Virus record (IMG/VR): IMGVR_UViG_3300049137_000157 | Span: 135,469-199,468 of that record | Length of the DNA stretch: 64,000 nucleotides | Direction: 5' to 3' (one strand) | From: a virus | Part shown: positions 1 through 64,000 of the stretch, piece by piece | Layout: each line of letters starts with the position of its first letter | Position numbering within the stretch: the stretch's first letter is position 1 | Position numbers and translations under genes: made by a program | The notes under the pieces: model-generated | Databases searched by the model: none | What the model was told of the DNA's origin: nothing | What the model saw: the letters and a program-made list of their open reading frames with translations, nothing else

Positions 1-860
1 ACACGGATGATGGAGGCCAGCGGGAGCTGGGACTTCAGAAGCTCGGCGAGAACCTCGCCGTTCTTCTTCGACTCCTTCATCCTCTGCTCGGCGGTCTCGG
101 CGCGGTCCCGGAGGAACGTGATCGCCTCGGCCAGCTTCTGGTTCTCCTGAACCTGCTTCTTCGACTCGCGCTGCGCTTCCTGGAGCTGCTGCGCCATGCG
201 CGCCACGTCGACCGAGAGCTGGTCGAGGCGGTCACCGAAGGTGTTCTTCATGGAGGCGACCTCGTTGAGGAGCGCTCCGGTGCCGGTGGTGGACGGAATG
301 TTCGACATCTCCGCGCGAGCGGAGGTCGCGGTCTGGTCCGCCGGAGGCGATGCCTCCGACGTGGCCGACTCGGTCATATTGACGAGCCTTCCTCCCGCTC
401 CAGCGCGGGTGACGACATCTACGGACAGGCCCTCGGTGATGGCTCGCACCATCCGGCCTTCGGCCGTTTCCTCGATCTGGCCTGCCGCACGAATCGACAG
501 ACCCACGACCGGGGCGAGCTGGCCCACGAGGGCTTTCGCGTTCTCGGTGAACTGGATGCGAGCGAACAGACCCCGCCCGTCCGGACCTTCCTCGAACTCG
601 GCGTCATCGAGAAGCCATCCCGCGATATCCCGCACGCTCCTTTCGGGGCGCTCCATTTCTTCCGACCCGGTCGGGTGGTCGAAATAGACGTGCGTTCCTG
701 CGCGGAATGCCCGAGGGCCGTCGCGGTGGAGAACTTCAGCGGGATAGAAACCGCTGGACCCCTGAACGTCGGCCTCGATAAGGCGAGCGCGCCAGATGCC
801 CTTGCCCGAAGACAGGTCGGGCGAGAGAATCGATGACTCCCGCAGCGTTTCCTGGCTCAT
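1..860 (-). CDS. capsid maturation (prohead) protease with C-terminal coiled-coil scaffold, runs off the window edge
   Basis: Not in ORF track; my translation from ATG 860 (GAGGAG RBS): MSQETLRESS..RARLIEADVQGSSGFYPAEVL..HVYFDHPT..ERPERSVRDIAG, then a coiled coil; directly downstream of the portal. Confidence 0.75.
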   Translation of the reverse strand, partial: MSQETLRESSILSPDLSSGKGIWRARLIEADVQGSSGFYPAEVLHRDGPRAFRAGTHVYFDHPTGSEEMERPERSVRDIAGWLLDDAEFEEGPDGRGLFARIQFTENAKALVGQLAPVVGLSIRAAGQIEETAEGRMVRAITEGLSVDVVTRAGAGGRLVNMTESATSEASPPADQTATSARAEMSNIPSTTGTGALLNEVASMKNTFGDRLDQLSVDVARMAQQLQEAQRESKKQVQENQKLAEAITFLRDRAETAEQRMKESKKNGEVLAELLKSQLPLASIIR

Positions 861-927
861 GCGCTCCTCACTCTGCAATGACGAGGTCAGCGTAATAGCA
901 CAAGCAGTAAAAAATCACGGCGGAAGA

Positions 928-2637
928 TTATTCGGAACCCTCGTCCCGAAGCTCGTGGTCGCCCCGGCTCATGGGGTCAGGCTGCTTTGGGGCCGCAGTT
1001 GCCCGGGAATTACCCGCCTTCAAAGGGTTGGGTGCACCCGGACCGCCCGTGCCGCTGTCGGGGTTTCCGTTGGATTCCCCGCCATTGACGGCCGAAGACA
1101 TTTCTTGGATTTTCTTGAAGAGAACGGGCAGATCTTCCATTGCCGGAGCCTTCGCGGCGAAGTCGTTCCACTTTCCGTTCCAGGCGTCCAGCACCATTGC
1201 CCGCGCTTCGTCCCCCGTGAAGAGTCCGAGACGGATCGCCATGTCGAGAGCCTGAAGACGGCGGTGAACCGGCTCCTCGTCGATCTGCGGCCAGCGAATG
1301 CGCACCTTCAGGCCCACCAGCTTGAAGATGGAGGCGAACATCTCGTTCATCACCTTCTGGCGGGCCTGCATCACCAGAACGGTCGAGGTGTCCAGGCTGG
1401 TGGCTGCCGCATTGTTGGCGATCGACGGGTCCTCCGTCAGGGCGGGCAGAGGGACGTCCAGCGCTGCCGCGATCATCGCCGCCAAGGGGCGTCCGGCGTC
1501 GAAGTCGACGGCCGCGCTGCGCCCGACGGCGGTGAGATCCTGACCGGCCCCCAGAACGGCTGAGGCACCGACCGCCAAGCTCTGACCCGTCGCGGGGTCC
1601 ATCCTCGGAGACTGGGCCATCGCAGCCGCTGTGCGACGGACCGAACGCGACTTGTCACTTGTCACCTTCCATGCAAATCGCGCGTACGCCTTTGTGAGGG
1701 TGGCGCAGTTTTCGAGGTATTCCTTGTATGCGCGGGTCCACCAGACGGCGGGAAGCACGTCGGGGACGCCCCAGCGCCAGCCGGTCAGGCGGTTGAAGGG
1801 GACGTGCACGAGGATCTTGTCGTAGTTGACCTTGTCCCCGGCTATCTCCTTCGGCCCCCGGCCTTTCCCGAGCTTCCGCAGACCGGCGGGGGTGGGGTAC
1901 CACTCGTCCTGGAAGGCGAAGTTGGAGACGTTGCCGCCCTCCTGCGACACCTTGTGCCAGGTGCGGCCCCGGGCGGACATCTTCGGGTTGGTGACCGGGG
2001 ACGTCTCGACCCCGGTGTCCAGGTCCAGGTCGAGGGTCCAGTCGTTCCAGGTGCGCCGGATGAAGAGCAGACTCTCCCGGTTCCCCCGCTGTGAGACGCC
2101 TTCGGACACCTCGTCGAAAGGGATTCGCTGGATCTCCTTGGTGCGTCGGTCCACCAGAAACTGGAGGTTCCCGTCGGTGGCCGCCGTCGACTCCAGTTCG
2201 AGCTGCGCCAGGGTTCCGGTGAGAACTTCTTCCACGCCCTCGGGGAGTTCTGGTTCGAGGTTCACCGTGCGCGGGCGTCCGGGGCCTGCCATGAATTGCG
2301 TCGGAACGACGGAGACGCCACTGCCCCAGATGTAGCCAGTGCGGACTTTCAGGGCCCGCTCGATCAGGGGATTGATGGTGGCGACAGCCCTACAGAGTTC
2401 GCTGGCCCGCTTCAGGCCGTCCAGGGTGAAGGAGTTCGCGTCTTCGGCGAAACCCATGAGGGGCTTCCAGCCGATGTCCTCCAGTGCGAGCTGCGCCCTG
2501 CCGAACTCCCCGGCCTCCCGCATCTCGTCGGATATGAGACCCGTGAGTTCTTCGTTCCGCTGCTCCAGGTTGGTCACGAAGGTTTCGATCTCGCTGATCG
2601 ACATCTCGTTGAGCGGCTTGGACGTCTGCATGGCCAC
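928..2637 (-). CDS. phage portal protein
   Basis: 569 aa between TerL and protease; NPLIERALKVRTGYIWG and WRWGVPDVLPAVWWTRAYKEYL motifs typical of actinophage portals. Confidence 0.8.
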   Translation of the reverse strand: MAMQTSKPLNEMSISEIETFVTNLEQRNEELTGLISDEMREAGEFGRAQLALEDIGWKPLMGFAEDANSFTLDGLKRASELCRAVATINPLIERALKVRTGYIWGSGVSVVPTQFMAGPGRPRTVNLEPELPEGVEEVLTGTLAQLELESTAATDGNLQFLVDRRTKEIQRIPFDEVSEGVSQRGNRESLLFIRRTWNDWTLDLDLDTGVETSPVTNPKMSARGRTWHKVSQEGGNVSNFAFQDEWYPTPAGLRKLGKGRGPKEIAGDKVNYDKILVHVPFNRLTGWRWGVPDVLPAVWWTRAYKEYLENCATLTKAYARFAWKVTSDKSRSVRRTAAAMAQSPRMDPATGQSLAVGASAVLGAGQDLTAVGRSAAVDFDAGRPLAAMIAAALDVPLPALTEDPSIANNAAATSLDTSTVLVMQARQKVMNEMFASIFKLVGLKVRIRWPQIDEEPVHRRLQALDMAIRLGLFTGDEARAMVLDAWNGKWNDFAAKAPAMEDLPVLFKKIQEMSSAVNGGESNGNPDSGTGGPGAPNPLKAGNSRATAAPKQPDPMSRGDHELRDEGSE

Positions 2638-2652
2638 ACAATAACGGTGGAA

Positions 2653-2958
2653 TTATCGACGTGTTTTCCGGATGGACGGACGTCCTTTGTTCAACCAGAT
2701 ATCCAGAGATTCAGCCAGCATTGTGACTGCGCGAGACAGGGATCCGACATTTTCCTGGGGCTGCTCAAGGAGTTTCTCAACAACTCGAAGATAACTGTGA
2801 CACACCTCCTGTTCGGCAGACCCTTCCGGGTACTCGGAGATCCGCTGTGATATTCGGCTTCTCGCGGCATGCGCCGGGTTGAACACGTTGACTCCCGAGG
2901 AGGTGACGAATCCGCATCTGGTGAGTTCGTCCTGCAAGTTGACGGGAAACGCAGACAC
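2653..2958 (-). CDS. hypothetical protein
   Basis: Fills TerL-portal gap; no clear RBS. Confidence 0.35.
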   Translation of the reverse strand: MSAFPVNLQDELTRCGFVTSSGVNVFNPAHAARSRISQRISEYPEGSAEQEVCHSYLRVVEKLLEQPQENVGSLSRAVTMLAESLDIWLNKGRPSIRKTRR

Positions 2959-2988
2959 GCCGTCAGCGGATAGCGGATCGAGGGTGGG

Positions 2989-5343
2989 TCAGTACGGCGA
3001 AATGGAGTACTCCGAGTCGTCGTCGTTCAGGGCGTCGAGGACGTCGTGCACCGAATCCGAAACCGTGTCGCCGACGTCCAGGAGGCTGTCCGAGACGGGG
3101 GCGACCGCGTAGGCGATGGCGTCGGAGTAGTCGGGGGAGCGGCCGTGCTCTTTCCTCATCTCTTCCTTGGAGAGGATGAAGAGGCGACCGTTCTTGATCT
3201 TGTAGAACACGATCTTCAGGTCGTCGGAAACCTTCTCGTCCGGATCCAGGATCTTCGCCGAACCGTTGCGCATCCTCTGGCGGAGCTGGTCGTACCAGTA
3301 CGCACGAGCGTTGCCGTAGCCGTAGACCGAGCCACCCGTGTTCGTGGGTGGAGCCGCCGAACCGTGCATCTCGTAGACGGTGAACCAGGGCTCCGGCAAG
3401 AGCATGCTCCGGGCGTTCAGGGTGTCGACAACACCGGCACCCAGGCCGACGGCGTCGACCCGGATCTCCACCCAGGGTGCCTTCCGCTCCTCCTTCAGCC
3501 GCTCTGCAATTTCGAGGACCTTGTACGCCGACGAAACGGTGTCCGTGCCGGACCAGCTTTCCTCGACCTTCGCGGTGACTCCCGAGTAGGACGCGACCAC
3601 CGTCTGGTCGGAACCGAAACGGGCGACGTCGACGCCGAGCCGGAGGATTGAGTGGAGCGCCGGAGCGGGGGGTTCGTCCCGGGCGTCGGCGATTACGTGC
3701 GGAGGGAAGAGACTCGACTGGGACTCCTGCGGGAACTCCGCCATGACCTTCGACAGGTAACGAGGATCGTTCTCGCCCCAGGAGTCGAGCCGGTCGGACA
3801 CCCAGTCACGCGAGACCAGGACCTCGTTCAGCAGACGCGGAACAGGCTCCCCGGTGAAGTTCGGGGTGGTGTGGGCCGGGATGGAGATCCGGTTCCACAG
3901 ATGCGCCGTGTTGCTGTCGAGGAAGTTTTTCCCGAATTCCGTGTTCCTGTCGTCCGGGTTACCGATCGCCAGGATGCGGCAGCCCATGTTGGTAGTGATG
4001 GCCTCGACACCCGTCCAGATTTCCTCCGGCACGCCACATGCCTCGTCCAGAAGAGCCAGGACGTACCTGCGGTGAATACCGTGGAACGAGTGACGGTCTC
4101 CCTTGGCGGGTTTGCGTCCGAACCCGACAATTTGGCCGTCTCCGAGCTTCCATTCGTCGGCCTGCGTCACGCGGCCCGGCATGGGGTAGTCGCCACGTGC
4201 TGCCGACGAGTGGTGCTTGCGAATCTCTTCCCAAAGAATCTTGTTCACCTGGGCATAGGTCGGCGCGGTCGAGACAACGATGGCCTGTCCTGGAGGCTTG
4301 GTGGAGACCCACCAACACGCGAGCACAGAGGCGATCATGGAGTTGTGCGTGGGTATCCCGGACTCCCCGCATAGGTAGAGATGATCCGGAGAGTCAACCT
4401 GTATGCACTGAACGTGACGGTCGCCAACGGGCCTCACGTTTACGACACGCCATCCATCATCTCCCCACAAATCAGATCCGGACAGGAACTTGCACTGAGC
4501 CAGGGCCTGTTCGTCCTGATCGACGAGGAGGGTCGTGGCCCTCGTCCCCATCAGGGCAAGGTGATGCAGGTGCGAACCGTAAGACCGCTCTCTTCGGTAG
4601 ACAGTGCGAATTCCCAGAGATTCCAGATGCCTCCTGGCTTCCTCCAGTTCTTGCACCCGACCTTCACGAGACCGCCAGAGCAGACTGGTCCGTCCGAGTG
4701 GGTCGAGCACTCCTCTTTCGCGCAAGAGTTCGGAGATCCACTCGTCCGGGTTCCAAAGCGGACCACGCGACTCCAGATCTGGTATCGAAGCGGGGATCAC
4801 ATAGGAATCACGTGAAGCCGCGAGTTCCCGGGTGGACAGATTCTTGGCTCGGTGATGCCACAGTCCCGTGTGGACCGTCACGCGAGCCCGATCCGAGCGA
4901 AGCTGTATCTGCGCGAATTCCCGGGAAGACAGGACCGGCCATATGTGATCACCAGAAGCCACGATCGTTTCCCGGACCCCGGCGTTCTCCAGAGTGACCT
5001 CGTACGAGTCGGCCACGTGGTGACCTGTGGTGGCCACCACAGGCACGACGCTCCGGTCCGACCCGAGAACCTTCATCCCAGGTCGAATCTCCCCCATGGC
5101 AACCAAACCTGACGGAGTATGAACGGGTTCGTCGAGTCCAAGAGCTTTGCCCGTTCCATGACAGGAGGCAACAACGGTCCTCTTGTTATGGATGAGGGAA
5201 TCACAGATTTCCTGCTGCTTGGACCAGAGGTGAACACCAAGAACATCTCGGGCCCATCCGGCGGGATCATTTGCCCATCCGGCTTGCCGAGCCTGATTGC
5301 GGAAGTATTCCTCGGCACCCGAAAAGATCTTCTCTTCCAGCAT
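2989..5343 (-). CDS. terL: terminase large subunit, intein-containing
   Basis: Start moved to ATG 5343 (GGAGGAG RBS); Walker A SCHGTGK|S, Walker B ALLDEACG, AIGNPD, RNase H nuclease motifs LGVDVARFGSD, VDAVGLGAGV, SPDYSDA. Confidence 0.95.
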   Translation of the reverse strand: MLEEKIFSGAEEYFRNQARQAGWANDPAGWARDVLGVHLWSKQQEICDSLIHNKRTVVASCHGTGKALGLDEPVHTPSGLVAMGEIRPGMKVLGSDRSVVPVVATTGHHVADSYEVTLENAGVRETIVASGDHIWPVLSSREFAQIQLRSDRARVTVHTGLWHHRAKNLSTRELAASRDSYVIPASIPDLESRGPLWNPDEWISELLRERGVLDPLGRTSLLWRSREGRVQELEEARRHLESLGIRTVYRRERSYGSHLHHLALMGTRATTLLVDQDEQALAQCKFLSGSDLWGDDGWRVVNVRPVGDRHVQCIQVDSPDHLYLCGESGIPTHNSMIASVLACWWVSTKPPGQAIVVSTAPTYAQVNKILWEEIRKHHSSAARGDYPMPGRVTQADEWKLGDGQIVGFGRKPAKGDRHSFHGIHRRYVLALLDEACGVPEEIWTGVEAITTNMGCRILAIGNPDDRNTEFGKNFLDSNTAHLWNRISIPAHTTPNFTGEPVPRLLNEVLVSRDWVSDRLDSWGENDPRYLSKVMAEFPQESQSSLFPPHVIADARDEPPAPALHSILRLGVDVARFGSDQTVVASYSGVTAKVEESWSGTDTVSSAYKVLEIAERLKEERKAPWVEIRVDAVGLGAGVVDTLNARSMLLPEPWFTVYEMHGSAAPPTNTGGSVYGYGNARAYWYDQLRQRMRNGSAKILDPDEKVSDDLKIVFYKIKNGRLFILSKEEMRKEHGRSPDYSDAIAYAVAPVSDSLLDVGDTVSDSVHDVLDALNDDDSEYSISPY
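4342..5145 (-). mobile_element. class 3 intein (268 aa) in TerL Walker A, with degenerate LAGLIDADG-like remnant
   Basis: Starts ALGLDEPVHTPSG after GTGK, ends PTHN before +1 Ser; block B GDHIW, block F VQCIQV, block G THN. Confidence 0.9.
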
Positions 5344-5468
5344 GCGTGTCGCTCCTCCCGGGCTTCTCTCCATGCATACTGTCAGTACAGGTACAGTTTT
5401 CAGTAACACCCCCTCCGGATCAGCCGAGCGGCTGGACGGACCTCCACTTCCTCGGGGTGTTGCAATGC

Positions 5469-5516
5469 AAAACCAGAAGCCCGCATGCATCCTTACGGCA
5501 TGCGGGTTTCTGTTTT
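5469..5516. terminator. intrinsic terminator hairpin
   Basis: aaaaccagaagcccgcatgc...gcatgcgggtttctgtttt. Confidence 0.6.
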
Positions 5517-5776
5517 CGGGCAGCCTTCAGATGGAAATGTCGACAGGGTGTAGGTGGAAAAGGGGCCTCCGAGCTGCACCGGAGGGGGTGGGCAGAAGGA
5601 ACGTTTCCTTCGCCTCCGCAAAGATCGAGCGTCGAGCGGTGTCGTCCGAGCGGATGGCCTGGGCCAGTTCAGACCCTACGGTTACCAGACAACTGTCAGA
5701 GCAGTTAAGCCGTTTCGGGTAGGAAAACCCCTGAACCAACTTTCATTCTCAAGCGGCCTGTGCCATTCTGAGGAGC

Positions 5777-6151
5777 ATGATGAAGAACATGTACCCGCAA
5801 GCGTGCAACGTCTGCGATGGTCATGTTTCCGCTGGGGAGGGTCACCTTCGGAAGACCGCGTCATCCGGCTGGAGCGTGACCCACGACACCTGTCCACACG
5901 GACCCGTACAGCACGGCAACGCCAAGGCTTACACCCGGCGAGCAGTCCAAATCATGAATCGCACTGACGCAACTCGTGACGAGATCACAGAAGGTGTCGC
6001 GATGCTTGCCGAACTGATGCGCACCGGGTGGGCTCCTCGTGAATCCTGCGAAAGGGTTGTGCTGAACGCTCGCGCAATCCGTGATTGGGATCGCCTGGGG
6101 GTCGAAATGCTCCTGCACGTCTTCACCCTGGAAGAGTCGGTCTCCTCCTAA
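5777..6151 (+). CDS. hypothetical protein with N-terminal CxxC
   Basis: GAGGAG RBS, ORF track. Confidence 0.6.
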   Translation: MMKNMYPQACNVCDGHVSAGEGHLRKTASSGWSVTHDTCPHGPVQHGNAKAYTRRAVQIMNRTDATRDEITEGVAMLAELMRTGWAPRESCERVVLNARAIRDWDRLGVEMLLHVFTLEESVSS

Positions 6152-6254
6152 GGCTTCTTCAGTCCAAGCATCAACAGAAGTTCCCGAAGTTCCGTCTGAG
6201 CGTTGGGCCGCCCGTACGCCCAGGCCGACGCGGAGAGCATTGCCGATCGCAGGC

Positions 6255-6305
6255 AGCCCTCGCACTCTGTGCACGTGCACGGGGGTGCCGAGGGCTTCTC
6301 TTTTT
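6255..6305 (+). terminator. intrinsic terminator
   Basis: agccctcgcac...gtgccgagggct followed by T-rich tail. Confidence 0.55.
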
Positions 6306-6341
6306 CCGTCATAGACCTACGAGGTTACTGCACTTGCAAGT

Positions 6342-6351
6342 GGCCTAGGTC
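6342..6351. promoter_or_regulatory. GGCCTAGGYC palindromic operator candidate
   Basis: ggcctaggtc upstream of gene at 6445. Confidence 0.5.
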
Positions 6352-6444
6352 ATGTGGTTTCGTAGAAGAGGTCAGGGCAACACACCCCGGTTGACCAACC
6401 GTCAGGGTGCCGCCCGACCTTGACACGGAAACGGAGAAGAAGAG

Positions 6445-6894
6445 ATGTCCAAGGCTTCCATGACCGCCGGTACCGCCCTCCTCGTTACCCTCGCCAGCGG
6501 TGTCACGTTCCTCCTCGCCACCCCGGCCACCGCCGAAGGGATGTGCCCCAAGGGCTGGCACGAGGTGGTGAAGGAGGAGATGATGATGAACTCGGACACG
6601 GACCAGTACGAGCTGGCCACCATCACCGAGTGTGCCAAGGACGAACGTCCGTCCAACATCTCGGTCCGTACTTCCGTCACCGTCGACACCCACCTCCTGG
6701 ACAACAACCTCCAGAAGACCGGCAGCGGCCTGGTCCCCGCCGACCGTTTCGAGTACCTCGGCGAGAAGTTCCCCGGCCCGGACGGCAAGATGTACATCGC
6801 CATCAAGCAGATCACCACCGGCAAGGGCGGCTGGGGCGAGAAGTACCAGGGCTGGATCCCCGTCGAGAACACGATCGACCCGGACATGTTCTGA
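6445..6894 (+). CDS. secreted protein, possible C-terminal SH3b-like fold
   Basis: Signal peptide ending ATPATA; C-terminal YQGWIPVE; high GC3; acggagaagaagag RBS. Confidence 0.7.
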   Translation: MSKASMTAGTALLVTLASGVTFLLATPATAEGMCPKGWHEVVKEEMMMNSDTDQYELATITECAKDERPSNISVRTSVTVDTHLLDNNLQKTGSGLVPADRFEYLGEKFPGPDGKMYIAIKQITTGKGGWGEKYQGWIPVENTIDPDMF

Positions 6895-7325
6895 TGTCCA
6901 CCGTCTTCCGGGCCCGACAGGGGCGTGACCCGAACTTCTGGCCGGTCACCTACCACGTACCTCAGCTCCCCCTGAACGACCTCCAGCAGAAGGTCTCGGA
7001 GGACCTGTTCGGGGTGGCATGCACCGCAGACGGATGGCTCGGCGTCGTCGAGGACATCAAGGACTTCAACGCCCGGCGAAAGTACTCCGGCGTCACGTGG
7101 ACCCTGGGGTACGCCTTTCGTTCCGGACGACGGGGGCTGAAGTCCACCTGGTCCTGGATCCTCCCCGACGGAACCCTCCAGAGAGATCTGCCGGGAGGCT
7201 CCGAGCGCATCTTCTTCAAGGAAGTCTGCCAGGAACTGCTGGACGCCCATCAGGAGCCGGAGCGATTCGGCATCAGGGTGGAGCCGAGCGACTTCGCGGA
7301 CAGGCTTCTGGAGAAGAAGAGCTGA
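6894..7325 (+). CDS. hypothetical protein
   Basis: TGATG overlap with previous gene; high GC3. Confidence 0.7.
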   Translation: MSTVFRARQGRDPNFWPVTYHVPQLPLNDLQQKVSEDLFGVACTADGWLGVVEDIKDFNARRKYSGVTWTLGYAFRSGRRGLKSTWSWILPDGTLQRDLPGGSERIFFKEVCQELLDAHQEPERFGIRVEPSDFADRLLEKKS

Positions 7326-7335
7326 ACAATCGACA

Positions 7336-7367
7336 AGGCCCCCGCCATCGGACCAGGGCGGGGGCCT
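7336..7367 (+). terminator. terminator-like hairpin
   Basis: aggcccccgcc...ggcgggggcct just after stop. Confidence 0.5.
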
Positions 7368-7481
7368 CTCGGGGTGGCGCGGCCGACGACTGCCTGTTAC
7401 ATCCGCCGCGTAGTCGCAGACTGACACTCGAACGCGGCAAACTTACCCAACACCCCGCAAGTACAGAAGGGTTCCCCCCCA

Positions 7482-7871
7482 ATGGCCGATATTTCGAGCC
7501 TGACCGACAACCAGATCGAAGCACTGCTGGAACGAGCGGAGTATGACAGCGAGGCGCGAATCCTGGGTTTCGTCTGGGGCGGTGACCCTGTGCGGTCTTA
7601 CGGATTCATCAAGGATGCCCCGGACTGGTGCACGGGCTACCACGCCTCAGGCGATCTGGTGACCCGAGACTGGTTCCGGCTGGCCGTGAAGGAACTCCGG
7701 AAAAGCCGGGGCAGCCTTCTCGGGGACGAGCCCCGGGTTGTCCGCGCATACTGGGACACTGTGCGGAACGATCCCTCCGAGTGGTCCAACGAGACCGTCC
7801 TGACCCTGGCCTGCGTCGCACCCTTCCTCGGGGTCATGCAGGACATGGTGGACTCGGGTTGGGGCGACTGA
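7482..7871 (+). CDS. hypothetical protein
   Basis: ORF track, codon bias. Confidence 0.65.
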   Translation: MADISSLTDNQIEALLERAEYDSEARILGFVWGGDPVRSYGFIKDAPDWCTGYHASGDLVTRDWFRLAVKELRKSRGSLLGDEPRVVRAYWDTVRNDPSEWSNETVLTLACVAPFLGVMQDMVDSGWGD

Positions 7872-7897
7872 ACGAAAAGGAAAAGGGAGGGTGAAGC

Positions 7898-8311
7898 ATG
7901 CTCAGTGCTGAACTGATCGAACAGGAACCGACGGCACTCACTCCGCAGGACCTGACTCCGGACCTCGGCTGCTACGAAGCCGGATACGACCCGGCCCTGC
8001 TTGGCGGCAGCCACACGCTGGCGGACCTGGTCCGAGCTTCCCGGAATGGGGGGAACCCGCGATGCCGCGAGACCGGCCTCGTGGTCTCTTGCGACTGCTC
8101 TCGCTGGTGGGGTACCCGAGGTGCCCGCGTCTGGCTCCCGTGCTGCGGCAAGGAGCGCCGCAGGGTGCAGAACCGTCAGGTGCTCGTCTGTCCAGAATGC
8201 CGAGTCCAGTGGCGCTACCACTATCTCGACACCGGGGATCACGTCTTCGTGTCTCTCGGGGTCAAGGCCAAGAAGACCAAGAAGGTCAGGATCCCGAGGT
8301 CGCGCCGATGA
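7898..8311 (+). CDS. Cys-rich (zinc-binding) hypothetical protein
   Basis: CDC, LPCC, CPEC; strong RBS. Confidence 0.65.
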   Translation: MLSAELIEQEPTALTPQDLTPDLGCYEAGYDPALLGGSHTLADLVRASRNGGNPRCRETGLVVSCDCSRWWGTRGARVWLPCCGKERRRVQNRQVLVCPECRVQWRYHYLDTGDHVFVSLGVKAKKTKKVRIPRSRR

Positions 8312-8748
8312 ACGATCCGCAGCATCTCCTCGACTGGCTGCTTGCAACCATCCGAGAACGGGAAGAGGCCGCAACGGCTGCGGCTCGACACTATGGCGGA
8401 CGATGGGTGCGGGGAATCCCGGAGCGTCACAAGGACCCTGGTCTTCGCTACGGATGGGACGAGGACTGGGTGCATCTGTCCGAGACGGATCCCCACCTCG
8501 GCTACCAGTGCTTCAGCGACGAGATTGCCGTACTGACGGTTCTTCACGACTCCGAGTCGGTTCTGCGTCGCTGCAAGTCCGACCGGAAGCTCCTCGAACT
8601 CCACGGAGGTCGAGGACACGGATGTCCCACCTACGACTACGACGGGGACCTGGACGAATTCGCCCGGTTCTACAACCATGAAGTCTGTCCAGTGATCAGC
8701 TCCCTCGCGGAGTCATATGGCTGGCGGGAAGGAGAGGGGGAGACGTGA
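8308..8748 (+). CDS. DUF6221-like protein
   Basis: LLDWLLATIRE...VLRRCKSDRKLLELH...CPVISSLAESY pattern; ATGA overlap. Confidence 0.7.
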   Translation: MNDPQHLLDWLLATIREREEAATAAARHYGGRWVRGIPERHKDPGLRYGWDEDWVHLSETDPHLGYQCFSDEIAVLTVLHDSESVLRRCKSDRKLLELHGGRGHGCPTYDYDGDLDEFARFYNHEVCPVISSLAESYGWREGEGET

Positions 8749-8960
8749 ACGACGACGACCTGTGCACTTCGGAATACCCCGGCGACAGCAACTTCGCCGG
8801 ACATCTCTGCAACCTGAAGGACAAGCACGAGGGCAACCATCTGGCACGTGGCATGGTCGGCCCCGGCTGGCGAATGGTCCTCGTCTGGACGCAGGACGGC
8901 AAGATCCTCCCGTACGTCATGGAGAACACGGACGGAGCGAACCATGACCTCCTCCCCTGA
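8745..8960 (+). CDS. hypothetical protein
   Basis: GTGA overlap, RBS. Confidence 0.6.
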   Translation: MNDDDLCTSEYPGDSNFAGHLCNLKDKHEGNHLARGMVGPGWRMVLVWTQDGKILPYVMENTDGANHDLLP

Positions 8961-9273
8961 GAGGCGCACTCGCTGGCCTGCCGCCTTGCACCTTCAGCAG
9001 GCCGCAGATCGCGCCCGGGAGACCCTGCCGGAGTTCGAGACCAGTACGGGGGCTCTTGTTCAGCCGATCGCCGACTGGTTCGACAGAATGGCCAACAACC
9101 TCGCGGCGTGGGCCCCGTACCGCGACCACGAGGGCGGCTACAAATATTGGCAGATGGCGACACGGATGGCCCATGCCGCCCTCGATCTGGAAGTCGAGGC
9201 TGACGTCTGTTCGGTCTGCCACACGCATACCTGGCCGGGCCCCCCGTCTCCCCTAAAAGAGGAGTCACGGTGA
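8944..9273 (+). CDS. hypothetical protein
   Basis: Start chosen at ATG 8944; operon continuity. Confidence 0.6.
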   Translation: MTSSPERRTRWPAALHLQQAADRARETLPEFETSTGALVQPIADWFDRMANNLAAWAPYRDHEGGYKYWQMATRMAHAALDLEVEADVCSVCHTHTWPGPPSPLKEESR

Positions 9274-9557
9274 ACCATCCCGACGTTGCCGTTGTCGACT
9301 GCCACAGCATCGAACTCGACAACGGCGAGAACCTCCGCCATCTCGGCGAAGGGAACTACCTGGAGCTGGACAAACACGTGGCAGGTCTCCGGCCCGGTAC
9401 GTGGCTCGTCACCGGCTACCTGGGTGAGTACAAGGACCAGGCGACCCTCCGCCGACTCACTCACGAGGAGATCGAAGCGGCTTGGCGCAGCGTTGCCCCG
9501 TTCGTCGCCATCCTCGAAGAACACCTGTCGGACCTGGCAACGCCGGAGTCGGGATGA
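9270..9557 (+). CDS. hypothetical protein
   Basis: GTGA overlap, GAGGAG RBS. Confidence 0.65.
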   Translation: MNHPDVAVVDCHSIELDNGENLRHLGEGNYLELDKHVAGLRPGTWLVTGYLGEYKDQATLRRLTHEEIEAAWRSVAPFVAILEEHLSDLATPESG

Positions 9558-9814
9558 GTCGTTGCACCTGCGGTCAAATCGCCCTCGGGGCGATCGCGAT
9601 TGACGTCCACAATTGGGATCCAAGCTGTGTCGAACACGGAATCGCTTCGACCTGGTGGAACTCGACAGATCAGCAATCTGCGCGTGCGATCAGGCGTGAA
9701 CAGTCGATCGATCTTCAGCGTCGTGCACGAGACGTCCGCAGATCAGCTACGTGGGCGAGAGTATCGGCCAGTCATGAAACGCAGGAACCTGCGGAAAGGG
9801 AGAAGAGGGCGTGA
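9554..9814 (+). CDS. hypothetical protein (CxC..HxxxxxCxxH)
   Basis: ATGA overlap. Confidence 0.55.
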   Translation: MSRCTCGQIALGAIAIDVHNWDPSCVEHGIASTWWNSTDQQSARAIRREQSIDLQRRARDVRRSATWARVSASHETQEPAEREKRA

Positions 9815-10077
9815 CAGAAAAGACAGGCAAGCGCGACAGGAGCCCGGCGGACACCCTGGCGGACGCAGCCAAGTTCTTGCGGGAAATGAGGATGATCTCC
9901 AGCGCGTTCACCACCAACAGCTCGACAGCTCGTTACCTGTCCGCGCGAAAGGCCGTTGCTCTCGTTCTCCAGAGCGCGGCAGACGCCTGGGCCGAAGACC
10001 CCGACAACCACCCGGCAAACGACCATGAGGGGGATCTGCTGGCCCTTGCCGAAGACCTGATCAGGGAGGACGGGTGA
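9811..10077 (+). CDS. hypothetical protein
   Basis: GTGA overlap. Confidence 0.65.
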   Translation: MTEKTGKRDRSPADTLADAAKFLREMRMISSAFTTNSSTARYLSARKAVALVLQSAADAWAEDPDNHPANDHEGDLLALAEDLIREDG

Positions 10078-10439
10078 ACCCCACCGACGAGCTTCAGAAA
10101 GCCGCTGCCAAGCTCCGCAAGCTGGCAGAAGAAGCAACCTCCGGTTCCTGGCGACGCATCGGCAAGGGCTATCCCCACATCCTCGCGCAAGGAGAAGGGG
10201 GGCAGTACGTCGAGGAATCGGAAGGGTTGATCTCCACCAACCTCTCGGGAAACCCCGACGCCGACGCCCTGTACATCGAGGTCATGCAGCCGCGTGCCGG
10301 TCTCTCTCTAGCGACATGGCTCGACGTGGAGGCCGCTACATGGGCCGGGGATGAGGTGCACTACGCCTGCAAGCCTGGCACTTGCACTCAGGAAGCCGCG
10401 CTCGACTTCGCGCGCATGATCAACGGAGGAGAAGAGTGA
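10074..10439 (+). CDS. Ead/Ea22-like phage protein
   Basis: DELQKAAAKLRKLAEEATSGSW pattern. Confidence 0.6.
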   Translation: MNPTDELQKAAAKLRKLAEEATSGSWRRIGKGYPHILAQGEGGQYVEESEGLISTNLSGNPDADALYIEVMQPRAGLSLATWLDVEAATWAGDEVHYACKPGTCTQEAALDFARMINGGEE

Positions 10440-10720
10440 CCCCCGTCGAGACACTGCGGTCAGCAGCCGACCGCCTGGAGTCTCTTGCCAAAGCGGCGCA
10501 GAAGGATCTGGAGACCGACGACTTCTGGGCGTGCTACAACCCGGCCACCGCCTGGCGGGACGGCATGACCAATGGCATGGGGGGTGTCACGGGAGATCTG
10601 GCCGGGGCGATACCTCCCGCAGCCGTCGCCCATCTGGTGCACTGGCTGCGAGCGGAAGCCAGACAGCCCAGCGCCAGCCCGTACGCTCTGGCCTTCGCCA
10701 GCCGGATCCACGGAACCTGA
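10436..10720 (+). CDS. hypothetical protein, paralog-like to upstream gene
   Basis: ETLRSAADRLESLAKAA resembles the N-terminus of 10074-10439. Confidence 0.6.
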   Translation: MTPVETLRSAADRLESLAKAAQKDLETDDFWACYNPATAWRDGMTNGMGGVTGDLAGAIPPAAVAHLVHWLRAEARQPSASPYALAFASRIHGT

Positions 10721-10728
10721 ACACGAAT

Positions 10729-10762
10729 AAGGGCGGCCTCCGAGTGGAGGGAGGCCGCCCTT
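10729..10762. terminator. bidirectional terminator at convergence
   Basis: aagggcggcctcc...ggaggccgccctt. Confidence 0.7.
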
Positions 10763-10893
10763 GCGTTTCACGGAAAACCCGGCTTGAGCCACTTTCGTGG
10801 ATGCCGATCTACTGGGCCTGGGCCGTTCAGTCGGCAGACGGACTTTCCTGGGAACTACCGTAACACGACTGGGAGTTTATTCGGTACAAGTTT

Positions 10894-11679
10894 TCACCAC
10901 TTGCGGGGATCGCACGACCTGCCGAGCTTGTTCCAGGCGTCGTCGAACCACGTGTTGGCCTGATCGAACCACAGGTGGTCGTACCTCTCCCGCTGGGGGT
11001 CCCTGGAGAACTGCCTGTCGTTCCGAGGGTGATGGAACAACACGAGACCCGATCCCGTCGATTCGTCCGGTTGGACCGGGTGATAACCGAAGAAGACGTC
11101 CTCTTTGTTGACAATGCCGAGCATGAAGAACTGGGTTCCGTCGTGCACTCGCACCTGGGCACCCCCGTCCCGGATCAGCCCAAGCGTCTTCAGGTTGTCG
11201 ACGAAGGTGACGATGCCGCGAAGGCTCTCCTCCACGTCGAACAGGGTCGACTCCGGCACGAGGATACGGATGAGAATGTTCTCCGGGGTGAACCGTCCAG
11301 AGCGGACTCCCTCGAAAGGTTCTCGAAGAGCTTTGCGGAGCACCTCGGTGGAAGGGCCCGCGAAGTCGATCAGCACGTTCGCGCGGGAGAAGGCCGCCTG
11401 GATGCAGGGCTGGAACCCCTCGGCAACCCCGGATTCCTCTCGGACGAAAGATCCACTGCCTTGGATCGAGTAGATCAAGTCCTGATCTTCGAGGACTCGA
11501 AGGGCTCGCTGGACCGTTGCCCGCGCGAAACCGTAGTGATTCGTCAGTTCCGACTGAGAAGGGAGCTTCCCTCCGGGTGCGATTTTCTTGGTGAGAATGG
11601 CCGCTCGTAGGCCATGGAGCACTTGCTCGTATGGCGCGCGGCTGTCGTCGGGATCCCGAGGTGCAAGGGGAGAAGTCAT
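10894..11679 (-). CDS. GntR-family winged-helix transcriptional regulator
   Basis: KLPSQSELTNHYGFARATVQRALRVLEDQDLIYSIQGSGSFV. Confidence 0.9.
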   Translation of the reverse strand: MTSPLAPRDPDDSRAPYEQVLHGLRAAILTKKIAPGGKLPSQSELTNHYGFARATVQRALRVLEDQDLIYSIQGSGSFVREESGVAEGFQPCIQAAFSRANVLIDFAGPSTEVLRKALREPFEGVRSGRFTPENILIRILVPESTLFDVEESLRGIVTFVDNLKTLGLIRDGGAQVRVHDGTQFFMLGIVNKEDVFFGYHPVQPDESTGSGLVLFHHPRNDRQFSRDPQRERYDHLWFDQANTWFDDAWNKLGRSCDPRKW

Positions 11680-11727
11680 ACCTCGGGATCCTAGACATGC
11701 TTGGCTAGCCTGGCCAGCCAGGTCGAG

Positions 11728-12018
11728 TCACCCTTCGCGCTCCGGCCAATGCCAGGTCCCACCTCGACGATCTTTTGGTGCCTGTGAGCAGGTCTTTCCC
11801 CCGAGGGCCTCGTACTGGAAACACCCCCCTACCGCCAGCGGATGAAGGAAGTCGCCGGTCGGATTGAATACATGCAGACCCACTTGCATCGGCTCTTCGG
11901 GGTTGACCTCGGTCACGATTGCCGACCGACACGTCGCCACATACGCCTGAGTTCCATCTTCCCGGACAGGCGTGCCATGGGAAACGTAGTGAACTATGCG
12001 CCCAATGCTCGGATTCAC
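11728..12018 (-). CDS. hypothetical phage protein
   Basis: MNPSIGRIVHYV...CRSAIVTEV...GTWHWPER, a motif set I recall from actinophage proteins. Confidence 0.7.
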   Translation of the reverse strand: MNPSIGRIVHYVSHGTPVREDGTQAYVATCRSAIVTEVNPEEPMQVGLHVFNPTGDFLHPLAVGGCFQYEALGGKTCSQAPKDRRGGTWHWPEREG

Positions 12019-12036
12019 CAGTTCAGCTCCTTTGCG

Positions 12037-12699
12037 TCAGCTAGCCAGCTTACGCGGTGGCTGAACTCGAAGAACCTCCCACAAAGGACTCTGTCCGGCC
12101 GCCCACATTGCCAGGGCATTCCGATCCACCACATAGAGTCCGTGCGTCTGAGCGAACGTCCAGGCAGGTTTCGTGACCCGGCCGTTCGTCAACATCACCG
12201 GGATGTCCGCGCCGTGCACGGGTCGAGCGGTTCCGTTCAGGGTCTGCATGTCGTGACCACCCACGGGGGAGCCCTGGGCCCCCTGCCGACGGTGCTTGCA
12301 CTGGATCACCCACCGACGACCGAACGGATCCGTGGCGATCACGTCGGCACCCTGATCTCCAGCGCCACCCACCCGTCGGGCATCCCGGCAGCCGTCTCGG
12401 AACATCAGATCCCGGACGGCATCCTCGAACTGACTGTGATGCAGGGAGTCCATCATTGTCAGCTCGTAGCGCAGGCCGCGCGCACGGACGCGGTCCCACT
12501 CCCTCTGCTGGTGTCGCAAATACCAGCGGGCCCCAACCACCCCGCCACCCACAAGCAAGGCGACGAGAATGATCCAGGGGCGCTCTGCGATCCACCGCAG
12601 AATCGCGATGACGACCACGACCCCCAGAACGAGAAGGGCTACGGCTCCGGAGTCGAACTGACCGGACTTGCGGCCCCGCCTGCGCTTCCTCTTCGTCAC
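12037..12699 (-). CDS. Mrr-like restriction endonuclease domain protein with N-terminal TM helices
   Basis: FEDAVRDLM...VGGAGDQGADVIA...VIQCKH (PD-(D/E)xK, Mrr_cat). Confidence 0.85.
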   Translation of the reverse strand: MTKRKRRRGRKSGQFDSGAVALLVLGVVVVIAILRWIAERPWIILVALLVGGGVVGARWYLRHQQREWDRVRARGLRYELTMMDSLHHSQFEDAVRDLMFRDGCRDARRVGGAGDQGADVIATDPFGRRWVIQCKHRRQGAQGSPVGGHDMQTLNGTARPVHGADIPVMLTNGRVTKPAWTFAQTHGLYVVDRNALAMWAAGQSPLWEVLRVQPPRKLAS

Positions 12700-12956
12700 C
12701 GTCCACCTCCCGAGAGATCCACCGGATAGGAGACCTTCGGCATCGGGGGCGACGAGGGAAAGTTCTCCAGCTTGACCGGATAGACGGTCTGACCCCGAGG
12801 GGTGTTCGCCCTCCCGGGGCTGACACTGCTCATCCCGATCACCAGCAGACCGATCGAGACGAAGATAGCCGCCTGTCGTTTACCTCCGGGCCAGTCGCGA
12901 CTGTACGCGGCGACCTTCGTCCCACTGGCTTTGATGTGCGCCTTGACGCTTACCAT
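12696..12956 (-). CDS. small membrane protein
   Basis: One TM segment; 4-bp overlap with next gene. Confidence 0.55.
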   Translation of the reverse strand: MVSVKAHIKASGTKVAAYSRDWPGGKRQAAIFVSIGLLVIGMSSVSPGRANTPRGQTVYPVKLENFPSSPPMPKVSYPVDLSGGGR

Positions 12957-13048
12957 CGGACCCCCCAGACCCGAGTTGAACAGAATGGCAACGTTGAGTA
13001 TCTCAGCAGTTCTTACGCAAGAACAGCGGAATCTGGGGGTCCGAAGGT

Positions 13049-13612
13049 CTACTTCACTTCTTGCACCAAAATATCCCGATTCGTCCAGGACGTCTTACGC
13101 TGAAGGAGACGGAACTCGGTGCCGGACTTCCGAAGCTGGGGGAGCAGCAGCACGCCCTTCCTGACCTCTTCGTCGTCCTCGTTCATGTCGTCCGCGAGGA
13201 GCAGCGCCGGACGTGCAGCCAGCTTCAGCGCCAGCCGGTAGTCCTCCAGGACGACGTCGGCATCGTTCGCTCCGTCCAGGTAGAGGATGTCGAACTCGGC
13301 CTCCTGGGCGATCAAGTCCAGCATCCTGCTGTGCGAGTCCCCCTGGAGGAGGGTGCACGTGGAGATGCAGGACTTGCCGCGCTCCTCCATCACGCGCTGG
13401 GCGACCGAGGTGTCCAGGTCGATGCCGGTGTAGGTGCCGCCGTACTCCATGGCCAGCGTCATCAGCGCCGGAGTGGAGTGACCGTCCCCGTCCGCGTACT
13501 CGACGCGGGCGTCACGGATGACGCCGACTTCGAGAATTCGGGGCGAGGACTTGCCGGTGCGCCGGAGGAATTCCGGAATCTCCGTGCGGAATATGTCTTC
13601 GATCGTGGTCAC
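13049..13612 (-). CDS. class I SAM-dependent methyltransferase (Methyltransf_24-like)
   Basis: ILEVG, YTGIDLD, QGDS, DILYLDG, LLLADD. Confidence 0.8.
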   Translation of the reverse strand: MTTIEDIFRTEIPEFLRRTGKSSPRILEVGVIRDARVEYADGDGHSTPALMTLAMEYGGTYTGIDLDTSVAQRVMEERGKSCISTCTLLQGDSHSRMLDLIAQEAEFDILYLDGANDADVVLEDYRLALKLAARPALLLADDMNEDDEEVRKGVLLLPQLRKSGTEFRLLQRKTSWTNRDILVQEVK

Positions 13613-13628
13613 GGAAAAAGAGTACTTC

Positions 13629-14210
13629 TTACTCGACTACCTCACCCTCAATGATGGGGCGAAGCTCCACCGGTCCGGCCCCTCCACCCATGGCGACAAG
13701 AGCGGCCGAGTTCTGTGCGATGGCATCAGCGGCCATGGCCGGGAAAGTCTGATTCCACATCTCCTCGACCGAGTCCCGGGCCTCGTCCGGAATGATTTCG
13801 ATGATCTTCTCCAGCATCCCGACCCGGATCACGTCGATACAGGTGGTCACAAGCTGGGTCTGCGCCTGGGTCAACCGAACCTGTTCATCGCGCAGACGGT
13901 CCTTCTTCAAGTCCATCAGTTCAGTGATCTCACGGACTGTGTCGATCAAGTTCTTGACGTTGCGTCCCTGGGTGAGAAGGTCACCCGCCATCACCTGATT
14001 CCAGAGCGCGGTGATGACGTGCTCCAGACGTCGGAGCTGAAGCATGCGCATCTGAACGACGGACATGGACGTCGCCTGCTGCTCCAGGTACGCCGTCATC
14101 CGCTCGTGGACGGCCTCGATCTCCATGCCGACACGGGCGGAGATCTGCGCCAGCGTCATGCCCTGAGCGGCGTAGTCCACCATGACTTCGGCGAGAGAGT
14201 CATGCGCCAT
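13629..14210 (-). CDS. HTH protein, probable terminase small subunit
   Basis: N-terminal HTH (GMTLAQISARVG) plus RRLEHVITALWNQVMAGD pattern seen in actinophage TerS-like proteins. Confidence 0.55.
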   Translation of the reverse strand: MAHDSLAEVMVDYAAQGMTLAQISARVGMEIEAVHERMTAYLEQQATSMSVVQMRMLQLRRLEHVITALWNQVMAGDLLTQGRNVKNLIDTVREITELMDLKKDRLRDEQVRLTQAQTQLVTTCIDVIRVGMLEKIIEIIPDEARDSVEEMWNQTFPAMAADAIAQNSAALVAMGGGAGPVELRPIIEGEVVE

Positions 14211-14299
14211 GAAGGATCCTTTCCGTCTGACGAAGTACTTCTATTGTCAGACTCCTTGTCGTATGCTTGATGGACGGAAAGACTTCAGGAGGAGAAAAC

Positions 14300-14527
14300 G
14301 TGAGCAACAGCAAGCCCGGTCTCCACCGAGCGACCGTCAACTTCTCATCCCGTTCCTGGCAGGCAGTCGAGCACGCCATGGAACTGCGAGGAGACAGCCA
14401 GACCGAGGTCCTCAACTTGGCAGCACGGGTTCTCGACCACATCGAGACCCAGCAGCACACCCGAGGCAAGGTCCTCTTCTGGGGTGATCCGGACGGAAGC
14501 AACCTGGAGCGTCTTCACATTCTGTGA
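14300..14527 (+). CDS. small ribbon-helix-helix-like protein
   Basis: GGAGGAG RBS before GTG 14300; RATVNFS...SQTEVLNLA. Confidence 0.55.
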   Translation: MSNSKPGLHRATVNFSSRSWQAVEHAMELRGDSQTEVLNLAARVLDHIETQQHTRGKVLFWGDPDGSNLERLHIL

Positions 14528-14538
14528 AAGACGGTCGG

Positions 14539-14730
14539 CTACCGGACACTACGCTTCCGAGGGATCGACGAGGACTCCCTGTCCTCGCGTCCCCGTCGAT
14601 CCCTCTTCACCACCTGGATGCCATTCTGATAGATCGGGTGGTTGATGCCGTCCAGCAGGCGTTCGTACCAGTCGGCGACCATGTCGTTGTCCAGGTCCAC
14701 CCGGATGACCAGTTCCTGCATGTCGCTCAC
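14539..14730 (-). CDS. hypothetical protein
   Basis: GTGA overlap with upstream gene. Confidence 0.5.
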   Translation of the reverse strand: MSDMQELVIRVDLDNDMVADWYERLLDGINHPIYQNGIQVVKRDRRGREDRESSSIPRKRSVR

Positions 14731-15464
14731 TTCTCCGTTTCGTCGACGGACTTCAGGGCCTCTGGGGTCGTATCCCTCAGCGCGTCGCACATGCCGCAGG
14801 AGTAGGGGAGGTCCGTTCGGCCCTGAACCAGGCATTCCTCCAGGTGTCGCTGACGGACGAGAGTCAGAGTTCCCTCGGCCAAGCGGGCTCGCGACAGGAA
14901 CTGATCTCGCTCCGCACGGGCGATGTCCCGCTGGGCGAACACCCCGACCCCCCGACCCGCCTCGTCACCAGCGATTTCCACCGGCACGTATGCAAGTCCG
15001 AGGCGCACTGCGATACGAAGTCGGTGATGGCCATCCCACAGTCGACCGTCCGACCCGATCAACACCGGCATGGTGATGCCGTTCTCCCGGATTCGTCGCT
15101 CCAGGGCGTCCAGATATCCGGTCTGGGCGTGACGGCGGTCGAGATCGGCCCACTCCTCGGCCCACGACCAGTCCCGGGATCCGCACCGGACTTCGGAGAG
15201 GACTCGGTCCAGCGGCCATACTTCGAGGCGTACGTTGGAAGATTTCTCGGAGTCTTCCGCTCGCCACTTTCGCAGGTTCTTGGCGTAGACCACTCCGTAC
15301 GCCAACGCCGAGGCGATGAATCCGTACTGCTCGGTAGTCAGCGCGTAGGCCATCCACAGGGCCTGCGCTCCTAAGCCGACCGCCCAGCCCAGACGGTTCC
15401 GGCGACCTGCCAGGTACAGCCCGAAAACCCCCACTGCCGTGAGGAGCCAGCTCCAGAACTGCAT
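14727..15464 (-). CDS. PnuC-like membrane domain fused to ParB/Srx-like domain
   Basis: TGATG overlap; N-terminal TMs (WSWLLTAVGVFGLYLAG), then IRENGITMPVLIGSDGRLWDGHHRLRIA. Confidence 0.7.
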   Translation of the reverse strand: MQFWSWLLTAVGVFGLYLAGRRNRLGWAVGLGAQALWMAYALTTEQYGFIASALAYGVVYAKNLRKWRAEDSEKSSNVRLEVWPLDRVLSEVRCGSRDWSWAEEWADLDRRHAQTGYLDALERRIRENGITMPVLIGSDGRLWDGHHRLRIAVRLGLAYVPVEIAGDEAGRGVGVFAQRDIARAERDQFLSRARLAEGTLTLVRQRHLEECLVQGRTDLPYSCGMCDALRDTTPEALKSVDETEK

Positions 15465-16336
15465 CAGAAGGTGACACCTACCTCGGCCCAGGCATCCTTC
15501 ACAGCCGGACCCATGTGGCCGCCGCCCGAGTGGTACCAGGTGCGGTATGCCATGTCGCGGAACGAGGCGTACGGGGTCATGTCGGCGAGAGCCTTCCGCC
15601 ACATGGCCAGGGGGCGACCCCACGATTCTTCCCCGGTCGTCTCGCACAGCAGGGCGAAGGCCCGGTTCGGGATTCCGGAGTTGATGTGCACACCGCCGTC
15701 GTCGAAGGAGCCTTCGACGTAGTCCCTCATGTGTGCGGGCTGGGGGTCCTTGCCCATCGTGGGAGAGTCGTAGGCGGTACCGGGGTTCAGCATGTCCCGG
15801 ACGCAGGTCGTTCCGTCGAGGAAGACTTCCTGTCCCATCTTCCAGTCGTGCGGGTTGCCGGAGAACTTCTGCTGGAGGCACACACCGAATACATCTGAGA
15901 CGTGCTCGTTCAGCGCGCCGGACTGGGCTCGGTAGACCAGGTTCGGGCCGCGCGATACCAGGAAGTGTCCGAACTCGTGGGCGTAGACGTCCCGGGACTT
16001 GGTGAAATCACCGTAGATCTTGCCGTCCCCGGTGCCGAACACCAGGTAGGTGCCATCGAAGAAGGCGTTGGCGTAGTTCCTGCCGTAGTTGATGACGGCG
16101 TCGGGGCAGTCTTCGATTCCGAAGAGTTCCCAGGCTTCCTGCGAGTATTGCTCCAGACGCTCGGCCGCCTCGTCGGGAGAGTCCGCGCTCACCGGAACTC
16201 CGGGGAGTTTCGTCCGCCCGCGCGCATCGAAAATGTGAGTCGGTCCGTCGACAGAAGGATCCTCGGCTCGCCAGGTTCGAGGCTTGATGTGTTCCGGCTT
16301 TCCGCCAAGGTGAGGCGGTATGAAAAAGCAGGTCAT
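15464..16336 (-). CDS. protealysin-like M4 metallopeptidase
   Basis: Propeptide CFFIPPHL, NAFFDG, HEFGH, GALNEHVSD, GGVHINSGIPN. Confidence 0.92.
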   Translation of the reverse strand: MTCFFIPPHLGGKPEHIKPRTWRAEDPSVDGPTHIFDARGRTKLPGVPVSADSPDEAAERLEQYSQEAWELFGIEDCPDAVINYGRNYANAFFDGTYLVFGTGDGKIYGDFTKSRDVYAHEFGHFLVSRGPNLVYRAQSGALNEHVSDVFGVCLQQKFSGNPHDWKMGQEVFLDGTTCVRDMLNPGTAYDSPTMGKDPQPAHMRDYVEGSFDDGGVHINSGIPNRAFALLCETTGEESWGRPLAMWRKALADMTPYASFRDMAYRTWYHSGGGHMGPAVKDAWAEVGVTF

Positions 16337-16448
16337 GCGAGGAGTTTACGAGTCTCGTGCAAAGAATGGTGAGTAAGGTCAACATGCCTTACCTGCTTGA
16401 GAGTTGCTCCCGAACCACGATAGACTTCAGATACGGAGAGGGGGAGAA

Positions 16449-16961
16449 GTGAGCAAGAGAGGTCCGAACGGCGGCAAGCCGCAGTTCTTTCAGCCAGGAA
16501 GCGTCTTCGTTTCCTGGGTCATACGCGTCGGGCTTTTCGTGACGGCTCTCACTTGCATCCCCTTCTATCTCAGTTTCGAGGGCCCTCGGCAAACACTCGC
16601 TCCGGACTACGCGGCAACCGATCGCGCGATGCTGGTGTACCACTCGGGCGGTGAAGTCGATAAGTCGATCGAGCGTTCCGTCGAAGTGATCCTCTACAAC
16701 GACACCTCGACCGCTTCAATTGCGGCGGGCGTCGAACCCATGGAGCGGCACACCGTGAAGATCGCCGCGAAGTGCATGGACGAGAACACCGTGATGCTCA
16801 CAATCAGCTCGGACACTCTTGACCGCTGGATCACGCTCGACGTGCAGGGTGTTCACGCCGAGGCTTCCGAGAGGATCGAGGCCAGTGGCGAAGGGTCATA
16901 CGAAGTGGACATGACAACCTGCTCTCCTTCGGATCTGACCTTCATCCAGCAGGCACCCTGA
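16449..16961 (+). CDS. membrane-anchored protein
   Basis: TM segment VIRVGLFVTALTCIPFYL; GGAG RBS. Confidence 0.6.
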   Translation: MSKRGPNGGKPQFFQPGSVFVSWVIRVGLFVTALTCIPFYLSFEGPRQTLAPDYAATDRAMLVYHSGGEVDKSIERSVEVILYNDTSTASIAAGVEPMERHTVKIAAKCMDENTVMLTISSDTLDRWITLDVQGVHAEASERIEASGEGSYEVDMTTCSPSDLTFIQQAP

Positions 16962-16991
16962 ACACCCCGCAAGCTCACTCTGGAGAACCTG

Positions 16992-17291
16992 ATGAACGAC
17001 TTCGAGTGCCATCCGCAGTTCGGGTACACCCCGGTCACCTTCGAGGCACAAGGCTTCAGGGCGGTTCGATGGTTCGGGGAGGAGAACTGCAAGTACGTCT
17101 TCGCCTTCCTCGGCTTCGAGCACCCGGACGACGAGCTGGACCACAGCCAAATCCACTTCAACTCCACCGACTCGCGCTCCGGAACCGTGACGGCCTACCC
17201 GGGGAACTGGATCGTGCGGGACGGCGCGGGTCTCCACCGTTACACCCATGAGGACTTTCTCAAGAAGGCCGGGATGGCAGATCGTGCCTGA
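16992..17291 (+). CDS. hypothetical phage protein
   Basis: GGAG RBS; AYPGNWIVRDG motif. Confidence 0.7.
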   Translation: MNDFECHPQFGYTPVTFEAQGFRAVRWFGEENCKYVFAFLGFEHPDDELDHSQIHFNSTDSRSGTVTAYPGNWIVRDGAGLHRYTHEDFLKKAGMADRA

Positions 17292-17808
17292 GGTTCCCGA
17301 CCCGTACGACGACAGCCGACTGGACGAGATGCTTCTCCGTCAGGAGAGGCCGAAGATCACGGGCGACGTCAGCGAAGCCCGGGTGGAGATGGAGAGGCTG
17401 GTTGTTCTCGGGCTCCTGAAGAGCATGTCTCCCCCTGAGGCCCGGGTGTGTGCGAAGGCGCTGGTCGGACAGTTCGAATACCGGGTCCGTCAGGACGCCG
17501 AGAAGAAGGCGTTGGCGGAGATTCGCGAAGAACTCCGCGAGTGCGGCATCGAGTCGGCGTTCTTCCCGAGAAGGCTCACCTACACCGTGGTCGCACGGCG
17601 TACGGGGAACTGGTTCGCTCTTGAGGTGCCCGACCTTCCTGGCGTCTTCAGTCAGGTGAGGGAGATCGAACGGGCCAGCGGGGCTGCACGTCAAGCCATC
17701 TCCGCGATGCTTGACGTGGACGTGGACGAGATCCGCGTCAAGGTCCAGCTCGCAAATTCCGAAGATGCGAGTGCCGAAGACTGCGACGAAAGTACACAGA
17801 CAGGCTGA
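17284..17808 (+). CDS. protein with C-terminal HicB-like domain
   Basis: YTVVARRTGNWFALEVPDLPGVFSQVRE..AARQAISAML. Confidence 0.65.
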   Translation: MPEVPDPYDDSRLDEMLLRQERPKITGDVSEARVEMERLVVLGLLKSMSPPEARVCAKALVGQFEYRVRQDAEKKALAEIREELRECGIESAFFPRRLTYTVVARRTGNWFALEVPDLPGVFSQVREIERASGAARQAISAMLDVDVDEIRVKVQLANSEDASAEDCDESTQTG

Positions 17809-17832
17809 CATGCCACACGGAAAGGAGACGGG

Positions 17833-18015
17833 ATGATGGATGGGATCAATCAGAGTGTCTTCTGGGAAGACTTCGCGGAGGACTTGCAGGAACCGGAAGT
17901 CCGCCGCATGTACGTATCGGAGTCCATCCGCATCGCCGCCATCGACCAGGCAGTCAACGCCTCCGGCGGGGAGAACGGCAGTGGCTCGTCGAGGGTTGGT
18001 GACGCAGATCGATGA
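17833..18015 (+). CDS. truncated antitoxin/XRE N-terminal-like peptide
   Basis: FWEDFAEDLQEPEVRRMYVSESIRIAAIDQAVN resembles the N-terminus of actinobacterial HTH antitoxins; no HTH follows. Confidence 0.45.
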   Translation: MMDGINQSVFWEDFAEDLQEPEVRRMYVSESIRIAAIDQAVNASGGENGSGSSRVGDADR

Positions 18016-18377
18016 AAAACCCCTGCATATTCTGCGAAATCGTCGCAGGCCGGGCTCCGGCCACCTTTGTGCAGAAGTGGGACGACGCCATCGCGATCGT
18101 TCCGCTGCACCCGGTTGTCGAGGGGCACACTCTCGTCATCCCGCGAGACCATGTCCAGGACTTCGGAACGGACCCCGACGTCTCCGCCCTGACGATGTAC
18201 AGGGCTTCGGAGCTGGCGCAGGGCCCACAGCCGATGAACGTCATCACCTCCCGAGGGCGGGAGGCCACGCAGTCTGTCTTCCACCTGCATCTCCACCTCG
18301 TTCCGCGAACAGAGAACGACGGCCTCGCCCTGCCCTGGTTCAGTGGACGCCGGAAGAAAGGGAACCCTCATGTCTGA
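18012..18377 (+). CDS. HIT-family nucleotide hydrolase
   Basis: CIFCEI, GHTLVIPR, FHLHLHLVPR. Confidence 0.9.
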   Translation: MKNPCIFCEIVAGRAPATFVQKWDDAIAIVPLHPVVEGHTLVIPRDHVQDFGTDPDVSALTMYRASELAQGPQPMNVITSRGREATQSVFHLHLHLVPRTENDGLALPWFSGRRKKGNPHV

Positions 18378-18642
18378 TCTGCATCTCGTCATCAGCCGAC
18401 CCGCACCGGGGGAGTGGCTGGGGCGCATGGACATCGTCGAGGCCCTGGAGGCGGCAGGCTGGCGGGGCGACGAAGACATGCCCCTCAGCGTCCTGCGTCA
18501 CCCGTCCGGAGCGATCTGGGGTGTAACCGACTCCGGTGACTCCGGGCTCGACTGTCCGAACGGCGCGGTCGTCAGTTTCCCGGCCGATACGCCTTCGATC
18601 GTGGTCATCGCGGCATGCCTGGCGTCGGTCGACGTCGCCTGA
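18370..18642 (+). CDS. hypothetical protein
   Basis: Overlap, codon bias. Confidence 0.6.
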   Translation: MSDLHLVISRPAPGEWLGRMDIVEALEAAGWRGDEDMPLSVLRHPSGAIWGVTDSGDSGLDCPNGAVVSFPADTPSIVVIAACLASVDVA

Positions 18643-18846
18643 TCAGAACAGAGTCGGCTGCTGAGGGTCGCTGGGGCGGAACAGGGCCTCGGCGACCCTC
18701 ACGTGCTGCATGGACCCGGAGCACAGCTTGAGGTCCAATCGCTTCTTCTTGTGGTCGGCCACGCTGACCACTCCCGGACGCTTCGTCGGAGTTCCGCTCA
18801 CACCCCGCTTGCATCCCGGGCAGACGACACGCGGATTCTTCGCCAT
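18643..18846 (-). CDS. small zinc-binding protein
   Basis: CPGC...H...C. Confidence 0.5.
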   Translation of the reverse strand: MAKNPRVVCPGCKRGVSGTPTKRPGVVSVADHKKKRLDLKLCSGSMQHVRVAEALFRPSDPQQPTLF

Positions 18847-18948
18847 TGCCACAGTCTGCACCCTCCCCGAATGGCCCATCCAGGCTGATTGCAGCCAAGT
18901 TGCCGGTCAACACCGGTATCGGCAAGTCTACTTCAGCCGGGAAACGCG

Positions 18949-18986
18949 AAGCCCCGCCGCTAGGATCTCCCCCAGCGGCGGGGCTT
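18949..18986. terminator. terminator hairpin
   Basis: aagccccgccgc...gcggcggggctt. Confidence 0.6.
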
Positions 18987-19024
18987 TGTCAGGCAACGGG
19001 GCCCGATGCGTTGATCGCGCGAAG

Positions 19025-19312
19025 TTACCGTACCCCAAGCTCCCAGCGGACCTGGGCCCAGTCCACCTGGTCGAATGCCTCAGGTGTGAACCTCTGCTGC
19101 AAGTCGTAGAGGCTCGGGATCGCCGACCCCGGGACGTCGTTGGACGAGTGGGCCAGTCCGCACTGGTTGAGACGACAGCGCATCCACTCGGCCAACGTGA
19201 CCTGCGACTCCTCCTCCCGCTGCACAACACAGCGAGCGACAGCAGCCACCTCCACGTCGTGCAGGAGCCAGGCGATCACTTGTGCGGTCGGTTCGTTCTG
19301 CATTTCAGGCAT
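19025..19312 (-). CDS. hypothetical protein
   Basis: G-rich RBS; ends QVDWAQVRWELGVR. Confidence 0.55.
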   Translation of the reverse strand: MPEMQNEPTAQVIAWLLHDVEVAAVARCVVQREEESQVTLAEWMRCRLNQCGLAHSSNDVPGSAIPSLYDLQQRFTPEAFDQVDWAQVRWELGVR

Positions 19313-19340
19313 CTCGTTTCCCCCCCCCCTTCCGACGTGT

Positions 19341-19601
19341 CTACTCGGGCTGCGACAGGACCCGGAAGGAGCGACGACGCACACCCGTCACCCATCCGGA
19401 GCTGTTGAACTTCACAGGCTCGTTCGATCGGTGCACGGTGTACGCGACCCCGTCCGGGTAGTTCTCCTCCGGATCTGGCGTGCCGGGGCGCGGCTCCCCG
19501 TGCTGCATCACCTTGTACTCCGCGTCCCGGTAACGAACGATCGCGCCCACGGGCACAGGGGTGTCGCCTGGCGTGTAGTCGGTCTGATCCTCGTTGCTCA
19601 T
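19341..19601 (-). CDS. hypothetical protein
   Basis: Start at ATG 19601. Confidence 0.55.
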   Translation of the reverse strand: MSNEDQTDYTPGDTPVPVGAIVRYRDAEYKVMQHGEPRPGTPDPEENYPDGVAYTVHRSNEPVKFNSSGWVTGVRRRSFRVLSQPE

Positions 19602-19611
19602 CTTGATCCCC

Positions 19612-20289
19612 CTACAGGACTTCGGTCTCGACGAGATGCGGCTCGTGCGGAAGGGCAACCACGATCCAGTCACCTTCGAGGTTGACGTTCTGGAAGTAGG
19701 ACTGCTGCCCATCCCGAATGCCTCGGGCAACGAGCTTGCGCTGGATCTCCTCGAAGGAGCCGCCCGTCGTCCCGCGTCGGGTCTTCTTACCAGGCACCCA
19801 GCCGCGCTGGACGTGGTAGATGTCCCAACGCAGATCTCGGGTGGGGGCGGACTTCATGTTCCAGACCTCGACGACTCCCGGCCCGAACTCCGCCACCAGA
19901 GCCCTCTTCAGGCGCTCCTCGGCATCCTTCGGGTCGAGCCCGGGGAAGAATAGCGAGCTGGAGACCCGAGATCCGGCGACCGGCATCAGGAACCTCTCCT
20001 CACCGAGCGGGTCTTCCTCGAAGACCTTGTCGGCGTTCACCAGGTATGAGGCTCCGAAGTCGGAGAGGATGCGAACCTGCGGGTCGTTCTCCCGGGTGAG
20101 GTACGTGCCGCTCTTCCCGATCCGGGCGGGGACGAGGAACTCCGGGTCGAGCACCCGGTGGTCCGGAACGAGGACGCGATCCCCCTCGGAAAGAGACCGG
20201 ACCTGCTCCAAGGTCAGCGGGGTGACGCGCACCTTCTCGGCCTGGACCGGCATCGACTCGGCCGTGCGGGCGTTGTCACTGTCAGCCAT
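19612..20289 (-). CDS. hypothetical protein
   Basis: GGAGG RBS, codon bias. Confidence 0.7.
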   Translation of the reverse strand: MADSDNARTAESMPVQAEKVRVTPLTLEQVRSLSEGDRVLVPDHRVLDPEFLVPARIGKSGTYLTRENDPQVRILSDFGASYLVNADKVFEEDPLGEERFLMPVAGSRVSSSLFFPGLDPKDAEERLKRALVAEFGPGVVEVWNMKSAPTRDLRWDIYHVQRGWVPGKKTRRGTTGGSFEEIQRKLVARGIRDGQQSYFQNVNLEGDWIVVALPHEPHLVETEVL

Positions 20290-20428
20290 TTTTCCTCCTG
20301 TGTGGAACTGGGGGCTTCCCGGTTCCCTCGCGGATGGTGCGGCCGGGGGTTTCCCGGACGCTATGGATGAGCCCGGAAGCCGACCCTGTCAGGTGGGACA
20401 ACTTCCGGGCTCGAAACCAACATAGCAT

Positions 20429-20438
20429 GGCCTAGGCC
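20429..20438. promoter_or_regulatory. GGCCTAGGCC operator candidate
   Basis: Intergenic, TAGCAT immediately 5'. Confidence 0.5.
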
Positions 20439-20457
20439 GTGCCGGGAATTCCGGATC

Positions 20458-22275
20458 TCAGTTGGTCTGGTAGTTCGGCAGGTGCGGTCCGATGTGTCCG
20501 ATGTAGATCAGGCCGGTCTCGCCGCTGGTGTCGTCGTGGAAGTGCATCCGAGGGGCCGGAGGCTTACCGGACCCGATCCGGATGTGTGCCTCCATGAGCA
20601 CAGTGCCCGACGGGTCCACCTCCAGTGGAACGGGAAAGACGCGGGCGGTGCGGAACTTGGTGTTCATCATGACGCCCTTCGACTCCACCGCCGAGTACCG
20701 CATCCGAGGGATCACGTGCTCGGCTTCAGGGTCCTGAAGGTAGGCCGCGAAGTGGGGAACCTCGCCCGCGCCCCGCTTGTCCTTCATTCCGGCGTACTCG
20801 TCCAGAGCAAGCAGCGACTCCCAGGTGCGCCGGACCCAGGTCCTCTCCTGGTCCTGGCCGCGCAGCTTGCCGATCCCGTCCTCGACGCGGCCGAGCCGAA
20901 TACTCTTCAGTCTGTCCGCAGCGGACAGGAGTTCGTCCCAGGTGTCGGGCGTGAACTCCTCGGTCTTCGTCTCCATGAGGACGCTGCTGCCCAGCCGGGC
21001 CAGCTCCCTGCGCAGGGAGAGGTTCTCCCGTCGCGCTGCGAGCAGCTCACGATGCTGCTCGTCGAGCAGATCCTCCGCCAGCTCCGCGCCCTCCTGTGCC
21101 TCCTGGAGAGCCTCGGACAGCCGTTGTGCCTCCCGAGCCGCACGATCACCATCCAGGCGCTCCTGAAGCTGCTGAACGTCCTTCAGGAGCTTGGTGTGAT
21201 GCTCCTTGGCCTCGCGCTCCCTGTCCAGAGCCTCGTCAAGAAGCCCTCGCATGGTGTCCCGCTCCTGCTCGAACAAGGTGACCGAGGTCTTCAGGTCGTT
21301 GACCTGAGTCTTGAGGTCTTCCACCTCGGCCCGGGAGGCCCGGAGGTCTTCGGCGTTCTTCTTCGCACGCTCTTCCTCGGTGAGAAGCGTCCAGTGCTGG
21401 TTTATATCCCGCACGTCCGAGGGGTCGATCGCCATCACCTGCTCGTTGAACATGTCCGTGAGTACGGACGCGAGTTCCCGGACATCTCCGCCCTTGCTGA
21501 AGGGCATGTCCCGGGAAAAAGACAGATGGCTTTTCTCGATCCCTCTCCTGCGCCAGCTTGCAAGAAGAACCGCAGTGCCACATTCCGGGAGATGCGTACC
21601 GAACCGGGGGAGGATTTTCTTGTTGAGGATGTCCCGAGCCCCGTCGTCGACGGCCCGGATATCAAAGACCCGGCCGTACATGCTGTTCGGCAGACGCGGA
21701 ATGAGGGGGTGAAGCTGAGGCCCTCTCCTCATGGCAGCGTGCAGATCATCCAGATCCATGGGGTCATGAGTGATCACAGCGACGCCCCACTGCATCTCCG
21801 ACAGTGCCTGGACGACGCTATGGAAAGGGGAGATCGTCAGGCTGTGAATCAGGTTCGGGGTCATGTAGTTGAGCTTCAGGTACCCGGGCTTGTGCTTACC
21901 CCCCAGGAAGAAGCTCAGCGGAGATGGCCAGTGCGGGTTCCAGGGCCGATCCGCCTTCGCGTAGACCTGGAAGATCCCCTTCAAGGGGTTCGCCGTCGCG
22001 TCGTACTCCTCGGGCTCGATGTCCGGCCTCGGCTCTGCGAGCTGGTGGAGCGCCCCGAAGCGTCCACGGATGGTGGCCCCATCCTCGGTCGTCCAGAGGG
22101 CGTCGTAGTTCCACCACTGACCCTCGCGGGCCTCGGACCGGGGGCCGTGCTGGAGAACTCGGACGTCACGTTCCAGACGTTCAGCCATCCAGGAGATCTC
22201 CGGCATGACGTCCAACGTGCCGATCGTGCCCCAATGGTTGGGCTGTACCTCGACCTTGCTCTTCAACTTCCTCAA
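20458..22275 (-). CDS. 605-aa protein: N-terminal domain, long coiled coil, C-terminal RelE-like (putative) domain
   Basis: Heptad-rich middle; C-terminus PRMHFHDDTSGETGLIYIGHIGPHL. Confidence 0.75.
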   Translation of the reverse strand: MRKLKSKVEVQPNHWGTIGTLDVMPEISWMAERLERDVRVLQHGPRSEAREGQWWNYDALWTTEDGATIRGRFGALHQLAEPRPDIEPEEYDATANPLKGIFQVYAKADRPWNPHWPSPLSFFLGGKHKPGYLKLNYMTPNLIHSLTISPFHSVVQALSEMQWGVAVITHDPMDLDDLHAAMRRGPQLHPLIPRLPNSMYGRVFDIRAVDDGARDILNKKILPRFGTHLPECGTAVLLASWRRRGIEKSHLSFSRDMPFSKGGDVRELASVLTDMFNEQVMAIDPSDVRDINQHWTLLTEEERAKKNAEDLRASRAEVEDLKTQVNDLKTSVTLFEQERDTMRGLLDEALDREREAKEHHTKLLKDVQQLQERLDGDRAAREAQRLSEALQEAQEGAELAEDLLDEQHRELLAARRENLSLRRELARLGSSVLMETKTEEFTPDTWDELLSAADRLKSIRLGRVEDGIGKLRGQDQERTWVRRTWESLLALDEYAGMKDKRGAGEVPHFAAYLQDPEAEHVIPRMRYSAVESKGVMMNTKFRTARVFPVPLEVDPSGTVLMEAHIRIGSGKPPAPRMHFHDDTSGETGLIYIGHIGPHLPNYQTN

Positions 22276-23660
22276 CTCCTTTCGGGGACCATCCTCTCAT
22301 CCCCGCCACCCGGACGGGCCAGCACCGGGTAGTGAGCTGTGACCTTCTCTCGAACAAAGGTTCGGCCCACGTGTAGGCTCAGCGCGAGATTTTTTCGCCG
22401 GACGGAGTTCGGGGCTCGACCCTCTCCTGGGGTCTTCTGGAGGAAGTTGCCCACGGAGCCCACGTGTAGACGGACACACGCCTGTAACCAGGACCCAATT
22501 TCTAAACTCTCGCGCAAAACTGGTTTTCTCATACACGCATCCTTTTTCCTTTCCTTCTCGCGCGCCGCTCGCTTTTCTCTCTCGCTCCCTTTCTCGCTCA
22601 CTTTTCTTTCTCTCTCACTCTCACATTGTCTGTGCTTATTCCTTTTCATTCTCTCTCGTGTGCCTGCCTATCTCTCGTGTGCTTATCCCTGTCGAATGCC
22701 TAGGCATATCCCTTTGCCTTCCTGCTGGCACCCTTCCTCTCTTTCTCCCGTGTCCTTTCCTGTCTATTGCTCATCCATTGCTCACCCTTTCTGAGTGGAG
22801 AAAAACACGAGAGAGATACGAATAGGGGCACGCCTATTCGCTTTCGATTGCCGCGCCCCTGCCCGCCCCTTTCCCCTTCCATATTCCTCACGTATTGCTA
22901 GGCATGGTGGAGTGATACGGGTAGGGAAAGAGGCACGAGAAACCGACGTGTACCGATATCCGATAGGGCGCGCCCATTCCTTTCACGTCGTCGCTCCCTT
23001 TCCTCCCCGTTCCTCTCTCTCGTGTCCTTTCCTTTCGTCGTCCCTTCTCCCTCCCTTTGCCGCGTCTCCTTTCCTCTCATGTCCCCTGCCCTTTCCTTTC
23101 GTTCCTCCCTGCCTTTTCTGGGGTGCCGAAATACCGGTGAGAGGAACACGCGTGTTTGCGCTGCATTCCTAACGGGCGTGCTCCGATGTTTCGCCTAAAG
23201 GCATGATCATCCTTGGGCCTAGGGCTTGCTACAGAGAGCAATACAAAGAATCCCTGTACGCCTCCCTGCCCGCTCCACTCCCCGCCTAGGTCGAATGGCG
23301 CGCCCCGTGACCTATCCGTCCGCCCCTGCCCTCCCCCCGGCATTCCTCGCACCTTCCCTGCCTTCCCTCCTCCCTGCCTCTCCGTGCCATTCCCCGGCAT
23401 GTCATGAGGCATGGGACCCGGTCGACCTAGGGCCGGAATGCAGGGACCGGGAGGGGAGGAATACCGGGAGAGAGAAAGAACGGGGGACCTAGTCGCATAG
23501 GAAGGGAGCAGAATTGATACATACGGGAATCAAAAAACTTCCATCCATACCCCAGCTCTCTATCTCTCTTCAATTCCTCTCCCTTTCGGTAGACGTCATC
23601 CCTTTCCCTTTCAAGGGTGATCTTGGGTAAGGGTCCGGGGGTGCCTAGATCATTTGGTAG

Positions 23661-24222
23661 TGATCACGCCCCTGACCTGCACTTTCTTTCTCTCTCGCGT
23701 AATCCCTCCCCATCCTGGGAACCAAGATCACCCGGGTGTCGGAGACCAAGATCATCGAGCCGGTGAGTCTAGTTCGAAGATCATGAATATCCGCAGGTCA
23801 AAGGCGTGATCACGAACTCAGGTCCGTGACTTCGATGAGTGTCTATATCCGCAGGTCAAGCCATGATCACGATTTCATCCGTCCGCCGGATTCTCTGTTT
23901 CGATGAATGTGAATATCCGCAGGTCACAGCCTTGCTCAACATCTCCGCCGACAGGGTGGCTGAGACTTCGGCAGACATCGATATTCGCAGGTCAGAGGCA
24001 TGATCACGATCCTCAAGTCCCCTGCATCGATATACGTCTATAACCGCAGATCAGAGCCTTGATCGTGAAATCAGAGTGTTTCAAGATCCTGATTCGCATG
24101 GGCAAAAAACCCGTTCGCATGTCCCGCATTGTCCGATTCGCATGGGTTCGATGTCATAGGTCGTTCACCCTATCTGACCTGGGAAAACAGGAAGTTGGAA
24201 AAAATCTCAACGCTCTGACCTG
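23661..24222. repeat. iteron-like array: five direct ATATCCGCAGGTCA-(N5-6)-TGATCACGA-type units plus inverted copies
   Basis: Units at 23787, 23845, 23913, 23981, 24040; inverted TGACCTG at about 23673, 24175, 24216. Confidence 0.8.
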
Positions 24223-25018
24223 GGCTTTCCCGTTGTCAAGACTCATTTTACCAATCCTTTGCCTTTTTTCTTTTTCCGCTGGTCACAGCGTTGATCGTTC
24301 GCGAGAGGCCAGAGATCAACAGTCTCGGATGTCCGGTTCTGACACGTTCTGCACACCCGAATTAGCATGTCCGCAAAGGTGACGATCTTGTTTGCTGCGC
24401 TATGGTCCTGGCGTTCCACTTCGCAAGCACGACACGGAGTGGAGCGACAGACCCAGACCTAGCGTCGCCGGATACGCCCCCGTGTGAGTGGCGGAACCGA
24501 TGAGCGCACGAGACGGAAGCGGGTCGACGGAAGCGCCGGGCGGGATAGACGCTCGGAAATTCCGGGGCAGGGAAAAAATCGCACACTCGCTTTGTGAGCG
24601 AGGAGGGGCAAGGCACCGGCCAGAACGGGTGTCACTCAGAAAGGCGAGCGATAACCACGTCTTTGTGGTCTGAGTCTTCAGTGAGTACCGGTCACTAGTC
24701 GCGAGAAATGCGGTGCCAGCAACAACGGCACACGGAGGGTTTCCCCCCGCATCATGAACGCGAGGAATACCCGGCGGAAAGCTGAGAGATACCAGCACAA
24801 GACGCGCATTGCGAGGACGCGAATAGCGTGAAGGGAAAAGCCCCGGTGAACACACCCGGGGCAGTCTCCGGAACTCCACCGGCACCCCCTCCGACCCAAT
24901 CTGAGACGTGAACCCATGCGGATACGGCATGGTTACGCGGACTCTCCGGCGTGGTGCCGGGGTGACGTCCGCACGGTTCGGATACGCACATGACCGGGTG
25001 GCACCGGTCGCGTATCGG

Positions 25019-25046
25019 CGCTCCCCCCGCGTGGCGGGGGGAGACT
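25019..25046. other. strong GC hairpin
   Basis: ctccccccgc-gtg-gcggggggag. Confidence 0.5.
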
Positions 25047-25115
25047 CGTTCTAGGTAAGTCCCCAGTTTTATGGGTGCCTTCCTTTGGGCGAATGTGGGG
25101 ACCGGGCATATCCGG

Positions 25116-25246
25116 CCGTCGACGCGTTTACGTCGTCGACGCCGATTGCTGATGTCGACGCTTTACGTCGTCGACACGCGTTATGTCGTTGACGCCGAAT
25201 GCTGCTGGCACGCTTTGCGTTGCTGGCACGAAAGGACGTCGACGCT
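25116..25246. repeat. cluster of GTCGAC/GTTGAC-based repeats
   Basis: gtcgacgc(g)tttacgtcgtcgac twice plus further copies. Confidence 0.65.
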
Positions 25247-25288
25247 TTGCCCGGTCGCTGCATTGACCTAACGGAAAGGAAAAGTGCC

Positions 25289-25459
25289 ATGACCGTTCGT
25301 CTCGCTTCCGGAGAAACCATCACGGTCCGTCCGGATGGTTTGGTCATTTGGCGGCGTAAGCGTTCGGAAGCGCGTAAGAAATTCGCCAATTACGACGCGG
25401 CGTGCGCCGCTATTCAGGGTGCGGCATTCGGCCCGGACGTTCGTTTCGTCTCGCAGTAA
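25289..25459 (+). CDS. hypothetical protein, first gene of the plus-strand array
   Basis: acggaaaggaaaa RBS. Confidence 0.6.
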   Translation: MTVRLASGETITVRPDGLVIWRRKRSEARKKFANYDAACAAIQGAAFGPDVRFVSQ

Positions 25460-25508
25460 TGCAATCGTCGTCGACGCGTACCGACGTTGACGCGGAAAGG
25501 AAAAGATC

Positions 25509-27929
25509 ATGGGTGACATTCTCGCAAGGGCAAGCAAGGGTGCGGGTAAGGGTGCGGAATTTCGTCTCTCCGGCGGACAGGGCACATGGCGCGCCGTTCT
25601 GTCTTTCGACATGAACGGAATCGGTTCCGCTTTGGTGGAAGCGATTACGGCCGAACTTGCCCGGCAGGGTTACGCGGATTTTCGCGTTATCCGGTTCGAC
25701 ATGGAAATTTCGCATCCGTCGTCGGACCCTAAGGCGTGGGCCGTTTCCTTCCGGTTCGCCATTGCGGACACGGAGGGGACCGAATGGGGTCCGTGGCTTC
25801 CGTACACGGTGCACACGGGATCCCGTGGCGACGCTTTGGCGGACGCAATCATCACGTGGACTACGCGAGAAATGAACGGGATCCTTTCTCGCTTTTCCCT
25901 GCCTAAGCCTGGTCGGTGGCTTGACGCGGACGGAAACATGACGGACGTCGACCCTGCGGGAATTCTCGCCCCGGTCGTCGACGCTCCCCCGGCGGACATT
26001 CCGGCGGACCCCGCTCCGGTCGTCCCGGTCAACGCTCCGGCCCCGGTCGTCGACGTTCCGGTGGGATCCCTTTCGGGTGACACGTGGGACGCGCCCGGGA
26101 GTGACGCGGTCCGGATTCTCTCGGTGCTTGCCCCGTCCGGCGAAATGGTTGCGCAGTACGGAAAGGTAGGCGCACGCATTCGGCAGATTGCCAGCAACGA
26201 AAGCGACGCGCCCGGTTGCCGCGCGGCAATCATGCTCGCTTTCGGCATAGAGGAAATGCCGGACGTTTACGTTTCCCTGGGAAGGGTCCGGAAGTCTAAG
26301 GCACGCCCGGTTACGTTGACCGTGGACTACGCCCGGAATTCCCGCGACATGCACACGGTCCGCGTGGACATGGGGGAAGACACGGGAGATGCGGCACTGA
26401 TCGCTCACCGTGCCTTCCGGGCATTCGCCGTGATGTGCGCCAACGGGACCATTGCCAAGATGCTGCGCACGGACGGACCGGGGGAAAAGCTGACTTCCCC
26501 CACGCTCCGGAAGCGTCATCAGGAACAGGCACGGGAAGTCATGGCGGACACGCTTGCCGCATGGGGTGAGTCCCCCGTGGCGCGTCGGGTGATGGACGCC
26601 ACGGAAGCGGCCCGGAAGGCTCTTGTGTCCACGGAGCGCAAGCGCCGGACCGCCCGGAAGGCTGCTACTCCCGAGACTCCCCCGGCGGACGCTCCGGCCG
26701 CACCTAAGGCAACCTCCCCCCGGAAGACTCCGGCCGCTAAGTCGACTCCCCGGAAGTCGACCGCCCGGAAGGGTGCCGTTAAGTCGACCGTACCCACGAG
26801 TGAGGTTTGCGCGTCGACTGGCCTCACGTTCGCCGAAATGCGGGAAGCCACGGGGCGGCATTACGCGAATGGTCAGCCGCTGGCAAAGGAAATGCAGGAA
26901 CTTGCCGCACATGAGGCGGCACGGGAATCCGCTCCGACCCGTAAGCGGACGCGTAAGAATGCGGCCCCGGTCAGCAAGGGCGACGCGGACGCGGTCGTTT
27001 ATGTCAAGTGTGAGGTTAAGCGTGCACACCGGGTCCCCCCGGTGCCGGGGTCGGACGTGCAGGAGAAAAGCAAGTCCCCTAAGTCTCTCTCCCTCTCCGG
27101 TGTGAAGGGGCAGTGTCCGGAATGCCGGGGCATAGTTGACCTTGTGGGCACGTCCGCCGGTAACGCATATCTCGACTCGCATTACGTGGGGGGCGTGAAT
27201 CCTCCGGCCGGTAAGGGACTCAAGTCCCGGACCATTCCGGCGACGGATCACGGTTCGGTCCCTGGGTCCCCCGCAAAGGCTGACAAGCGGCGCGCAAAGG
27301 AAGTCGACGATTTGCGCGCCGTTGAGAACGTCAAGGAACGTGCTCGGATCCAGAAAAAGACTCCGAGCAAGCGCGCGCTTGCCAGTGCGGCGGCGCGGGA
27401 AGTGCAGTCGCGGGAAAAGCTGCTCTCTCCGGACGCGTCGGCAAAGGGTGAAGGTTTGGGGCAGCGTGGTCACGGGTCCGTGGACGGGTCCGCCATGGTG
27501 ACCAGTCACACACTCCCCCCGGTTCAGGTGAAGAACGGGAACGGCACGTGGGCACTTCCGGCGACGCTTTCCCCCGGCATGGACCCTGCCGTTCGTGGCG
27601 AATGGTGCCCCGTGTGCAATGCCGCCAAGCGGGACGCGCACCGGGGCAAGTCTCCGGCGTGGCGTCGACGTCACTCTAAGGAAGTCGCTAAGTGGCACGC
27701 GGTCGAAAACGCGCGTAAGGAAAATGCGCGGAACACGGATGCGGCGCGCGCGGAGCGTATGAACCGGATCGCTGGAAAGTCGGAGCGTAAGCGCGTGTCC
27801 ACGGGTCGCATTCGTGAGGGAGTCATTCCCAAGAGTGAGGCGCGTTCGGAGGAATTCGCCACGCTGGATGACGCTTTGGCGGGAACGGATTGCATCCGTC
27901 GGACGTCTGGCGACGGCCGGAAGGTATGA
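25509..27929 (+). CDS. 806-aa basic protein with Lys/Ala/Pro S/TPRK repeats and Cys/His clusters
   Basis: cggaaaggaaaa RBS; KATSPRKTPAAKSTPRKSTARK; CPEC..H, WCPVC. Confidence 0.8.
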   Translation: MGDILARASKGAGKGAEFRLSGGQGTWRAVLSFDMNGIGSALVEAITAELARQGYADFRVIRFDMEISHPSSDPKAWAVSFRFAIADTEGTEWGPWLPYTVHTGSRGDALADAIITWTTREMNGILSRFSLPKPGRWLDADGNMTDVDPAGILAPVVDAPPADIPADPAPVVPVNAPAPVVDVPVGSLSGDTWDAPGSDAVRILSVLAPSGEMVAQYGKVGARIRQIASNESDAPGCRAAIMLAFGIEEMPDVYVSLGRVRKSKARPVTLTVDYARNSRDMHTVRVDMGEDTGDAALIAHRAFRAFAVMCANGTIAKMLRTDGPGEKLTSPTLRKRHQEQAREVMADTLAAWGESPVARRVMDATEAARKALVSTERKRRTARKAATPETPPADAPAAPKATSPRKTPAAKSTPRKSTARKGAVKSTVPTSEVCASTGLTFAEMREATGRHYANGQPLAKEMQELAAHEAARESAPTRKRTRKNAAPVSKGDADAVVYVKCEVKRAHRVPPVPGSDVQEKSKSPKSLSLSGVKGQCPECRGIVDLVGTSAGNAYLDSHYVGGVNPPAGKGLKSRTIPATDHGSVPGSPAKADKRRAKEVDDLRAVENVKERARIQKKTPSKRALASAAAREVQSREKLLSPDASAKGEGLGQRGHGSVDGSAMVTSHTLPPVQVKNGNGTWALPATLSPGMDPAVRGEWCPVCNAAKRDAHRGKSPAWRRRHSKEVAKWHAVENARKENARNTDAARAERMNRIAGKSERKRVSTGRIREGVIPKSEARSEEFATLDDALAGTDCIRRTSGDGRKV

Positions 27930-27947
27930 CGTCGACCTAGGTCGACG
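27930..27947. promoter_or_regulatory. 18-bp perfect palindrome CGTCGACCTAGGTCGACG (operator variant)
   Basis: Directly after stop of the 806-aa gene. Confidence 0.55.
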
Positions 27948-28020
27948 CGGCACAGAAATGCTTTACCGGGTCCCGTTCATTCCGGCGGGACCCGGTCCGG
28001 AAAGGTGAGAGGAAAAGATC

Positions 28021-28356
28021 ATGACCACTTTCAGTGACCGTGTGCGGGAAGTCGTCCGGGACACGGCCGGAGCGATCGGCGCGGTACTGGACGTCACGCC
28101 TGGCCCGGTCGTCGACATGCCGCGCGGTCCGCGCGTCACGCTCCGACTGCCGGACGGGGGACGCGTGAACGTGTGCGGCGTGGTCGACCGCCACGGGGAC
28201 CCGGTCGACGTCGTCCGCGCGTACGTGTTCGGCCCGCCTCGCGTCGACGACAACGGGCGTAAGTGGGAGCGGCTGGTGCCGGATTACCGGTGCGACGCGG
28301 TGGGACCGGACGCTATCGCGGACGCGTTCCGCTCCGTGCTGGTGCGGAACGTCTGA
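28021..28356 (+). CDS. hypothetical protein
   Basis: Purine-rich RBS, high GC3. Confidence 0.7.
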   Translation: MTTFSDRVREVVRDTAGAIGAVLDVTPGPVVDMPRGPRVTLRLPDGGRVNVCGVVDRHGDPVDVVRAYVFGPPRVDDNGRKWERLVPDYRCDAVGPDAIADAFRSVLVRNV

Positions 28357-28453
28357 CACGCCCCGCGTGATCGTGATCGGTCCCCCGCCGGGGGAGGGTT
28401 CCCGCCCGGGGGACCGGTCACGGCTGCACGGTGCAGTCACGGAAAGAGGAACC

Positions 28454-28840
28454 ATGATCATCAACAAGTCTCACGAGGATGCCGGTTACGGAGCGGCCGT
28501 GATGGCGGCTGCCGCCACGGTCGCCGGGATCATCGCCGCCACGTTCGACGGATGTCCGGCGGGGGTGCGGGCGGCCCTGCCGGACCGGGACGCGGAGTGG
28601 CACGCAGACGTCTACGTCGGCCCGTACACGGTCCGGGTGATCGGCGCGCCGGACACGTCGACGACCGTGGCGGAGTCGGTGGAGATTCACGTTCTGTGGT
28701 CGGACACCGGCCGTCCCGCCACGTGCGGCCCTACGGGGACGGACGCAAACACGGACGCGGGGGAGTTCTGCACGTGGCTCGCCTACACGGACGGAATGGA
28801 CATTGTCGTCCCTCCCCCGGCGGGTCGCCTGTTCGTCTGA
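28454..28840 (+). CDS. hypothetical protein
   Basis: acggaaagagg RBS. Confidence 0.65.
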   Translation: MIINKSHEDAGYGAAVMAAAATVAGIIAATFDGCPAGVRAALPDRDAEWHADVYVGPYTVRVIGAPDTSTTVAESVEIHVLWSDTGRPATCGPTGTDANTDAGEFCTWLAYTDGMDIVVPPPAGRLFV

Positions 28841-28928
28841 CGCTTTCGTGCGGGCGGGGCGGTGTTTCCGTCGACGCGGGAATGCCGCCCGGTCCGCATG
28901 GTGCGGGCCGACGGAAAGGAGCAAGGAA

Positions 28929-29189
28929 ATGGGCAGGAGTGGCAGGGGAATTCCGGGCACGGTCACGGTCCGTCTGGCGACGCCGGACGTGCGGGCCGTG
29001 ACGTTCTCCGATCGGGGGACCGTGTACACGGAAAACCGTGACGGGAGCGTGAACCGGGAGGCGTACGGGAACCCCGTGGACCCGGTGCACGTCGACCCGG
29101 TCCGTGCGGCGGCTCCGCTCATCCGGGAAGCAATCCGGAACGGTGTGTTCGCCGGAGTCGGTACGTGGTTCGAGAGCGGATCCCGCTAA
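28929..29189 (+). CDS. hypothetical protein
   Basis: acggaaaggag RBS. Confidence 0.65.
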   Translation: MGRSGRGIPGTVTVRLATPDVRAVTFSDRGTVYTENRDGSVNREAYGNPVDPVHVDPVRAAAPLIREAIRNGVFAGVGTWFESGSR

Positions 29190-29229
29190 CCGGGTCGCGT
29201 AGCGGCATGGGGTAAGGCACAATCAGCAA

Positions 29230-29241
29230 CGGCCTAGGCCG
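29230..29241. promoter_or_regulatory. CGGCCTAGGCCG operator candidate
   Basis: Intergenic 12-bp palindrome. Confidence 0.55.
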
Positions 29242-29261
29242 AACGGAAAGGAAAAGGGATC

Positions 29262-29510
29262 ATGGCGGTATCGCTGGCAAAGATCACGGGTGGAGACGCG
29301 GCGAAGATCATCCAGGCGGCGCGGGAAGTCGGCGCGAGTCGCGGTGAGTCGCACGGCATCCACGCCGCGACGTTCGGTGGCGTGGTGGAGCCGGACACCC
29401 CGGACATGCCCGCATCGTTCGCCACCATGGCGGGCGGGACGGACGTCCGCCGGGTGTACGGGGACGCGTACCGGGAGGCGGCCCGGAAGGCGTACCGAGC
29501 GAACTTCTGA
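29262..29510 (+). CDS. hypothetical protein
   Basis: acggaaagg RBS. Confidence 0.7.
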   Translation: MAVSLAKITGGDAAKIIQAAREVGASRGESHGIHAATFGGVVEPDTPDMPASFATMAGGTDVRRVYGDAYREAARKAYRANF

Positions 29511-29618
29511 TCACGGCGCGGCATGGGCGGGACCGGCGACCGATAACCGGGATCCGGTCCCGTCCATGCCGTTCTGTCATCAGAGAACGGGACGGCAACA
29601 CGGAGAGGAAAAGATCAC

Positions 29619-30008
29619 ATGAACAACGCTCGCATGGCTTTCGCGGGAATCCTGGCAGGGCTGGTCATCCTGTTCACGCCGACGGCGGCGGGAGCGGTCG
29701 CGCCGGTCAAGTCGGCCGGTAAGGCGGTCGCGTCCGTTTGCCTCACCGGCTCCCGCGCCGATGCGGAGTACCGCCGCAAGTGCATGCGCTACGGGACCCG
29801 CGCCGACGGGGTCCGCATGTGGTTCGACATGGGCCGACGGGAGCGCGTCACGGTGTGCGCGTCGGCGCGCCGCATGGGGCTGCGGACGGCGGTCCGGGAG
29901 TCCGTCTACGACGTCGCGTACGACACGTTCCACAACCACAACACGGTCATCGGCGGCGCGATCCTCGCGGCGCGTTTCGACTGCCGGTACATGATCCGGC
30001 GCGGCTGA
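29619..30008 (+). CDS. secreted protein
   Basis: Signal peptide ending TPTAAGA; four Cys. Confidence 0.7.
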   Translation: MNNARMAFAGILAGLVILFTPTAAGAVAPVKSAGKAVASVCLTGSRADAEYRRKCMRYGTRADGVRMWFDMGRRERVTVCASARRMGLRTAVRESVYDVAYDTFHNHNTVIGGAILAARFDCRYMIRRG

Positions 30009-30031
30009 CATTCACGGAAAGGGGATCACGG

Positions 30032-30199
30032 ATGAAGATCCGCAAGGGCTGGAAACTCATTTGGGAGAACGGCACGGAGTGGCTGGGGGACTGCCCGGTA
30101 TGGGCGGCTCAGCTCCTCCCGCCGGGCGCGCGGATCGTTCCGATTCGGCTGATGGGGCCGCGCCGGGGTCCGTGCAACTGTCCCGGCGGACACTCGTAA
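30032..30199 (+). CDS. hypothetical protein
   Basis: acggaaagggg RBS. Confidence 0.55.
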   Translation: MKIRKGWKLIWENGTEWLGDCPVWAAQLLPPGARIVPIRLMGPRRGPCNCPGGHS

Positions 30200-30301
30200 T
30201 TCCGTGATCCGGGAGCGTGGATAGGGTCGCCCGCCCATGGCGGGCGGCCCGGTCGACGCGGCGGAATTCGGGAGCGCGTCACATCGGAAAGGAAAAGAAT
30301 C

Positions 30302-30727
30302 GTGGAGCACATGGTTATCGGCAAGTTCCGGATGCCTACCGAGCGCGTGGACATTCGGGAGCTGGTGCGCGGGGACCTGATCGTCCGGGAGATCGACGGC
30401 GGACACCTGATCACCGTGGCGGAAACCTCGGCGTTCACGTACGACGGTGTCCGGCGGCTGATTCACGACAACACGGAGGCCCGTGTGTGGGCCGACGACG
30501 ACGGCATGGTGCGCGTGGCGCGCGCCCCCTTCCACACTCAGCGCGTCGGGAGGACGTCCATTCGGGGCGCGTGGCACCTGCTGGACGCCGGGAGCGATGA
30601 CGGCATGTGCCCTCCGTCGCGCGGCAAGATCACGGACCGCTGGGAGTCCGGAACGGCGGTCTCCGGGATCACGTGCCGGGGATGCGTCGCAACGTTCGGG
30701 ATCTTTTCCCGGACGCTGGTCGGCTGA
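30302..30727 (+). CDS. hypothetical protein with C-terminal H..C...CxxC
   Basis: cggaaagg RBS. Confidence 0.7.
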   Translation: MEHMVIGKFRMPTERVDIRELVRGDLIVREIDGGHLITVAETSAFTYDGVRRLIHDNTEARVWADDDGMVRVARAPFHTQRVGRTSIRGAWHLLDAGSDDGMCPPSRGKITDRWESGTAVSGITCRGCVATFGIFSRTLVG

Positions 30728-30748
30728 CGACAGGAAGGGGATAGCGGC

Positions 30749-30991
30749 ATGTGGGGAATCGAGACATCCCAGCGTTTCGGGCCGAATCGGATCGGCGAGA
30801 TCCTGGCGGCCGATCAATTGGGGGAGTTCGTCGGAATGCGCCCTCGGATCACGACGGAATTGCGTGTGACCGGCGTAACGGAGCGGGCATTCGTCGGGTG
30901 GACGATCGTCGGGACGACCGGGTGGGCGGACGTCACGGAGCATGGCACCGTGACCGGCGTCGGAGTGTGGGTGCCGATCCTGCACCCGTGA
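30749..30991 (+). CDS. hypothetical protein
   Basis: RBS, codon bias. Confidence 0.65.
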   Translation: MWGIETSQRFGPNRIGEILAADQLGEFVGMRPRITTELRVTGVTERAFVGWTIVGTTGWADVTEHGTVTGVGVWVPILHP

Positions 30992-31060
30992 CGTGACGGC
31001 ATTCCGGGAGCGTCTTTCATCCCTCCTGGCCAATAGGCGCACGGGACGAAAGGGGACGGA

Positions 31061-31192
31061 ATGGAATGCGAAGGATGCTACGGGCCGGATGGTGAAGTTG
31101 TATTCGACCCGTACGACGTCGATGTGTTGGGGATCCTCACGAAGCGCGTGCTGTGCCCGGCGTGTTCGGGAACGCGGGCGGAGGACATTTGA
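31061..31192 (+). CDS. 43-aa CxxC...CxxC peptide (not in ORF track)
   Basis: MECEGCYGPDG...VLCPACSGTRAEDI; gaaagggg RBS. Confidence 0.55.
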   Translation: MECEGCYGPDGEVVFDPYDVDVLGILTKRVLCPACSGTRAEDI

Positions 31193-31202
31193 CCGGGCGG
31201 GT

Positions 31203-31242
31203 TTCGGGAGTGCGCGGGGCGGGAGTTCCGTGCACTCCAGTG
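31203..31242 (+). ncRNA. TTC-hairpin-(A)GTG intergenic element, representative copy
   Basis: ttcgggagtgcgcgg...ccgtgcactccagtg; near-identical copy at 31834-31869. Confidence 0.55.
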
Positions 31243-31276
31243 GTCCGCATGGGTCGGACGGAATCGACGGAAGGGA

Positions 31277-31813
31277 ATGGGAGACATGGCGCTTTTCACG
31301 GAGTACCCGGGTCGGGAGCGGAATCCTCTCGGCGGCCAGGAGTCGGCGGAGTGGGACGCGTGGATCCGGGAGGCGGCGCGCATGGCGTCGGAGGCTCGGG
31401 AGGCGTTGCGGGACATGCCGTTGACGCACGACAACGGCAAGGTCAACGTCCTGCGATACATGTCCGTCAACACGGAGCGGGAACACTCCGGCGTTCTGGC
31501 GGAATGGGAGTCCGTTCAGCGTCGGGACCGGGCGGGTGACACGGGGGCGCGGGATCGGTTCGAAGTGGGCCTGATCTCCCGGGTGATGTCGGCGCACGGC
31601 GCGGCGGAGTTCGCCCGGCAGCAGGGGTACGGCCCGGACGACACGACGGCGGGCGGTCGGCCCATGGCGGACGTGTCCGGGGAGTACATGCGGGCGTGCA
31701 CGATCCTCGCCCGGTACGTGGGAGTCGACCCGATGACCGTGGTCACGTGTGACGGGGACCAGGCGAGGCTGTCGGCGCTCCGGCCGTTCGGGACGGACCG
31801 CACGGACGGCTGA
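31277..31813 (+). CDS. hypothetical protein
   Basis: acggaaggg RBS. Confidence 0.7.
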   Translation: MGDMALFTEYPGRERNPLGGQESAEWDAWIREAARMASEAREALRDMPLTHDNGKVNVLRYMSVNTEREHSGVLAEWESVQRRDRAGDTGARDRFEVGLISRVMSAHGAAEFARQQGYGPDDTTAGGRPMADVSGEYMRACTILARYVGVDPMTVVTCDGDQARLSALRPFGTDRTDG

Positions 31814-31903
31814 CATCTGCCGGAGCGTCGGGTTTCGGGAGTGCGCGGCTTTGGTCGTGCATTCCAGTGATCCGAAAGGTTCGGACGGAAAGGGGCAAGG
31901 GAA

Positions 31904-32437
31904 ATGCGGGTATTCGGGTATGAGGTGCGCACGCGTAACGTCCGGGAGTCGCGGACGGACGTGCACCGGCTGGAATTCAGCGCGCCGGACCACCAGACGG
32001 CCCAGGCGTGGCTGACCGGGTGGGCGGGAGTGACCGGCCGGGAGATCATCGACTGGGAGCTGATCGCGGACGGCTGCACCTTCCGGGAGCAAGCGGCGCG
32101 GGACCTGTCCGCCATGGCGGAGCGCATCGCGCCCGCCTACAACGCCGCCATGGTGGAGCCGGTGCACTCCGGGGAGTACATCGTCGGGAAGATGTGGCTC
32201 CCGAACGGGTGGGGCGTGTCGGTTTCCTCCAAGATCAGCGAGAACCACTGGGTGCGGTCGGAGTTCGTCACGATCCGGGAGGACCCCACGGACCGGCACG
32301 GATTCGCGATCGACTTCCCGCTTCCGGAGTTCCCGGTCGCGGGGGGTGCGGCCCCGGAGAATCCGGAGGCGGACGGGGAGATCCGGCGCGTACTGGACCT
32401 GCTGTCGAAGCTGCCCCCGGTGTTCCCGGAGGCGTGA
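31904..32437 (+). CDS. hypothetical protein
   Basis: acggaaagggg RBS. Confidence 0.7.
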   Translation: MRVFGYEVRTRNVRESRTDVHRLEFSAPDHQTAQAWLTGWAGVTGREIIDWELIADGCTFREQAARDLSAMAERIAPAYNAAMVEPVHSGEYIVGKMWLPNGWGVSVSSKISENHWVRSEFVTIREDPTDRHGFAIDFPLPEFPVAGGAAPENPEADGEIRRVLDLLSKLPPVFPEA

Positions 32438-32538
32438 CCGGCGGGCGCGGCGGGACGGGAGCGTACGGCTTGACCGGCCGTGCGCTCCAGCCTCTCCGTG
32501 ATCACGGTTGGGGACGGAATCGGAAAGGATCAAAGAAC

Positions 32539-32961
32539 ATGGGTGAGAACCTGCGCACGTACAAGCTGTCGGACAACATCTCGGTGGAGCTGCCGAGCGG
32601 GACGGAGATCGTCACCCTGGGGGCCCGGTCCGGCAGCAAGGCGGGATGGTGGCACTACGCGGACGTTCTGGCGGCCGGGAAGCCGTTCAGGACGTCCGGC
32701 TCCCTGTGCGGCGGCCCGGTCAGCTACCGACAGGACATCGGCCGACTCGACACGTCGTGGCGGGAGAGCCTGCACTCGGCGGACTACGTCGTGTGGTCCT
32801 ACTGGACGCCGATCGCGTGGCGGACGCCGGACGGGTGGGTGATCCCGGCGGCCGGGACGTTCGGGAGCGGTGTGGAGTCGTCGACGACCGTCGCGCAGAT
32901 CAACAAGATTCGGACGGCGGTCGGCAGCTTCACGGAGTACCGGGAGCGCGTGGACGGCTGA
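32539..32961 (+). CDS. conserved phage protein (YVVxSYxTPIAW motif)
   Basis: YVVWSYWTPIAWRTPDGW...STT. Confidence 0.7.
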   Translation: MGENLRTYKLSDNISVELPSGTEIVTLGARSGSKAGWWHYADVLAAGKPFRTSGSLCGGPVSYRQDIGRLDTSWRESLHSADYVVWSYWTPIAWRTPDGWVIPAAGTFGSGVESSTTVAQINKIRTAVGSFTEYRERVDG

Positions 32962-33033
32962 CCTTCGGCGCGGCGTACGGGAGCGGGCAGAATGCGGGAA
33001 TGTCTGCCCGCTCCCCCTTTCGGGGCGTACACT

Positions 33034-33043
33034 GGCCTAGGTC
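33034..33043. promoter_or_regulatory. GGCCTAGGTC operator candidate abutting TACACT -10 box
   Basis: tacact-ggcctaggtc. Confidence 0.55.
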
Positions 33044-33066
33044 AACGGACAGGAGAGGAAACGGAA

Positions 33067-33693
33067 ATGAACGACGCCGAATACATCGACCTGGAAATGA
33101 GCAAGGCGGTCCGGGAGTCGGTGGAGACCGTGAACGTCAAGGCCCGGTCGGACGCCGGGGAGTCCCGTTGGGTGGCGATTCCGGCGCGCGTGTTCAACGC
33201 CGCCGTGGAGTCGATGATGGAGGAGACGAAGATCATGGACGACGAGACGTACGTCTTCCCGCACTGCCGGGAGCGCCGGGCGGCGGGCATCGAGATCGAC
33301 CACGGCGTGGCGCGCACCATCGCTTCCTGGTACCACAACGGCGGCATCACGGCGACGATCGCCCTGTCGTCGACCGGCACCATCACGGACGACCTGACCA
33401 TGTTCATGCTCCACGAGGGCGACTACGACAGTCAGCCGGAGGACGACCGGCTCGCCCTGGACATGCTGTGGTCGTACGTCGAAGCGCGGCGGCGTGCGGG
33501 AGACACCGGCAAGGTCCCCGGATGGGACAACATGTGGGCGGACTCCCTCGGCGGGACGCCGGGAGTTCCGGCGGCGTCCGTGACGCACCACGACGGCACC
33601 CCGAACTGTGGGAGGCGGGCGAAGGTCGACCTGGCCACGAAGGTCGGCAAGCACATCACGTGCCCGTACTGCTACGACATGGTCAACGGCTGA
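33067..33693 (+). CDS. hypothetical acidic protein with C-terminal zinc ribbon
   Basis: HH..C...CPYC. Confidence 0.7.
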   Translation: MNDAEYIDLEMSKAVRESVETVNVKARSDAGESRWVAIPARVFNAAVESMMEETKIMDDETYVFPHCRERRAAGIEIDHGVARTIASWYHNGGITATIALSSTGTITDDLTMFMLHEGDYDSQPEDDRLALDMLWSYVEARRRAGDTGKVPGWDNMWADSLGGTPGVPAASVTHHDGTPNCGRRAKVDLATKVGKHITCPYCYDMVNG

Positions 33694-33710
33694 CCGGGAG
33701 GGTGGAGACA

Positions 33711-33974
33711 ATGGCAGTCGAGTACGCGGACCCGTCTTTGGTGACGGAGGTCCGGGAGACGGACGTCCCGATGTCCGGCCAGACCACGAGTGGGTACGGC
33801 GGGCAGATCCCGACTCGCCACATGATCAAGTACGCCGGGGTGTGGCGACGCGTCTACGCCATGTCCTACGGCAACGGCGGGATCGCTTACGTCAAGGTCG
33901 GGGGACGGAACGTGACTCTGGACGCGGACACGGAGCACCGGCTGACCACGGGCGAGAGGGAGAAGGAAGCATGA
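33711..33974 (+). CDS. conserved phage protein
   Basis: GYGGQIPTRHMIKYAGVWRRVYAMSYGNGG. Confidence 0.7.
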   Translation: MAVEYADPSLVTEVRETDVPMSGQTTSGYGGQIPTRHMIKYAGVWRRVYAMSYGNGGIAYVKVGGRNVTLDADTEHRLTTGEREKEA

Positions 33975-34309
33975 GCAAGATCACGGGTCGGGAGCCCAAG
34001 CACTGGCACGACGAGAACGGCAGGCACCTGATGCCGGATCCCCGGCAATTCGCGGCCCCGCAACCGGTCATTCGGGACGGGTCGCCGACCGGCGAGATGT
34101 CGGGCAACAGCAAGGGGAACATCTGCCACGGGGATCCGGACCTGGCGGCGTACTGGGATCACCTGGACGAACACGACCGAGAGGTCCCGGAGCGGCGGCC
34201 CAACGACTCTCCGAAGGTGCGCGCTCTGTTCGATCAGATCGAGAACGGGGAGCGCACCATTTCCACGGCCCGGGAGTTGATCCGGACTCTCCGGCAGGCC
34301 GGGGAGTGA
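33971..34309 (+). CDS. hypothetical protein
   Basis: ATGA overlap. Confidence 0.6.
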   Translation: MSKITGREPKHWHDENGRHLMPDPRQFAAPQPVIRDGSPTGEMSGNSKGNICHGDPDLAAYWDHLDEHDREVPERRPNDSPKVRALFDQIENGERTISTARELIRTLRQAGE

Positions 34310-34406
34310 CGGAGCGGTGATCTTCGGGGGCGTTCCGGTTCGCCGGGACGTACCTCGTGGGTTCCCGGTTCGGGAGCATGGACTGAACAGGAAAAGGGAG
34401 GGTGAC

Positions 34407-34625
34407 GTGGCTGCGGCCGACAAGATCACCATGGATGGGGAGCACGGGAAGTACGTAACCCGGGTCGGTGCATTGGATCTGATGATCCTCCGGTACCTGC
34501 CCGCGTCTCTCGAATCGCTTCGGGAGTTGATCCGGGAGCGTCAGGGGGATCCGGGATACTCCGTGGCCACGGTGACGGAGGCGCTGATGATCCTGGCCAC
34601 GCTCGACGGACACGGACTGATCTAG
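34407..34625 (+). CDS. hypothetical protein
   Basis: GGGAGG RBS. Confidence 0.55.
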   Translation: MAAADKITMDGEHGKYVTRVGALDLMILRYLPASLESLRELIRERQGDPGYSVATVTEALMILATLDGHGLI

Positions 34626-34647
34626 TCGACGGAACAGGAGAGGGAGC

Positions 34648-34986
34648 ATGGCGAAGAGTTCGATCATGTTCGCTTGTCGGACGGACGACGAGGCGTTCTA
34701 CCTGCTGCGGGCGGTCCGGGAGTACGGAAAGAACCTGGACGATCCCGCCGGGTACGCGCCCGCCAGCGAAGAGGGTGCGGGCTTCGGCTGGGATGCCGTT
34801 GTGCGGGCGGCCCTGGACATGGGACGAGGATCCGTCACGCACATGTCACTGCGCATGGCGAAGGCGTTCCTGGACGCCATCACGGCGTACCGGGACTGCA
34901 CGGTGAACCGGGACGACAACGTGCACTACGTGGAGACGTTCCACACGTTCTCCACCCTGATCGAAGAGGCGGAGGGTGCCAAGTGA
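34648..34986 (+). CDS. hypothetical protein
   Basis: RBS, codon bias. Confidence 0.7.
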   Translation: MAKSSIMFACRTDDEAFYLLRAVREYGKNLDDPAGYAPASEEGAGFGWDAVVRAALDMGRGSVTHMSLRMAKAFLDAITAYRDCTVNRDDNVHYVETFHTFSTLIEEAEGAK

Positions 34987-35447
34987 TCTACGTGCTGATC
35001 ATGGAACCGTGCTGTGAGAAGTCGGCCCCGTGGTACGTCCCGCAGCCGCAGCCGTACTACGTGCGGACGCCGGGGTGGTCGGACTCGTGCGACCACACGG
35101 ACAAGCGGGTGCCGGTTCTCACGGAGCACGCGGACGCCGAGGGCGCACGAGAGCGTCACTCCCTGACGCTGGGGTCCCGCTGCCTGGAAGGCTGGATGTG
35201 GGAGGGTGACCTGCCTCCGGAGGGGGAGCGCTTCCGGATCACGTCCGTCGGCGGGTCCCACCTCACCGGTCTCCTGCACGGCAAGCCGAGCGACATGTGG
35301 TTCCCGACCGCCGATCTGGCACGGGAGCACGTGAACCGGCAGCGGGAGTCCCTGTACAACATCGTCGGGGACCGGGACATGGTCGTCCGCTGGTCGTCGT
35401 ACAACCTGCCGGTCGGGACGGCTCTGGAAGTGGGGCAACCGGCGTGA
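34983..35447 (+). CDS. hypothetical protein
   Basis: GTGA overlap. Confidence 0.65.
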   Translation: MIYVLIMEPCCEKSAPWYVPQPQPYYVRTPGWSDSCDHTDKRVPVLTEHADAEGARERHSLTLGSRCLEGWMWEGDLPPEGERFRITSVGGSHLTGLLHGKPSDMWFPTADLAREHVNRQRESLYNIVGDRDMVVRWSSYNLPVGTALEVGQPA

Positions 35448-35599
35448 CGCGGCGCAGCAACGTGATCAATCCGGGCGGCAAGGGGCCGCGCGTGTGGTGC
35501 GGTCGCTGCAAGGGCTGGGTGTGGACGCAACAGAGGCCGTGGCCGAAGGCCGGTTACGTGGCCAAGCCGCATCAGCACGACGCCGGAAAGATGGGTTAG
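35444..35599 (+). CDS. small CxxC..H protein
   Basis: GTGA overlap; WCGRC...KPHQH. Confidence 0.5.
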   Translation: MTRRSNVINPGGKGPRVWCGRCKGWVWTQQRPWPKAGYVAKPHQHDAGKMG

Positions 35600-35601
35600 C
35601 A

Positions 35602-35793
35602 GTGGCTTTCGTGATCGCGCGAAAAGACGGGGTCACCTATTCCTCCGAGACGGCGGCATGCCTGACGGTGGCCAGTAGCTACCAAACCCCGGTGAGGTGG
35701 GTTCGGGAGGACCCGTTCATCGTCATTGAGTACGACGGAGGGGCGAAGGTGACGTTCCCGATGGCGGACTTGATCGAGATCGTCGAAGGCTGA
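35602..35793 (+). CDS. hypothetical protein
   Basis: Fills gap; start uncertain. Confidence 0.5.
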   Translation: MAFVIARKDGVTYSSETAACLTVASSYQTPVRWVREDPFIVIEYDGGAKVTFPMADLIEIVEG

Positions 35794-35879
35794 CGGAGCG
35801 TCGGCTTTCCGGCGGGCACGGGAGCGATTCCGTGCACGTCGGTGATCCGGAAGGTCCGGAACGGAAATGGAGAAGAGAC

Positions 35880-36599
35880 ATGACGCGTATCGAGCGATCG
35901 ATCGTCACGGACATGGACGTGATCACGGAGAGTGACTTCGAGTCCGTCAACTGGGGCGACGCCATCACCAGCGCGATCCCCGAGGGGCGCACCCGGGAGG
36001 ACATGATCGAGTCGCACGACTGGGTGGAGGGGGAATATCTCCGGCCCAAGTTCGACTCTGTCGCTGCGTTCAAGCTGCACCGGTCGACGCTGGACAGCGG
36101 GCAGGACGACGACCACGGGAACGTGATCGACTGGCACCGCTGGTCGGCCCTGTTCCGTGACGTCACGGGAGTGGACGGCGGCCCGTGCGCCATCCTGCAC
36201 GCCGATCCGCAAGGGTTCGTGTCGGCGGAGTGGTACGAAGACCCGGCGGAGGCGGAGAAGGCGTGGGCGGAGCTGGAGGAGGAGTGGGACGCCTACGAGA
36301 CGTCGTGGGAGCACGAGGGTTCCATCCTTTCGGGGACGACGCGAGAGCGGGATCGGATTCCTGCGTTCTTCGCAGCCCTGCTGCGGGTCGACGGACATCG
36401 GGCGGCAACGTTGGCTCGGAAGTACGGATACAACCCCGAGCTGTCCGACTCATGGATGGACTCCACGGGGCCGGATGCCCGGGAGGAGTTCCTGAACGAT
36501 CTCGACACGGCCCTCAACAACGCCGCGCCGGAGACGCACTACTTCGGAACGGCCGAGGGGAACGATTCCGACTTCGGCTTCTGGCGGATCGACGACTGA
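35880..36599 (+). CDS. acidic two-domain phage protein with YFGxxxGxxSDFGFW motif
   Basis: GSILSGTTR..IPAF...APETHYFGTAEGNDSDFGFW. Confidence 0.75.
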   Translation: MTRIERSIVTDMDVITESDFESVNWGDAITSAIPEGRTREDMIESHDWVEGEYLRPKFDSVAAFKLHRSTLDSGQDDDHGNVIDWHRWSALFRDVTGVDGGPCAILHADPQGFVSAEWYEDPAEAEKAWAELEEEWDAYETSWEHEGSILSGTTRERDRIPAFFAALLRVDGHRAATLARKYGYNPELSDSWMDSTGPDAREEFLNDLDTALNNAAPETHYFGTAEGNDSDFGFWRIDD

Positions 36600-36685
36600 C
36601 GGAGCGCCGCTGTTCCGGGGAGCACGGAAGCAATTCCGTGCCCCTCGGTATGCCGGAAGGTCCGGATAGGAAAGGAAGTGTGCGC

Positions 36686-36865
36686 GTGGCTTTCACCGTG
36701 ACTCACGACGAGGATTCGGTCCAGCTCATGGACGACGGGGATGAGATCGTGTCCTGGACGATGGCGGAGTGGGAGGACGACCCGGCCCTCCCGCTGGCCA
36801 TCACCAACGCCATCAAGATCGGATACGAACAGGGTCCGGATGCTGTCCGTGCCCTGATCGACTGA
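36686..36865 (+). CDS. small acidic protein
   Basis: ggaaagg RBS. Confidence 0.6.
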   Translation: MAFTVTHDEDSVQLMDDGDEIVSWTMAEWEDDPALPLAITNAIKIGYEQGPDAVRALID

Positions 36866-36884
36866 CGGAAAGGGAGAAGAGGGC

Positions 36885-37316
36885 ATGACGCTGGACGCCT
36901 GGACGATCACCGACGTGGACGGCAAGTGGGACTTTCGTGTCGTCGTGGAGCCGGACAACAACACGGAGCACCCGAGGGACCACGCCGACGTCTACGACCC
37001 GGACTTCATGGAGCGGGAGAACGGCCCGGAGTCGGCGCAGTGGGCGCGGGACGCCCTTGCCGCCTACGACCGGGGCGAGTGGCAGTGGGTGACGCTCGCC
37101 GTGACGCCGGAGCTGAAGAGCAGCGGCGTCACGTTCGATGGGGCCACGGCATCCGTCGGAGCCTGCGACTGGGGGTGGCTTCCCGGCGGCCCCGACGACA
37201 AGGGAGTCTGGACCAGCAACCGGGACTACGCCCGGGAGGCGTGGCTCAACGACCTGATCGACGAGTCTCGGGGGATCCTGGAGGACAAGCTCCCCAAGGT
37301 CCGGGACGCTCTCTAG
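36885..37316 (+). CDS. acidic phage protein
   Basis: acggaaagggagaaga RBS; YDRGEWQWV..ASVG. Confidence 0.75.
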   Translation: MTLDAWTITDVDGKWDFRVVVEPDNNTEHPRDHADVYDPDFMERENGPESAQWARDALAAYDRGEWQWVTLAVTPELKSSGVTFDGATASVGACDWGWLPGGPDDKGVWTSNRDYAREAWLNDLIDESRGILEDKLPKVRDAL

Positions 37317-37368
37317 AGGATCCACCTGCACGAACCTGAACACCCGACACGGAATGGGAGAAGAGAAC

Positions 37369-37584
37369 ATGCCGAAGTACGACCGCGACAAGGCCCGACT
37401 GGTGCACGAGGAGACGGGTGAGGAGATCATGCCGGGGAGCGTGGTGCCGGACTTCCGGGGCAACGACACTCGGTTCGACTTCATCTCGATCCTGCCGTCG
37501 CCCGGCAAGAGCGGCAAGATCATCTGCGGTGACCGGGAGTACTACCCCGGCGTCCTGAACGCCCGCATCGAGATCATGAACTAG
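37369..37584 (+). CDS. hypothetical protein
   Basis: RBS; REYYPGVLNARI. Confidence 0.7.
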   Translation: MPKYDRDKARLVHEETGEEIMPGSVVPDFRGNDTRFDFISILPSPGKSGKIICGDREYYPGVLNARIEIMN

Positions 37585-37624
37585 TAGCACTTCGCCCGTC
37601 AGCAGCAGACCGAGGGAGAAAATC

Positions 37625-37801
37625 ATGATGGACGCTGTCGACCAGAAGGTGCAGGTCATCCGGGACGGACAGGGGTGGTCGGACGAAACACTCGGAGCCC
37701 TGGCGATGAACTTCATCAGCGCCGACCCGGATCTGACCGAGCGGTTCATCGCGCGCCTGCGAGAGATCGCCGCCGAAGAGAACGAGTCCGCCGAGGGCTG
37801 A
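37625..37801 (+). CDS. hypothetical protein (not in ORF track)
   Basis: gagggag RBS, high GC3. Confidence 0.6.
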   Translation: MMDAVDQKVQVIRDGQGWSDETLGALAMNFISADPDLTERFIARLREIAAEENESAEG

Positions 37802-37825
37802 CGCATCCCGCACGGTGATCGAACG

Positions 37826-37860
37826 GGGCGGCCGGGAGCGAGGAGCCCGGCCGCCCTTTT
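37826..37860 (+). terminator. intrinsic terminator
   Basis: gggcggccggg...cccggccgccc-tttt. Confidence 0.7.
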
Positions 37861-37957
37861 GGATCCCTGATTCGGGAATTCCATCGCAGGTTTCTGCAAA
37901 GAGATCGCACCTGTCGGTTGTGAATGGCACAATGAGGGCTCGGAAAGGGAGAGGGAT

Positions 37958-38551
37958 ATGTGGATCAAGGACTTGCGGCCGATGTTCGGTCCGAGGGTGA
38001 CGGTGCAGACGGAGAACGGTGTCCGGTACGGCCTCGTGCGCGTCCGGTACGAGAACGGACACGTGAACGCCGGTCACTGTGAAGTCGAGTTCACGGACGG
38101 CGACCCGGCATTGATCCCCTTCGAGGCCATCACGCCGGGACCGAACGCCATCGACACCCCGACGGGAGTGACCTTCCCGGACATCCGGAAGGCGTACCGA
38201 CCCCTGTTCCTTGGGGACACTCGGCTGCGCCACGTGTCGGGGGTGAACCTCACCATCCCCGGCGACATGGAGGCGCTGCGGGAGCTGCGGGAGAAGCTGC
38301 GGGACGGCATACACCTGCACGTGACGGACCACGACTACGGGAACCGGAGCGGGGAGCGGGTGATCACGGGGATCAACGACGCCGGGATGTGGTCCACCCT
38401 GACTCCGCGCCGCAAGACGGCGGTGGAGAGCCATCTCATGTGGCCGGAGAACGACTTCATCGTGGACGGCAACACGCTCCACATCGAGAAGCCGTACCAC
38501 GCCTACACGGGCGGCCGGGCGAAGATCCTGACGCTCATGTTCCACGTCTGA
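37958..38551 (+). CDS. hypothetical protein
   Basis: cggaaagggagagg RBS. Confidence 0.75.
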   Translation: MWIKDLRPMFGPRVTVQTENGVRYGLVRVRYENGHVNAGHCEVEFTDGDPALIPFEAITPGPNAIDTPTGVTFPDIRKAYRPLFLGDTRLRHVSGVNLTIPGDMEALRELREKLRDGIHLHVTDHDYGNRSGERVITGINDAGMWSTLTPRRKTAVESHLMWPENDFIVDGNTLHIEKPYHAYTGGRAKILTLMFHV

Positions 38552-38569
38552 TCGGGAGGGAGAAGCAAC

Positions 38570-38983
38570 ATGTACAGGGTCGAGAAGAGAGACGGCAGTG
38601 AGACCGTCGAGTTCGGGACGGTGACCGAACTGGCCGAGTGGGCGATCCGGGAGCGCGTCTTCGATCACCGGACCGGCGGCGTGCCGTACCCGACCCGGCT
38701 GGAAGACGTGTACCTGGGGTCGCGCAACCACGACCCCGGGACGGACTACTACGTGATCGATCGCTTCGCGGGCTGGGAGGTCACTCCCGATCACCTGGCC
38801 GCACTGCGGACGGAGAAGGTGCGTCTTCAGGCGGAGGCCGAACAGGCGGAGATCAACGCCGGGTGGCGCACGGTGGAAGAGATCCCGTACATGGACAACT
38901 CCGTGGAGGCGATCCAGGAGGACAAGAACGGGAACCGGCGGCGCGTGACGGTGAAGCCGCCGAGCGGCGACGCCTGCTTCTGA
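38570..38983 (+). CDS. hypothetical protein
   Basis: RBS, codon bias. Confidence 0.7.
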   Translation: MYRVEKRDGSETVEFGTVTELAEWAIRERVFDHRTGGVPYPTRLEDVYLGSRNHDPGTDYYVIDRFAGWEVTPDHLAALRTEKVRLQAEAEQAEINAGWRTVEEIPYMDNSVEAIQEDKNGNRRRVTVKPPSGDACF

Positions 38984-38999
38984 CCACACGAACGGGAGG

Positions 39000-39293
39000 G
39001 TGAACATGTACGAGGAATCCGCACTGCGTGAGGCTCGGGCGCACCGGGACCACGGGTCCATCATCAGCGACGAGGCCGCTCGGTCGCTTGCCGACATGTG
39101 GCGGTCGAGCGCCCTGTCCGCATCGGTGAACCGACTGGCAACGGAGGGTGAGTGGTCCCTGGATCTCGCCTCCGACCTGAAGAGACTTCGGGACCGGGTC
39201 TTGACTGATGGCCGGAGCGCGGGAGAGGTCACGGAACTGTGCTCCGAGCTGGACGCCCTGATCGCCTGGGCAGAGCGTAGGAACAACGCCTGA
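39000..39293 (+). CDS. hypothetical protein
   Basis: RBS; ISDEAARSLADMW resembles part of 33067-33693. Confidence 0.65.
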   Translation: MNMYEESALREARAHRDHGSIISDEAARSLADMWRSSALSASVNRLATEGEWSLDLASDLKRLRDRVLTDGRSAGEVTELCSELDALIAWAERRNNA

Positions 39294-39358
39294 CCCGGCA
39301 CGCTTCGGGGGAGCACGGGACCGTCCCGTGCTCCTCCGTGGTTCATCGGGAGGGTGGA

Positions 39359-39487
39359 ATGGAAAGCCAGGAACGGACGCCGGGCCGGGTGCCGGAAGAG
39401 TACGCCCGGCAGTACTGGGAGTGGATGGATCGGGAGCTGGACGAGTGGGAGCCCGGTCCCGATCCACTCGACGACACGGAAATGTGA
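39359..39487 (+). CDS. 42-aa acidic peptide (not in ORF track)
   Basis: MESQERTPG..YWEWMDRELDEWEPG; GGGAGG RBS. Confidence 0.5.
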   Translation: MESQERTPGRVPEEYARQYWEWMDRELDEWEPGPDPLDDTEM

Positions 39488-39504
39488 TGGAGAGGGAGAA
39501 GAGG

Positions 39505-39888
39505 ATGGACGACAAGCCGACGCAGGACGTCTGGCGGGTGACGATCGTGCACATGACGAACGAGCGGGCGGGACATCATCAGAGGGGCTTTCTGGTCTGC
39601 CCGTACCCGATGACGGCATTCGAGGCCGTCGACCAGGGTGTACGTCGGGAGGTCGCCGAGATCGCCAAGATGGAGTCCTACCTCCCGAACGAGATCCACG
39701 TCACGGCGTGGCGATCTAGGAGCAAGGGCCGTCAGCGCGGTATCGAGCACGCGTGTGCGGCACTCGCCTCGCTCGACAAGGACACCGGCCAGTACCTGCG
39801 ACACGAACCCTGGGTGGCGGACAGCCACAGGGTGCCGGTCCTGGAGACCGTGAACGGGATCGATCTGCTCGACGTCGAGTGGACCTGA
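39505..39888 (+). CDS. hypothetical protein
   Basis: gagggagaagagg RBS. Confidence 0.65.
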   Translation: MDDKPTQDVWRVTIVHMTNERAGHHQRGFLVCPYPMTAFEAVDQGVRREVAEIAKMESYLPNEIHVTAWRSRSKGRQRGIEHACAALASLDKDTGQYLRHEPWVADSHRVPVLETVNGIDLLDVEWT

Positions 39889-39950
39889 CCCCGGCGACGT
39901 AGCGACATCCAGTACAAGAACGCGACGACCGGCGAGTGGGAGGGCATCTG

Positions 39951-40331
39951 ATGCCGTACGAGGTTCTGATCATCAACGACGGCAACACCGAGGACGCGCA
40001 CCCCGTGTGCGACGAGACGGTGTGCGCCGAAATCATCCTGAAGTGTCTCGGGGTTCCTGCCACCGTACTGGCCGAGGTCGATCCGACCGACCCCGGCACG
40101 CTGGACCTGGGAGACGACGTGTCCGTGGAGGTTGTTCTCCACGGGGAGCAGGACTCGTGTACGTGGTGCGTCTGCTGCGGCAAGTTCATCCAGCACGGCA
40201 TCCGGTACGAGGGCGAGGACGTCGGCTGTCGGCACGGCGAGGACGAGAAGCCGGATGACTTGGATCGTCCGTACATCGACTTCGAGGACAACCCGGTGAT
40301 GCGGGAGTACCTGTCCGGATCTCGGGACTGA
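39951..40331 (+). CDS. acidic protein with CxxCxxC
   Basis: Codon bias. Confidence 0.65.
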   Translation: MPYEVLIINDGNTEDAHPVCDETVCAEIILKCLGVPATVLAEVDPTDPGTLDLGDDVSVEVVLHGEQDSCTWCVCCGKFIQHGIRYEGEDVGCRHGEDEKPDDLDRPYIDFEDNPVMREYLSGSRD

Positions 40332-40366
40332 TCAACCGTACGAAAGATCGACGAGAGGGGAAGTAC

Positions 40367-40591
40367 ATGTCTGCTGCCGACGCGGTGGAGATGGGGGACC
40401 TGGACCTTGGCGTCCGAATGGTCGTCAAGACGTACGACATGAACAGCGGCACGACCGAGAACGCGTGGGACGTTCTCGTGGAGAGGGGGGCACACGGCGA
40501 TCTCGGAGTGGCGTTCGATCTCCTGGCGAACGCGGTCGGTGAGGGCAAGGCGCGGGAAATCCTGACGTCGATCGGCGTCGATATCCCCTGA
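40367..40591 (+). CDS. hypothetical protein
   Basis: RBS. Confidence 0.65.
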   Translation: MSAADAVEMGDLDLGVRMVVKTYDMNSGTTENAWDVLVERGAHGDLGVAFDLLANAVGEGKAREILTSIGVDIP

Positions 40592-40673
40592 CCGGGAGGT
40601 GCCCTAGGGTGGCTGGGCTTCGGCCCGGCCGCCCGGGAGTGCCGCCGGTCAGGCGGACGGAAAGGAGAAGGAA

Positions 40674-40919
40674 GTGGCGTTCAAGTTCAAGGTCACCCGT
40701 CTCGCCGACGGGACGACTAAGGAGATCGTCCGGGAGTCCGATCCGGCCGACGACAGGGACCGGCTGTTCACCGAGGTCTACCGCACTCTGCGGATGTTCA
40801 GTGCGTTCGTCAGTTCGTACACGGCGCACGACTATGCCCGACGGATCGTGGAGATCGAGCCGGGGACGGAGTCCGGGACCATCCTGCCGGGGTGGATCTT
40901 CCGGATCGATCAGGTCTGA
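40674..40919 (+). CDS. hypothetical protein
   Basis: acggaaaggagaagg RBS. Confidence 0.7.
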   Translation: MAFKFKVTRLADGTTKEIVRESDPADDRDRLFTEVYRTLRMFSAFVSSYTAHDYARRIVEIEPGTESGTILPGWIFRIDQV

Positions 40920-40946
40920 CGAGAGCAAGACGGAGAGGGGAAGACG

Positions 40947-41390
40947 ATGAGTTTCGTGCTTTCTGCGGTACGTCCGCCGGAGGGTGAGGCCCAGTACGGC
41001 AAGGCTCTGGTGCCCGAACAGGACCCCTTCACGGTGGTCGGATCGGCCATCCGGATGGTGGTGTGGGTGTTCGCGCAGCAGTCGGCCCCCGTCACGGTCG
41101 GGGAGGCCCGGGAGATCGGGCGGAACCTGATGGACGCCCCTGGTCGAGAGATCCGACACTCGGGGACCGGCTTCACGTTCCGACTGCACAAGGTGGGTAA
41201 GTACGGGGAGGTCCCGCACCCCTGTCCGTGCGATGACGACGGGAACACCTGTGGACGTCTGGTCCTGCCGACGGATCACGCCCTTGCCGCCGACGAGGAC
41301 GCCTACTGCCTCGGGTGCTACCCGTGGGACCGCAACATTCCGGCATGCCTGCCGAAGAGCACGGGACACGCCACCAACCCACTCGACTGA
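40947..41390 (+). CDS. two-domain protein; N-terminus paralogous to 40674-40919, Cys-rich C-terminus
   Basis: Shared A+E+GR.+...PG pattern; CPC..C..YCLGC. Confidence 0.65.
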   Translation: MSFVLSAVRPPEGEAQYGKALVPEQDPFTVVGSAIRMVVWVFAQQSAPVTVGEAREIGRNLMDAPGREIRHSGTGFTFRLHKVGKYGEVPHPCPCDDDGNTCGRLVLPTDHALAADEDAYCLGCYPWDRNIPACLPKSTGHATNPLD

Positions 41391-41428
41391 AGATCCCCGC
41401 CGATCGGCGGGGCGGAAAGGAGAAGGAC

Positions 41429-42037
41429 ATGAACGAGATCATCGAGACGACGGAGGACGGTCGCTACCGAGTGCGGCTGTTCCGTGACGAGGACGCCGGA
41501 CCCGCCAACCCCCGCACCCGGGACGACACCAACCTGGTCAACGTGATCACCCTGTCGGGGCAGGGCTACATCAACGTCGACGAGGACTTCGGCCCGCTCG
41601 CCGAGAGCTGGGAGCGGGTGAAGGACCACCCGAACGCGGTGGAGGTCTTCACGCGGTACGCCACGTCCGTTCACGGAGCCACGGTCATGTACGACCGACC
41701 GTACGACGGCGCGGATGCCATCTGGTACTTCATGCCGGAGAAGCTGTCCGAGGTTGGCCCGCACATCACCGCCGAGATGGTGATCAAGGACGAGATCGAG
41801 GAGTACCAGCGCTGGCGGGAAGATGAGATCTACGCCTACGTCGTCGAGGAGAACGTCCTCCGCGTGAAGGTGGACCGCAGCACCATGACCCCGATCCCGG
41901 GGTCCGGCGTCGAGCGGTGGGAGAAGGTGGACGAGGCCCAGGAGTGGGGGCTGCTCGGGTACGAGTCGGCTGCCGAGGAAGCCCGCCTGGCCCTGATCCC
42001 CTACGGCGGCAAGTTCAGCAGGAAGGCGGAAGCGTGA
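41429..42037 (+). CDS. acidic phage protein (DED..NPR...EEY..W..E+Y motif)
   Basis: ggaaaggagaagg RBS. Confidence 0.75.
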   Translation: MNEIIETTEDGRYRVRLFRDEDAGPANPRTRDDTNLVNVITLSGQGYINVDEDFGPLAESWERVKDHPNAVEVFTRYATSVHGATVMYDRPYDGADAIWYFMPEKLSEVGPHITAEMVIKDEIEEYQRWREDEIYAYVVEENVLRVKVDRSTMTPIPGSGVERWEKVDEAQEWGLLGYESAAEEARLALIPYGGKFSRKAEA

Positions 42038-42441
42038 TGACGGAGACGTTCCCGGAGTACGTGAGGGCCGACGAGAGTCGGATGATCGGCACCGTGGTCA
42101 GTGTGCGTCCCGGAGAGGGGTCCTTCGAGGTCGAGTGGGAGGACGGCCGGTTCTCCCGCGAGAGCCTGTCGGGTGCCGGTTCGGACTGGCTTCCCCTTCT
42201 CTCGCGCAAGACGGCGGAGGCGTGCCTGGCGGTCGTTCAGCAGTACATCGACCGGACCGAGGGCGAGGGTTGGGAGCCCAAGCTGTACCCGCCGGGCCAC
42301 GAGGGACCGTTCTGGGTGGTGTCTCTGGAATGCCAGTCGGACTGGGCGATCGACATCGGCAGCGCCGAGGGGATCACGTGGCCGGACGGAGTGTTCCCGG
42401 AGGCCGTCGCGTCGTGGTGCCTCGGTCTGCACGTCGCATGA
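42037..42441 (+). CDS. hypothetical protein
   Basis: TGATG overlap. Confidence 0.65.
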   Translation: MTETFPEYVRADESRMIGTVVSVRPGEGSFEVEWEDGRFSRESLSGAGSDWLPLLSRKTAEACLAVVQQYIDRTEGEGWEPKLYPPGHEGPFWVVSLECQSDWAIDIGSAEGITWPDGVFPEAVASWCLGLHVA

Positions 42442-42525
42442 TCGCGCCGTGAGCTTCGGGCGCGCACCGGATCCCGAGAGGGTCGGGTGCGCGTCCGTGT
42501 CCTACGGACGGAAGGGAGAAGAGAG

Positions 42526-42861
42526 ATGCACGAGACGAATCCGTGCGGGTGCGATGTCCTCAAGATCGGGGACTGGTTCACCGAGCTGGGATCGGAGTAC
42601 GTGGTCCTGGCGGTCCAGTACTACGAGGTGGCCGGAGGGGAGTCCCGGGGGTTCGTTCTGGGGTTCGCCCCGGACATCCACGAGTACCGGGTTTGGGAGA
42701 TCGACGAGAACGGCGTCCGGATCAGCCGGAGGCGGACGAACATCGAGGACAACGCGTTGAACGACTACGCCGTTCTCTCGGTGACCGCCCTGTACACGGC
42801 GAGGAACCGGATGGCTCCGAAGCTGACTTTCGGCCACGTCACCGACCGGGACGTGCTGTGA
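42526..42861 (+). CDS. hypothetical protein
   Basis: acggaagggagaaga RBS. Confidence 0.7.
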   Translation: MHETNPCGCDVLKIGDWFTELGSEYVVLAVQYYEVAGGESRGFVLGFAPDIHEYRVWEIDENGVRISRRRTNIEDNALNDYAVLSVTALYTARNRMAPKLTFGHVTDRDVL

Positions 42862-43139
42862 CTCGGTTCGACGACTTCCGGATTCAGCCGCCCGAGGAGT
42901 GGGGGCGGCTCGACATCGGGGAGGACGACTCGGAGGCGTACGCCGTATGGGTGGCGGCGGACGACGTGGAACAGGCCCGGACGGCGTATCTCTCGTACCG
43001 TGCGGCCGACGACGAGTACGCGATCCAGATGCTGCGGATGGGCTGCATGCGGGGCACTCTTCGGGAGGCCCGGAAGGCATCCGAGAACCGGCCGGGGACC
43101 CGGGTGTTCCGGGTCTGCAACGACCCTTCGAAGACGTGA
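42858..43139 (+). CDS. hypothetical protein
   Basis: GTGA overlap. Confidence 0.6.
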   Translation: MTRFDDFRIQPPEEWGRLDIGEDDSEAYAVWVAADDVEQARTAYLSYRAADDEYAIQMLRMGCMRGTLREARKASENRPGTRVFRVCNDPSKT

Positions 43140-43153
43140 GGAGAAACGGCGGC

Positions 43154-43321
43154 ATGGGTGACACGACCGACTACAGGGTCGCTCAGATCCGGGACCTCGG
43201 GAGCCTGGACGACGGCGGACGGATCAAGCTGATGACCGACACCGGCCAGACGCACTGGAACCGCATGTCGGCCGACAAGATGCGGCGCATCGCCGCCATC
43301 GTGGCCGAGCCCGAGGGCTGA
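43154..43321 (+). CDS. hypothetical protein
   Basis: GAGGAG RBS; IKLMTDTGQTHWNRM. Confidence 0.6.
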   Translation: MGDTTDYRVAQIRDLGSLDDGGRIKLMTDTGQTHWNRMSADKMRRIAAIVAEPEG

Positions 43322-43339
43322 CGAAAGGAGAAGAAAGCG

Positions 43340-43582
43340 ATGTTCGACCGCGAGGACATGATGGACATGCAGTACCGGGAGGAGAACCCCGGATACGAAC
43401 GGGAGGTCGGCCTGACGGCTTCGGATCTGGAGGACTGTGATCCCGAGATCGCACTTCTGGTGGCCGACAAGTACGCCCACGACAACAAGCGCCGTCGGGA
43501 CGGCAACCTGCGAACCGAGAACGACTTCCTGCGGGGACTCCTGGAGGAGAACGGCATCGAGATCCCGGAGGGGGAGCACTGA
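43340..43582 (+). CDS. acidic protein
   Basis: acgaaaggagaaga RBS. Confidence 0.7.
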   Translation: MFDREDMMDMQYREENPGYEREVGLTASDLEDCDPEIALLVADKYAHDNKRRRDGNLRTENDFLRGLLEENGIEIPEGEH

Positions 43583-43815
43583 TGGGTCGGACGATCCACC
43601 TGAAGCCCGGGGAGCGGCTGCGCGTTGTGACGCCCGGCGGCGCGGTCGACATCGAAGATTTGCCGAGCGTGCACGAGAGCGGACAGGACATCGTCCGCGT
43701 GGACGTGATCACCGACCGGAACCCGGTCACCCCGATGAACCGGGGCAAGAGCTGGGAGCTGATCGAGGACGACCCGACGGGTGTTGTTCGCATCCTCAGC
43801 AAGCCGACCGACTGA
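43582..43815 (+). CDS. hypothetical protein
   Basis: TGATG overlap. Confidence 0.65.
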   Translation: MGRTIHLKPGERLRVVTPGGAVDIEDLPSVHESGQDIVRVDVITDRNPVTPMNRGKSWELIEDDPTGVVRILSKPTD

Positions 43816-43832
43816 CTGACGGAGGGGACCTC

Positions 43833-44213
43833 ATGCTGCACATGGCCACGTTCACGGGAGTGGAACCCGCTCGGGCGACGTTCCTGGCGGTGTTGGACAC
43901 CAACGCCGAGGATCACCGGGGACGGATCATGGGACGGATCTTGTTCTTCGACCTGCGCTACCCGGATCACGTCGGGAAGTACCCGCACGTCAGCGTCCCG
44001 TTCGACGTGGCGGGGCAGTTCGTCACGGAGGCTCAGCCCGGTTCGATCCACGAGAGCGGATACAAGCTCTACGCGCCGGGAGGTCGGTTGATCCTCTGGG
44101 GGACGGACGAGAGCTGGGCGATACCGGCCAGCGAACACCACCGCTTGTCGGAGTGGGTGGCGGAGTCCTACAGCCGGGAGGGGCGTCTGGTCCCCGAGGT
44201 CGACGACTTCTGA
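43833..44213 (+). CDS. conserved phage protein (F+DxRY...GQFV motif)
   Basis: ILFFDLRYP...GQFVT...LILWG...W. Confidence 0.65.
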   Translation: MLHMATFTGVEPARATFLAVLDTNAEDHRGRIMGRILFFDLRYPDHVGKYPHVSVPFDVAGQFVTEAQPGSIHESGYKLYAPGGRLILWGTDESWAIPASEHHRLSEWVAESYSREGRLVPEVDDF

Positions 44214-44277
44214 CGCTCAGACGGTTCGGGAGTAGGGCAGGGGAGCCATTCCCCTGCCCTTTCCAGTGTCGGTTGAG

Positions 44278-44293
44278 TATGATGGCCTAGGTC
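44278..44293 (+). promoter_or_regulatory. TATGAT -10 box abutting GGCCTAGGTC
   Basis: tatgat-ggcctaggtc. Confidence 0.6.
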
Positions 44294-44456
44294 ACCCGGG
44301 AGGTGGATGGGGATGCGACTGCACGAGGCTCCCGCATGGGTGCGCCGTCTACGAGAGCGACCAGATCTACCTCCCGTCGGAGATCTCCCGGCCGTACGGG
44401 TGGGCCATCATCCGCAAGATCGACACACAGCAGAGCTGAACGGACAGGAGAAGGAC

Positions 44457-44840
44457 ATGATCGAAAACAGTCCGGTGATCGTCACCGAGGACCAGCTCCG
44501 AGAGATCGGGCAGGCAGCCCAGTGGTTCACCAACGGACGGTTCAAGCTGGTTGTCGGGGCGGGATACAGCCCTGACGGCCGGTACATGAACCTCGGTGAG
44601 GGTTCCCCGGCCCTGGCGTGGAACGACCCGGCCGAGGCCGCCGCCTACCTCCTGGGAGCCATGCTCGGAACGGCCTACACGACGGGCGACCTGATCCCTC
44701 AGGAGATCGTGGAGAGCCTGCGTCCGGTCCTCACCGAGCTGGGTATGGCGGGCGGGGAGTCCTCTCCCACCGGCAAGATCATCCCGGCGCGAATTCGGGA
44801 GCTGGAAGCGCTCGGCCGGTGGGACGCCGGTCAGCGCTGA
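44457..44840 (+). CDS. hypothetical protein
   Basis: caggagaagg RBS before ATG 44457. Confidence 0.7.
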   Translation: MIENSPVIVTEDQLREIGQAAQWFTNGRFKLVVGAGYSPDGRYMNLGEGSPALAWNDPAEAAAYLLGAMLGTAYTTGDLIPQEIVESLRPVLTELGMAGGESSPTGKIIPARIRELEALGRWDAGQR

Positions 44841-44874
44841 CCGACCACTCGACAGGAAGAGGGGAGGGAAGAAC

Positions 44875-45246
44875 ATGACGTGGCGTGACAAGGTCCCGGA
44901 GAAGGAACTGCCCCACTGGGAGGCAAGGTGGCAGGACCATCTCGCCCGGGTGCGTCAGGCGTTTCGGAACGGCACCGTCTACGACTACTTCACCTGGGGT
45001 GAGCTGACCCCGGAGGACCGTCGACTCCTGGTCGGCATGGACGCAACCTCGGCCCATTGGGCGGAGACCTCCGAAGGAAACCTCCGGCTGATGCCGTGGG
45101 GCCTGCCCCTGCATGCGAGCTACTGCGACAGCGATTTCCGAAAGGTCGTCTCGGTCGAGAGGGATGTCGTCAGGTACGCCAACGGGATGACCTGGGAGTT
45201 CCGCCCGAACAGCAAGATCGCGGTTCGGTTCACTGTTCAGAAGTGA
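44875..45246 (+). CDS. hypothetical protein
   Basis: RBS. Confidence 0.7.
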   Translation: MTWRDKVPEKELPHWEARWQDHLARVRQAFRNGTVYDYFTWGELTPEDRRLLVGMDATSAHWAETSEGNLRLMPWGLPLHASYCDSDFRKVVSVERDVVRYANGMTWEFRPNSKIAVRFTVQK

Positions 45247-45329
45247 CCTCGCCCCATGCGCTTCGGGCGCGCATCCCAGTTCGGGGTGTGCGTCCGTGCC
45301 GTATCGGACGGGAGAAGGAGAAACCAGCA

Positions 45330-45659
45330 GTGGCTACGTTCGACTACCTGAAGCCTGGCGAGGCCGTGAGACGGGCCTCCCCTCACGCTCGGGACTGGGA
45401 GAACATCGTCGGCTTGAAGGCGGCGGACGCCGGGCTGTTCCTGAAGGACAGGACTCGGGCCGGGTACCTGCGTGAGCCGTCGGATCCGTGGCGGGCTCAC
45501 GCCTACGTGGAACGGTTCTTCCGCGAGATCCAGTCGGTGCAGTGGGCGAAGGACGCCGACCCCGGGGTGGCGGAGGTGTTCTTCACGGACGGGGAGTCGA
45601 CACTCCTGCACAAGTGGGACCTGCTGTGCGTCGAACGACCGATCGATGGAATCAACTGA
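45330..45659 (+). CDS. hypothetical protein
   Basis: gggagaaggag RBS. Confidence 0.65.
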   Translation: MATFDYLKPGEAVRRASPHARDWENIVGLKAADAGLFLKDRTRAGYLREPSDPWRAHAYVERFFREIQSVQWAKDADPGVAEVFFTDGESTLLHKWDLLCVERPIDGIN

Positions 45660-45697
45660 CCGTCGTACCCAGCAGTAGACATGAAGGGGAAGAGAGC

Positions 45698-45883
45698 ATG
45701 GACCTGACCATCGCCAAGGAAGACCTGTCCGACTGGATGGGGCGAAAGGTGACCGACGCCGAGGTGGAGTATCTGGCGGAAACCATCGGGTACTCCAGCG
45801 TTCCGGAGGCCATCGCCACCATCCTGGACGGCATGCCCAGCCACCGCCAGGTCGACGGCAGCGAAGAGGAGGATGGCGAGTGA
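45698..45883 (+). CDS. small acidic protein
   Basis: RBS. Confidence 0.6.
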   Translation: MDLTIAKEDLSDWMGRKVTDAEVEYLAETIGYSSVPEAIATILDGMPSHRQVDGSEEEDGE

Positions 45884-46149
45884 ATAGCGCCCTGGAGGTC
45901 AGCGACGCCGGACGGTACCGCTACAGCTCGACCTACCCGGACTTCCCGGCCATGTTCGAGGGTGAGGAAGTAGGCGTGATCCTGGAGGTCGAAGGAGGCT
46001 TCCGGGCCTACATCCGGCCCGCCGTTCCGGGAGGCGCGCCCTGGTGGGGGCCGGAGAAGGTGTTCCAGTCGACGGCGATCGACGACCTGGAGACGGAGCT
46101 GATGAACCGGGGTGTGATCCCCGTGCGCACCCTCGGGGGGAGGAGCTGA
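45880..46149 (+). CDS. hypothetical protein
   Basis: GTGA overlap. Confidence 0.65.
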   Translation: MNSALEVSDAGRYRYSSTYPDFPAMFEGEEVGVILEVEGGFRAYIRPAVPGGAPWWGPEKVFQSTAIDDLETELMNRGVIPVRTLGGRS

Positions 46150-46319
46150 TGTTGGCGGTGGAAGTGGAGCGCTGCTCCCGGTGCCGACAGCCCTTCGAGA
46201 CGGGAGAGCGCCGCTACGCCGACCCTTGCTGCGGGGCTCCGGACTGCGACGGTCTGATGAACGAGTCGCACTTCCGATGCCTGTCCCGAGTCGACCAGGA
46301 GATCCACCGGGAGTACTGA
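46149..46319 (+). CDS. small zinc-binding protein
   Basis: CSRC...CC..DC...HxxC; TGATG overlap. Confidence 0.6.
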   Translation: MLAVEVERCSRCRQPFETGERRYADPCCGAPDCDGLMNESHFRCLSRVDQEIHREY

Positions 46320-46413
46320 CCCCGTGGCGTTCGGGGGCGTCCGGCTTCGGCCGGGCGTCTCAGTGCCCTACGGGTGAAAGGAAAAGAACACGACCTGAGG
46401 AAAGGAAGCGGTC

Positions 46414-46674
46414 ATGGGTGAAGCGCCGTACGGGATGCCCGCTGCGCAGCGTGGCGGAATCCGCGAACGGGCCAGTGCGGGGGTCATCGGCAAGGTGGAG
46501 GTCACGCCCTGCGGACTCATCGTCCTGCCTCTCGGACGCCTGACGGATCCGGGAGACGGTACGGTCTGGGAACCGACCGGCCGGATCGCTCTCGTACCCA
46601 GCGAGTGGAAGGCTCTGGTCGCCGAGATCGAAGCCAAGAAGGCCGACTTGGGCAGCCCGAACCGGTCGGACTGA
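46414..46674 (+). CDS. hypothetical protein
   Basis: ggaaagg RBS. Confidence 0.6.
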   Translation: MGEAPYGMPAAQRGGIRERASAGVIGKVEVTPCGLIVLPLGRLTDPGDGTVWEPTGRIALVPSEWKALVAEIEAKKADLGSPNRSD

Positions 46675-46698
46675 TCTTGCTGAACGGAAAGGAGAGAA

Positions 46699-47094
46699 GT
46701 GGACAAGCTGGGTGGCTTGATCCGGAGGGACGGGATCGAGGTACAGGCGATCGAGGTACCTCCTCGGAATGGCCGACGCTTTCTGGTCGCACTCCTCAAG
46801 GACGATCGGAAAGGGGCGAACCGCCTCTCGGTTCTCGGCCCTTACGAGGCCCCGGAACCTCCGGACGCTTTCGAGGTGTTGTCGTACCTCTTCCTTGTCG
46901 TCACCGCTTCCGTGGAACGCACCGATTCCTACGAGACGTGGGTGAGCGACGTGTCGGCACCCACGGATCGCAAGCCGTGGGAGAAGTACCCGAAGAGGCT
47001 GTACACGCAGTGGGTAGCGACGGCCGACCGACTGCGCGATTTCCTCGGAGACCGGTACGACGAGTACCGGAACTCCGACCTGGACAAGAGCTGA
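46699..47094 (+). CDS. hypothetical protein
   Basis: acggaaaggagagaa RBS. Confidence 0.7.
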   Translation: MDKLGGLIRRDGIEVQAIEVPPRNGRRFLVALLKDDRKGANRLSVLGPYEAPEPPDAFEVLSYLFLVVTASVERTDSYETWVSDVSAPTDRKPWEKYPKRLYTQWVATADRLRDFLGDRYDEYRNSDLDKS

Positions 47095-47108
47095 GAAGGA
47101 GAAGAAGC

Positions 47109-47309
47109 GTGATCACAACGATCCTCAACACCGCCCGCCAGGAAGATCTGGAGCAGGCTCGGGTCTTCGTGTCCAACCACCTGCACCTCCCCCTGGAGGA
47201 CGTCTCCCGGAAGGTGGCGGTGGCGTACATCTGCAAGCACTTCCGTCAGGGTTCCTACGAGTACTGGGAGGGCTGGGAGGCGATGCTCGCCGCCGACCGC
47301 CGGAACTGA
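47109..47309 (+). CDS. hypothetical protein
   Basis: aaggagaaga RBS. Confidence 0.6.
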   Translation: MITTILNTARQEDLEQARVFVSNHLHLPLEDVSRKVAVAYICKHFRQGSYEYWEGWEAMLAADRRN

Positions 47310-47345
47310 CGCCGGTGTGCTGGTTGCCACACATCTGTAAGCGGC

Positions 47346-47374
47346 TGGACGGCAACGGCCTAGGCCGATAAAGT
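47346..47374 (+). promoter_or_regulatory. sigmaA/HrdB-like promoter with CGGCCTAGGCCG in the spacer
   Basis: TGGACG-17 bp-TAAAGT. Confidence 0.55.
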
Positions 47375-47445
47375 CGGGAGGGTTTCCGGGGGTTGTTCCC
47401 GGCACCCTCCCGACGTCGTATCGGGATCGGAAGGAGAAGAAAAGG

Positions 47446-47877
47446 ATGCTCAGCGAAGATCTTGCCGTCTGGATCCAGGAGGAACCCGCTCTCCTGGAGC
47501 GTGTTCGTCAGTTCATCGAGCAGGACAAGCGGGACAGGAGTTTCATCCTCGGCCCTTGGCTGACGGACGCCCTGTTCGGCATCGGGACTTCGTATCGGGA
47601 ATCCGACCCGGTGCGGGAGGCCCTTCAGCGGGGACGGGACCGCCTTCTCGGCACTTACACGCGAGACGACTTCCAAGGTCTCTTGCTGGACGAGTGGCAC
47701 GAGATCGCTCGCAGCCTGGAGCGTCCCGTCTGTCAGTGCGAGCACCAGCGGCACTTCGAAGGCGGGCTGCACGCCTACCTCAGCGAACATGTACTGGCGG
47801 GTGACCGACGGGCACAGCACGTCGGCCCGATCTGCGACCCGTGCGCCGAGAAGTGCATGAAGGACTACCTGATCTAA
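47446..47877 (+). CDS. helical protein with C-terminal Cys/His domain; paralog family with 47887, 50141, 55899
   Basis: LAVWIQEEP...EWHEIARSL; CQC.H..H...CDPC. Confidence 0.7.
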   Translation: MLSEDLAVWIQEEPALLERVRQFIEQDKRDRSFILGPWLTDALFGIGTSYRESDPVREALQRGRDRLLGTYTRDDFQGLLLDEWHEIARSLERPVCQCEHQRHFEGGLHAYLSEHVLAGDRRAQHVGPICDPCAEKCMKDYLI

Positions 47878-47886
47878 GGAGACGGC

Positions 47887-48207
47887 GTGACAACGGCAAC
47901 CGAAGAGATTCTGGACTGGGTTCGGAACGACCATCCGGTCTGCGATCACCTGGCGCGTGCGGCGGAGAAGAGCAACGGGCCGGAGCGGGTGCAGTGGTAC
48001 ATCACCGAGCTGCTGTACGGGAGCAGCGGGCCGGTGCTGTACCGACGGCGGCATCAGGTCTTCGTCGGCAGCCTGGCAGGCTTCGAGGAGCACCTGCCGG
48101 GTCTGGTGCGTGACCGTCTCGAAGAGATCGGCGCGAGCCTGTCCGAAGTCGACTGGGAGACCGTCGCCCGGGAGGCCCGAACGGTGATCAACGGGGAGGG
48201 TTCATGA
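47887..48207 (+). CDS. helical acidic protein (W..ND...VDW..VA family)
   Basis: ILDWVRND...SEVDWETVAR. Confidence 0.7.
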   Translation: MTTATEEILDWVRNDHPVCDHLARAAEKSNGPERVQWYITELLYGSSGPVLYRRRHQVFVGSLAGFEEHLPGLVRDRLEEIGASLSEVDWETVAREARTVINGEGS

Positions 48208-48539
48208 CCGCACACAACATCGTCGGCGACGACGGAACCATGATCGTCCACCCGCGAACCAAGGAGCACGCACACCGGGGGAACGGATACGCCTGGTGCT
48301 GGCCCTGCGGAGCCTGGGAGGACATCCCGTCCTGGTGGTTCGAGACAGAGGTCGGTCTTCGCCGGGTCATCCAGGCCGCTTACGAGGGCTTCGGCGGACG
48401 CCTCATCGACATTCCGGCTGAGATCTGGCTGGCGATCACCCTCGCGTACACCCGATTCCGCCAGTGGCGGGACTTCGATACTCGGCTCGACTTCTGGCGA
48501 GCCTTCCAAGAAGAACAGCCCCTTCGGGAGAAGACGTGA
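48204..48539 (+). CDS. hypothetical protein
   Basis: ATGA overlap. Confidence 0.65.
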   Translation: MTAHNIVGDDGTMIVHPRTKEHAHRGNGYAWCWPCGAWEDIPSWWFETEVGLRRVIQAAYEGFGGRLIDIPAEIWLAITLAYTRFRQWRDFDTRLDFWRAFQEEQPLREKT

Positions 48540-48823
48540 GTCAGCCGAACCGCTTCAAGGCCACCCCGGAAGAGATCATGGACTTTCTCCGGGAACACTT
48601 CGCGGAGGACCAGCTCGAACCCTTCCAGTGGGCGATCGTCCAGAACGGCCTGCGTGAAGGGGTCGCCGAGATTCGCAACGAGCTGAACCGAGGCGGCTAC
48701 CACACGCTCCTGAAGCAGTGGCACGACGGCTTCCACTACGCCGTCAACATGCTCGACCCGGACGACAAGGAGTACCGGGGCCACTGGCCGTCCAACCTGC
48801 TCGGCCAGACGAAGAAGAAGTAA
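48536..48823 (+). CDS. hypothetical protein
   Basis: GTGA overlap. Confidence 0.65.
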   Translation: MSQPNRFKATPEEIMDFLREHFAEDQLEPFQWAIVQNGLREGVAEIRNELNRGGYHTLLKQWHDGFHYAVNMLDPDDKEYRGHWPSNLLGQTKKK

Positions 48824-48841
48824 CGGAGAGGGAGAAGAAAA

Positions 48842-49165
48842 GTGGATCGCGTTCAGATCACCCGAGGCACCTTCGAGTCGGCCGCCTACGAGTCCGACAT
48901 CGACATCGACGACGACATCCGCTGGGAGGCCGCCGGATCCTTCCGGGGGATGTCCCGGCCGGACTACCAGTACCCCGCGATCATCGTCGAGGGCGTCGGC
49001 ACCTTGGCCTCCTTCGCCGCTAACCTCGCCCTCACCCTGGTCCGGGACCCGCGCCCCGGCGACCCCAGCCCGAGCGTCGTCCCGCGCATCGTGTCCTCCT
49101 ACCGCTCCGACAGCATGGGTCACGACGCGATCTACGGTTTCCCTCTGATCGACATCATCGACTGA
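48842..49165 (+). CDS. acidic hypothetical protein
   Basis: RBS; YRSDSMG...YGFP. Confidence 0.7.
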   Translation: MDRVQITRGTFESAAYESDIDIDDDIRWEAAGSFRGMSRPDYQYPAIIVEGVGTLASFAANLALTLVRDPRPGDPSPSVVPRIVSSYRSDSMGHDAIYGFPLIDIID

Positions 49166-49251
49166 CGGCCCGCCCGGCTTCGGGAGCGGCCCCGGACCCA
49201 CGCCGGGGCCGTTCCAGTGGCCTGACGAACCGAAATTCCCGCACCGAGGAG

Positions 49252-49722
49252 ATGAAGATGAAGCTGACGATCGACCTGGCCCGGAAGGTCCTGACAGGAC
49301 TGGAGGAGAAGCGCTACAAGGTCCACGCCGACGACGAGGAGTTCGCCGACGGCAACCCGGACCTCCAGGACTGGGTGGACACCATCGGCGGAGTCATGGA
49401 CAGCAAGAGTTACGACTCCAACGCAGTCCTCGCCGTGGCCATGTACACCGAGAGCTACGGGGACGACGTCCTCGCCCACGAGTTCGAGGAGTACGTGGAG
49501 AACCGGTACACCGAGTGCTACGGCGACAGCAAGGGTCAGGCCGTCCGGAACTACGCCCAGAACGACGAGTTCGGACTCGGGAGGCTGTACCGGCGACTGG
49601 AGGCGGAGGAAGCCCTCCGCATCTTCCCGTGGGACTGGTACGTGGAGGACAACCCGTCCAACCTCGCCGACATGAGCTTCATCGAGGTCGACGACACCTA
49701 CTACCTGTTCCGGGACCACTGA
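49252..49722 (+). CDS. ArdA-like acidic antirestriction protein
   Basis: Very acidic; FEEYVENRY..DS....IFPWDWY...DMSFIEVDDTYYLFRD resembles ArdA C-terminal domains. Confidence 0.65.
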   Translation: MKMKLTIDLARKVLTGLEEKRYKVHADDEEFADGNPDLQDWVDTIGGVMDSKSYDSNAVLAVAMYTESYGDDVLAHEFEEYVENRYTECYGDSKGQAVRNYAQNDEFGLGRLYRRLEAEEALRIFPWDWYVEDNPSNLADMSFIEVDDTYYLFRDH

Positions 49723-49769
49723 CGGATCCCGGGACTCGCTGAGAACCGAAACGGAGAGGGGAAGAGAGC

Positions 49770-50120
49770 ATGACCGAGCGCTTCTGGGACGAGATGGCCC
49801 CGTACGAGGGACCGAACGGCTACGCCCGCTGCACAGGGGAGGAGGTGGTGGGGTCGATCACGCAGTCGATCGAGTTCAAGCTGGAGACGTCGCTCATGCT
49901 CTCCCGGGTGGGCGTGAGGGAGATGACGGACGGCCGCCGGTACATCCTGGCGATCCGCAAGGCGGGCCACGTCCCCAGTCACGGCCACGCTCGCGTGGCC
50001 ATCCTGCACAGGGGCCACATGACCTTCAAGGAGTTGGCCGAGGACGTCTACCGGCGGGAGAGGGGGTTCATGGACCCCGGCCTGGCCAAGTTCTACCGGC
50101 AGCAGATCGACGCGCTCTGA
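49770..50120 (+). CDS. hypothetical protein
   Basis: acggagagggg RBS. Confidence 0.7.
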   Translation: MTERFWDEMAPYEGPNGYARCTGEEVVGSITQSIEFKLETSLMLSRVGVREMTDGRRYILAIRKAGHVPSHGHARVAILHRGHMTFKELAEDVYRRERGFMDPGLAKFYRQQIDAL

Positions 50121-50140
50121 CACGGAAGGGAGAGGAAACG

Positions 50141-50473
50141 ATGGGTGAGGACTTCGAGAGCTTCGAAGGCCACGAGGGCTACGAGTGGGCGACTGAGGCC
50201 GTCTACGAGTGGGTGGTCAGCGACCGTGTTCTACGGGGTGCGCTACTGGACGTGATCCACCTGCACGCGGGATCCAACTGCGCCTTCTGGATGGCGGAGT
50301 TCCTGTTCCGCGCCCGAGCGGGAGAGGTTCCGTTCGTGAACCAGGGCAACCTCCGGAAGCGCATGCGGGGAGATCTCGGGTCGGCTTCGATGCCGAACTT
50401 CGAGCACGTCAACTTCAAGGAGATCGCCACTCGGCTTCTCGTCGAGACGACTCCGGCAGGGGAGGAGAACTGA
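50141..50473 (+). CDS. helical protein, paralog of 47887
   Basis: ATEAVYEWVVSD...HVNFKEIAT. Confidence 0.7.
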   Translation: MGEDFESFEGHEGYEWATEAVYEWVVSDRVLRGALLDVIHLHAGSNCAFWMAEFLFRARAGEVPFVNQGNLRKRMRGDLGSASMPNFEHVNFKEIATRLLVETTPAGEEN

Positions 50474-50949
50474 TGGATATCGAGATCTGGCGGGACCGGA
50501 ACGGCAACCCGCTGAAGTTCCAGTGGGGCGACCACGTCCGGCGCAACGACCAGGAGGAGGACATCTTCACCCGGGGCTTCATCACCTCCTACACGGAGGC
50601 CGACGACGGCAGCATCTTCTACAGCTTCAACCGGGACAACGTCTACCACCGGAGGGTCGCGGAGAACCTGCTGGAGCTGTCGCCTGAGCGCCGAGTCCAG
50701 TACTCGGCTGTCGGCTACACGAAGGACGGCAACTACGTCAACGTCCCGATGTGGGGCGACTGGATGGACATCCGGTCCGAAGGCCACGAGACGATCGAGG
50801 CTGCCACGGAGGCGGCGTCGAAGCTCTTCGGTCAGGACGAGCGGGTGGCTGTGGTGGAGATCCGGGAGAGCGTCCAGGACATCCCCGGTCGACCCTGGCG
50901 AATCGGCCGTTCGGTGGCGACGGTCAACCGATCGGACGTCAACGCCTGA
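50473..50949 (+). CDS. SH3/KOW-like domain protein
   Basis: KFQWGDHVR..G.I..Y; TGATG overlap. Confidence 0.65.
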   Translation: MDIEIWRDRNGNPLKFQWGDHVRRNDQEEDIFTRGFITSYTEADDGSIFYSFNRDNVYHRRVAENLLELSPERRVQYSAVGYTKDGNYVNVPMWGDWMDIRSEGHETIEAATEAASKLFGQDERVAVVEIRESVQDIPGRPWRIGRSVATVNRSDVNA

Positions 50950-51036
50950 CGGGTGAGACACCCCAGGGTGGTCGAGCTTCGGTCCGACCACCCGAGAGTG
51001 CCGACCCGGGCACGAAATAGAAAGGTAGAACTCCAT

Positions 51037-51438
51037 ATGACGTCTCTTCCCGCTTACGAGGCCGCACGAGAGCACCTGCGGACCTCCGTCCGGCAGATCC
51101 TGGACGAGCATCTGGTGTCGGGGATCTCCAGTGACGAGGCCGAACTGCGGATCATGAACGCAGCGCAGGACTGGGTCATCCGGGGGTACGTGATTGGCTC
51201 CCAGCCCGAGTCCTCCCCCTGCACGGGCAATGCTCTCGGCATCAACACGGTGCACCGTAGCTACGCCCCGAACGGCTGGGAGGGCATCGATCCGGCCGAC
51301 ACCCCGGACCCCGGCCCGTTTACCGTCGGCGAGCACGTCACCTGCCGATACTGCGGCCGGGAGGCGGAAGTGGTCAAGGTCAAGACGCACGAGCGCGAGA
51401 CCCTGACCCAGTACGTCGGCTGGCTCGGCGAGCACTGA
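51037..51438 (+). CDS. protein with C-terminal zinc ribbon
   Basis: CTG..H...CRYC. Confidence 0.65.
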   Translation: MTSLPAYEAAREHLRTSVRQILDEHLVSGISSDEAELRIMNAAQDWVIRGYVIGSQPESSPCTGNALGINTVHRSYAPNGWEGIDPADTPDPGPFTVGEHVTCRYCGREAEVVKVKTHERETLTQYVGWLGEH

Positions 51439-51469
51439 CCAACCAAGACGAAACGGAAGGGAGAAAAGG

Positions 51470-51913
51470 ATGAGCGGCTGGATCCTGGTCCGCAAGGACC
51501 GGAAGGGCATCACGGGACAGTGGATGGCGTCTCGCGAGGAGGCAGCCAACACCGTCTGGATGGCGCTGGAGGTGGACGATGACCTTCCGGAGCGTGTGCT
51601 GGAGGAGATGGTTCACGACATCGAACACGGAGAGGTCGGCTCGGTCGCCTTCCACAAGGACACCCCCGAGTTCCGGATCATCCCGGCGCACCGCACTTCG
51701 GACGGAACCCCGATCACGCCGGGTCTGCGGGTCAAGAACAACGACATGGACACGGGCACGATCGAGCCCGAGCAGTTCATGGACACTGGCCTGATGTCCC
51801 CGGGCGGCAAGTACTTCGAGGGTTGGTACTACGTCACCCGGGACCGCGACGGTTACAGCGGCAAGCAGTTCGACGGCGACCGCCTGAAGGCGCTGTCGGA
51901 GACCGGGCGATGA
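51470..51913 (+). CDS. hypothetical protein
   Basis: acggaagggagaa RBS; FDGDRL end. Confidence 0.7.
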   Translation: MSGWILVRKDRKGITGQWMASREEAANTVWMALEVDDDLPERVLEEMVHDIEHGEVGSVAFHKDTPEFRIIPAHRTSDGTPITPGLRVKNNDMDTGTIEPEQFMDTGLMSPGGKYFEGWYYVTRDRDGYSGKQFDGDRLKALSETGR

Positions 51914-52452
51914 GCGGCTGGAAGTACGACGCCAAGCAGGACGATCCTCTGACCGCCTTACGCATCCCGGTGGTGACCAGTCGGAACCCCGACTGGGCGT
52001 ACCTCGCTGCGTACCTGGACGTCGCTCCGGTGAGTTCTTACCGGCTCAGCCCGCCGATGGGATCGGCTGCCCGGCCCACCGACCTGGAGGCCCGTCAGAT
52101 CCAGAGCTTCATCGACGAGTACCGGGAGCACTGGTACCGGCCCCACTTCAAGGAGAAGCTGCTGAGCCAGCCCCTCGACGTGGACGGCGGAGCCCAGACG
52201 ACGATCTTCATCAAGTACGGGAAGGGGGACTGGGCCTACCGGATGGCCCAGTGGACACGGGGGCACCTCTACACCCCGCCGTACCCGGCCTGGCGGGAGG
52301 AGCACCCCGAGGAGAGCGGAACGTACCCGCTCACGCTGGAACAGGTGATGGATCTCCGGCACACCATCGACGGGAGGCGGCCGATTCCGCGCTGGCGGGA
52401 GTGGAAGGCGGCACATCCCGAGATCTTCCCCTCTGCTCCCACCAGCGCCTGA
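51910..52452 (+). CDS. hypothetical protein containing a TTA codon
   Basis: ATGA overlap; TTA at 51958-51960. Confidence 0.7.
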   Translation: MSGWKYDAKQDDPLTALRIPVVTSRNPDWAYLAAYLDVAPVSSYRLSPPMGSAARPTDLEARQIQSFIDEYREHWYRPHFKEKLLSQPLDVDGGAQTTIFIKYGKGDWAYRMAQWTRGHLYTPPYPAWREEHPEESGTYPLTLEQVMDLRHTIDGRRPIPRWREWKAAHPEIFPSAPTSA

Positions 52453-52504
52453 CCGAAGTACGAGACAAGATCCACGCGCAAGAGATCGGAAAGAGGAGCG
52501 GGAG

Positions 52505-52855
52505 ATGCTGAAGAGGGAGATTCTGGAAGAGCTGCTGAAGAGAGACCTTGCGTCGCTGGAGTACCCGCACTCACCGCTGGGGAGTGGCATCGAGGGATGG
52601 AAGGTCTTCTCCTTCCCCACGTTGGGTGAGGCGGAGCTGTTCTGGGCTTGGCCCGACGATCGAAGGATGGCGGAGTCGGGGGAGAAGCGCAGCCCCTTCG
52701 ACAATTCGATCCGGACGAAGCGACTGACGCGCATCCTCGAAATACTCCGGGAGCGGGGATACATCGCTGAGATGAACTTCGCCTTCGAAGGATCCGAGAT
52801 GCAGTTTCCTCCTTCCATCACCATCACGCGGGTCCCGTTGACCCCCGTCGACTAG
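52505..52855 (+). CDS. hypothetical protein
   Basis: gaggag RBS. Confidence 0.65.
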   Translation: MLKREILEELLKRDLASLEYPHSPLGSGIEGWKVFSFPTLGEAELFWAWPDDRRMAESGEKRSPFDNSIRTKRLTRILEILRERGYIAEMNFAFEGSEMQFPPSITITRVPLTPVD

Positions 52856-52873
52856 AACAACCCAGAGGACGAC

Positions 52874-53119
52874 ATGAGCGCACTGGAAGGGTTCCCCCTC
52901 CCCGTCACGGCCCGACACGACGAGAACGGCAACCACATCCCGCCGTACATCAAGGAGTGGCGGGAGGCGGCGGATCCGGACTCACCCCGACACGACCCCG
53001 AGCGGGGGATCCGAGGCTCGGAGGTGGAGAGGGATCAGAAGCAGCAGCTCCAGTTCCACGAGCACCTGAAGGAGCACCGTCGACGGGGGGAGCCCGCCGT
53101 CGTGATCGAGAACACCTGA
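52874..53119 (+). CDS. hypothetical protein
   Basis: RBS. Confidence 0.55.
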   Translation: MSALEGFPLPVTARHDENGNHIPPYIKEWREAADPDSPRHDPERGIRGSEVERDQKQQLQFHEHLKEHRRRGEPAVVIENT

Positions 53120-53145
53120 ACAGCCCAGGGAGGAGAAGCAGAGGT

Positions 53146-53406
53146 ATGAGCGAGAAGCTGAACCTGGACGCGTTGGCGGCGTGCGGAGACCCCGAGCTGG
53201 ACGCCCGGCCGGAGGTTCAGGACGTGACCTCGGAGATGATCCGGGACTGGGTTCTGGAGACCAAGGAGTTGACCATCCCGGAGAGCGCCACCGCGTTCGC
53301 CGAGTGGCTGGACGAGTTCTGGACCGCCCGCAACGAGGACGCCGACCTGACGAACGGCGAGGTCATCCTCGGCGCTCTGTACGACTGGCGGGGTGGCCGC
53401 AAGTGA
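53146..53406 (+). CDS. acidic protein
   Basis: GGAGGAG RBS; VILGALYDWRGG. Confidence 0.7.
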   Translation: MSEKLNLDALAACGDPELDARPEVQDVTSEMIRDWVLETKELTIPESATAFAEWLDEFWTARNEDADLTNGEVILGALYDWRGGRK

Positions 53407-53431
53407 ACTGACAGAACCACGAAGGGAGAAG

Positions 53432-53896
53432 ATGAGAAACGTGGAGACATTGGGGTGGGGGCTCATGGAGAATGGGCCTGCCCAGTCCGTACTGCGGAAG
53501 GTCGAACAGGAGCCGACTCCGGAAGATCGGATCGAATACCTGATGCGCGAGATGCGGCAGTTCTTGCCTTCCGACAACGATCCGCCGGACAGGCCGCACG
53601 GGAAGTTCGACACGGCGCTGGAGCTTTACACGCAGCTCCAGCGGGCCGTGGGAGCGGCAGCCATCACCAGTGATTCCGTGTGCCGAGAGGGTCGTTACAC
53701 GGGACACGGGGATCTGCTGGGTCGGGTCCCCCGGGAGGCGGTGAAGACGGCTCAGGCCGTGGTTCTGTTCGCCATGGACCTCCAAGCGCGGACAGATTTT
53801 CCGAAGTGGGAGTCGCCTTCCTACGCGTACGCCCACATCCGGGATCTGGAGCTGCTGCACCAGGGCCTGTTCTTCCGTACGTACGACGTCGACTGA
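53432..53896 (+). CDS. hypothetical protein
   Basis: gaagggagaag RBS. Confidence 0.65.
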   Translation: MRNVETLGWGLMENGPAQSVLRKVEQEPTPEDRIEYLMREMRQFLPSDNDPPDRPHGKFDTALELYTQLQRAVGAAAITSDSVCREGRYTGHGDLLGRVPREAVKTAQAVVLFAMDLQARTDFPKWESPSYAYAHIRDLELLHQGLFFRTYDVD

Positions 53897-53991
53897 CCTT
53901 GCTCGGCCGGTCCTGCCCTCCCCGTCTCGTACGGGGAGGGTGGAATCCGCCGAACATCCGACGGAGAAGCAGCCGGAAAGGATCGAGAAAC

Positions 53992-54174
53992 ATGGCCGTG
54001 GTCGCCGACTGGTACGAAGCGAAGTCCGACAGCTACGAACCTCAGCAGTTCCAGGTTCTGAAGCGAAGCATGGGCGGGGCCCACTCTCACGAGCTGAGCA
54101 AGTACGGAACCAAGGAGGCCGCCGAGAAAGTGGCGGCCTTCCTGAACGACATGCGGGAGCACGAGGTCCGGTAA
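53992..54174 (+). CDS. hypothetical protein
   Basis: cggaaagg RBS; KEAAEKVAAFLN. Confidence 0.65.
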   Translation: MAVVADWYEAKSDSYEPQQFQVLKRSMGGAHSHELSKYGTKEAAEKVAAFLNDMREHEVR

Positions 54175-54206
54175 CTCCCGGACCGACCGAGGGGAAGGGG
54201 AGGGTG

Positions 54207-54458
54207 ATGAACGACCGGGCTGCGGTGAACCGGATCTACAGCGACTACCGATACGAGGTGCCGGACCCGTACGGCTTCGCCGTCACGTACGCGTACCTCG
54301 TGGACGACAAGCCGTCGCTGGACCGGCTGGCGAGGAACTGGAAGATCCGAAACCTGAAGGAGAAACGCCAGGAACTCGCCGCCAAGATCGCCGAGCTGGA
54401 AGAGGAGATCGACAGTGTCGACAACAAGCTGAACGACCTGATGCAGGGCGAAGACTGA
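54207..54458 (+). CDS. coiled-coil protein
   Basis: LKEKRQELAAKIAELEEEIDSVDNKL. Confidence 0.65.
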   Translation: MNDRAAVNRIYSDYRYEVPDPYGFAVTYAYLVDDKPSLDRLARNWKIRNLKEKRQELAAKIAELEEEIDSVDNKLNDLMQGED

Positions 54459-54475
54459 TCGGAGAGGGGAAGAGG

Positions 54476-55000
54476 ATGGGACAGCCGAGCGGATGGGTGC
54501 TCGACGGCGAGGTCTACGACGACAACGGGAACTACGGCGGTGACGCCCAGATCGGGCCCTCGTTTTACGCCCGGTTCCTGCACCCGGATTACCCGGGTTC
54601 CCGGTACGAGATCAACATGTACGCCATCGCCCAGGACTATTGCCAGGCGGATGCGCCGCAGCAGCCCAAGTGCCCGCACGAGGGTCCACAGAAGACGTGG
54701 ACGGAGGAGATGCGGCGGGAGCATCTGGCCTGTGCGTGGGTGCCGGGCACGGTCGGCGTTGAGATGCAGTGCACCTGGCGGACCGGCGGCGGACTGAACG
54801 AGGACGGGCGCTACGAGTCCGACGATTCGGACGAGATCCTGTACGACTCCACCATCGGCCCCCTGGGGGACTTCCCCGGCGAGACGCTGGCGGACCAGGT
54901 GGACGCGGCCACTCGGTACGCCCGCGAGTACCGGGACTACTGGGTGAAGAACGTCGGCGACGCCGACTTCTTCTCGTGGGACGGGGAGTCCAAGAAGTAG
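54476..55000 (+). CDS. acidic hypothetical protein
   Basis: RBS. Confidence 0.7.
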   Translation: MGQPSGWVLDGEVYDDNGNYGGDAQIGPSFYARFLHPDYPGSRYEINMYAIAQDYCQADAPQQPKCPHEGPQKTWTEEMRREHLACAWVPGTVGVEMQCTWRTGGGLNEDGRYESDDSDEILYDSTIGPLGDFPGETLADQVDAATRYAREYRDYWVKNVGDADFFSWDGESKK

Positions 55001-55007
55001 GGGTGAC

Positions 55008-55193
55008 ATGAGTCAGACACCCGAAATCCGCATGGTGAAGCTGTTCCGTTCACTCAAGCGGGATCCGGCCTACCAGCATGACCGTCACAAGGGCTGGATG
55101 CCCGGACCGTACATGGTGGTGGCTCAGAATTTCGGCCGACCGGTCAAGGAAGTCCGGGACATCATCGCGATCTACAAGGGGGAGGAAGTATGA
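55008..55193 (+). CDS. hypothetical protein
   Basis: ORF track, operon continuity. Confidence 0.55.
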   Translation: MSQTPEIRMVKLFRSLKRDPAYQHDRHKGWMPGPYMVVAQNFGRPVKEVRDIIAIYKGEEV

Positions 55194-55441
55194 ACGGGGC
55201 CTACGAGGGTTTGGGCCCGGAGGAGCTGCCCGAGGGGGCCGTCGTCCGGGACGAAGTGGTCAGGTACCACCTGATGGACGGGGCGCGGACGTTCGTGGCC
55301 CCGGGTCGTCGGGTGATCGATCTACCGGGGTGGACCTGGCGCGCCGCCCGGCCGGAGGAGTGCGAGAACGGCACGTGGGACGGCAAGTGGATCGAGGGCA
55401 AGGTGCTGCTGTGCACCGGCTGCGGTCTCGACTGCACCTGA
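55190..55441 (+). CDS. hypothetical protein ending LLCTGCGLDCT
   Basis: ATGA overlap. Confidence 0.65.
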   Translation: MNGAYEGLGPEELPEGAVVRDEVVRYHLMDGARTFVAPGRRVIDLPGWTWRAARPEECENGTWDGKWIEGKVLLCTGCGLDCT

Positions 55442-55504
55442 TCGACAGAACGGCGGCCGGAGCGGGGTGAACTCGCTCCGGCCTTCCGGAGAGGAGAGGA
55501 CAAG

Positions 55505-55720
55505 ATGCAGGAACAGCAGTACGGGATCCGGTTCGAGCACGTCGACGATCCGGAGAAGGGGGAGCCTTTCTACCGGATCTTCTTCTTCGACGCCGAGATC
55601 GGCCGGATCGAGGACGGTGACCGGCGAACCGGTGGCGAGGTCTACTGCGAGAAGGAGTCCTACCGGCGGCGCGCAGAGCGGGCGATCCGCCTGTTCTGGC
55701 AGATGGCGGGGGAAGAGTGA
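55505..55720 (+). CDS. hypothetical protein
   Basis: gaggagagg RBS. Confidence 0.65.
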   Translation: MQEQQYGIRFEHVDDPEKGEPFYRIFFFDAEIGRIEDGDRRTGGEVYCEKESYRRRAERAIRLFWQMAGEE

Positions 55721-55902
55721 GTGGCACCGGACGGAAGTGCAGGTACTGCGGAGCGAGCAATTTCGTTCCGATGGTCGTTTCGTCTGCGCGAACCCACAAC
55801 GGCCCGTGCGACGAGAGGTGCAAGACGCCGGGGCTTCTGTGCCTGAACTGCCGAGTGCACACGACGACCTCGCAGGAAGAGATGGAAGGGAAGAAGACGT
55901 GA
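55717..55902 (+). CDS. small zinc-binding protein
   Basis: CRYC...H..C...C...CLNC. Confidence 0.55.
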   Translation: MSGTGRKCRYCGASNFVPMVVSSARTHNGPCDERCKTPGLLCLNCRVHTTTSQEEMEGKKT

Positions 55903-56453
55903 ACACGACAACCAGGAAGATCATTCACTGGATCTGGGCGCAGCCCGCGCTGGCCACCCGGATCCGGGAGATCTGCACCCGAGGGCCGTTCGACTGCGAC
56001 GGCGTCAAGTACCTCAAGACGGAACACGCTCTCGGATGCTGGATCTCCGACTTCGTCCACCCGGAGGACCGGCGCAAGCCGGGCGTCGAGTGGGGGCACC
56101 TTGTTCGGCATGGGGTCAGCGAGGACTGGGCTGACGCTCTGCATGCCGAGCTGACCGAGGGGCGCGCTCCCGGAGACGAGGCTCTCTGGCTGGCCGAGAT
56201 GGACGAGTCGATGATCTACAAGGCCCTGATGGGTGGCGAACACTCGGGTGTCTTCGTCCACGCCACGGTCAAGGGCATCGACCCGGCCAACCGGTACGAG
56301 GTCACCGGGGCGACGACGGTCCGCCGGGCGAACTCGGACGACCCGTCCGGGATCCTCCTCACGGAGAGCGAGCGACAGCTCTGCCCCGAGCCCATCGACC
56401 GGCCGTGCTCCTGCGAAGTGGAGCAGGTGGAGGCATCATGCCGTCTGTGCTGA
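55899..56453 (+). CDS. two-domain hypothetical protein
   Basis: GTGA overlap; N-terminus resembles 47446 family. Confidence 0.65.
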   Translation: MNTTTRKIIHWIWAQPALATRIREICTRGPFDCDGVKYLKTEHALGCWISDFVHPEDRRKPGVEWGHLVRHGVSEDWADALHAELTEGRAPGDEALWLAEMDESMIYKALMGGEHSGVFVHATVKGIDPANRYEVTGATTVRRANSDDPSGILLTESERQLCPEPIDRPCSCEVEQVEASCRLC

Positions 56454-56758
56454 GCTGCACCTGTCGTCCCGGCGGAACGGTCAAGGGGACGAAGCAGGAG
56501 ACCCTCGAACAGGAACTTGCTCCGCTCTACGAGATCACCGTCGAGGAGGTCCACGCCCTGTTCGATCTGATAGATGACGTCCTGTGTTCGTCTCTGGACG
56601 AGGCCCTGGAGGACTCGGACGAGGGGGGCGATGGACCGGGGCGGACCGCCCGCTTGATGGCCGAACGGTCTGGACGTCCAGTGGGATGGATCGAAAACTT
56701 CCTCGCCTCGTGGGAGTTCCTCAACGAAGCGCTGGACCGGAAGGGAGGGTCTCGATGA
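56438..56758 (+). CDS. acidic protein
   Basis: GGAGG RBS. Confidence 0.6.
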   Translation: MPSVLSCTCRPGGTVKGTKQETLEQELAPLYEITVEEVHALFDLIDDVLCSSLDEALEDSDEGGDGPGRTARLMAERSGRPVGWIENFLASWEFLNEALDRKGGSR

Positions 56759-57129
56759 GCATGCCGACTCCGCAGGCGGTGAGCGCCTTCCTCGGGGGCT
56801 TGTACCACCGGCACAGCAAGGGCCACGCCATGCGGCACGAGGGTGGCTGGGTACCGATATACCCCGGCTTCGAGGTGACCCGGGGCTACGGCCTCCCCGG
56901 ACAGGTCCGCCATGTCGCTGTTCGGTACGTTCTCGGCAGCCGGGACGAGACTCTCCCGCCGGGGAAGCAGAAAGAACTCACCCGGGAGTGGCTGGAGCGG
57001 TACCGGGAGCGCCTCATGGAGCGCTACCAGGTCACCGTGGGAGAGGACGAGGCTGGTGCCTGGGAGGTTCTGCTGGTCTGGTCGAGGGATGAAGACCTGT
57101 CGGCCCTCTTCGACAAGAGTGGCGATTGA
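56755..57129 (+). CDS. hypothetical protein
   Basis: ATGA overlap. Confidence 0.7.
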   Translation: MSMPTPQAVSAFLGGLYHRHSKGHAMRHEGGWVPIYPGFEVTRGYGLPGQVRHVAVRYVLGSRDETLPPGKQKELTREWLERYRERLMERYQVTVGEDEAGAWEVLLVWSRDEDLSALFDKSGD

Positions 57130-57131
57130 GA

Positions 57132-57160
57132 TAGACCCAAGCGGCCTAGGCCGATAGAGT
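57132..57160 (+). promoter_or_regulatory. sigmaA/HrdB-like promoter with CGGCCTAGGCCG in the spacer
   Basis: TAGACC-17 bp-TAGAGT. Confidence 0.55.
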
Positions 57161-57187
57161 GGCCCCCGGAACGTTCCGGGGGCCACT
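57158..57187. repeat. 30-bp perfect palindrome
   Basis: agtggcccccggaacgttccgggggccact. Confidence 0.9.
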
Positions 57188-57224
57188 GGTCGTTTCGGAA
57201 CTAGAGGAAAAGAGGGAGGGTGTG

Positions 57225-57467
57225 ATGAGCGGGGTCTACAATCTCACGGCCCAAGACTTCGAGGCTGCCACTCGGGATCTCCGACATGCGGCAGACCGAC
57301 TGACTCACGGAGAACGGCCGACGGGACTCGCCGAAGAGCTGGCTGCCCTGATGGCTGAGGTGTTCCATCGATGGGCCCGCATGGGTCACTACAACAGCCA
57401 CATCCTGGCACGGGACGGCGGCCCGCAGACCGTGGCGCTCGCCCGACACATCCTCAGCCTGCCCTGA
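57225..57467 (+). CDS. hypothetical protein
   Basis: gagggaggg RBS. Confidence 0.6.
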   Translation: MSGVYNLTAQDFEAATRDLRHAADRLTHGERPTGLAEELAALMAEVFHRWARMGHYNSHILARDGGPQTVALARHILSLP

Positions 57468-57488
57468 AGGACGGAAAGGACAAGAAAC

Positions 57489-57797
57489 GTGAGCAAGCCC
57501 AAGGTTGACCGCTTCGACATCATGAGCGGAGACAAGCATCCCCGCCGCCTGTGCTCCTTCCCCGACACCGAGATCGGCACGGAGCGCGCCCGACAGTACA
57601 TCCAGGAGTACAACGACGGCCTCATGAAGCGCCTGGACCTCACTTCCGAGGACCTCACGCGAACCGGCCTCCGGGACTACGACCTGCTCCGCCGGATCGA
57701 CACCTACGTGGAGCATCTGGCGTATCCGCAGCCCGTCCATCCCGTCGAGGTCGTCAAGGACGAGGACCCGATGCCCGAGATCCAGTACTCGTTCTGA
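57489..57797 (+). CDS. hypothetical protein, paralog of next gene
   Basis: SFPDTEIGTERARQY...DEDPMP. Confidence 0.7.
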   Translation: MSKPKVDRFDIMSGDKHPRRLCSFPDTEIGTERARQYIQEYNDGLMKRLDLTSEDLTRTGLRDYDLLRRIDTYVEHLAYPQPVHPVEVVKDEDPMPEIQYSF

Positions 57798-57813
57798 CCC
57801 CGAGAGGGACAAC

Positions 57814-58161
57814 ATGTTCAGCATCGAGAAGCTGCGGCAGGAAGCCAAGTTCGTGGACGTCACCACATGGAGCGACGAGATCGAATACGCCCTCTTCCGG
57901 TTCCCGAACGACGAGATCGGTCATGCTCGCGCCGTCGAGTACCGGAACGCCTACAACGCCTCCCTGAAGACGGCGATGGGGATCACGGACGACGACCTGG
58001 AACTCCAGTCTCCCGACTGGAACCAGCGACCTGAGGAGTACGACCAGGCGATGCACGCCGAGCTGTACCGCCTCCGAACGGCGGGGCTTTCGTACTACGT
58101 GGGACCCCAGGTCATCGGCAACGACGACCCGATGCCCACCGACTACCCGCACGACCACTGA
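57814..58161 (+). CDS. hypothetical protein, paralog of previous gene
   Basis: RFPNDEIGHARAVEY...NDDPMP. Confidence 0.7.
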   Translation: MFSIEKLRQEAKFVDVTTWSDEIEYALFRFPNDEIGHARAVEYRNAYNASLKTAMGITDDDLELQSPDWNQRPEEYDQAMHAELYRLRTAGLSYYVGPQVIGNDDPMPTDYPHDH

Positions 58162-58172
58162 GGGAGAACCGC

Positions 58173-58481
58173 ATGTCCGAGCTGACTCGAAAGACCACGC
58201 ACTACATCGTCCACCACACGGTCGCGGACCCTGGTCCGAACTCCACCTACGGCACGTCGGCCCCGTACTCCGGGGAGCGTGCCCTGGAGCGAGCGATCAA
58301 GGCGGCCCACGTCGAGATCTCATCCCGTCGTCGGGCCTTCGTCACCGCCCGCGACAAGAACTCGGCCATCCTTGCCGTCATCCCGGTCGTTGACTACCCG
58401 GTGGCTCAAGAGACCCACGTTCCCCTGCACGCGCAGGACGCCATCACCGGCCTCTTCGAGGCCATGGACTGGACGGTCTGA
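58173..58481 (+). CDS. hypothetical protein
   Basis: gagggag RBS. Confidence 0.7.
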   Translation: MSELTRKTTHYIVHHTVADPGPNSTYGTSAPYSGERALERAIKAAHVEISSRRRAFVTARDKNSAILAVIPVVDYPVAQETHVPLHAQDAITGLFEAMDWTV

Positions 58482-58491
58482 CACCCACGAA

Positions 58492-58553
58492 CCGGCACGG
58501 CCGAAACCCCTTCGGGGGTCGGCGGTATGGGGCCGCCCTGATGAGTCCGTCGG
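58492..58553 (+). ncRNA. type II hammerhead ribozyme
   Basis: GAAA 58503-06, stem III CCCC-UUCG-GGGG, GUC cut after 58520, stem I GGCGGU/GCCGCC, CUGAUGA 58538-44, imperfect stem II. Confidence 0.8.
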
Positions 58554-58568
58554 AGAAGGAGAGAAAAC

Positions 58569-59057
58569 GTGAAGAAGATCAAGGTTCGCCCGATGACGGG
58601 CGAGGAACTGCTGAGCCTCGGCGAGAGCGACTGGACCTACGTTCCGGATCACGGTCGCCGGGACGCCCTCGTGCCCGCCCGACTGCACCAAGGACTCCTT
58701 CCCGGCGAGGTGAAGGCCCTGGAGAAGTACATCGCCGACGGCGCGATCGTTCCTTCGTTCGGCATCCTCACTCTGTACGGCTCCCTGTACTCGGCACGGG
58801 CGACGGAGTTCTTCGTCGAGGATCCGGAGGGCGAGGAGCGCCCGGTGATCGAGACGGTCGGCACGCAGGTGTCCATGGCGATCTACGTCCCGGGCATGGA
58901 GGGGCCTGACGTGCTGGAGCGGATGCGCAAGGCGCTGCGGGCCGAGTTCGGCGCGGGTCTGCTCCAGCTCCGCCAGGAGACACACCGGCCGGTGCCGGAG
59001 ACGGGACTTCCTCCGGTGCTCGGTGTACCGAACGGGCACATGCCGGAACTCATCTGA
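58569..59057 (+). CDS. hypothetical protein
   Basis: aaggagag RBS; flanked by the two ribozymes. Confidence 0.7.
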   Translation: MKKIKVRPMTGEELLSLGESDWTYVPDHGRRDALVPARLHQGLLPGEVKALEKYIADGAIVPSFGILTLYGSLYSARATEFFVEDPEGEERPVIETVGTQVSMAIYVPGMEGPDVLERMRKALRAEFGAGLLQLRQETHRPVPETGLPPVLGVPNGHMPELI

Positions 59058-59058
59058 C

Positions 59059-59123
59059 CTGACCCGAGGCCGAAACCCCTTCGGGGGTCGCAGCGTGAGG
59101 CGCTGCCTGACGATGGCCGTCAG
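59059..59123 (+). ncRNA. type II hammerhead ribozyme
   Basis: CUGAC-(CCGA bulge)-GGCC-GAAA, CCCC-UUCG-GGGG, GUC cut after 59089, stem I GCAGCG/CGCUGC, CUGACGA-U-GGCC-GUCAG. Confidence 0.88.
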
Positions 59124-59143
59124 TAAACGGAAAGGAGACAGGG

Positions 59144-59389
59144 ATGTCGGAGATCAGGGTCGAGTACAAGGGGCTGGTGTACGGTCCGATCGATCTGACG
59201 GACGCGGACGGCGGCACGGTCTACATCGAGCACAAGAGCGTGGCCGGGATGCGGACCATCGTCACCCTGGAGGTCCGGGACGACGGCGGACTCGACATTC
59301 GCGAAGGCATCACCCCGGACGACGGTCACAGCACGCTCCTCGGCAGCATCAACCGCTACGGGATGAAGCTGGAGGGGAAGACGGAATGA
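59144..59389 (+). CDS. hypothetical protein
   Basis: acggaaaggaga RBS. Confidence 0.7.
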   Translation: MSEIRVEYKGLVYGPIDLTDADGGTVYIEHKSVAGMRTIVTLEVRDDGGLDIREGITPDDGHSTLLGSINRYGMKLEGKTE

Positions 59390-59697
59390 ACGGGCAGGAG
59401 TCGATCCAGAACGAGGCCGAAACCGCGAGTGGCTATCTGAATAGCGTGCTCCGCTATATGCAGAACGGGGGCAAGCTGACCAGTATCGAAGCCACTGCCG
59501 CCGAAACGCTGCGCCTGCACGCCGAAGAACTGGGACACGGCCTGGAGAGCCCCGTGAATGCCAGTGTGGGGGCGTCGATACTTCGTGCCGCCGTAGAACA
59601 CCTCCGTCTTCGCCACAACAACCTGGCCGCCGATGAGGTCTTCCGTGACCTGATGGACATGGCCACCAAGCTCGGACAGGAAGGTCGTAGCAAGTGA
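59386..59697 (+). CDS. hypothetical protein
   Basis: ATGA overlap. Confidence 0.6.
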   Translation: MNGQESIQNEAETASGYLNSVLRYMQNGGKLTSIEATAAETLRLHAEELGHGLESPVNASVGASILRAAVEHLRLRHNNLAADEVFRDLMDMATKLGQEGRSK

Positions 59698-60179
59698 CGG
59701 CGAACGAACAGATGCAGTTGATGGAGAACCTCCTCGCCGGGTTGTACACCGGCATGTACGAGGCCATGGCCCCTCGGGAGCGTTGGGCCGAGGGCGACGA
59801 GGGCCTTCAGTGGACGGTGAACGAGGTTGCCCGGCTCGCAGGTGCCTTCGGTCATGACGACCTGCTGGCAGTCGCGAAGCACCTGAAGGGGACTTCGTCA
59901 TCCGTGACGATCAACTCCCTGGAGACCTGGCTGGAGGCCCACTACTTCGGCGCTCACGCGACCTCCGGGGAGGCCCTGAAGGACTTCGCCAAGCGCATGC
60001 CGGACACCGCGATCGGTTCGCTGTACGCCGAGATGGACGAGATGGGGGAGGCCGAGGACTTCGAGTGGGAGACGATGGCCAAGTCGCCCATCCCGAAGGC
60101 GATCGGCCTCTACTTCGTCACCCTCGACAACGAGACCGACGACGTCTTCCTGTTCTGGGACAAGCAGCGGGCCTCGTGA
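59694..60179 (+). CDS. ArdA-like acidic protein, paralog of 49252
   Basis: WLEAHYFG..SGEALKDFA...LYAEMD...FEWE...VFLFWD aligns with 49252 C-terminus. Confidence 0.55.
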   Translation: MTANEQMQLMENLLAGLYTGMYEAMAPRERWAEGDEGLQWTVNEVARLAGAFGHDDLLAVAKHLKGTSSSVTINSLETWLEAHYFGAHATSGEALKDFAKRMPDTAIGSLYAEMDEMGEAEDFEWETMAKSPIPKAIGLYFVTLDNETDDVFLFWDKQRAS

Positions 60180-60448
60180 ACAGACACATCCCGTTCCGTG
60201 AGGGTCGAAAGCTCCGCATAGACGGTGTCACCTGGTACTGCCAGTCTCCGGGGTCCCTCTGGGAGACCCGGCCGGAAGATGACCAGGAGTGTGGCTTCCA
60301 GCTCTTCTGGACGGACGGTCCGGCCTGGTGGCTGATCTGGCCCGAGGGCGGCGAGAGCCGCATGTCCGAGATCGGCCTCAAGATGGCCATGAAGACGGCT
60401 GCTCCGTACGTGCGCGGAGAACTTGGTCCGGGGGAGTTCCCGGACTGA
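60176..60448 (+). CDS. hypothetical protein
   Basis: GTGA overlap. Confidence 0.6.
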   Translation: MNRHIPFREGRKLRIDGVTWYCQSPGSLWETRPEDDQECGFQLFWTDGPAWWLIWPEGGESRMSEIGLKMAMKTAAPYVRGELGPGEFPD

Positions 60449-60482
60449 CCGACCAAGCAAAGCGACGAAAGGGAGAAGAAAC

Positions 60483-61112
60483 GTGAACGGCAAGACATCC
60501 ACGACCGGCTTGGTGCTGGAGACGACGGACGAGGAGATCGAAGGGCGCGTGGTCTTCCGGTTCGAGCTACCGGAGGGGGTGGTCCAGGACGGCGGCCCGA
60601 GCGGGGTGGCCTTCGTGAAGAACGGCGACAGTGCCGTCTTCACCTACGGGTGGAAGGGACGGCCTTGGCTCGCCCGCAGCATCCGCATGTTGTCTCCCAG
60701 CGTCCACTCGTTCCTGACGACCGCCAAGACGCTGATGGACCTGAACTTCGACGCGCTCAGCATCGCCGAGATGGACCGCCTGAAGCGTCAGCTCGAAGAC
60801 CTTCGGGTGGAGGCGCTGGATTGGGCGTCCTTCTGGAATGATCACCTCGGGTACCGGCTCTCGTTCCAGCGAGGTGACCGGGTGCAGATCGACGGCGAGG
60901 ACCTGATCGAACCGTCTGTGCCGGTCGCCAAGGAGGGCTATCTCCACGGCGTCAACGTGACGGACAAGGGTGTCGTGTACACGATCCACACGGAGGGGCG
61001 CGGCATGCAGGCCGCTCTGCGTGGAGCCTCGCTCAAGCGGCTGTCCGACAACGGCCATCGGGAGTGCAAGTTCGAGGCCGAGCCGTGCACCGTCTGCGGC
61101 TTCGGCGGCTGA
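60483..61112 (+). CDS. multi-domain protein with SH3/KOW-like domain
   Basis: SFQRGDRVQI..G...VVYTI; C-terminal H.EC...C..C. Confidence 0.7.
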   Translation: MNGKTSTTGLVLETTDEEIEGRVVFRFELPEGVVQDGGPSGVAFVKNGDSAVFTYGWKGRPWLARSIRMLSPSVHSFLTTAKTLMDLNFDALSIAEMDRLKRQLEDLRVEALDWASFWNDHLGYRLSFQRGDRVQIDGEDLIEPSVPVAKEGYLHGVNVTDKGVVYTIHTEGRGMQAALRGASLKRLSDNGHRECKFEAEPCTVCGFGG

Positions 61113-61131
61113 GACAACGAGAGGAACGGCG

Positions 61132-61344
61132 ATGAAGTACACACTCCGAGATGCCAGCGGAAACGTTCTGGGATCCTTCGAGGTCCCCCCGGGATCCGAC
61201 CAGATGATCACCCTGTACAGCGAAGGAGAGGGCGACCCGGACAGCGAAGCTCTCGTGAGCATCCACACCTTCTGCGACGGCGGCATCTCCGTCTGGGATC
61301 CCTCGGCACCGCCTGAGGCGGACCCCGTGTTCCGCTCGCGTTGA
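61132..61344 (+). CDS. acidic small protein
   Basis: GAGG RBS. Confidence 0.6.
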   Translation: MKYTLRDASGNVLGSFEVPPGSDQMITLYSEGEGDPDSEALVSIHTFCDGGISVWDPSAPPEADPVFRSR

Positions 61345-61464
61345 TCGAGCAGGCCCCCTGGCGTCCGGGCTTCGGTCCGGACGTCGGAGAGTCGGCTTGA
61401 CCGGCGAAAAGGATATCCGAGACATTCTTCGGAAAAGAGGACAGGAAAAGAAAAGCACGGGAGG

Positions 61465-61878
61465 GTGATCATGCTGGACTGGTGGACCGTCCCGGGTGGC
61501 AGCGTGGGCATTTCGAACTTGGACTTCAAGGTCGAGATCTACAGAAAAGACTCTGCATCCCATGGTGATCACCCGGAGTTCTGCACCGAAGCCGACCTGG
61601 CCTTGTACCGGATGGGTGCTTGGTGCCATGTCTTCGTTCGAGTGATCCCCGTCGACATGGAGCTGACGGACTACCCGCACTGCATGGCACAGGGTGAGGA
61701 GGTCTGGGGCGAGATGGCGGAGGGGGTTCGAAGTGACCGTCTGGAGATCATGCCCACGGTAGCCTCCCTGGCCTGCACCGCCGCCTTGACCCTGCGACGC
61801 TGCGGGTTCCCGGTCGCCTTCGATCCGGGAAGCGAGTTTGCGAATTTCTTCGCAGGATTTCGCGATCTAGCTGCATGA
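61465..61878 (+). CDS. hypothetical protein
   Basis: gggaggg RBS. Confidence 0.55.
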   Translation: MIMLDWWTVPGGSVGISNLDFKVEIYRKDSASHGDHPEFCTEADLALYRMGAWCHVFVRVIPVDMELTDYPHCMAQGEEVWGEMAEGVRSDRLEIMPTVASLACTAALTLRRCGFPVAFDPGSEFANFFAGFRDLAA

Positions 61879-61932
61879 TGGTGTGAGGGCACCAACGGAA
61901 GCGGCAACGTAGACTCCGGGAAAGGAAAAGGT

Positions 61933-62145
61933 ATGACACAGGGCGAGAAGAAGAGTCCGGCGGAAATTTTGGCCGGTCTCGTGAAGAACCAGGTGTCCTG
62001 GGAGCGAGACATGGGACGCAAGGACTCTTACGCGGAGCGAGTGGCTGTCGGCATTGCCGTCGACTTCGCCAACGCCATGCTGGAGCAGGATCCGAGCTTC
62101 GACAAGCGAGCGTTCCTTCAGTCCTGCAAGCCTGACAACTACTGA
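61933..62145 (+). CDS. conserved small phage protein
   Basis: FANAMLEQDPSFDKRAFLQSC (NP.FD..RF..AC-like). Confidence 0.7.
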   Translation: MTQGEKKSPAEILAGLVKNQVSWERDMGRKDSYAERVAVGIAVDFANAMLEQDPSFDKRAFLQSCKPDNY

Positions 62146-62165
62146 CACGGAAGAGGAGAAGAAGC

Positions 62166-62618
62166 GTGAACGAGAACGTGGCAGTTCCGCTGCATGTATG
62201 GCAGGACGCCTTCGAGACGGCCGAGACTCTCGACTGGGACCCGGAGGCGGCCCAGTGGGAGGACGGTCCGGTCTGCAACTTCATCGCTCTCCAGTACAAG
62301 CACCACCCCAAGGTCAACCGTGAGCCGAACATCCTGGAGGGTGCCCTGCGAGCCCTTGAGGAGGTGGAGTTCGAGCAGGTGACTCCGGCTCTCTTCCGAA
62401 CCGTTCTCGACGGCTACGTGAAGTCGACGACCGCCGATTTCGAGGCTCTCGTCAAGGTGCACCTGGCCAGTCAGTTCGACCTGCACGTCAGCCTCCCGGG
62501 CAGTCCGACCGAGGACGACTACCGCGAGTGGTATCTACACAAGGTCGCCGACGACGACGTGGCCTTCGGCGAGAACAGCTCGGGTCAGGCCCACTGGTTC
62601 AAGCGGCACGGATGGTGA
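62166..62618 (+). CDS. acidic protein, weakly ArdA-like
   Basis: FRTVLDGY...DFEALVK...DYREWY...AHWF. Confidence 0.6.
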   Translation: MNENVAVPLHVWQDAFETAETLDWDPEAAQWEDGPVCNFIALQYKHHPKVNREPNILEGALRALEEVEFEQVTPALFRTVLDGYVKSTTADFEALVKVHLASQFDLHVSLPGSPTEDDYREWYLHKVADDDVAFGENSSGQAHWFKRHGW

Positions 62619-62956
62619 CGGGCATGGAGACCGGCTTCCTCATGCCCGGCGGTACCGTCCGCCGATGGGCTTTCGACTTCCACGAGAACGACACCCCGCA
62701 CGAGCCGCAGTTCCTCCGCACGCTGAGCGACGACAGCCGCGAGCTGATGACCTTCGAGGCGTTCTTGCACCTGGCCTCCGGCATCCACGAGGGCAAGGTC
62801 CGTCAGCAGGAGGCGTGGCTGCACCTGTACATGTTCACCCCAGATCACCGGCTGGTGCCGGTGACGCTGGACTTTCGGGAACAGGACGGCATCCCTCAGG
62901 GGTGGGTCCGGGACAGCCCCAAGGACTCCCCGATCTGGTCGTTCGACATTCTGTAG
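62612..62956 (+). CDS. hypothetical protein
   Basis: Overlap, codon bias. Confidence 0.6.
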   Translation: MVTGMETGFLMPGGTVRRWAFDFHENDTPHEPQFLRTLSDDSRELMTFEAFLHLASGIHEGKVRQQEAWLHLYMFTPDHRLVPVTLDFREQDGIPQGWVRDSPKDSPIWSFDIL

Positions 62957-62982
62957 AAGCCTGCATCGAGAAAGGGAACAAA

Positions 62983-63219
62983 GTGGCCACGTACTTCATC
63001 GCCGTTCAGCACGGAGAGCCCCGAGAGGTTCCCGAAGGTGTCGTCGAGGCGTACCTGGAGGATCTCGCGACCGAAGGGACGGAGCCGCCCTGGGACCACC
63101 TGCTGATCATGACTTCCGAGATGCAGTACCCGAAGCCGTGCCAACTGGTGCTCAAGGGGAACCCCCGAGCCTTCCGGTTTTACGTCGGGAACCTCTCCAT
63201 GCACGAGGTGGAGGTCTGA
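62983..63219 (+). CDS. hypothetical protein
   Basis: gaaaggg RBS. Confidence 0.6.
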   Translation: MATYFIAVQHGEPREVPEGVVEAYLEDLATEGTEPPWDHLLIMTSEMQYPKPCQLVLKGNPRAFRFYVGNLSMHEVEV

Positions 63220-63220
63220 C

Positions 63221-63487
63221 GTGCCGTCGATCTACTCCGGATCGGAAGCGGCCCGGCGACTGGACTGGTACCTCCAGGCGGGCCACGGCAAGCCGGTACG
63301 TACGAACGCCACGGACGGCGTCAGGCGCATCCTCACGTCCATGATCCGGGCCCTCGACGACACCGGGGACACCGAGGTCATAGAGGGGCGTCTGGAGGAG
63401 GTTCTCGGCATCCTCGGGGCCGATCCCACAATGAAGATCGTTCTCGCATGGGGCGAAAAGGGCCTGGTCACCATGTGGCGAGGCTGA
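63221..63487 (+). CDS. hypothetical protein
   Basis: GGAGG RBS. Confidence 0.65.
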   Translation: MPSIYSGSEAARRLDWYLQAGHGKPVRTNATDGVRRILTSMIRALDDTGDTEVIEGRLEEVLGILGADPTMKIVLAWGEKGLVTMWRG

Positions 63488-63533
63488 CAACAGAAGCGGC
63501 CGAGAAGGTCGCTCACCGGAAAGGAGAAGGAAC

Positions 63534-63773
63534 TTGATCTACTGGGTTCAGTACAAAGACCAGACGGTCAGCCCGGACTCGGACGAGGCCCTGCGGAACC
63601 TGCTGCACATTCTGTACGCGGCCACTCTGCCGGATGTTGACGCGGCCACCTCCGAGGCGCGCGCCCAGGAGGCACTGGAGTTGATCCAGCGTCGGGAGGA
63701 CCCCGAGGACGGCGTGGACATCACGTTGCCGGACGGCTACATCGTGAACATCAGCGGAGAGGGTGGGTTCTGA
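63534..63773 (+). CDS. acidic small protein
   Basis: ccggaaaggagaagg RBS, TTG start. Confidence 0.6.
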   Translation: MIYWVQYKDQTVSPDSDEALRNLLHILYAATLPDVDAATSEARAQEALELIQRREDPEDGVDITLPDGYIVNISGEGGF

Positions 63774-64000
63774 TGGCCAATAGCTACTACACGATCGAGG
63801 CGGGCAAGAACGTCTCGCACACCTTCGAGAACGACCCGACGAACCTCGCCTTCTACCTCCTCGGCCTGCTGGAGGGGGACGGGCGGCCGTCCAACGACGC
63901 CCTGGCTTTGGCGAACAGCGTCGTCAACCATCTGCGTAGCAGGGGTCGCTACCCGGACGGTCGGGTGACCGTTCTGAGTGACGGCCGAGAGGTCCGCGTC
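63773..64000 (+). CDS. hypothetical protein, runs off the window
   Basis: TGATG overlap, open to edge. Confidence 0.55.
   Translation, partial: MANSYYTIEAGKNVSHTFENDPTNLAFYLLGLLEGDGRPSNDALALANSVVNHLRSRGRYPDGRVTVLSDGREVRV

Follow-up and report, generated by a model that had tools for sequence, protein, structure and literature searches.

A type II hammerhead ribozyme in a phage genome and a subfamily carrying a core-complementary 3′ tail

Results

Genes and motif at the locus

The window analyzed here is a 64-kb stretch of DNA (64,000 nucleotides), which forms the right-hand part of a viral record of 199,468 bp with direct terminal repeats (IMG/VR: IMGVR_UViG_3300049137_000157). Judged by weak DNA similarity and synteny, it resembles large Streptomyces phages and similar uncultured contigs of 168-192 kb. 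On the plus strand, an ORF of 162 aa (58569-59057; GTG start, RBS GGAGAAGGAG, TGA stop codon at 59055-59057) is followed by an ORF of 81 aa (59144-59389; ATG at 59144, RBS GGAG at 59134-59137). The GC content at third codon positions is 0.85 and 0.90 in these two ORFs, but only 0.56-0.61 in the ORFs crossing the motif described below. Therefore, the flanking ORFs are regarded as real and the motif-overlapping ones as spurious. Five neighboring ORFs, including both flanking ones, had no match in Pfam or PHROGs. The two genes are 86 nt apart, and the motif (59059-59123, plus strand) occupies most of this gap. Between the flanking genes, no promoter-like or terminator-like site was found on the plus strand in a sigma-70 scan, which is uninformative for actinophage promoters. 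This and the common strand support a shared message, and the two genes are presumably co-transcribed.

Read again base by base, 59059-59123 agrees exactly with the letters and coordinates in an earlier note on this DNA, which had proposed a type II hammerhead ribozyme at this place, and all boxes of the core were found where that note put them, in type II order. The motif starts with CUGAC (59059-59063), which supplies the 5′ side of the outer stem II helix. Its letters are identical to those of the core CUGAC and its partner in the active fold is GUCAG at 59119-59123. Next come the CCGA bulge on the 5′ strand of stem II (59064-59067) and GGCC (59068-59071; positions 11.4-11.1), which covaries with its stem II partner GGCC (59115-59118; positions 10.1-10.4). 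The last nucleotide of the bulge, A59067, directly 5′ of GGCC, is nearly invariant across the family: at least 90% of the 34 sequences in alignment A1, whose upstream sequence was unconstrained, retain it. The GAAA core box (59072-59075; G12, A13, A14, A15.1) shows no change in 132 distinct relatives. The stem III hairpin, A-CCCC-UUCG-GGGG-U (59075-59088), consists of the A15.1:U16.1 pair (U at 59088), 4 bp and a tetraloop (CCCC-UUCG-GGGG at 59076-59087). Its length and sequence differ between relatives, and 6 of its 7 pairs show compensatory changes. C17 is at 59089, with the predicted cut between C59089 and G59090. The H17 position is C in 124 relatives, A in 7, U in 1 and never G. Stem I, GCAGCG-UGAGG-CGCUGC (59090-59106), covaries at all 6 pairs, 99.5% of its cells being paired. 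The second core box, CUGACGA (59107-59113; C3 U4 G5 A6 N7 G8 A9), is invariant at C3, G5, A6, G8 and A9. Finally, an extra U between A9 and G10.1 (59114), present in about half of the relatives, precedes the 3′ strand of stem II, and the GUCAG tail (59119-59123) ends the motif.

The motif fills the space between the stop codon of the upstream gene and the RBS of the following one, as had been pointed out before. Family members are typically placed in this way: 129 of 141 copies have a stem II strand that begins -1 to 6 nt past the end of the upstream stop codon. At this locus, CUGAC is present twice in tandem (59054-59058 and 59059-59063), and the stop codon of the upstream ORF lies within the first one. 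Related copies have only one CUGAC, which both makes the outer helix and contains the stop codon.

A conserved family of type II hammerheads

A covariance model (R2) was based on 138 relatives that had been gathered with a first covariance model, none of them from this genome. R2 scores the window copy at 71.6 bits (E = 4e-17), while the best unrelated score within the 64 kb is 15.7 bits. Since this model excludes the genome in question, a chance motif is rejected. The family models give the window copy 71.6 and 80.4 bits. Across the 138 relatives, 97.2% of the cells in the hammerhead structure are paired and 15 of the 17 pairs have changed on both sides, but only 36-40% are paired in controls slid by 1-3 columns. 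In the 34-sequence alignment A1, 97.4% of the cells are paired and 11 pairs have changed on both sides. The core is thus surrounded by three helices, all covarying, as in hammerheads; stems I and III are capped by loops and stem II is open, which is the type II topology.

Homologous loci keep the core nucleotides intact. C3, G5, A6, G8, A9, G12, A13, A14, A15.1, U16.1 and C11.1 are invariant in 132 distinct relatives, an invariance that is partly imposed by the search patterns and for which a pattern of the 3′ end only provides an unbiased check. This 18-nt pattern matched 50 distinct sequences in IMG/VR. In 47 of them, the match is preceded by hammerhead parts: GGCC-GAAA, then a hairpin that varies in length and sequence, then UH and another hairpin. 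The remaining 3 are chance matches. All 47 have GAAA. N7 is C in 70 of the 132 relatives, U in 54, A in 5 and G in 3. In blastn searches against phage records, the matches were confined to the element. Across 59058-59141 of the window, identity is 82% with Streptomyces phages Satis, Kradal, Quantum and EhyElimayoE, and Burkholderia phages Bups phi1, BcepB1A, BcepF1 and Karil-Mokiny-1 match the 3′ 40 nt at 95-97%, with unrelated flanks. The unpaired core letters are invariant in phages of hosts as far apart as Streptomyces and Burkholderia.

Rfam 15, the check that the earlier note had proposed, reported no hammerhead for this copy, and no match anywhere in the window, at the gathering cut-off, nor did a scan of 301 nt around the motif at E ≤ 10. 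The Hammerhead_II model (RF02276; gathering cut-off 37 bits) aligns relatives end to end at 20.9-31.6 bits, below its cut-off, and scores the second copy in the window (see below) at 22.7 bits. The sub-cut-off score reflects the seed of the model, not the fold. Core conservation, the covariation of three stems, the independent model and the sub-threshold Rfam matches all agree on a type II hammerhead, as first read from the letters. These comparisons show that 59059-59123 belongs to a conserved family of type II hammerheads, a kind known since 2011.

Stem II, the extra U and tertiary contacts

Stem II is mostly GGCC/GGCC in the family, and is also found as GGTC/GACC (7), AGCC/GGCT (5), GGAC/GTCC (4), GACC/GGTC (3) and, more rarely, GCCC/GGGC (2), GGGC/GCCC (2) and others. 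All these changes fit a stem II register that leaves the U following CUGANGA unpaired, as a bulge. Moreover, the close relatives L096, L097 and L099 have CUGACGA-GGCC without this U, so that it was rightly described as an extra nucleotide. At the position of U59114, 61 of the 132 relatives have U and 62 have nothing. Judged by this distribution, the extra U is a subfamily trait, and its occurrence in the family is independent of that of the tail.

The contact proposed between GG of loop I and CC of the bulge is not supported. Over about 150 relatives, complementarity is no better than in shuffled pairings: the best contiguous complementarity between loop I and the 5′ bulge is 2.93 versus 2.89 +/- 0.06 in randomly re-paired sets (about 150 distinct pairs). 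Single cases, for example UGUGG:CCACA in Burkholderia phages, may be genuine. A pseudoknot between loop I and the 3′ tail is likewise unsupported as a family feature (2.67 versus 2.65 in shuffles). Loop I has a U-N-A-N-G consensus, kept whatever the bulge. By analogy, the conserved loop and A59067 suggest a non-Watson-Crick contact similar to the reverse-Hoogsteen U:A contact seen in other hammerheads (PMC6155905).

A hairpin that can mask the catalytic core

As had been claimed, the tail GUCAG pairs with the 5′ CUGAC and closes stem II. Beyond this claim, the letters of GUCAG are also complementary to the catalytic CUGAC(G). The resulting 6-bp hairpin, CUGACG-AUGGC-CGUCAG (59107-59123), is the third hairpin of the MFE structure, and its N7 covaries with a tail nucleotide, N′.

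IMG/VR was searched for CTGANGATGGCCNTCAG, with both N left free. In all 67 distinct hammerhead-linked matches, N7:N′ is a Watson-Crick pair (C:G 56, U:A 10, A:U 1), although these covariation counts, like those of the wider set below, are phylogenetically non-independent. The viral matches without hammerhead have a Watson-Crick pair in 18 of 57, and 15 of the 16 possible combinations are present among them. In bacterial and archaeal genomes, which serve as a chance control only, 30 of the 120 matches listed are Watson-Crick, and none of these 120 has a hammerhead upstream. A wider set consisted of 158 parsed type II copies, in which the register of the tail was chosen on five fixed positions only. 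All five are paired in 82 copies, and 80 of these also pair at N7:N′, with all four Watson-Crick types represented. For several U:A copies, the nearest relative is a C:G copy. Thus, L046 (at 645) is U:A and shares 0.97 identity with L034, a C:G paralogue in the same phage, and the U:A copy L143 shares 0.91 identity with the C:G copy of the window. Since the nearest neighbors of U:A copies are C:G copies, the double change must have occurred repeatedly. In the less biased alignment A2, the N7:tail covariation is above all 500 shuffles (20 cells versus 11.1 +/- 2.2).

The tail could theoretically be retained for its role in stem II. However, of 76 tail-bearing relatives, 40 have a CUGAN ahead of the stem II strand, at a distance of 1-12 nt (mostly 3-5), and the other 36 have none. 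The extension of stem II therefore cannot account for tail retention. L098 keeps the core-tail pairing across an 11-nt loop. The full hairpin, with 6/6 Watson-Crick pairs, is present in 36 of the 132 members of the A2 superfamily, or about a third, and many family members have no tail at all. A strand test of the hairpin, with few counts, gave G:U versus A:C as 5 versus 1. Given the covariation of N7 with its tail partner, the hairpin at 59107-59123, which is exclusive of the active fold, is under selection; covariation thus shows that a core-masking hairpin has been selected in this subfamily. In the literature searched, we found no description of a 3′ tail complementary to the hammerhead catalytic core, and the supplementary files of PMC3088659 that were searched lack the tail motif.

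Energetics of the two folds

The nearest-neighbor MFE structure consists of three separate hairpins (-31.3 kcal/mol, versus -28.6 kcal/mol for the hammerhead fold). For the window copy, the masked fold has -33.7 and the active fold -30.8 kcal/mol. The corresponding ensemble is about 0.3% active and 95% masked in the nearest-neighbor model, which ignores Mg2+ and tertiary contacts. The findpath barrier between the two folds of the window copy is about 15-18 kcal/mol. On this modeling, the ribozyme could be mostly off without tertiary stabilization. Over the 82 copies, E(masked) minus E(active) has a median of -0.4 kcal/mol, and it averages +0.4 kcal/mol in copies with a 5′ CUGA versus -2.0 kcal/mol in those without. 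The isolated 3′ product folds into stem I and the masking hairpin, leaving the RBS unpaired.

A second copy and a variable cassette

A second type II hammerhead lies at 58489-58556 (plus strand; R2 score 40.2 bits, E = 1e-8), with its predicted cut after C58520. Together, the copies at 58489-58556 and 59059-59123 bracket the single 162-aa ORF (58569-59057). The second copy has CCGGC/GUCGG in place of the CUGAC/GUCAG outer helix. Orthologous copies of it are present in five related jumbo phages, which keep this upstream hammerhead together with the ORFs at 57814, 58173, 59386 and 59694. The 162-aa ORF, the hammerhead at 59059 and the 81-aa ORF have no counterpart in the syntenic stretches of these five phages, where the upstream hammerhead is separated from the homologue of the ORF at 59386 by about 400 nt. 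Because the flanks are kept and the block 58557-59385 is missing, the copy at 59059 lies in a variable cassette. As judged from this synteny, the cassette, 58557-59385, is bounded by ribozymes, and it fits the literature, in which hammerheads flanking small non-conserved ORFs have been described (PMC6155905).

The two halves of the second copy differ in their resemblances. Over the 23 nt of its 5′ half (58499-58521, from GGCC-GAAA to GUCG), it does not differ from the 59059 copy, and its 3′ half resembles the orthologues in the five related phages, which differ in their 5′ half (GGAC or GGAU and a long stem III). Stem II of the second copy contains a C:U mismatch, GGCC versus GUCC, left by the half-swap. 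This pattern suggests that the second copy is chimeric, through gene conversion or recombination between hammerhead copies.

Discussion

The data above are probably best explained by a type II hammerhead that lies in a multi-gene transcript and cuts itself, its two folds being near balance until the cut, after which the hairpin locks and caps the product. In the active fold, GGCC at 59068-59071 would pair with GGCC at 59115-59118 to make stem II, with U59114 bulged, and CUGAC at 59059-59063 would pair with GUCAG at 59119-59123, lengthening stem II beyond the CCGA bulge. With stems III and I as closed hairpins, the RNA would cut itself between C59089 and G59090. The tail could instead pair with CUGACG, and the resulting 6-bp hairpin would be incompatible with the active core. 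Before the cut, the masked and active folds would be nearly balanced. After the cut, the products would be joined by stem II alone, and the hairpin would then take over the core together with the 3′ side of stem II. As a result, the upstream RNA would be released, re-ligation blocked and the cut made irreversible. The downstream message would be left with a 5′-OH and two hairpins just ahead of its RBS, and the stem III hairpin, carrying a cyclic phosphate, would form the end of the upstream message.

Cleavage after C59089 in a multi-gene transcript is the most likely event, and hammerhead clusters in prophages have been reported to cut polycistronic RNA in vitro (PMC3088659). Moreover, cleavage in vivo was shown by cyPhyRNA-seq for type II hammerheads of Desulfovibrio vulgaris (PMC8782182). 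These are similar to the present element in their type II topology and phage-like neighborhood, and their short 3′ product of 39 nt may be compared with 34 nt here, from G59090 to the end of the tail. The message may be an early one, cleavage may be co-transcriptional and the 5′-OH may be protective, as the earlier note had it. As to the purpose of the masking hairpin, we infer that it either locks and caps or gates the cut, and at least two readings fit the data.

The second of these is that the masking hairpin represents a default off state, so that the cut would take place only when the tail leaves the core. Possible triggers could include the 5′ CUGAC, a decoy located 1 nt past the upstream stop codon that a ribosome terminating there would cover, as well as Mg2+, temperature or a factor. 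Such a conditional cut could tie the fate of the downstream message to the translation of the upstream gene. Several observations are consistent with this possibility. First, the masked fold is favored here by about 3 kcal/mol and the barrier of 15-18 kcal/mol means that the choice between folds may be kinetic, although all these energies leave out tertiary contacts. Second, the tail is under selection, and copies with a 5′ CUGA lean to the active fold (+0.4 versus -2.0 kcal/mol on average). Third, the stem II strand stands close to the upstream stop codon in those 129 of 141 copies. Finally, there is a viroid precedent, outlined in PMC1636495, in which an extra core nucleotide serves an alternative global fold. 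Gating fits the data about equally well, but it is rated lower, as unlikely, because many copies have no decoy (36 of the 76 with a tail) and many family members have no tail, which makes gating unnecessary for the basic role. A stricter version is a two-state ribozyme, on when the tail sits on the stop-codon-adjacent decoy CUGAC and off when it sits on the catalytic CUGAC, the choice being set by the terminating ribosome. We regard this version as doubtful. If true, it would constitute a built-in link between translation and mRNA processing, which has not been described for hammerheads.

Two further explanations are both very improbable. The hammerheads at 58489-58556 and 59058-59126 could excise a 569-nt RNA (58521-59089), to be circularized by the ribozyme or by an RtcB-type ligase. 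The two copies do bracket one ORF, their identical 23-nt 5′ halves mean that the excised ends could rebuild a hammerhead, and hammerheads with tertiary contacts ligate efficiently (PMC6155905). However, the orthologous upstream copy stands alone in the related phages, the paired copies in phage Satis do not share their 5′ halves, and the masking hairpin argues against re-association of the ends. A circular product is possible but unsupported. Equally improbable is a non-catalytic role of three intergenic hairpins, as stabilizers or as a nuclease or protein site, with the hammerhead likeness incidental or a relic: the MFE structure has three hairpins and Rfam gave no match, but the first MFE hairpin is not conserved while stem III of the hammerhead is, the unpaired core letters are invariant from Streptomyces to Burkholderia phages, the covariation of stem II is long-range, and G is never found at H17.

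The element preferred here as a self-cutting, locked and capped hammerhead can be compared with several known systems. It shares with the type II hammerheads of Rfam (RF02276; Perreault et al. 2011, PMC3088659) the CUGANGA, GAAA and UH boxes, closed stems I and III with an open stem II, an intergenic position between small non-conserved phage genes, and the presence of several copies per genome bracketing ORFs. Unlike them, the relatives score 21-32 bits, under the 37-bit cut-off, and this copy is not reported; stem II, described as 1-2 bp long, here consists of 4 bp followed by a bulge and an outer helix; and an extra U follows A9 and a core-complementary tail lies at the 3′ end. The 2011 consensus also includes a pseudoknot of at least 4 bp, in which loop I pairs with the tail that follows stem II (PMC3088659); this pseudoknot is not detectable here. 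Three features mark the variant: it scores below the Rfam cut-off, a U bulges out after A9 and, most notably, a core-masking tail has been selected.

One extra nucleotide between A9 and G10.1 is also found in the CChMVd (+) hammerhead (De la Pena and Flores 2001, cited in PMC1636495). According to what PMC1636495 outlines of that work, the extra A10 is tied to a conformation other than the active ribozyme, and in this one studied precedent the nucleotide at the same core position moderately lowered activity. As outlined there, the viroid hammerhead is of type III and its extra nucleotide is A, whereas here it is U. The extra U is part of the masking hairpin's loop, and about half of the family can do without it. 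In viroid and satellite hammerheads and in HDV ribozymes, a competing local helix likewise excludes the catalytic fold (PMC2396440; satRPV, cited in PMC6765202). Those RNAs, however, are replicons, and their alternative fold protects circular genomes or serves replication. In contrast, the RNA considered here is the mRNA of a DNA phage, and the competitor is a tail of 5-6 nt directly 3′ of stem II.

What the thousands of hammerheads in bacteria and phages do has yet to be settled (PMC6765202, PMC6155905). Taken alone, the window copy is one more example, but its family shows selection for a second structure that hides the core, which points either to a product-release and capping device or to regulation. 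A cultivable relative is available in Streptomyces phage Satis, which grows on S. lividans and carries two copies at about 146.4-146.9 kb (MH576962.1, 146,464-146,537 and 146,775-146,848).

Several other copies and matches came to light. A 67.6-kb viral contig (L196, IMGVR_UViG_3300038412_000035) contains 12 matches to the family model in about 5 kb (~160-5170). They form an array in which type II hammerheads alternate with small genes, and most of them lack the extra U and the tail. Elsewhere in the window, 15349-15403 on the minus strand is a weak match, at 16.2 and 15.7 bits with the two family models (E about 0.02-0.04). Its core boxes are broken, with GGAA in place of GAAA and CUGUGGA in place of CUGANGA, and it is either a chance match or a decayed copy. 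Finally, hammerheads of this family are present without annotation in GenBank phage records, and called ORFs overlap some of them. In BcepB1A (NC_005886.2; L003, 932-1471), the CDS of gp71, a 'pyrophosphatase', begins upstream of the ribozyme and traverses it; in Bups phi1 (EU307292.1; L002, 929-1117), the ribozyme is covered by a hypothetical CDS on the opposite strand; and in Satis (MH576962.1; L001, 1287-1505), the CDS of gene 248 overlaps the first bases of the ribozyme. These three CDS calls are probably mis-called starts or spurious ORFs.
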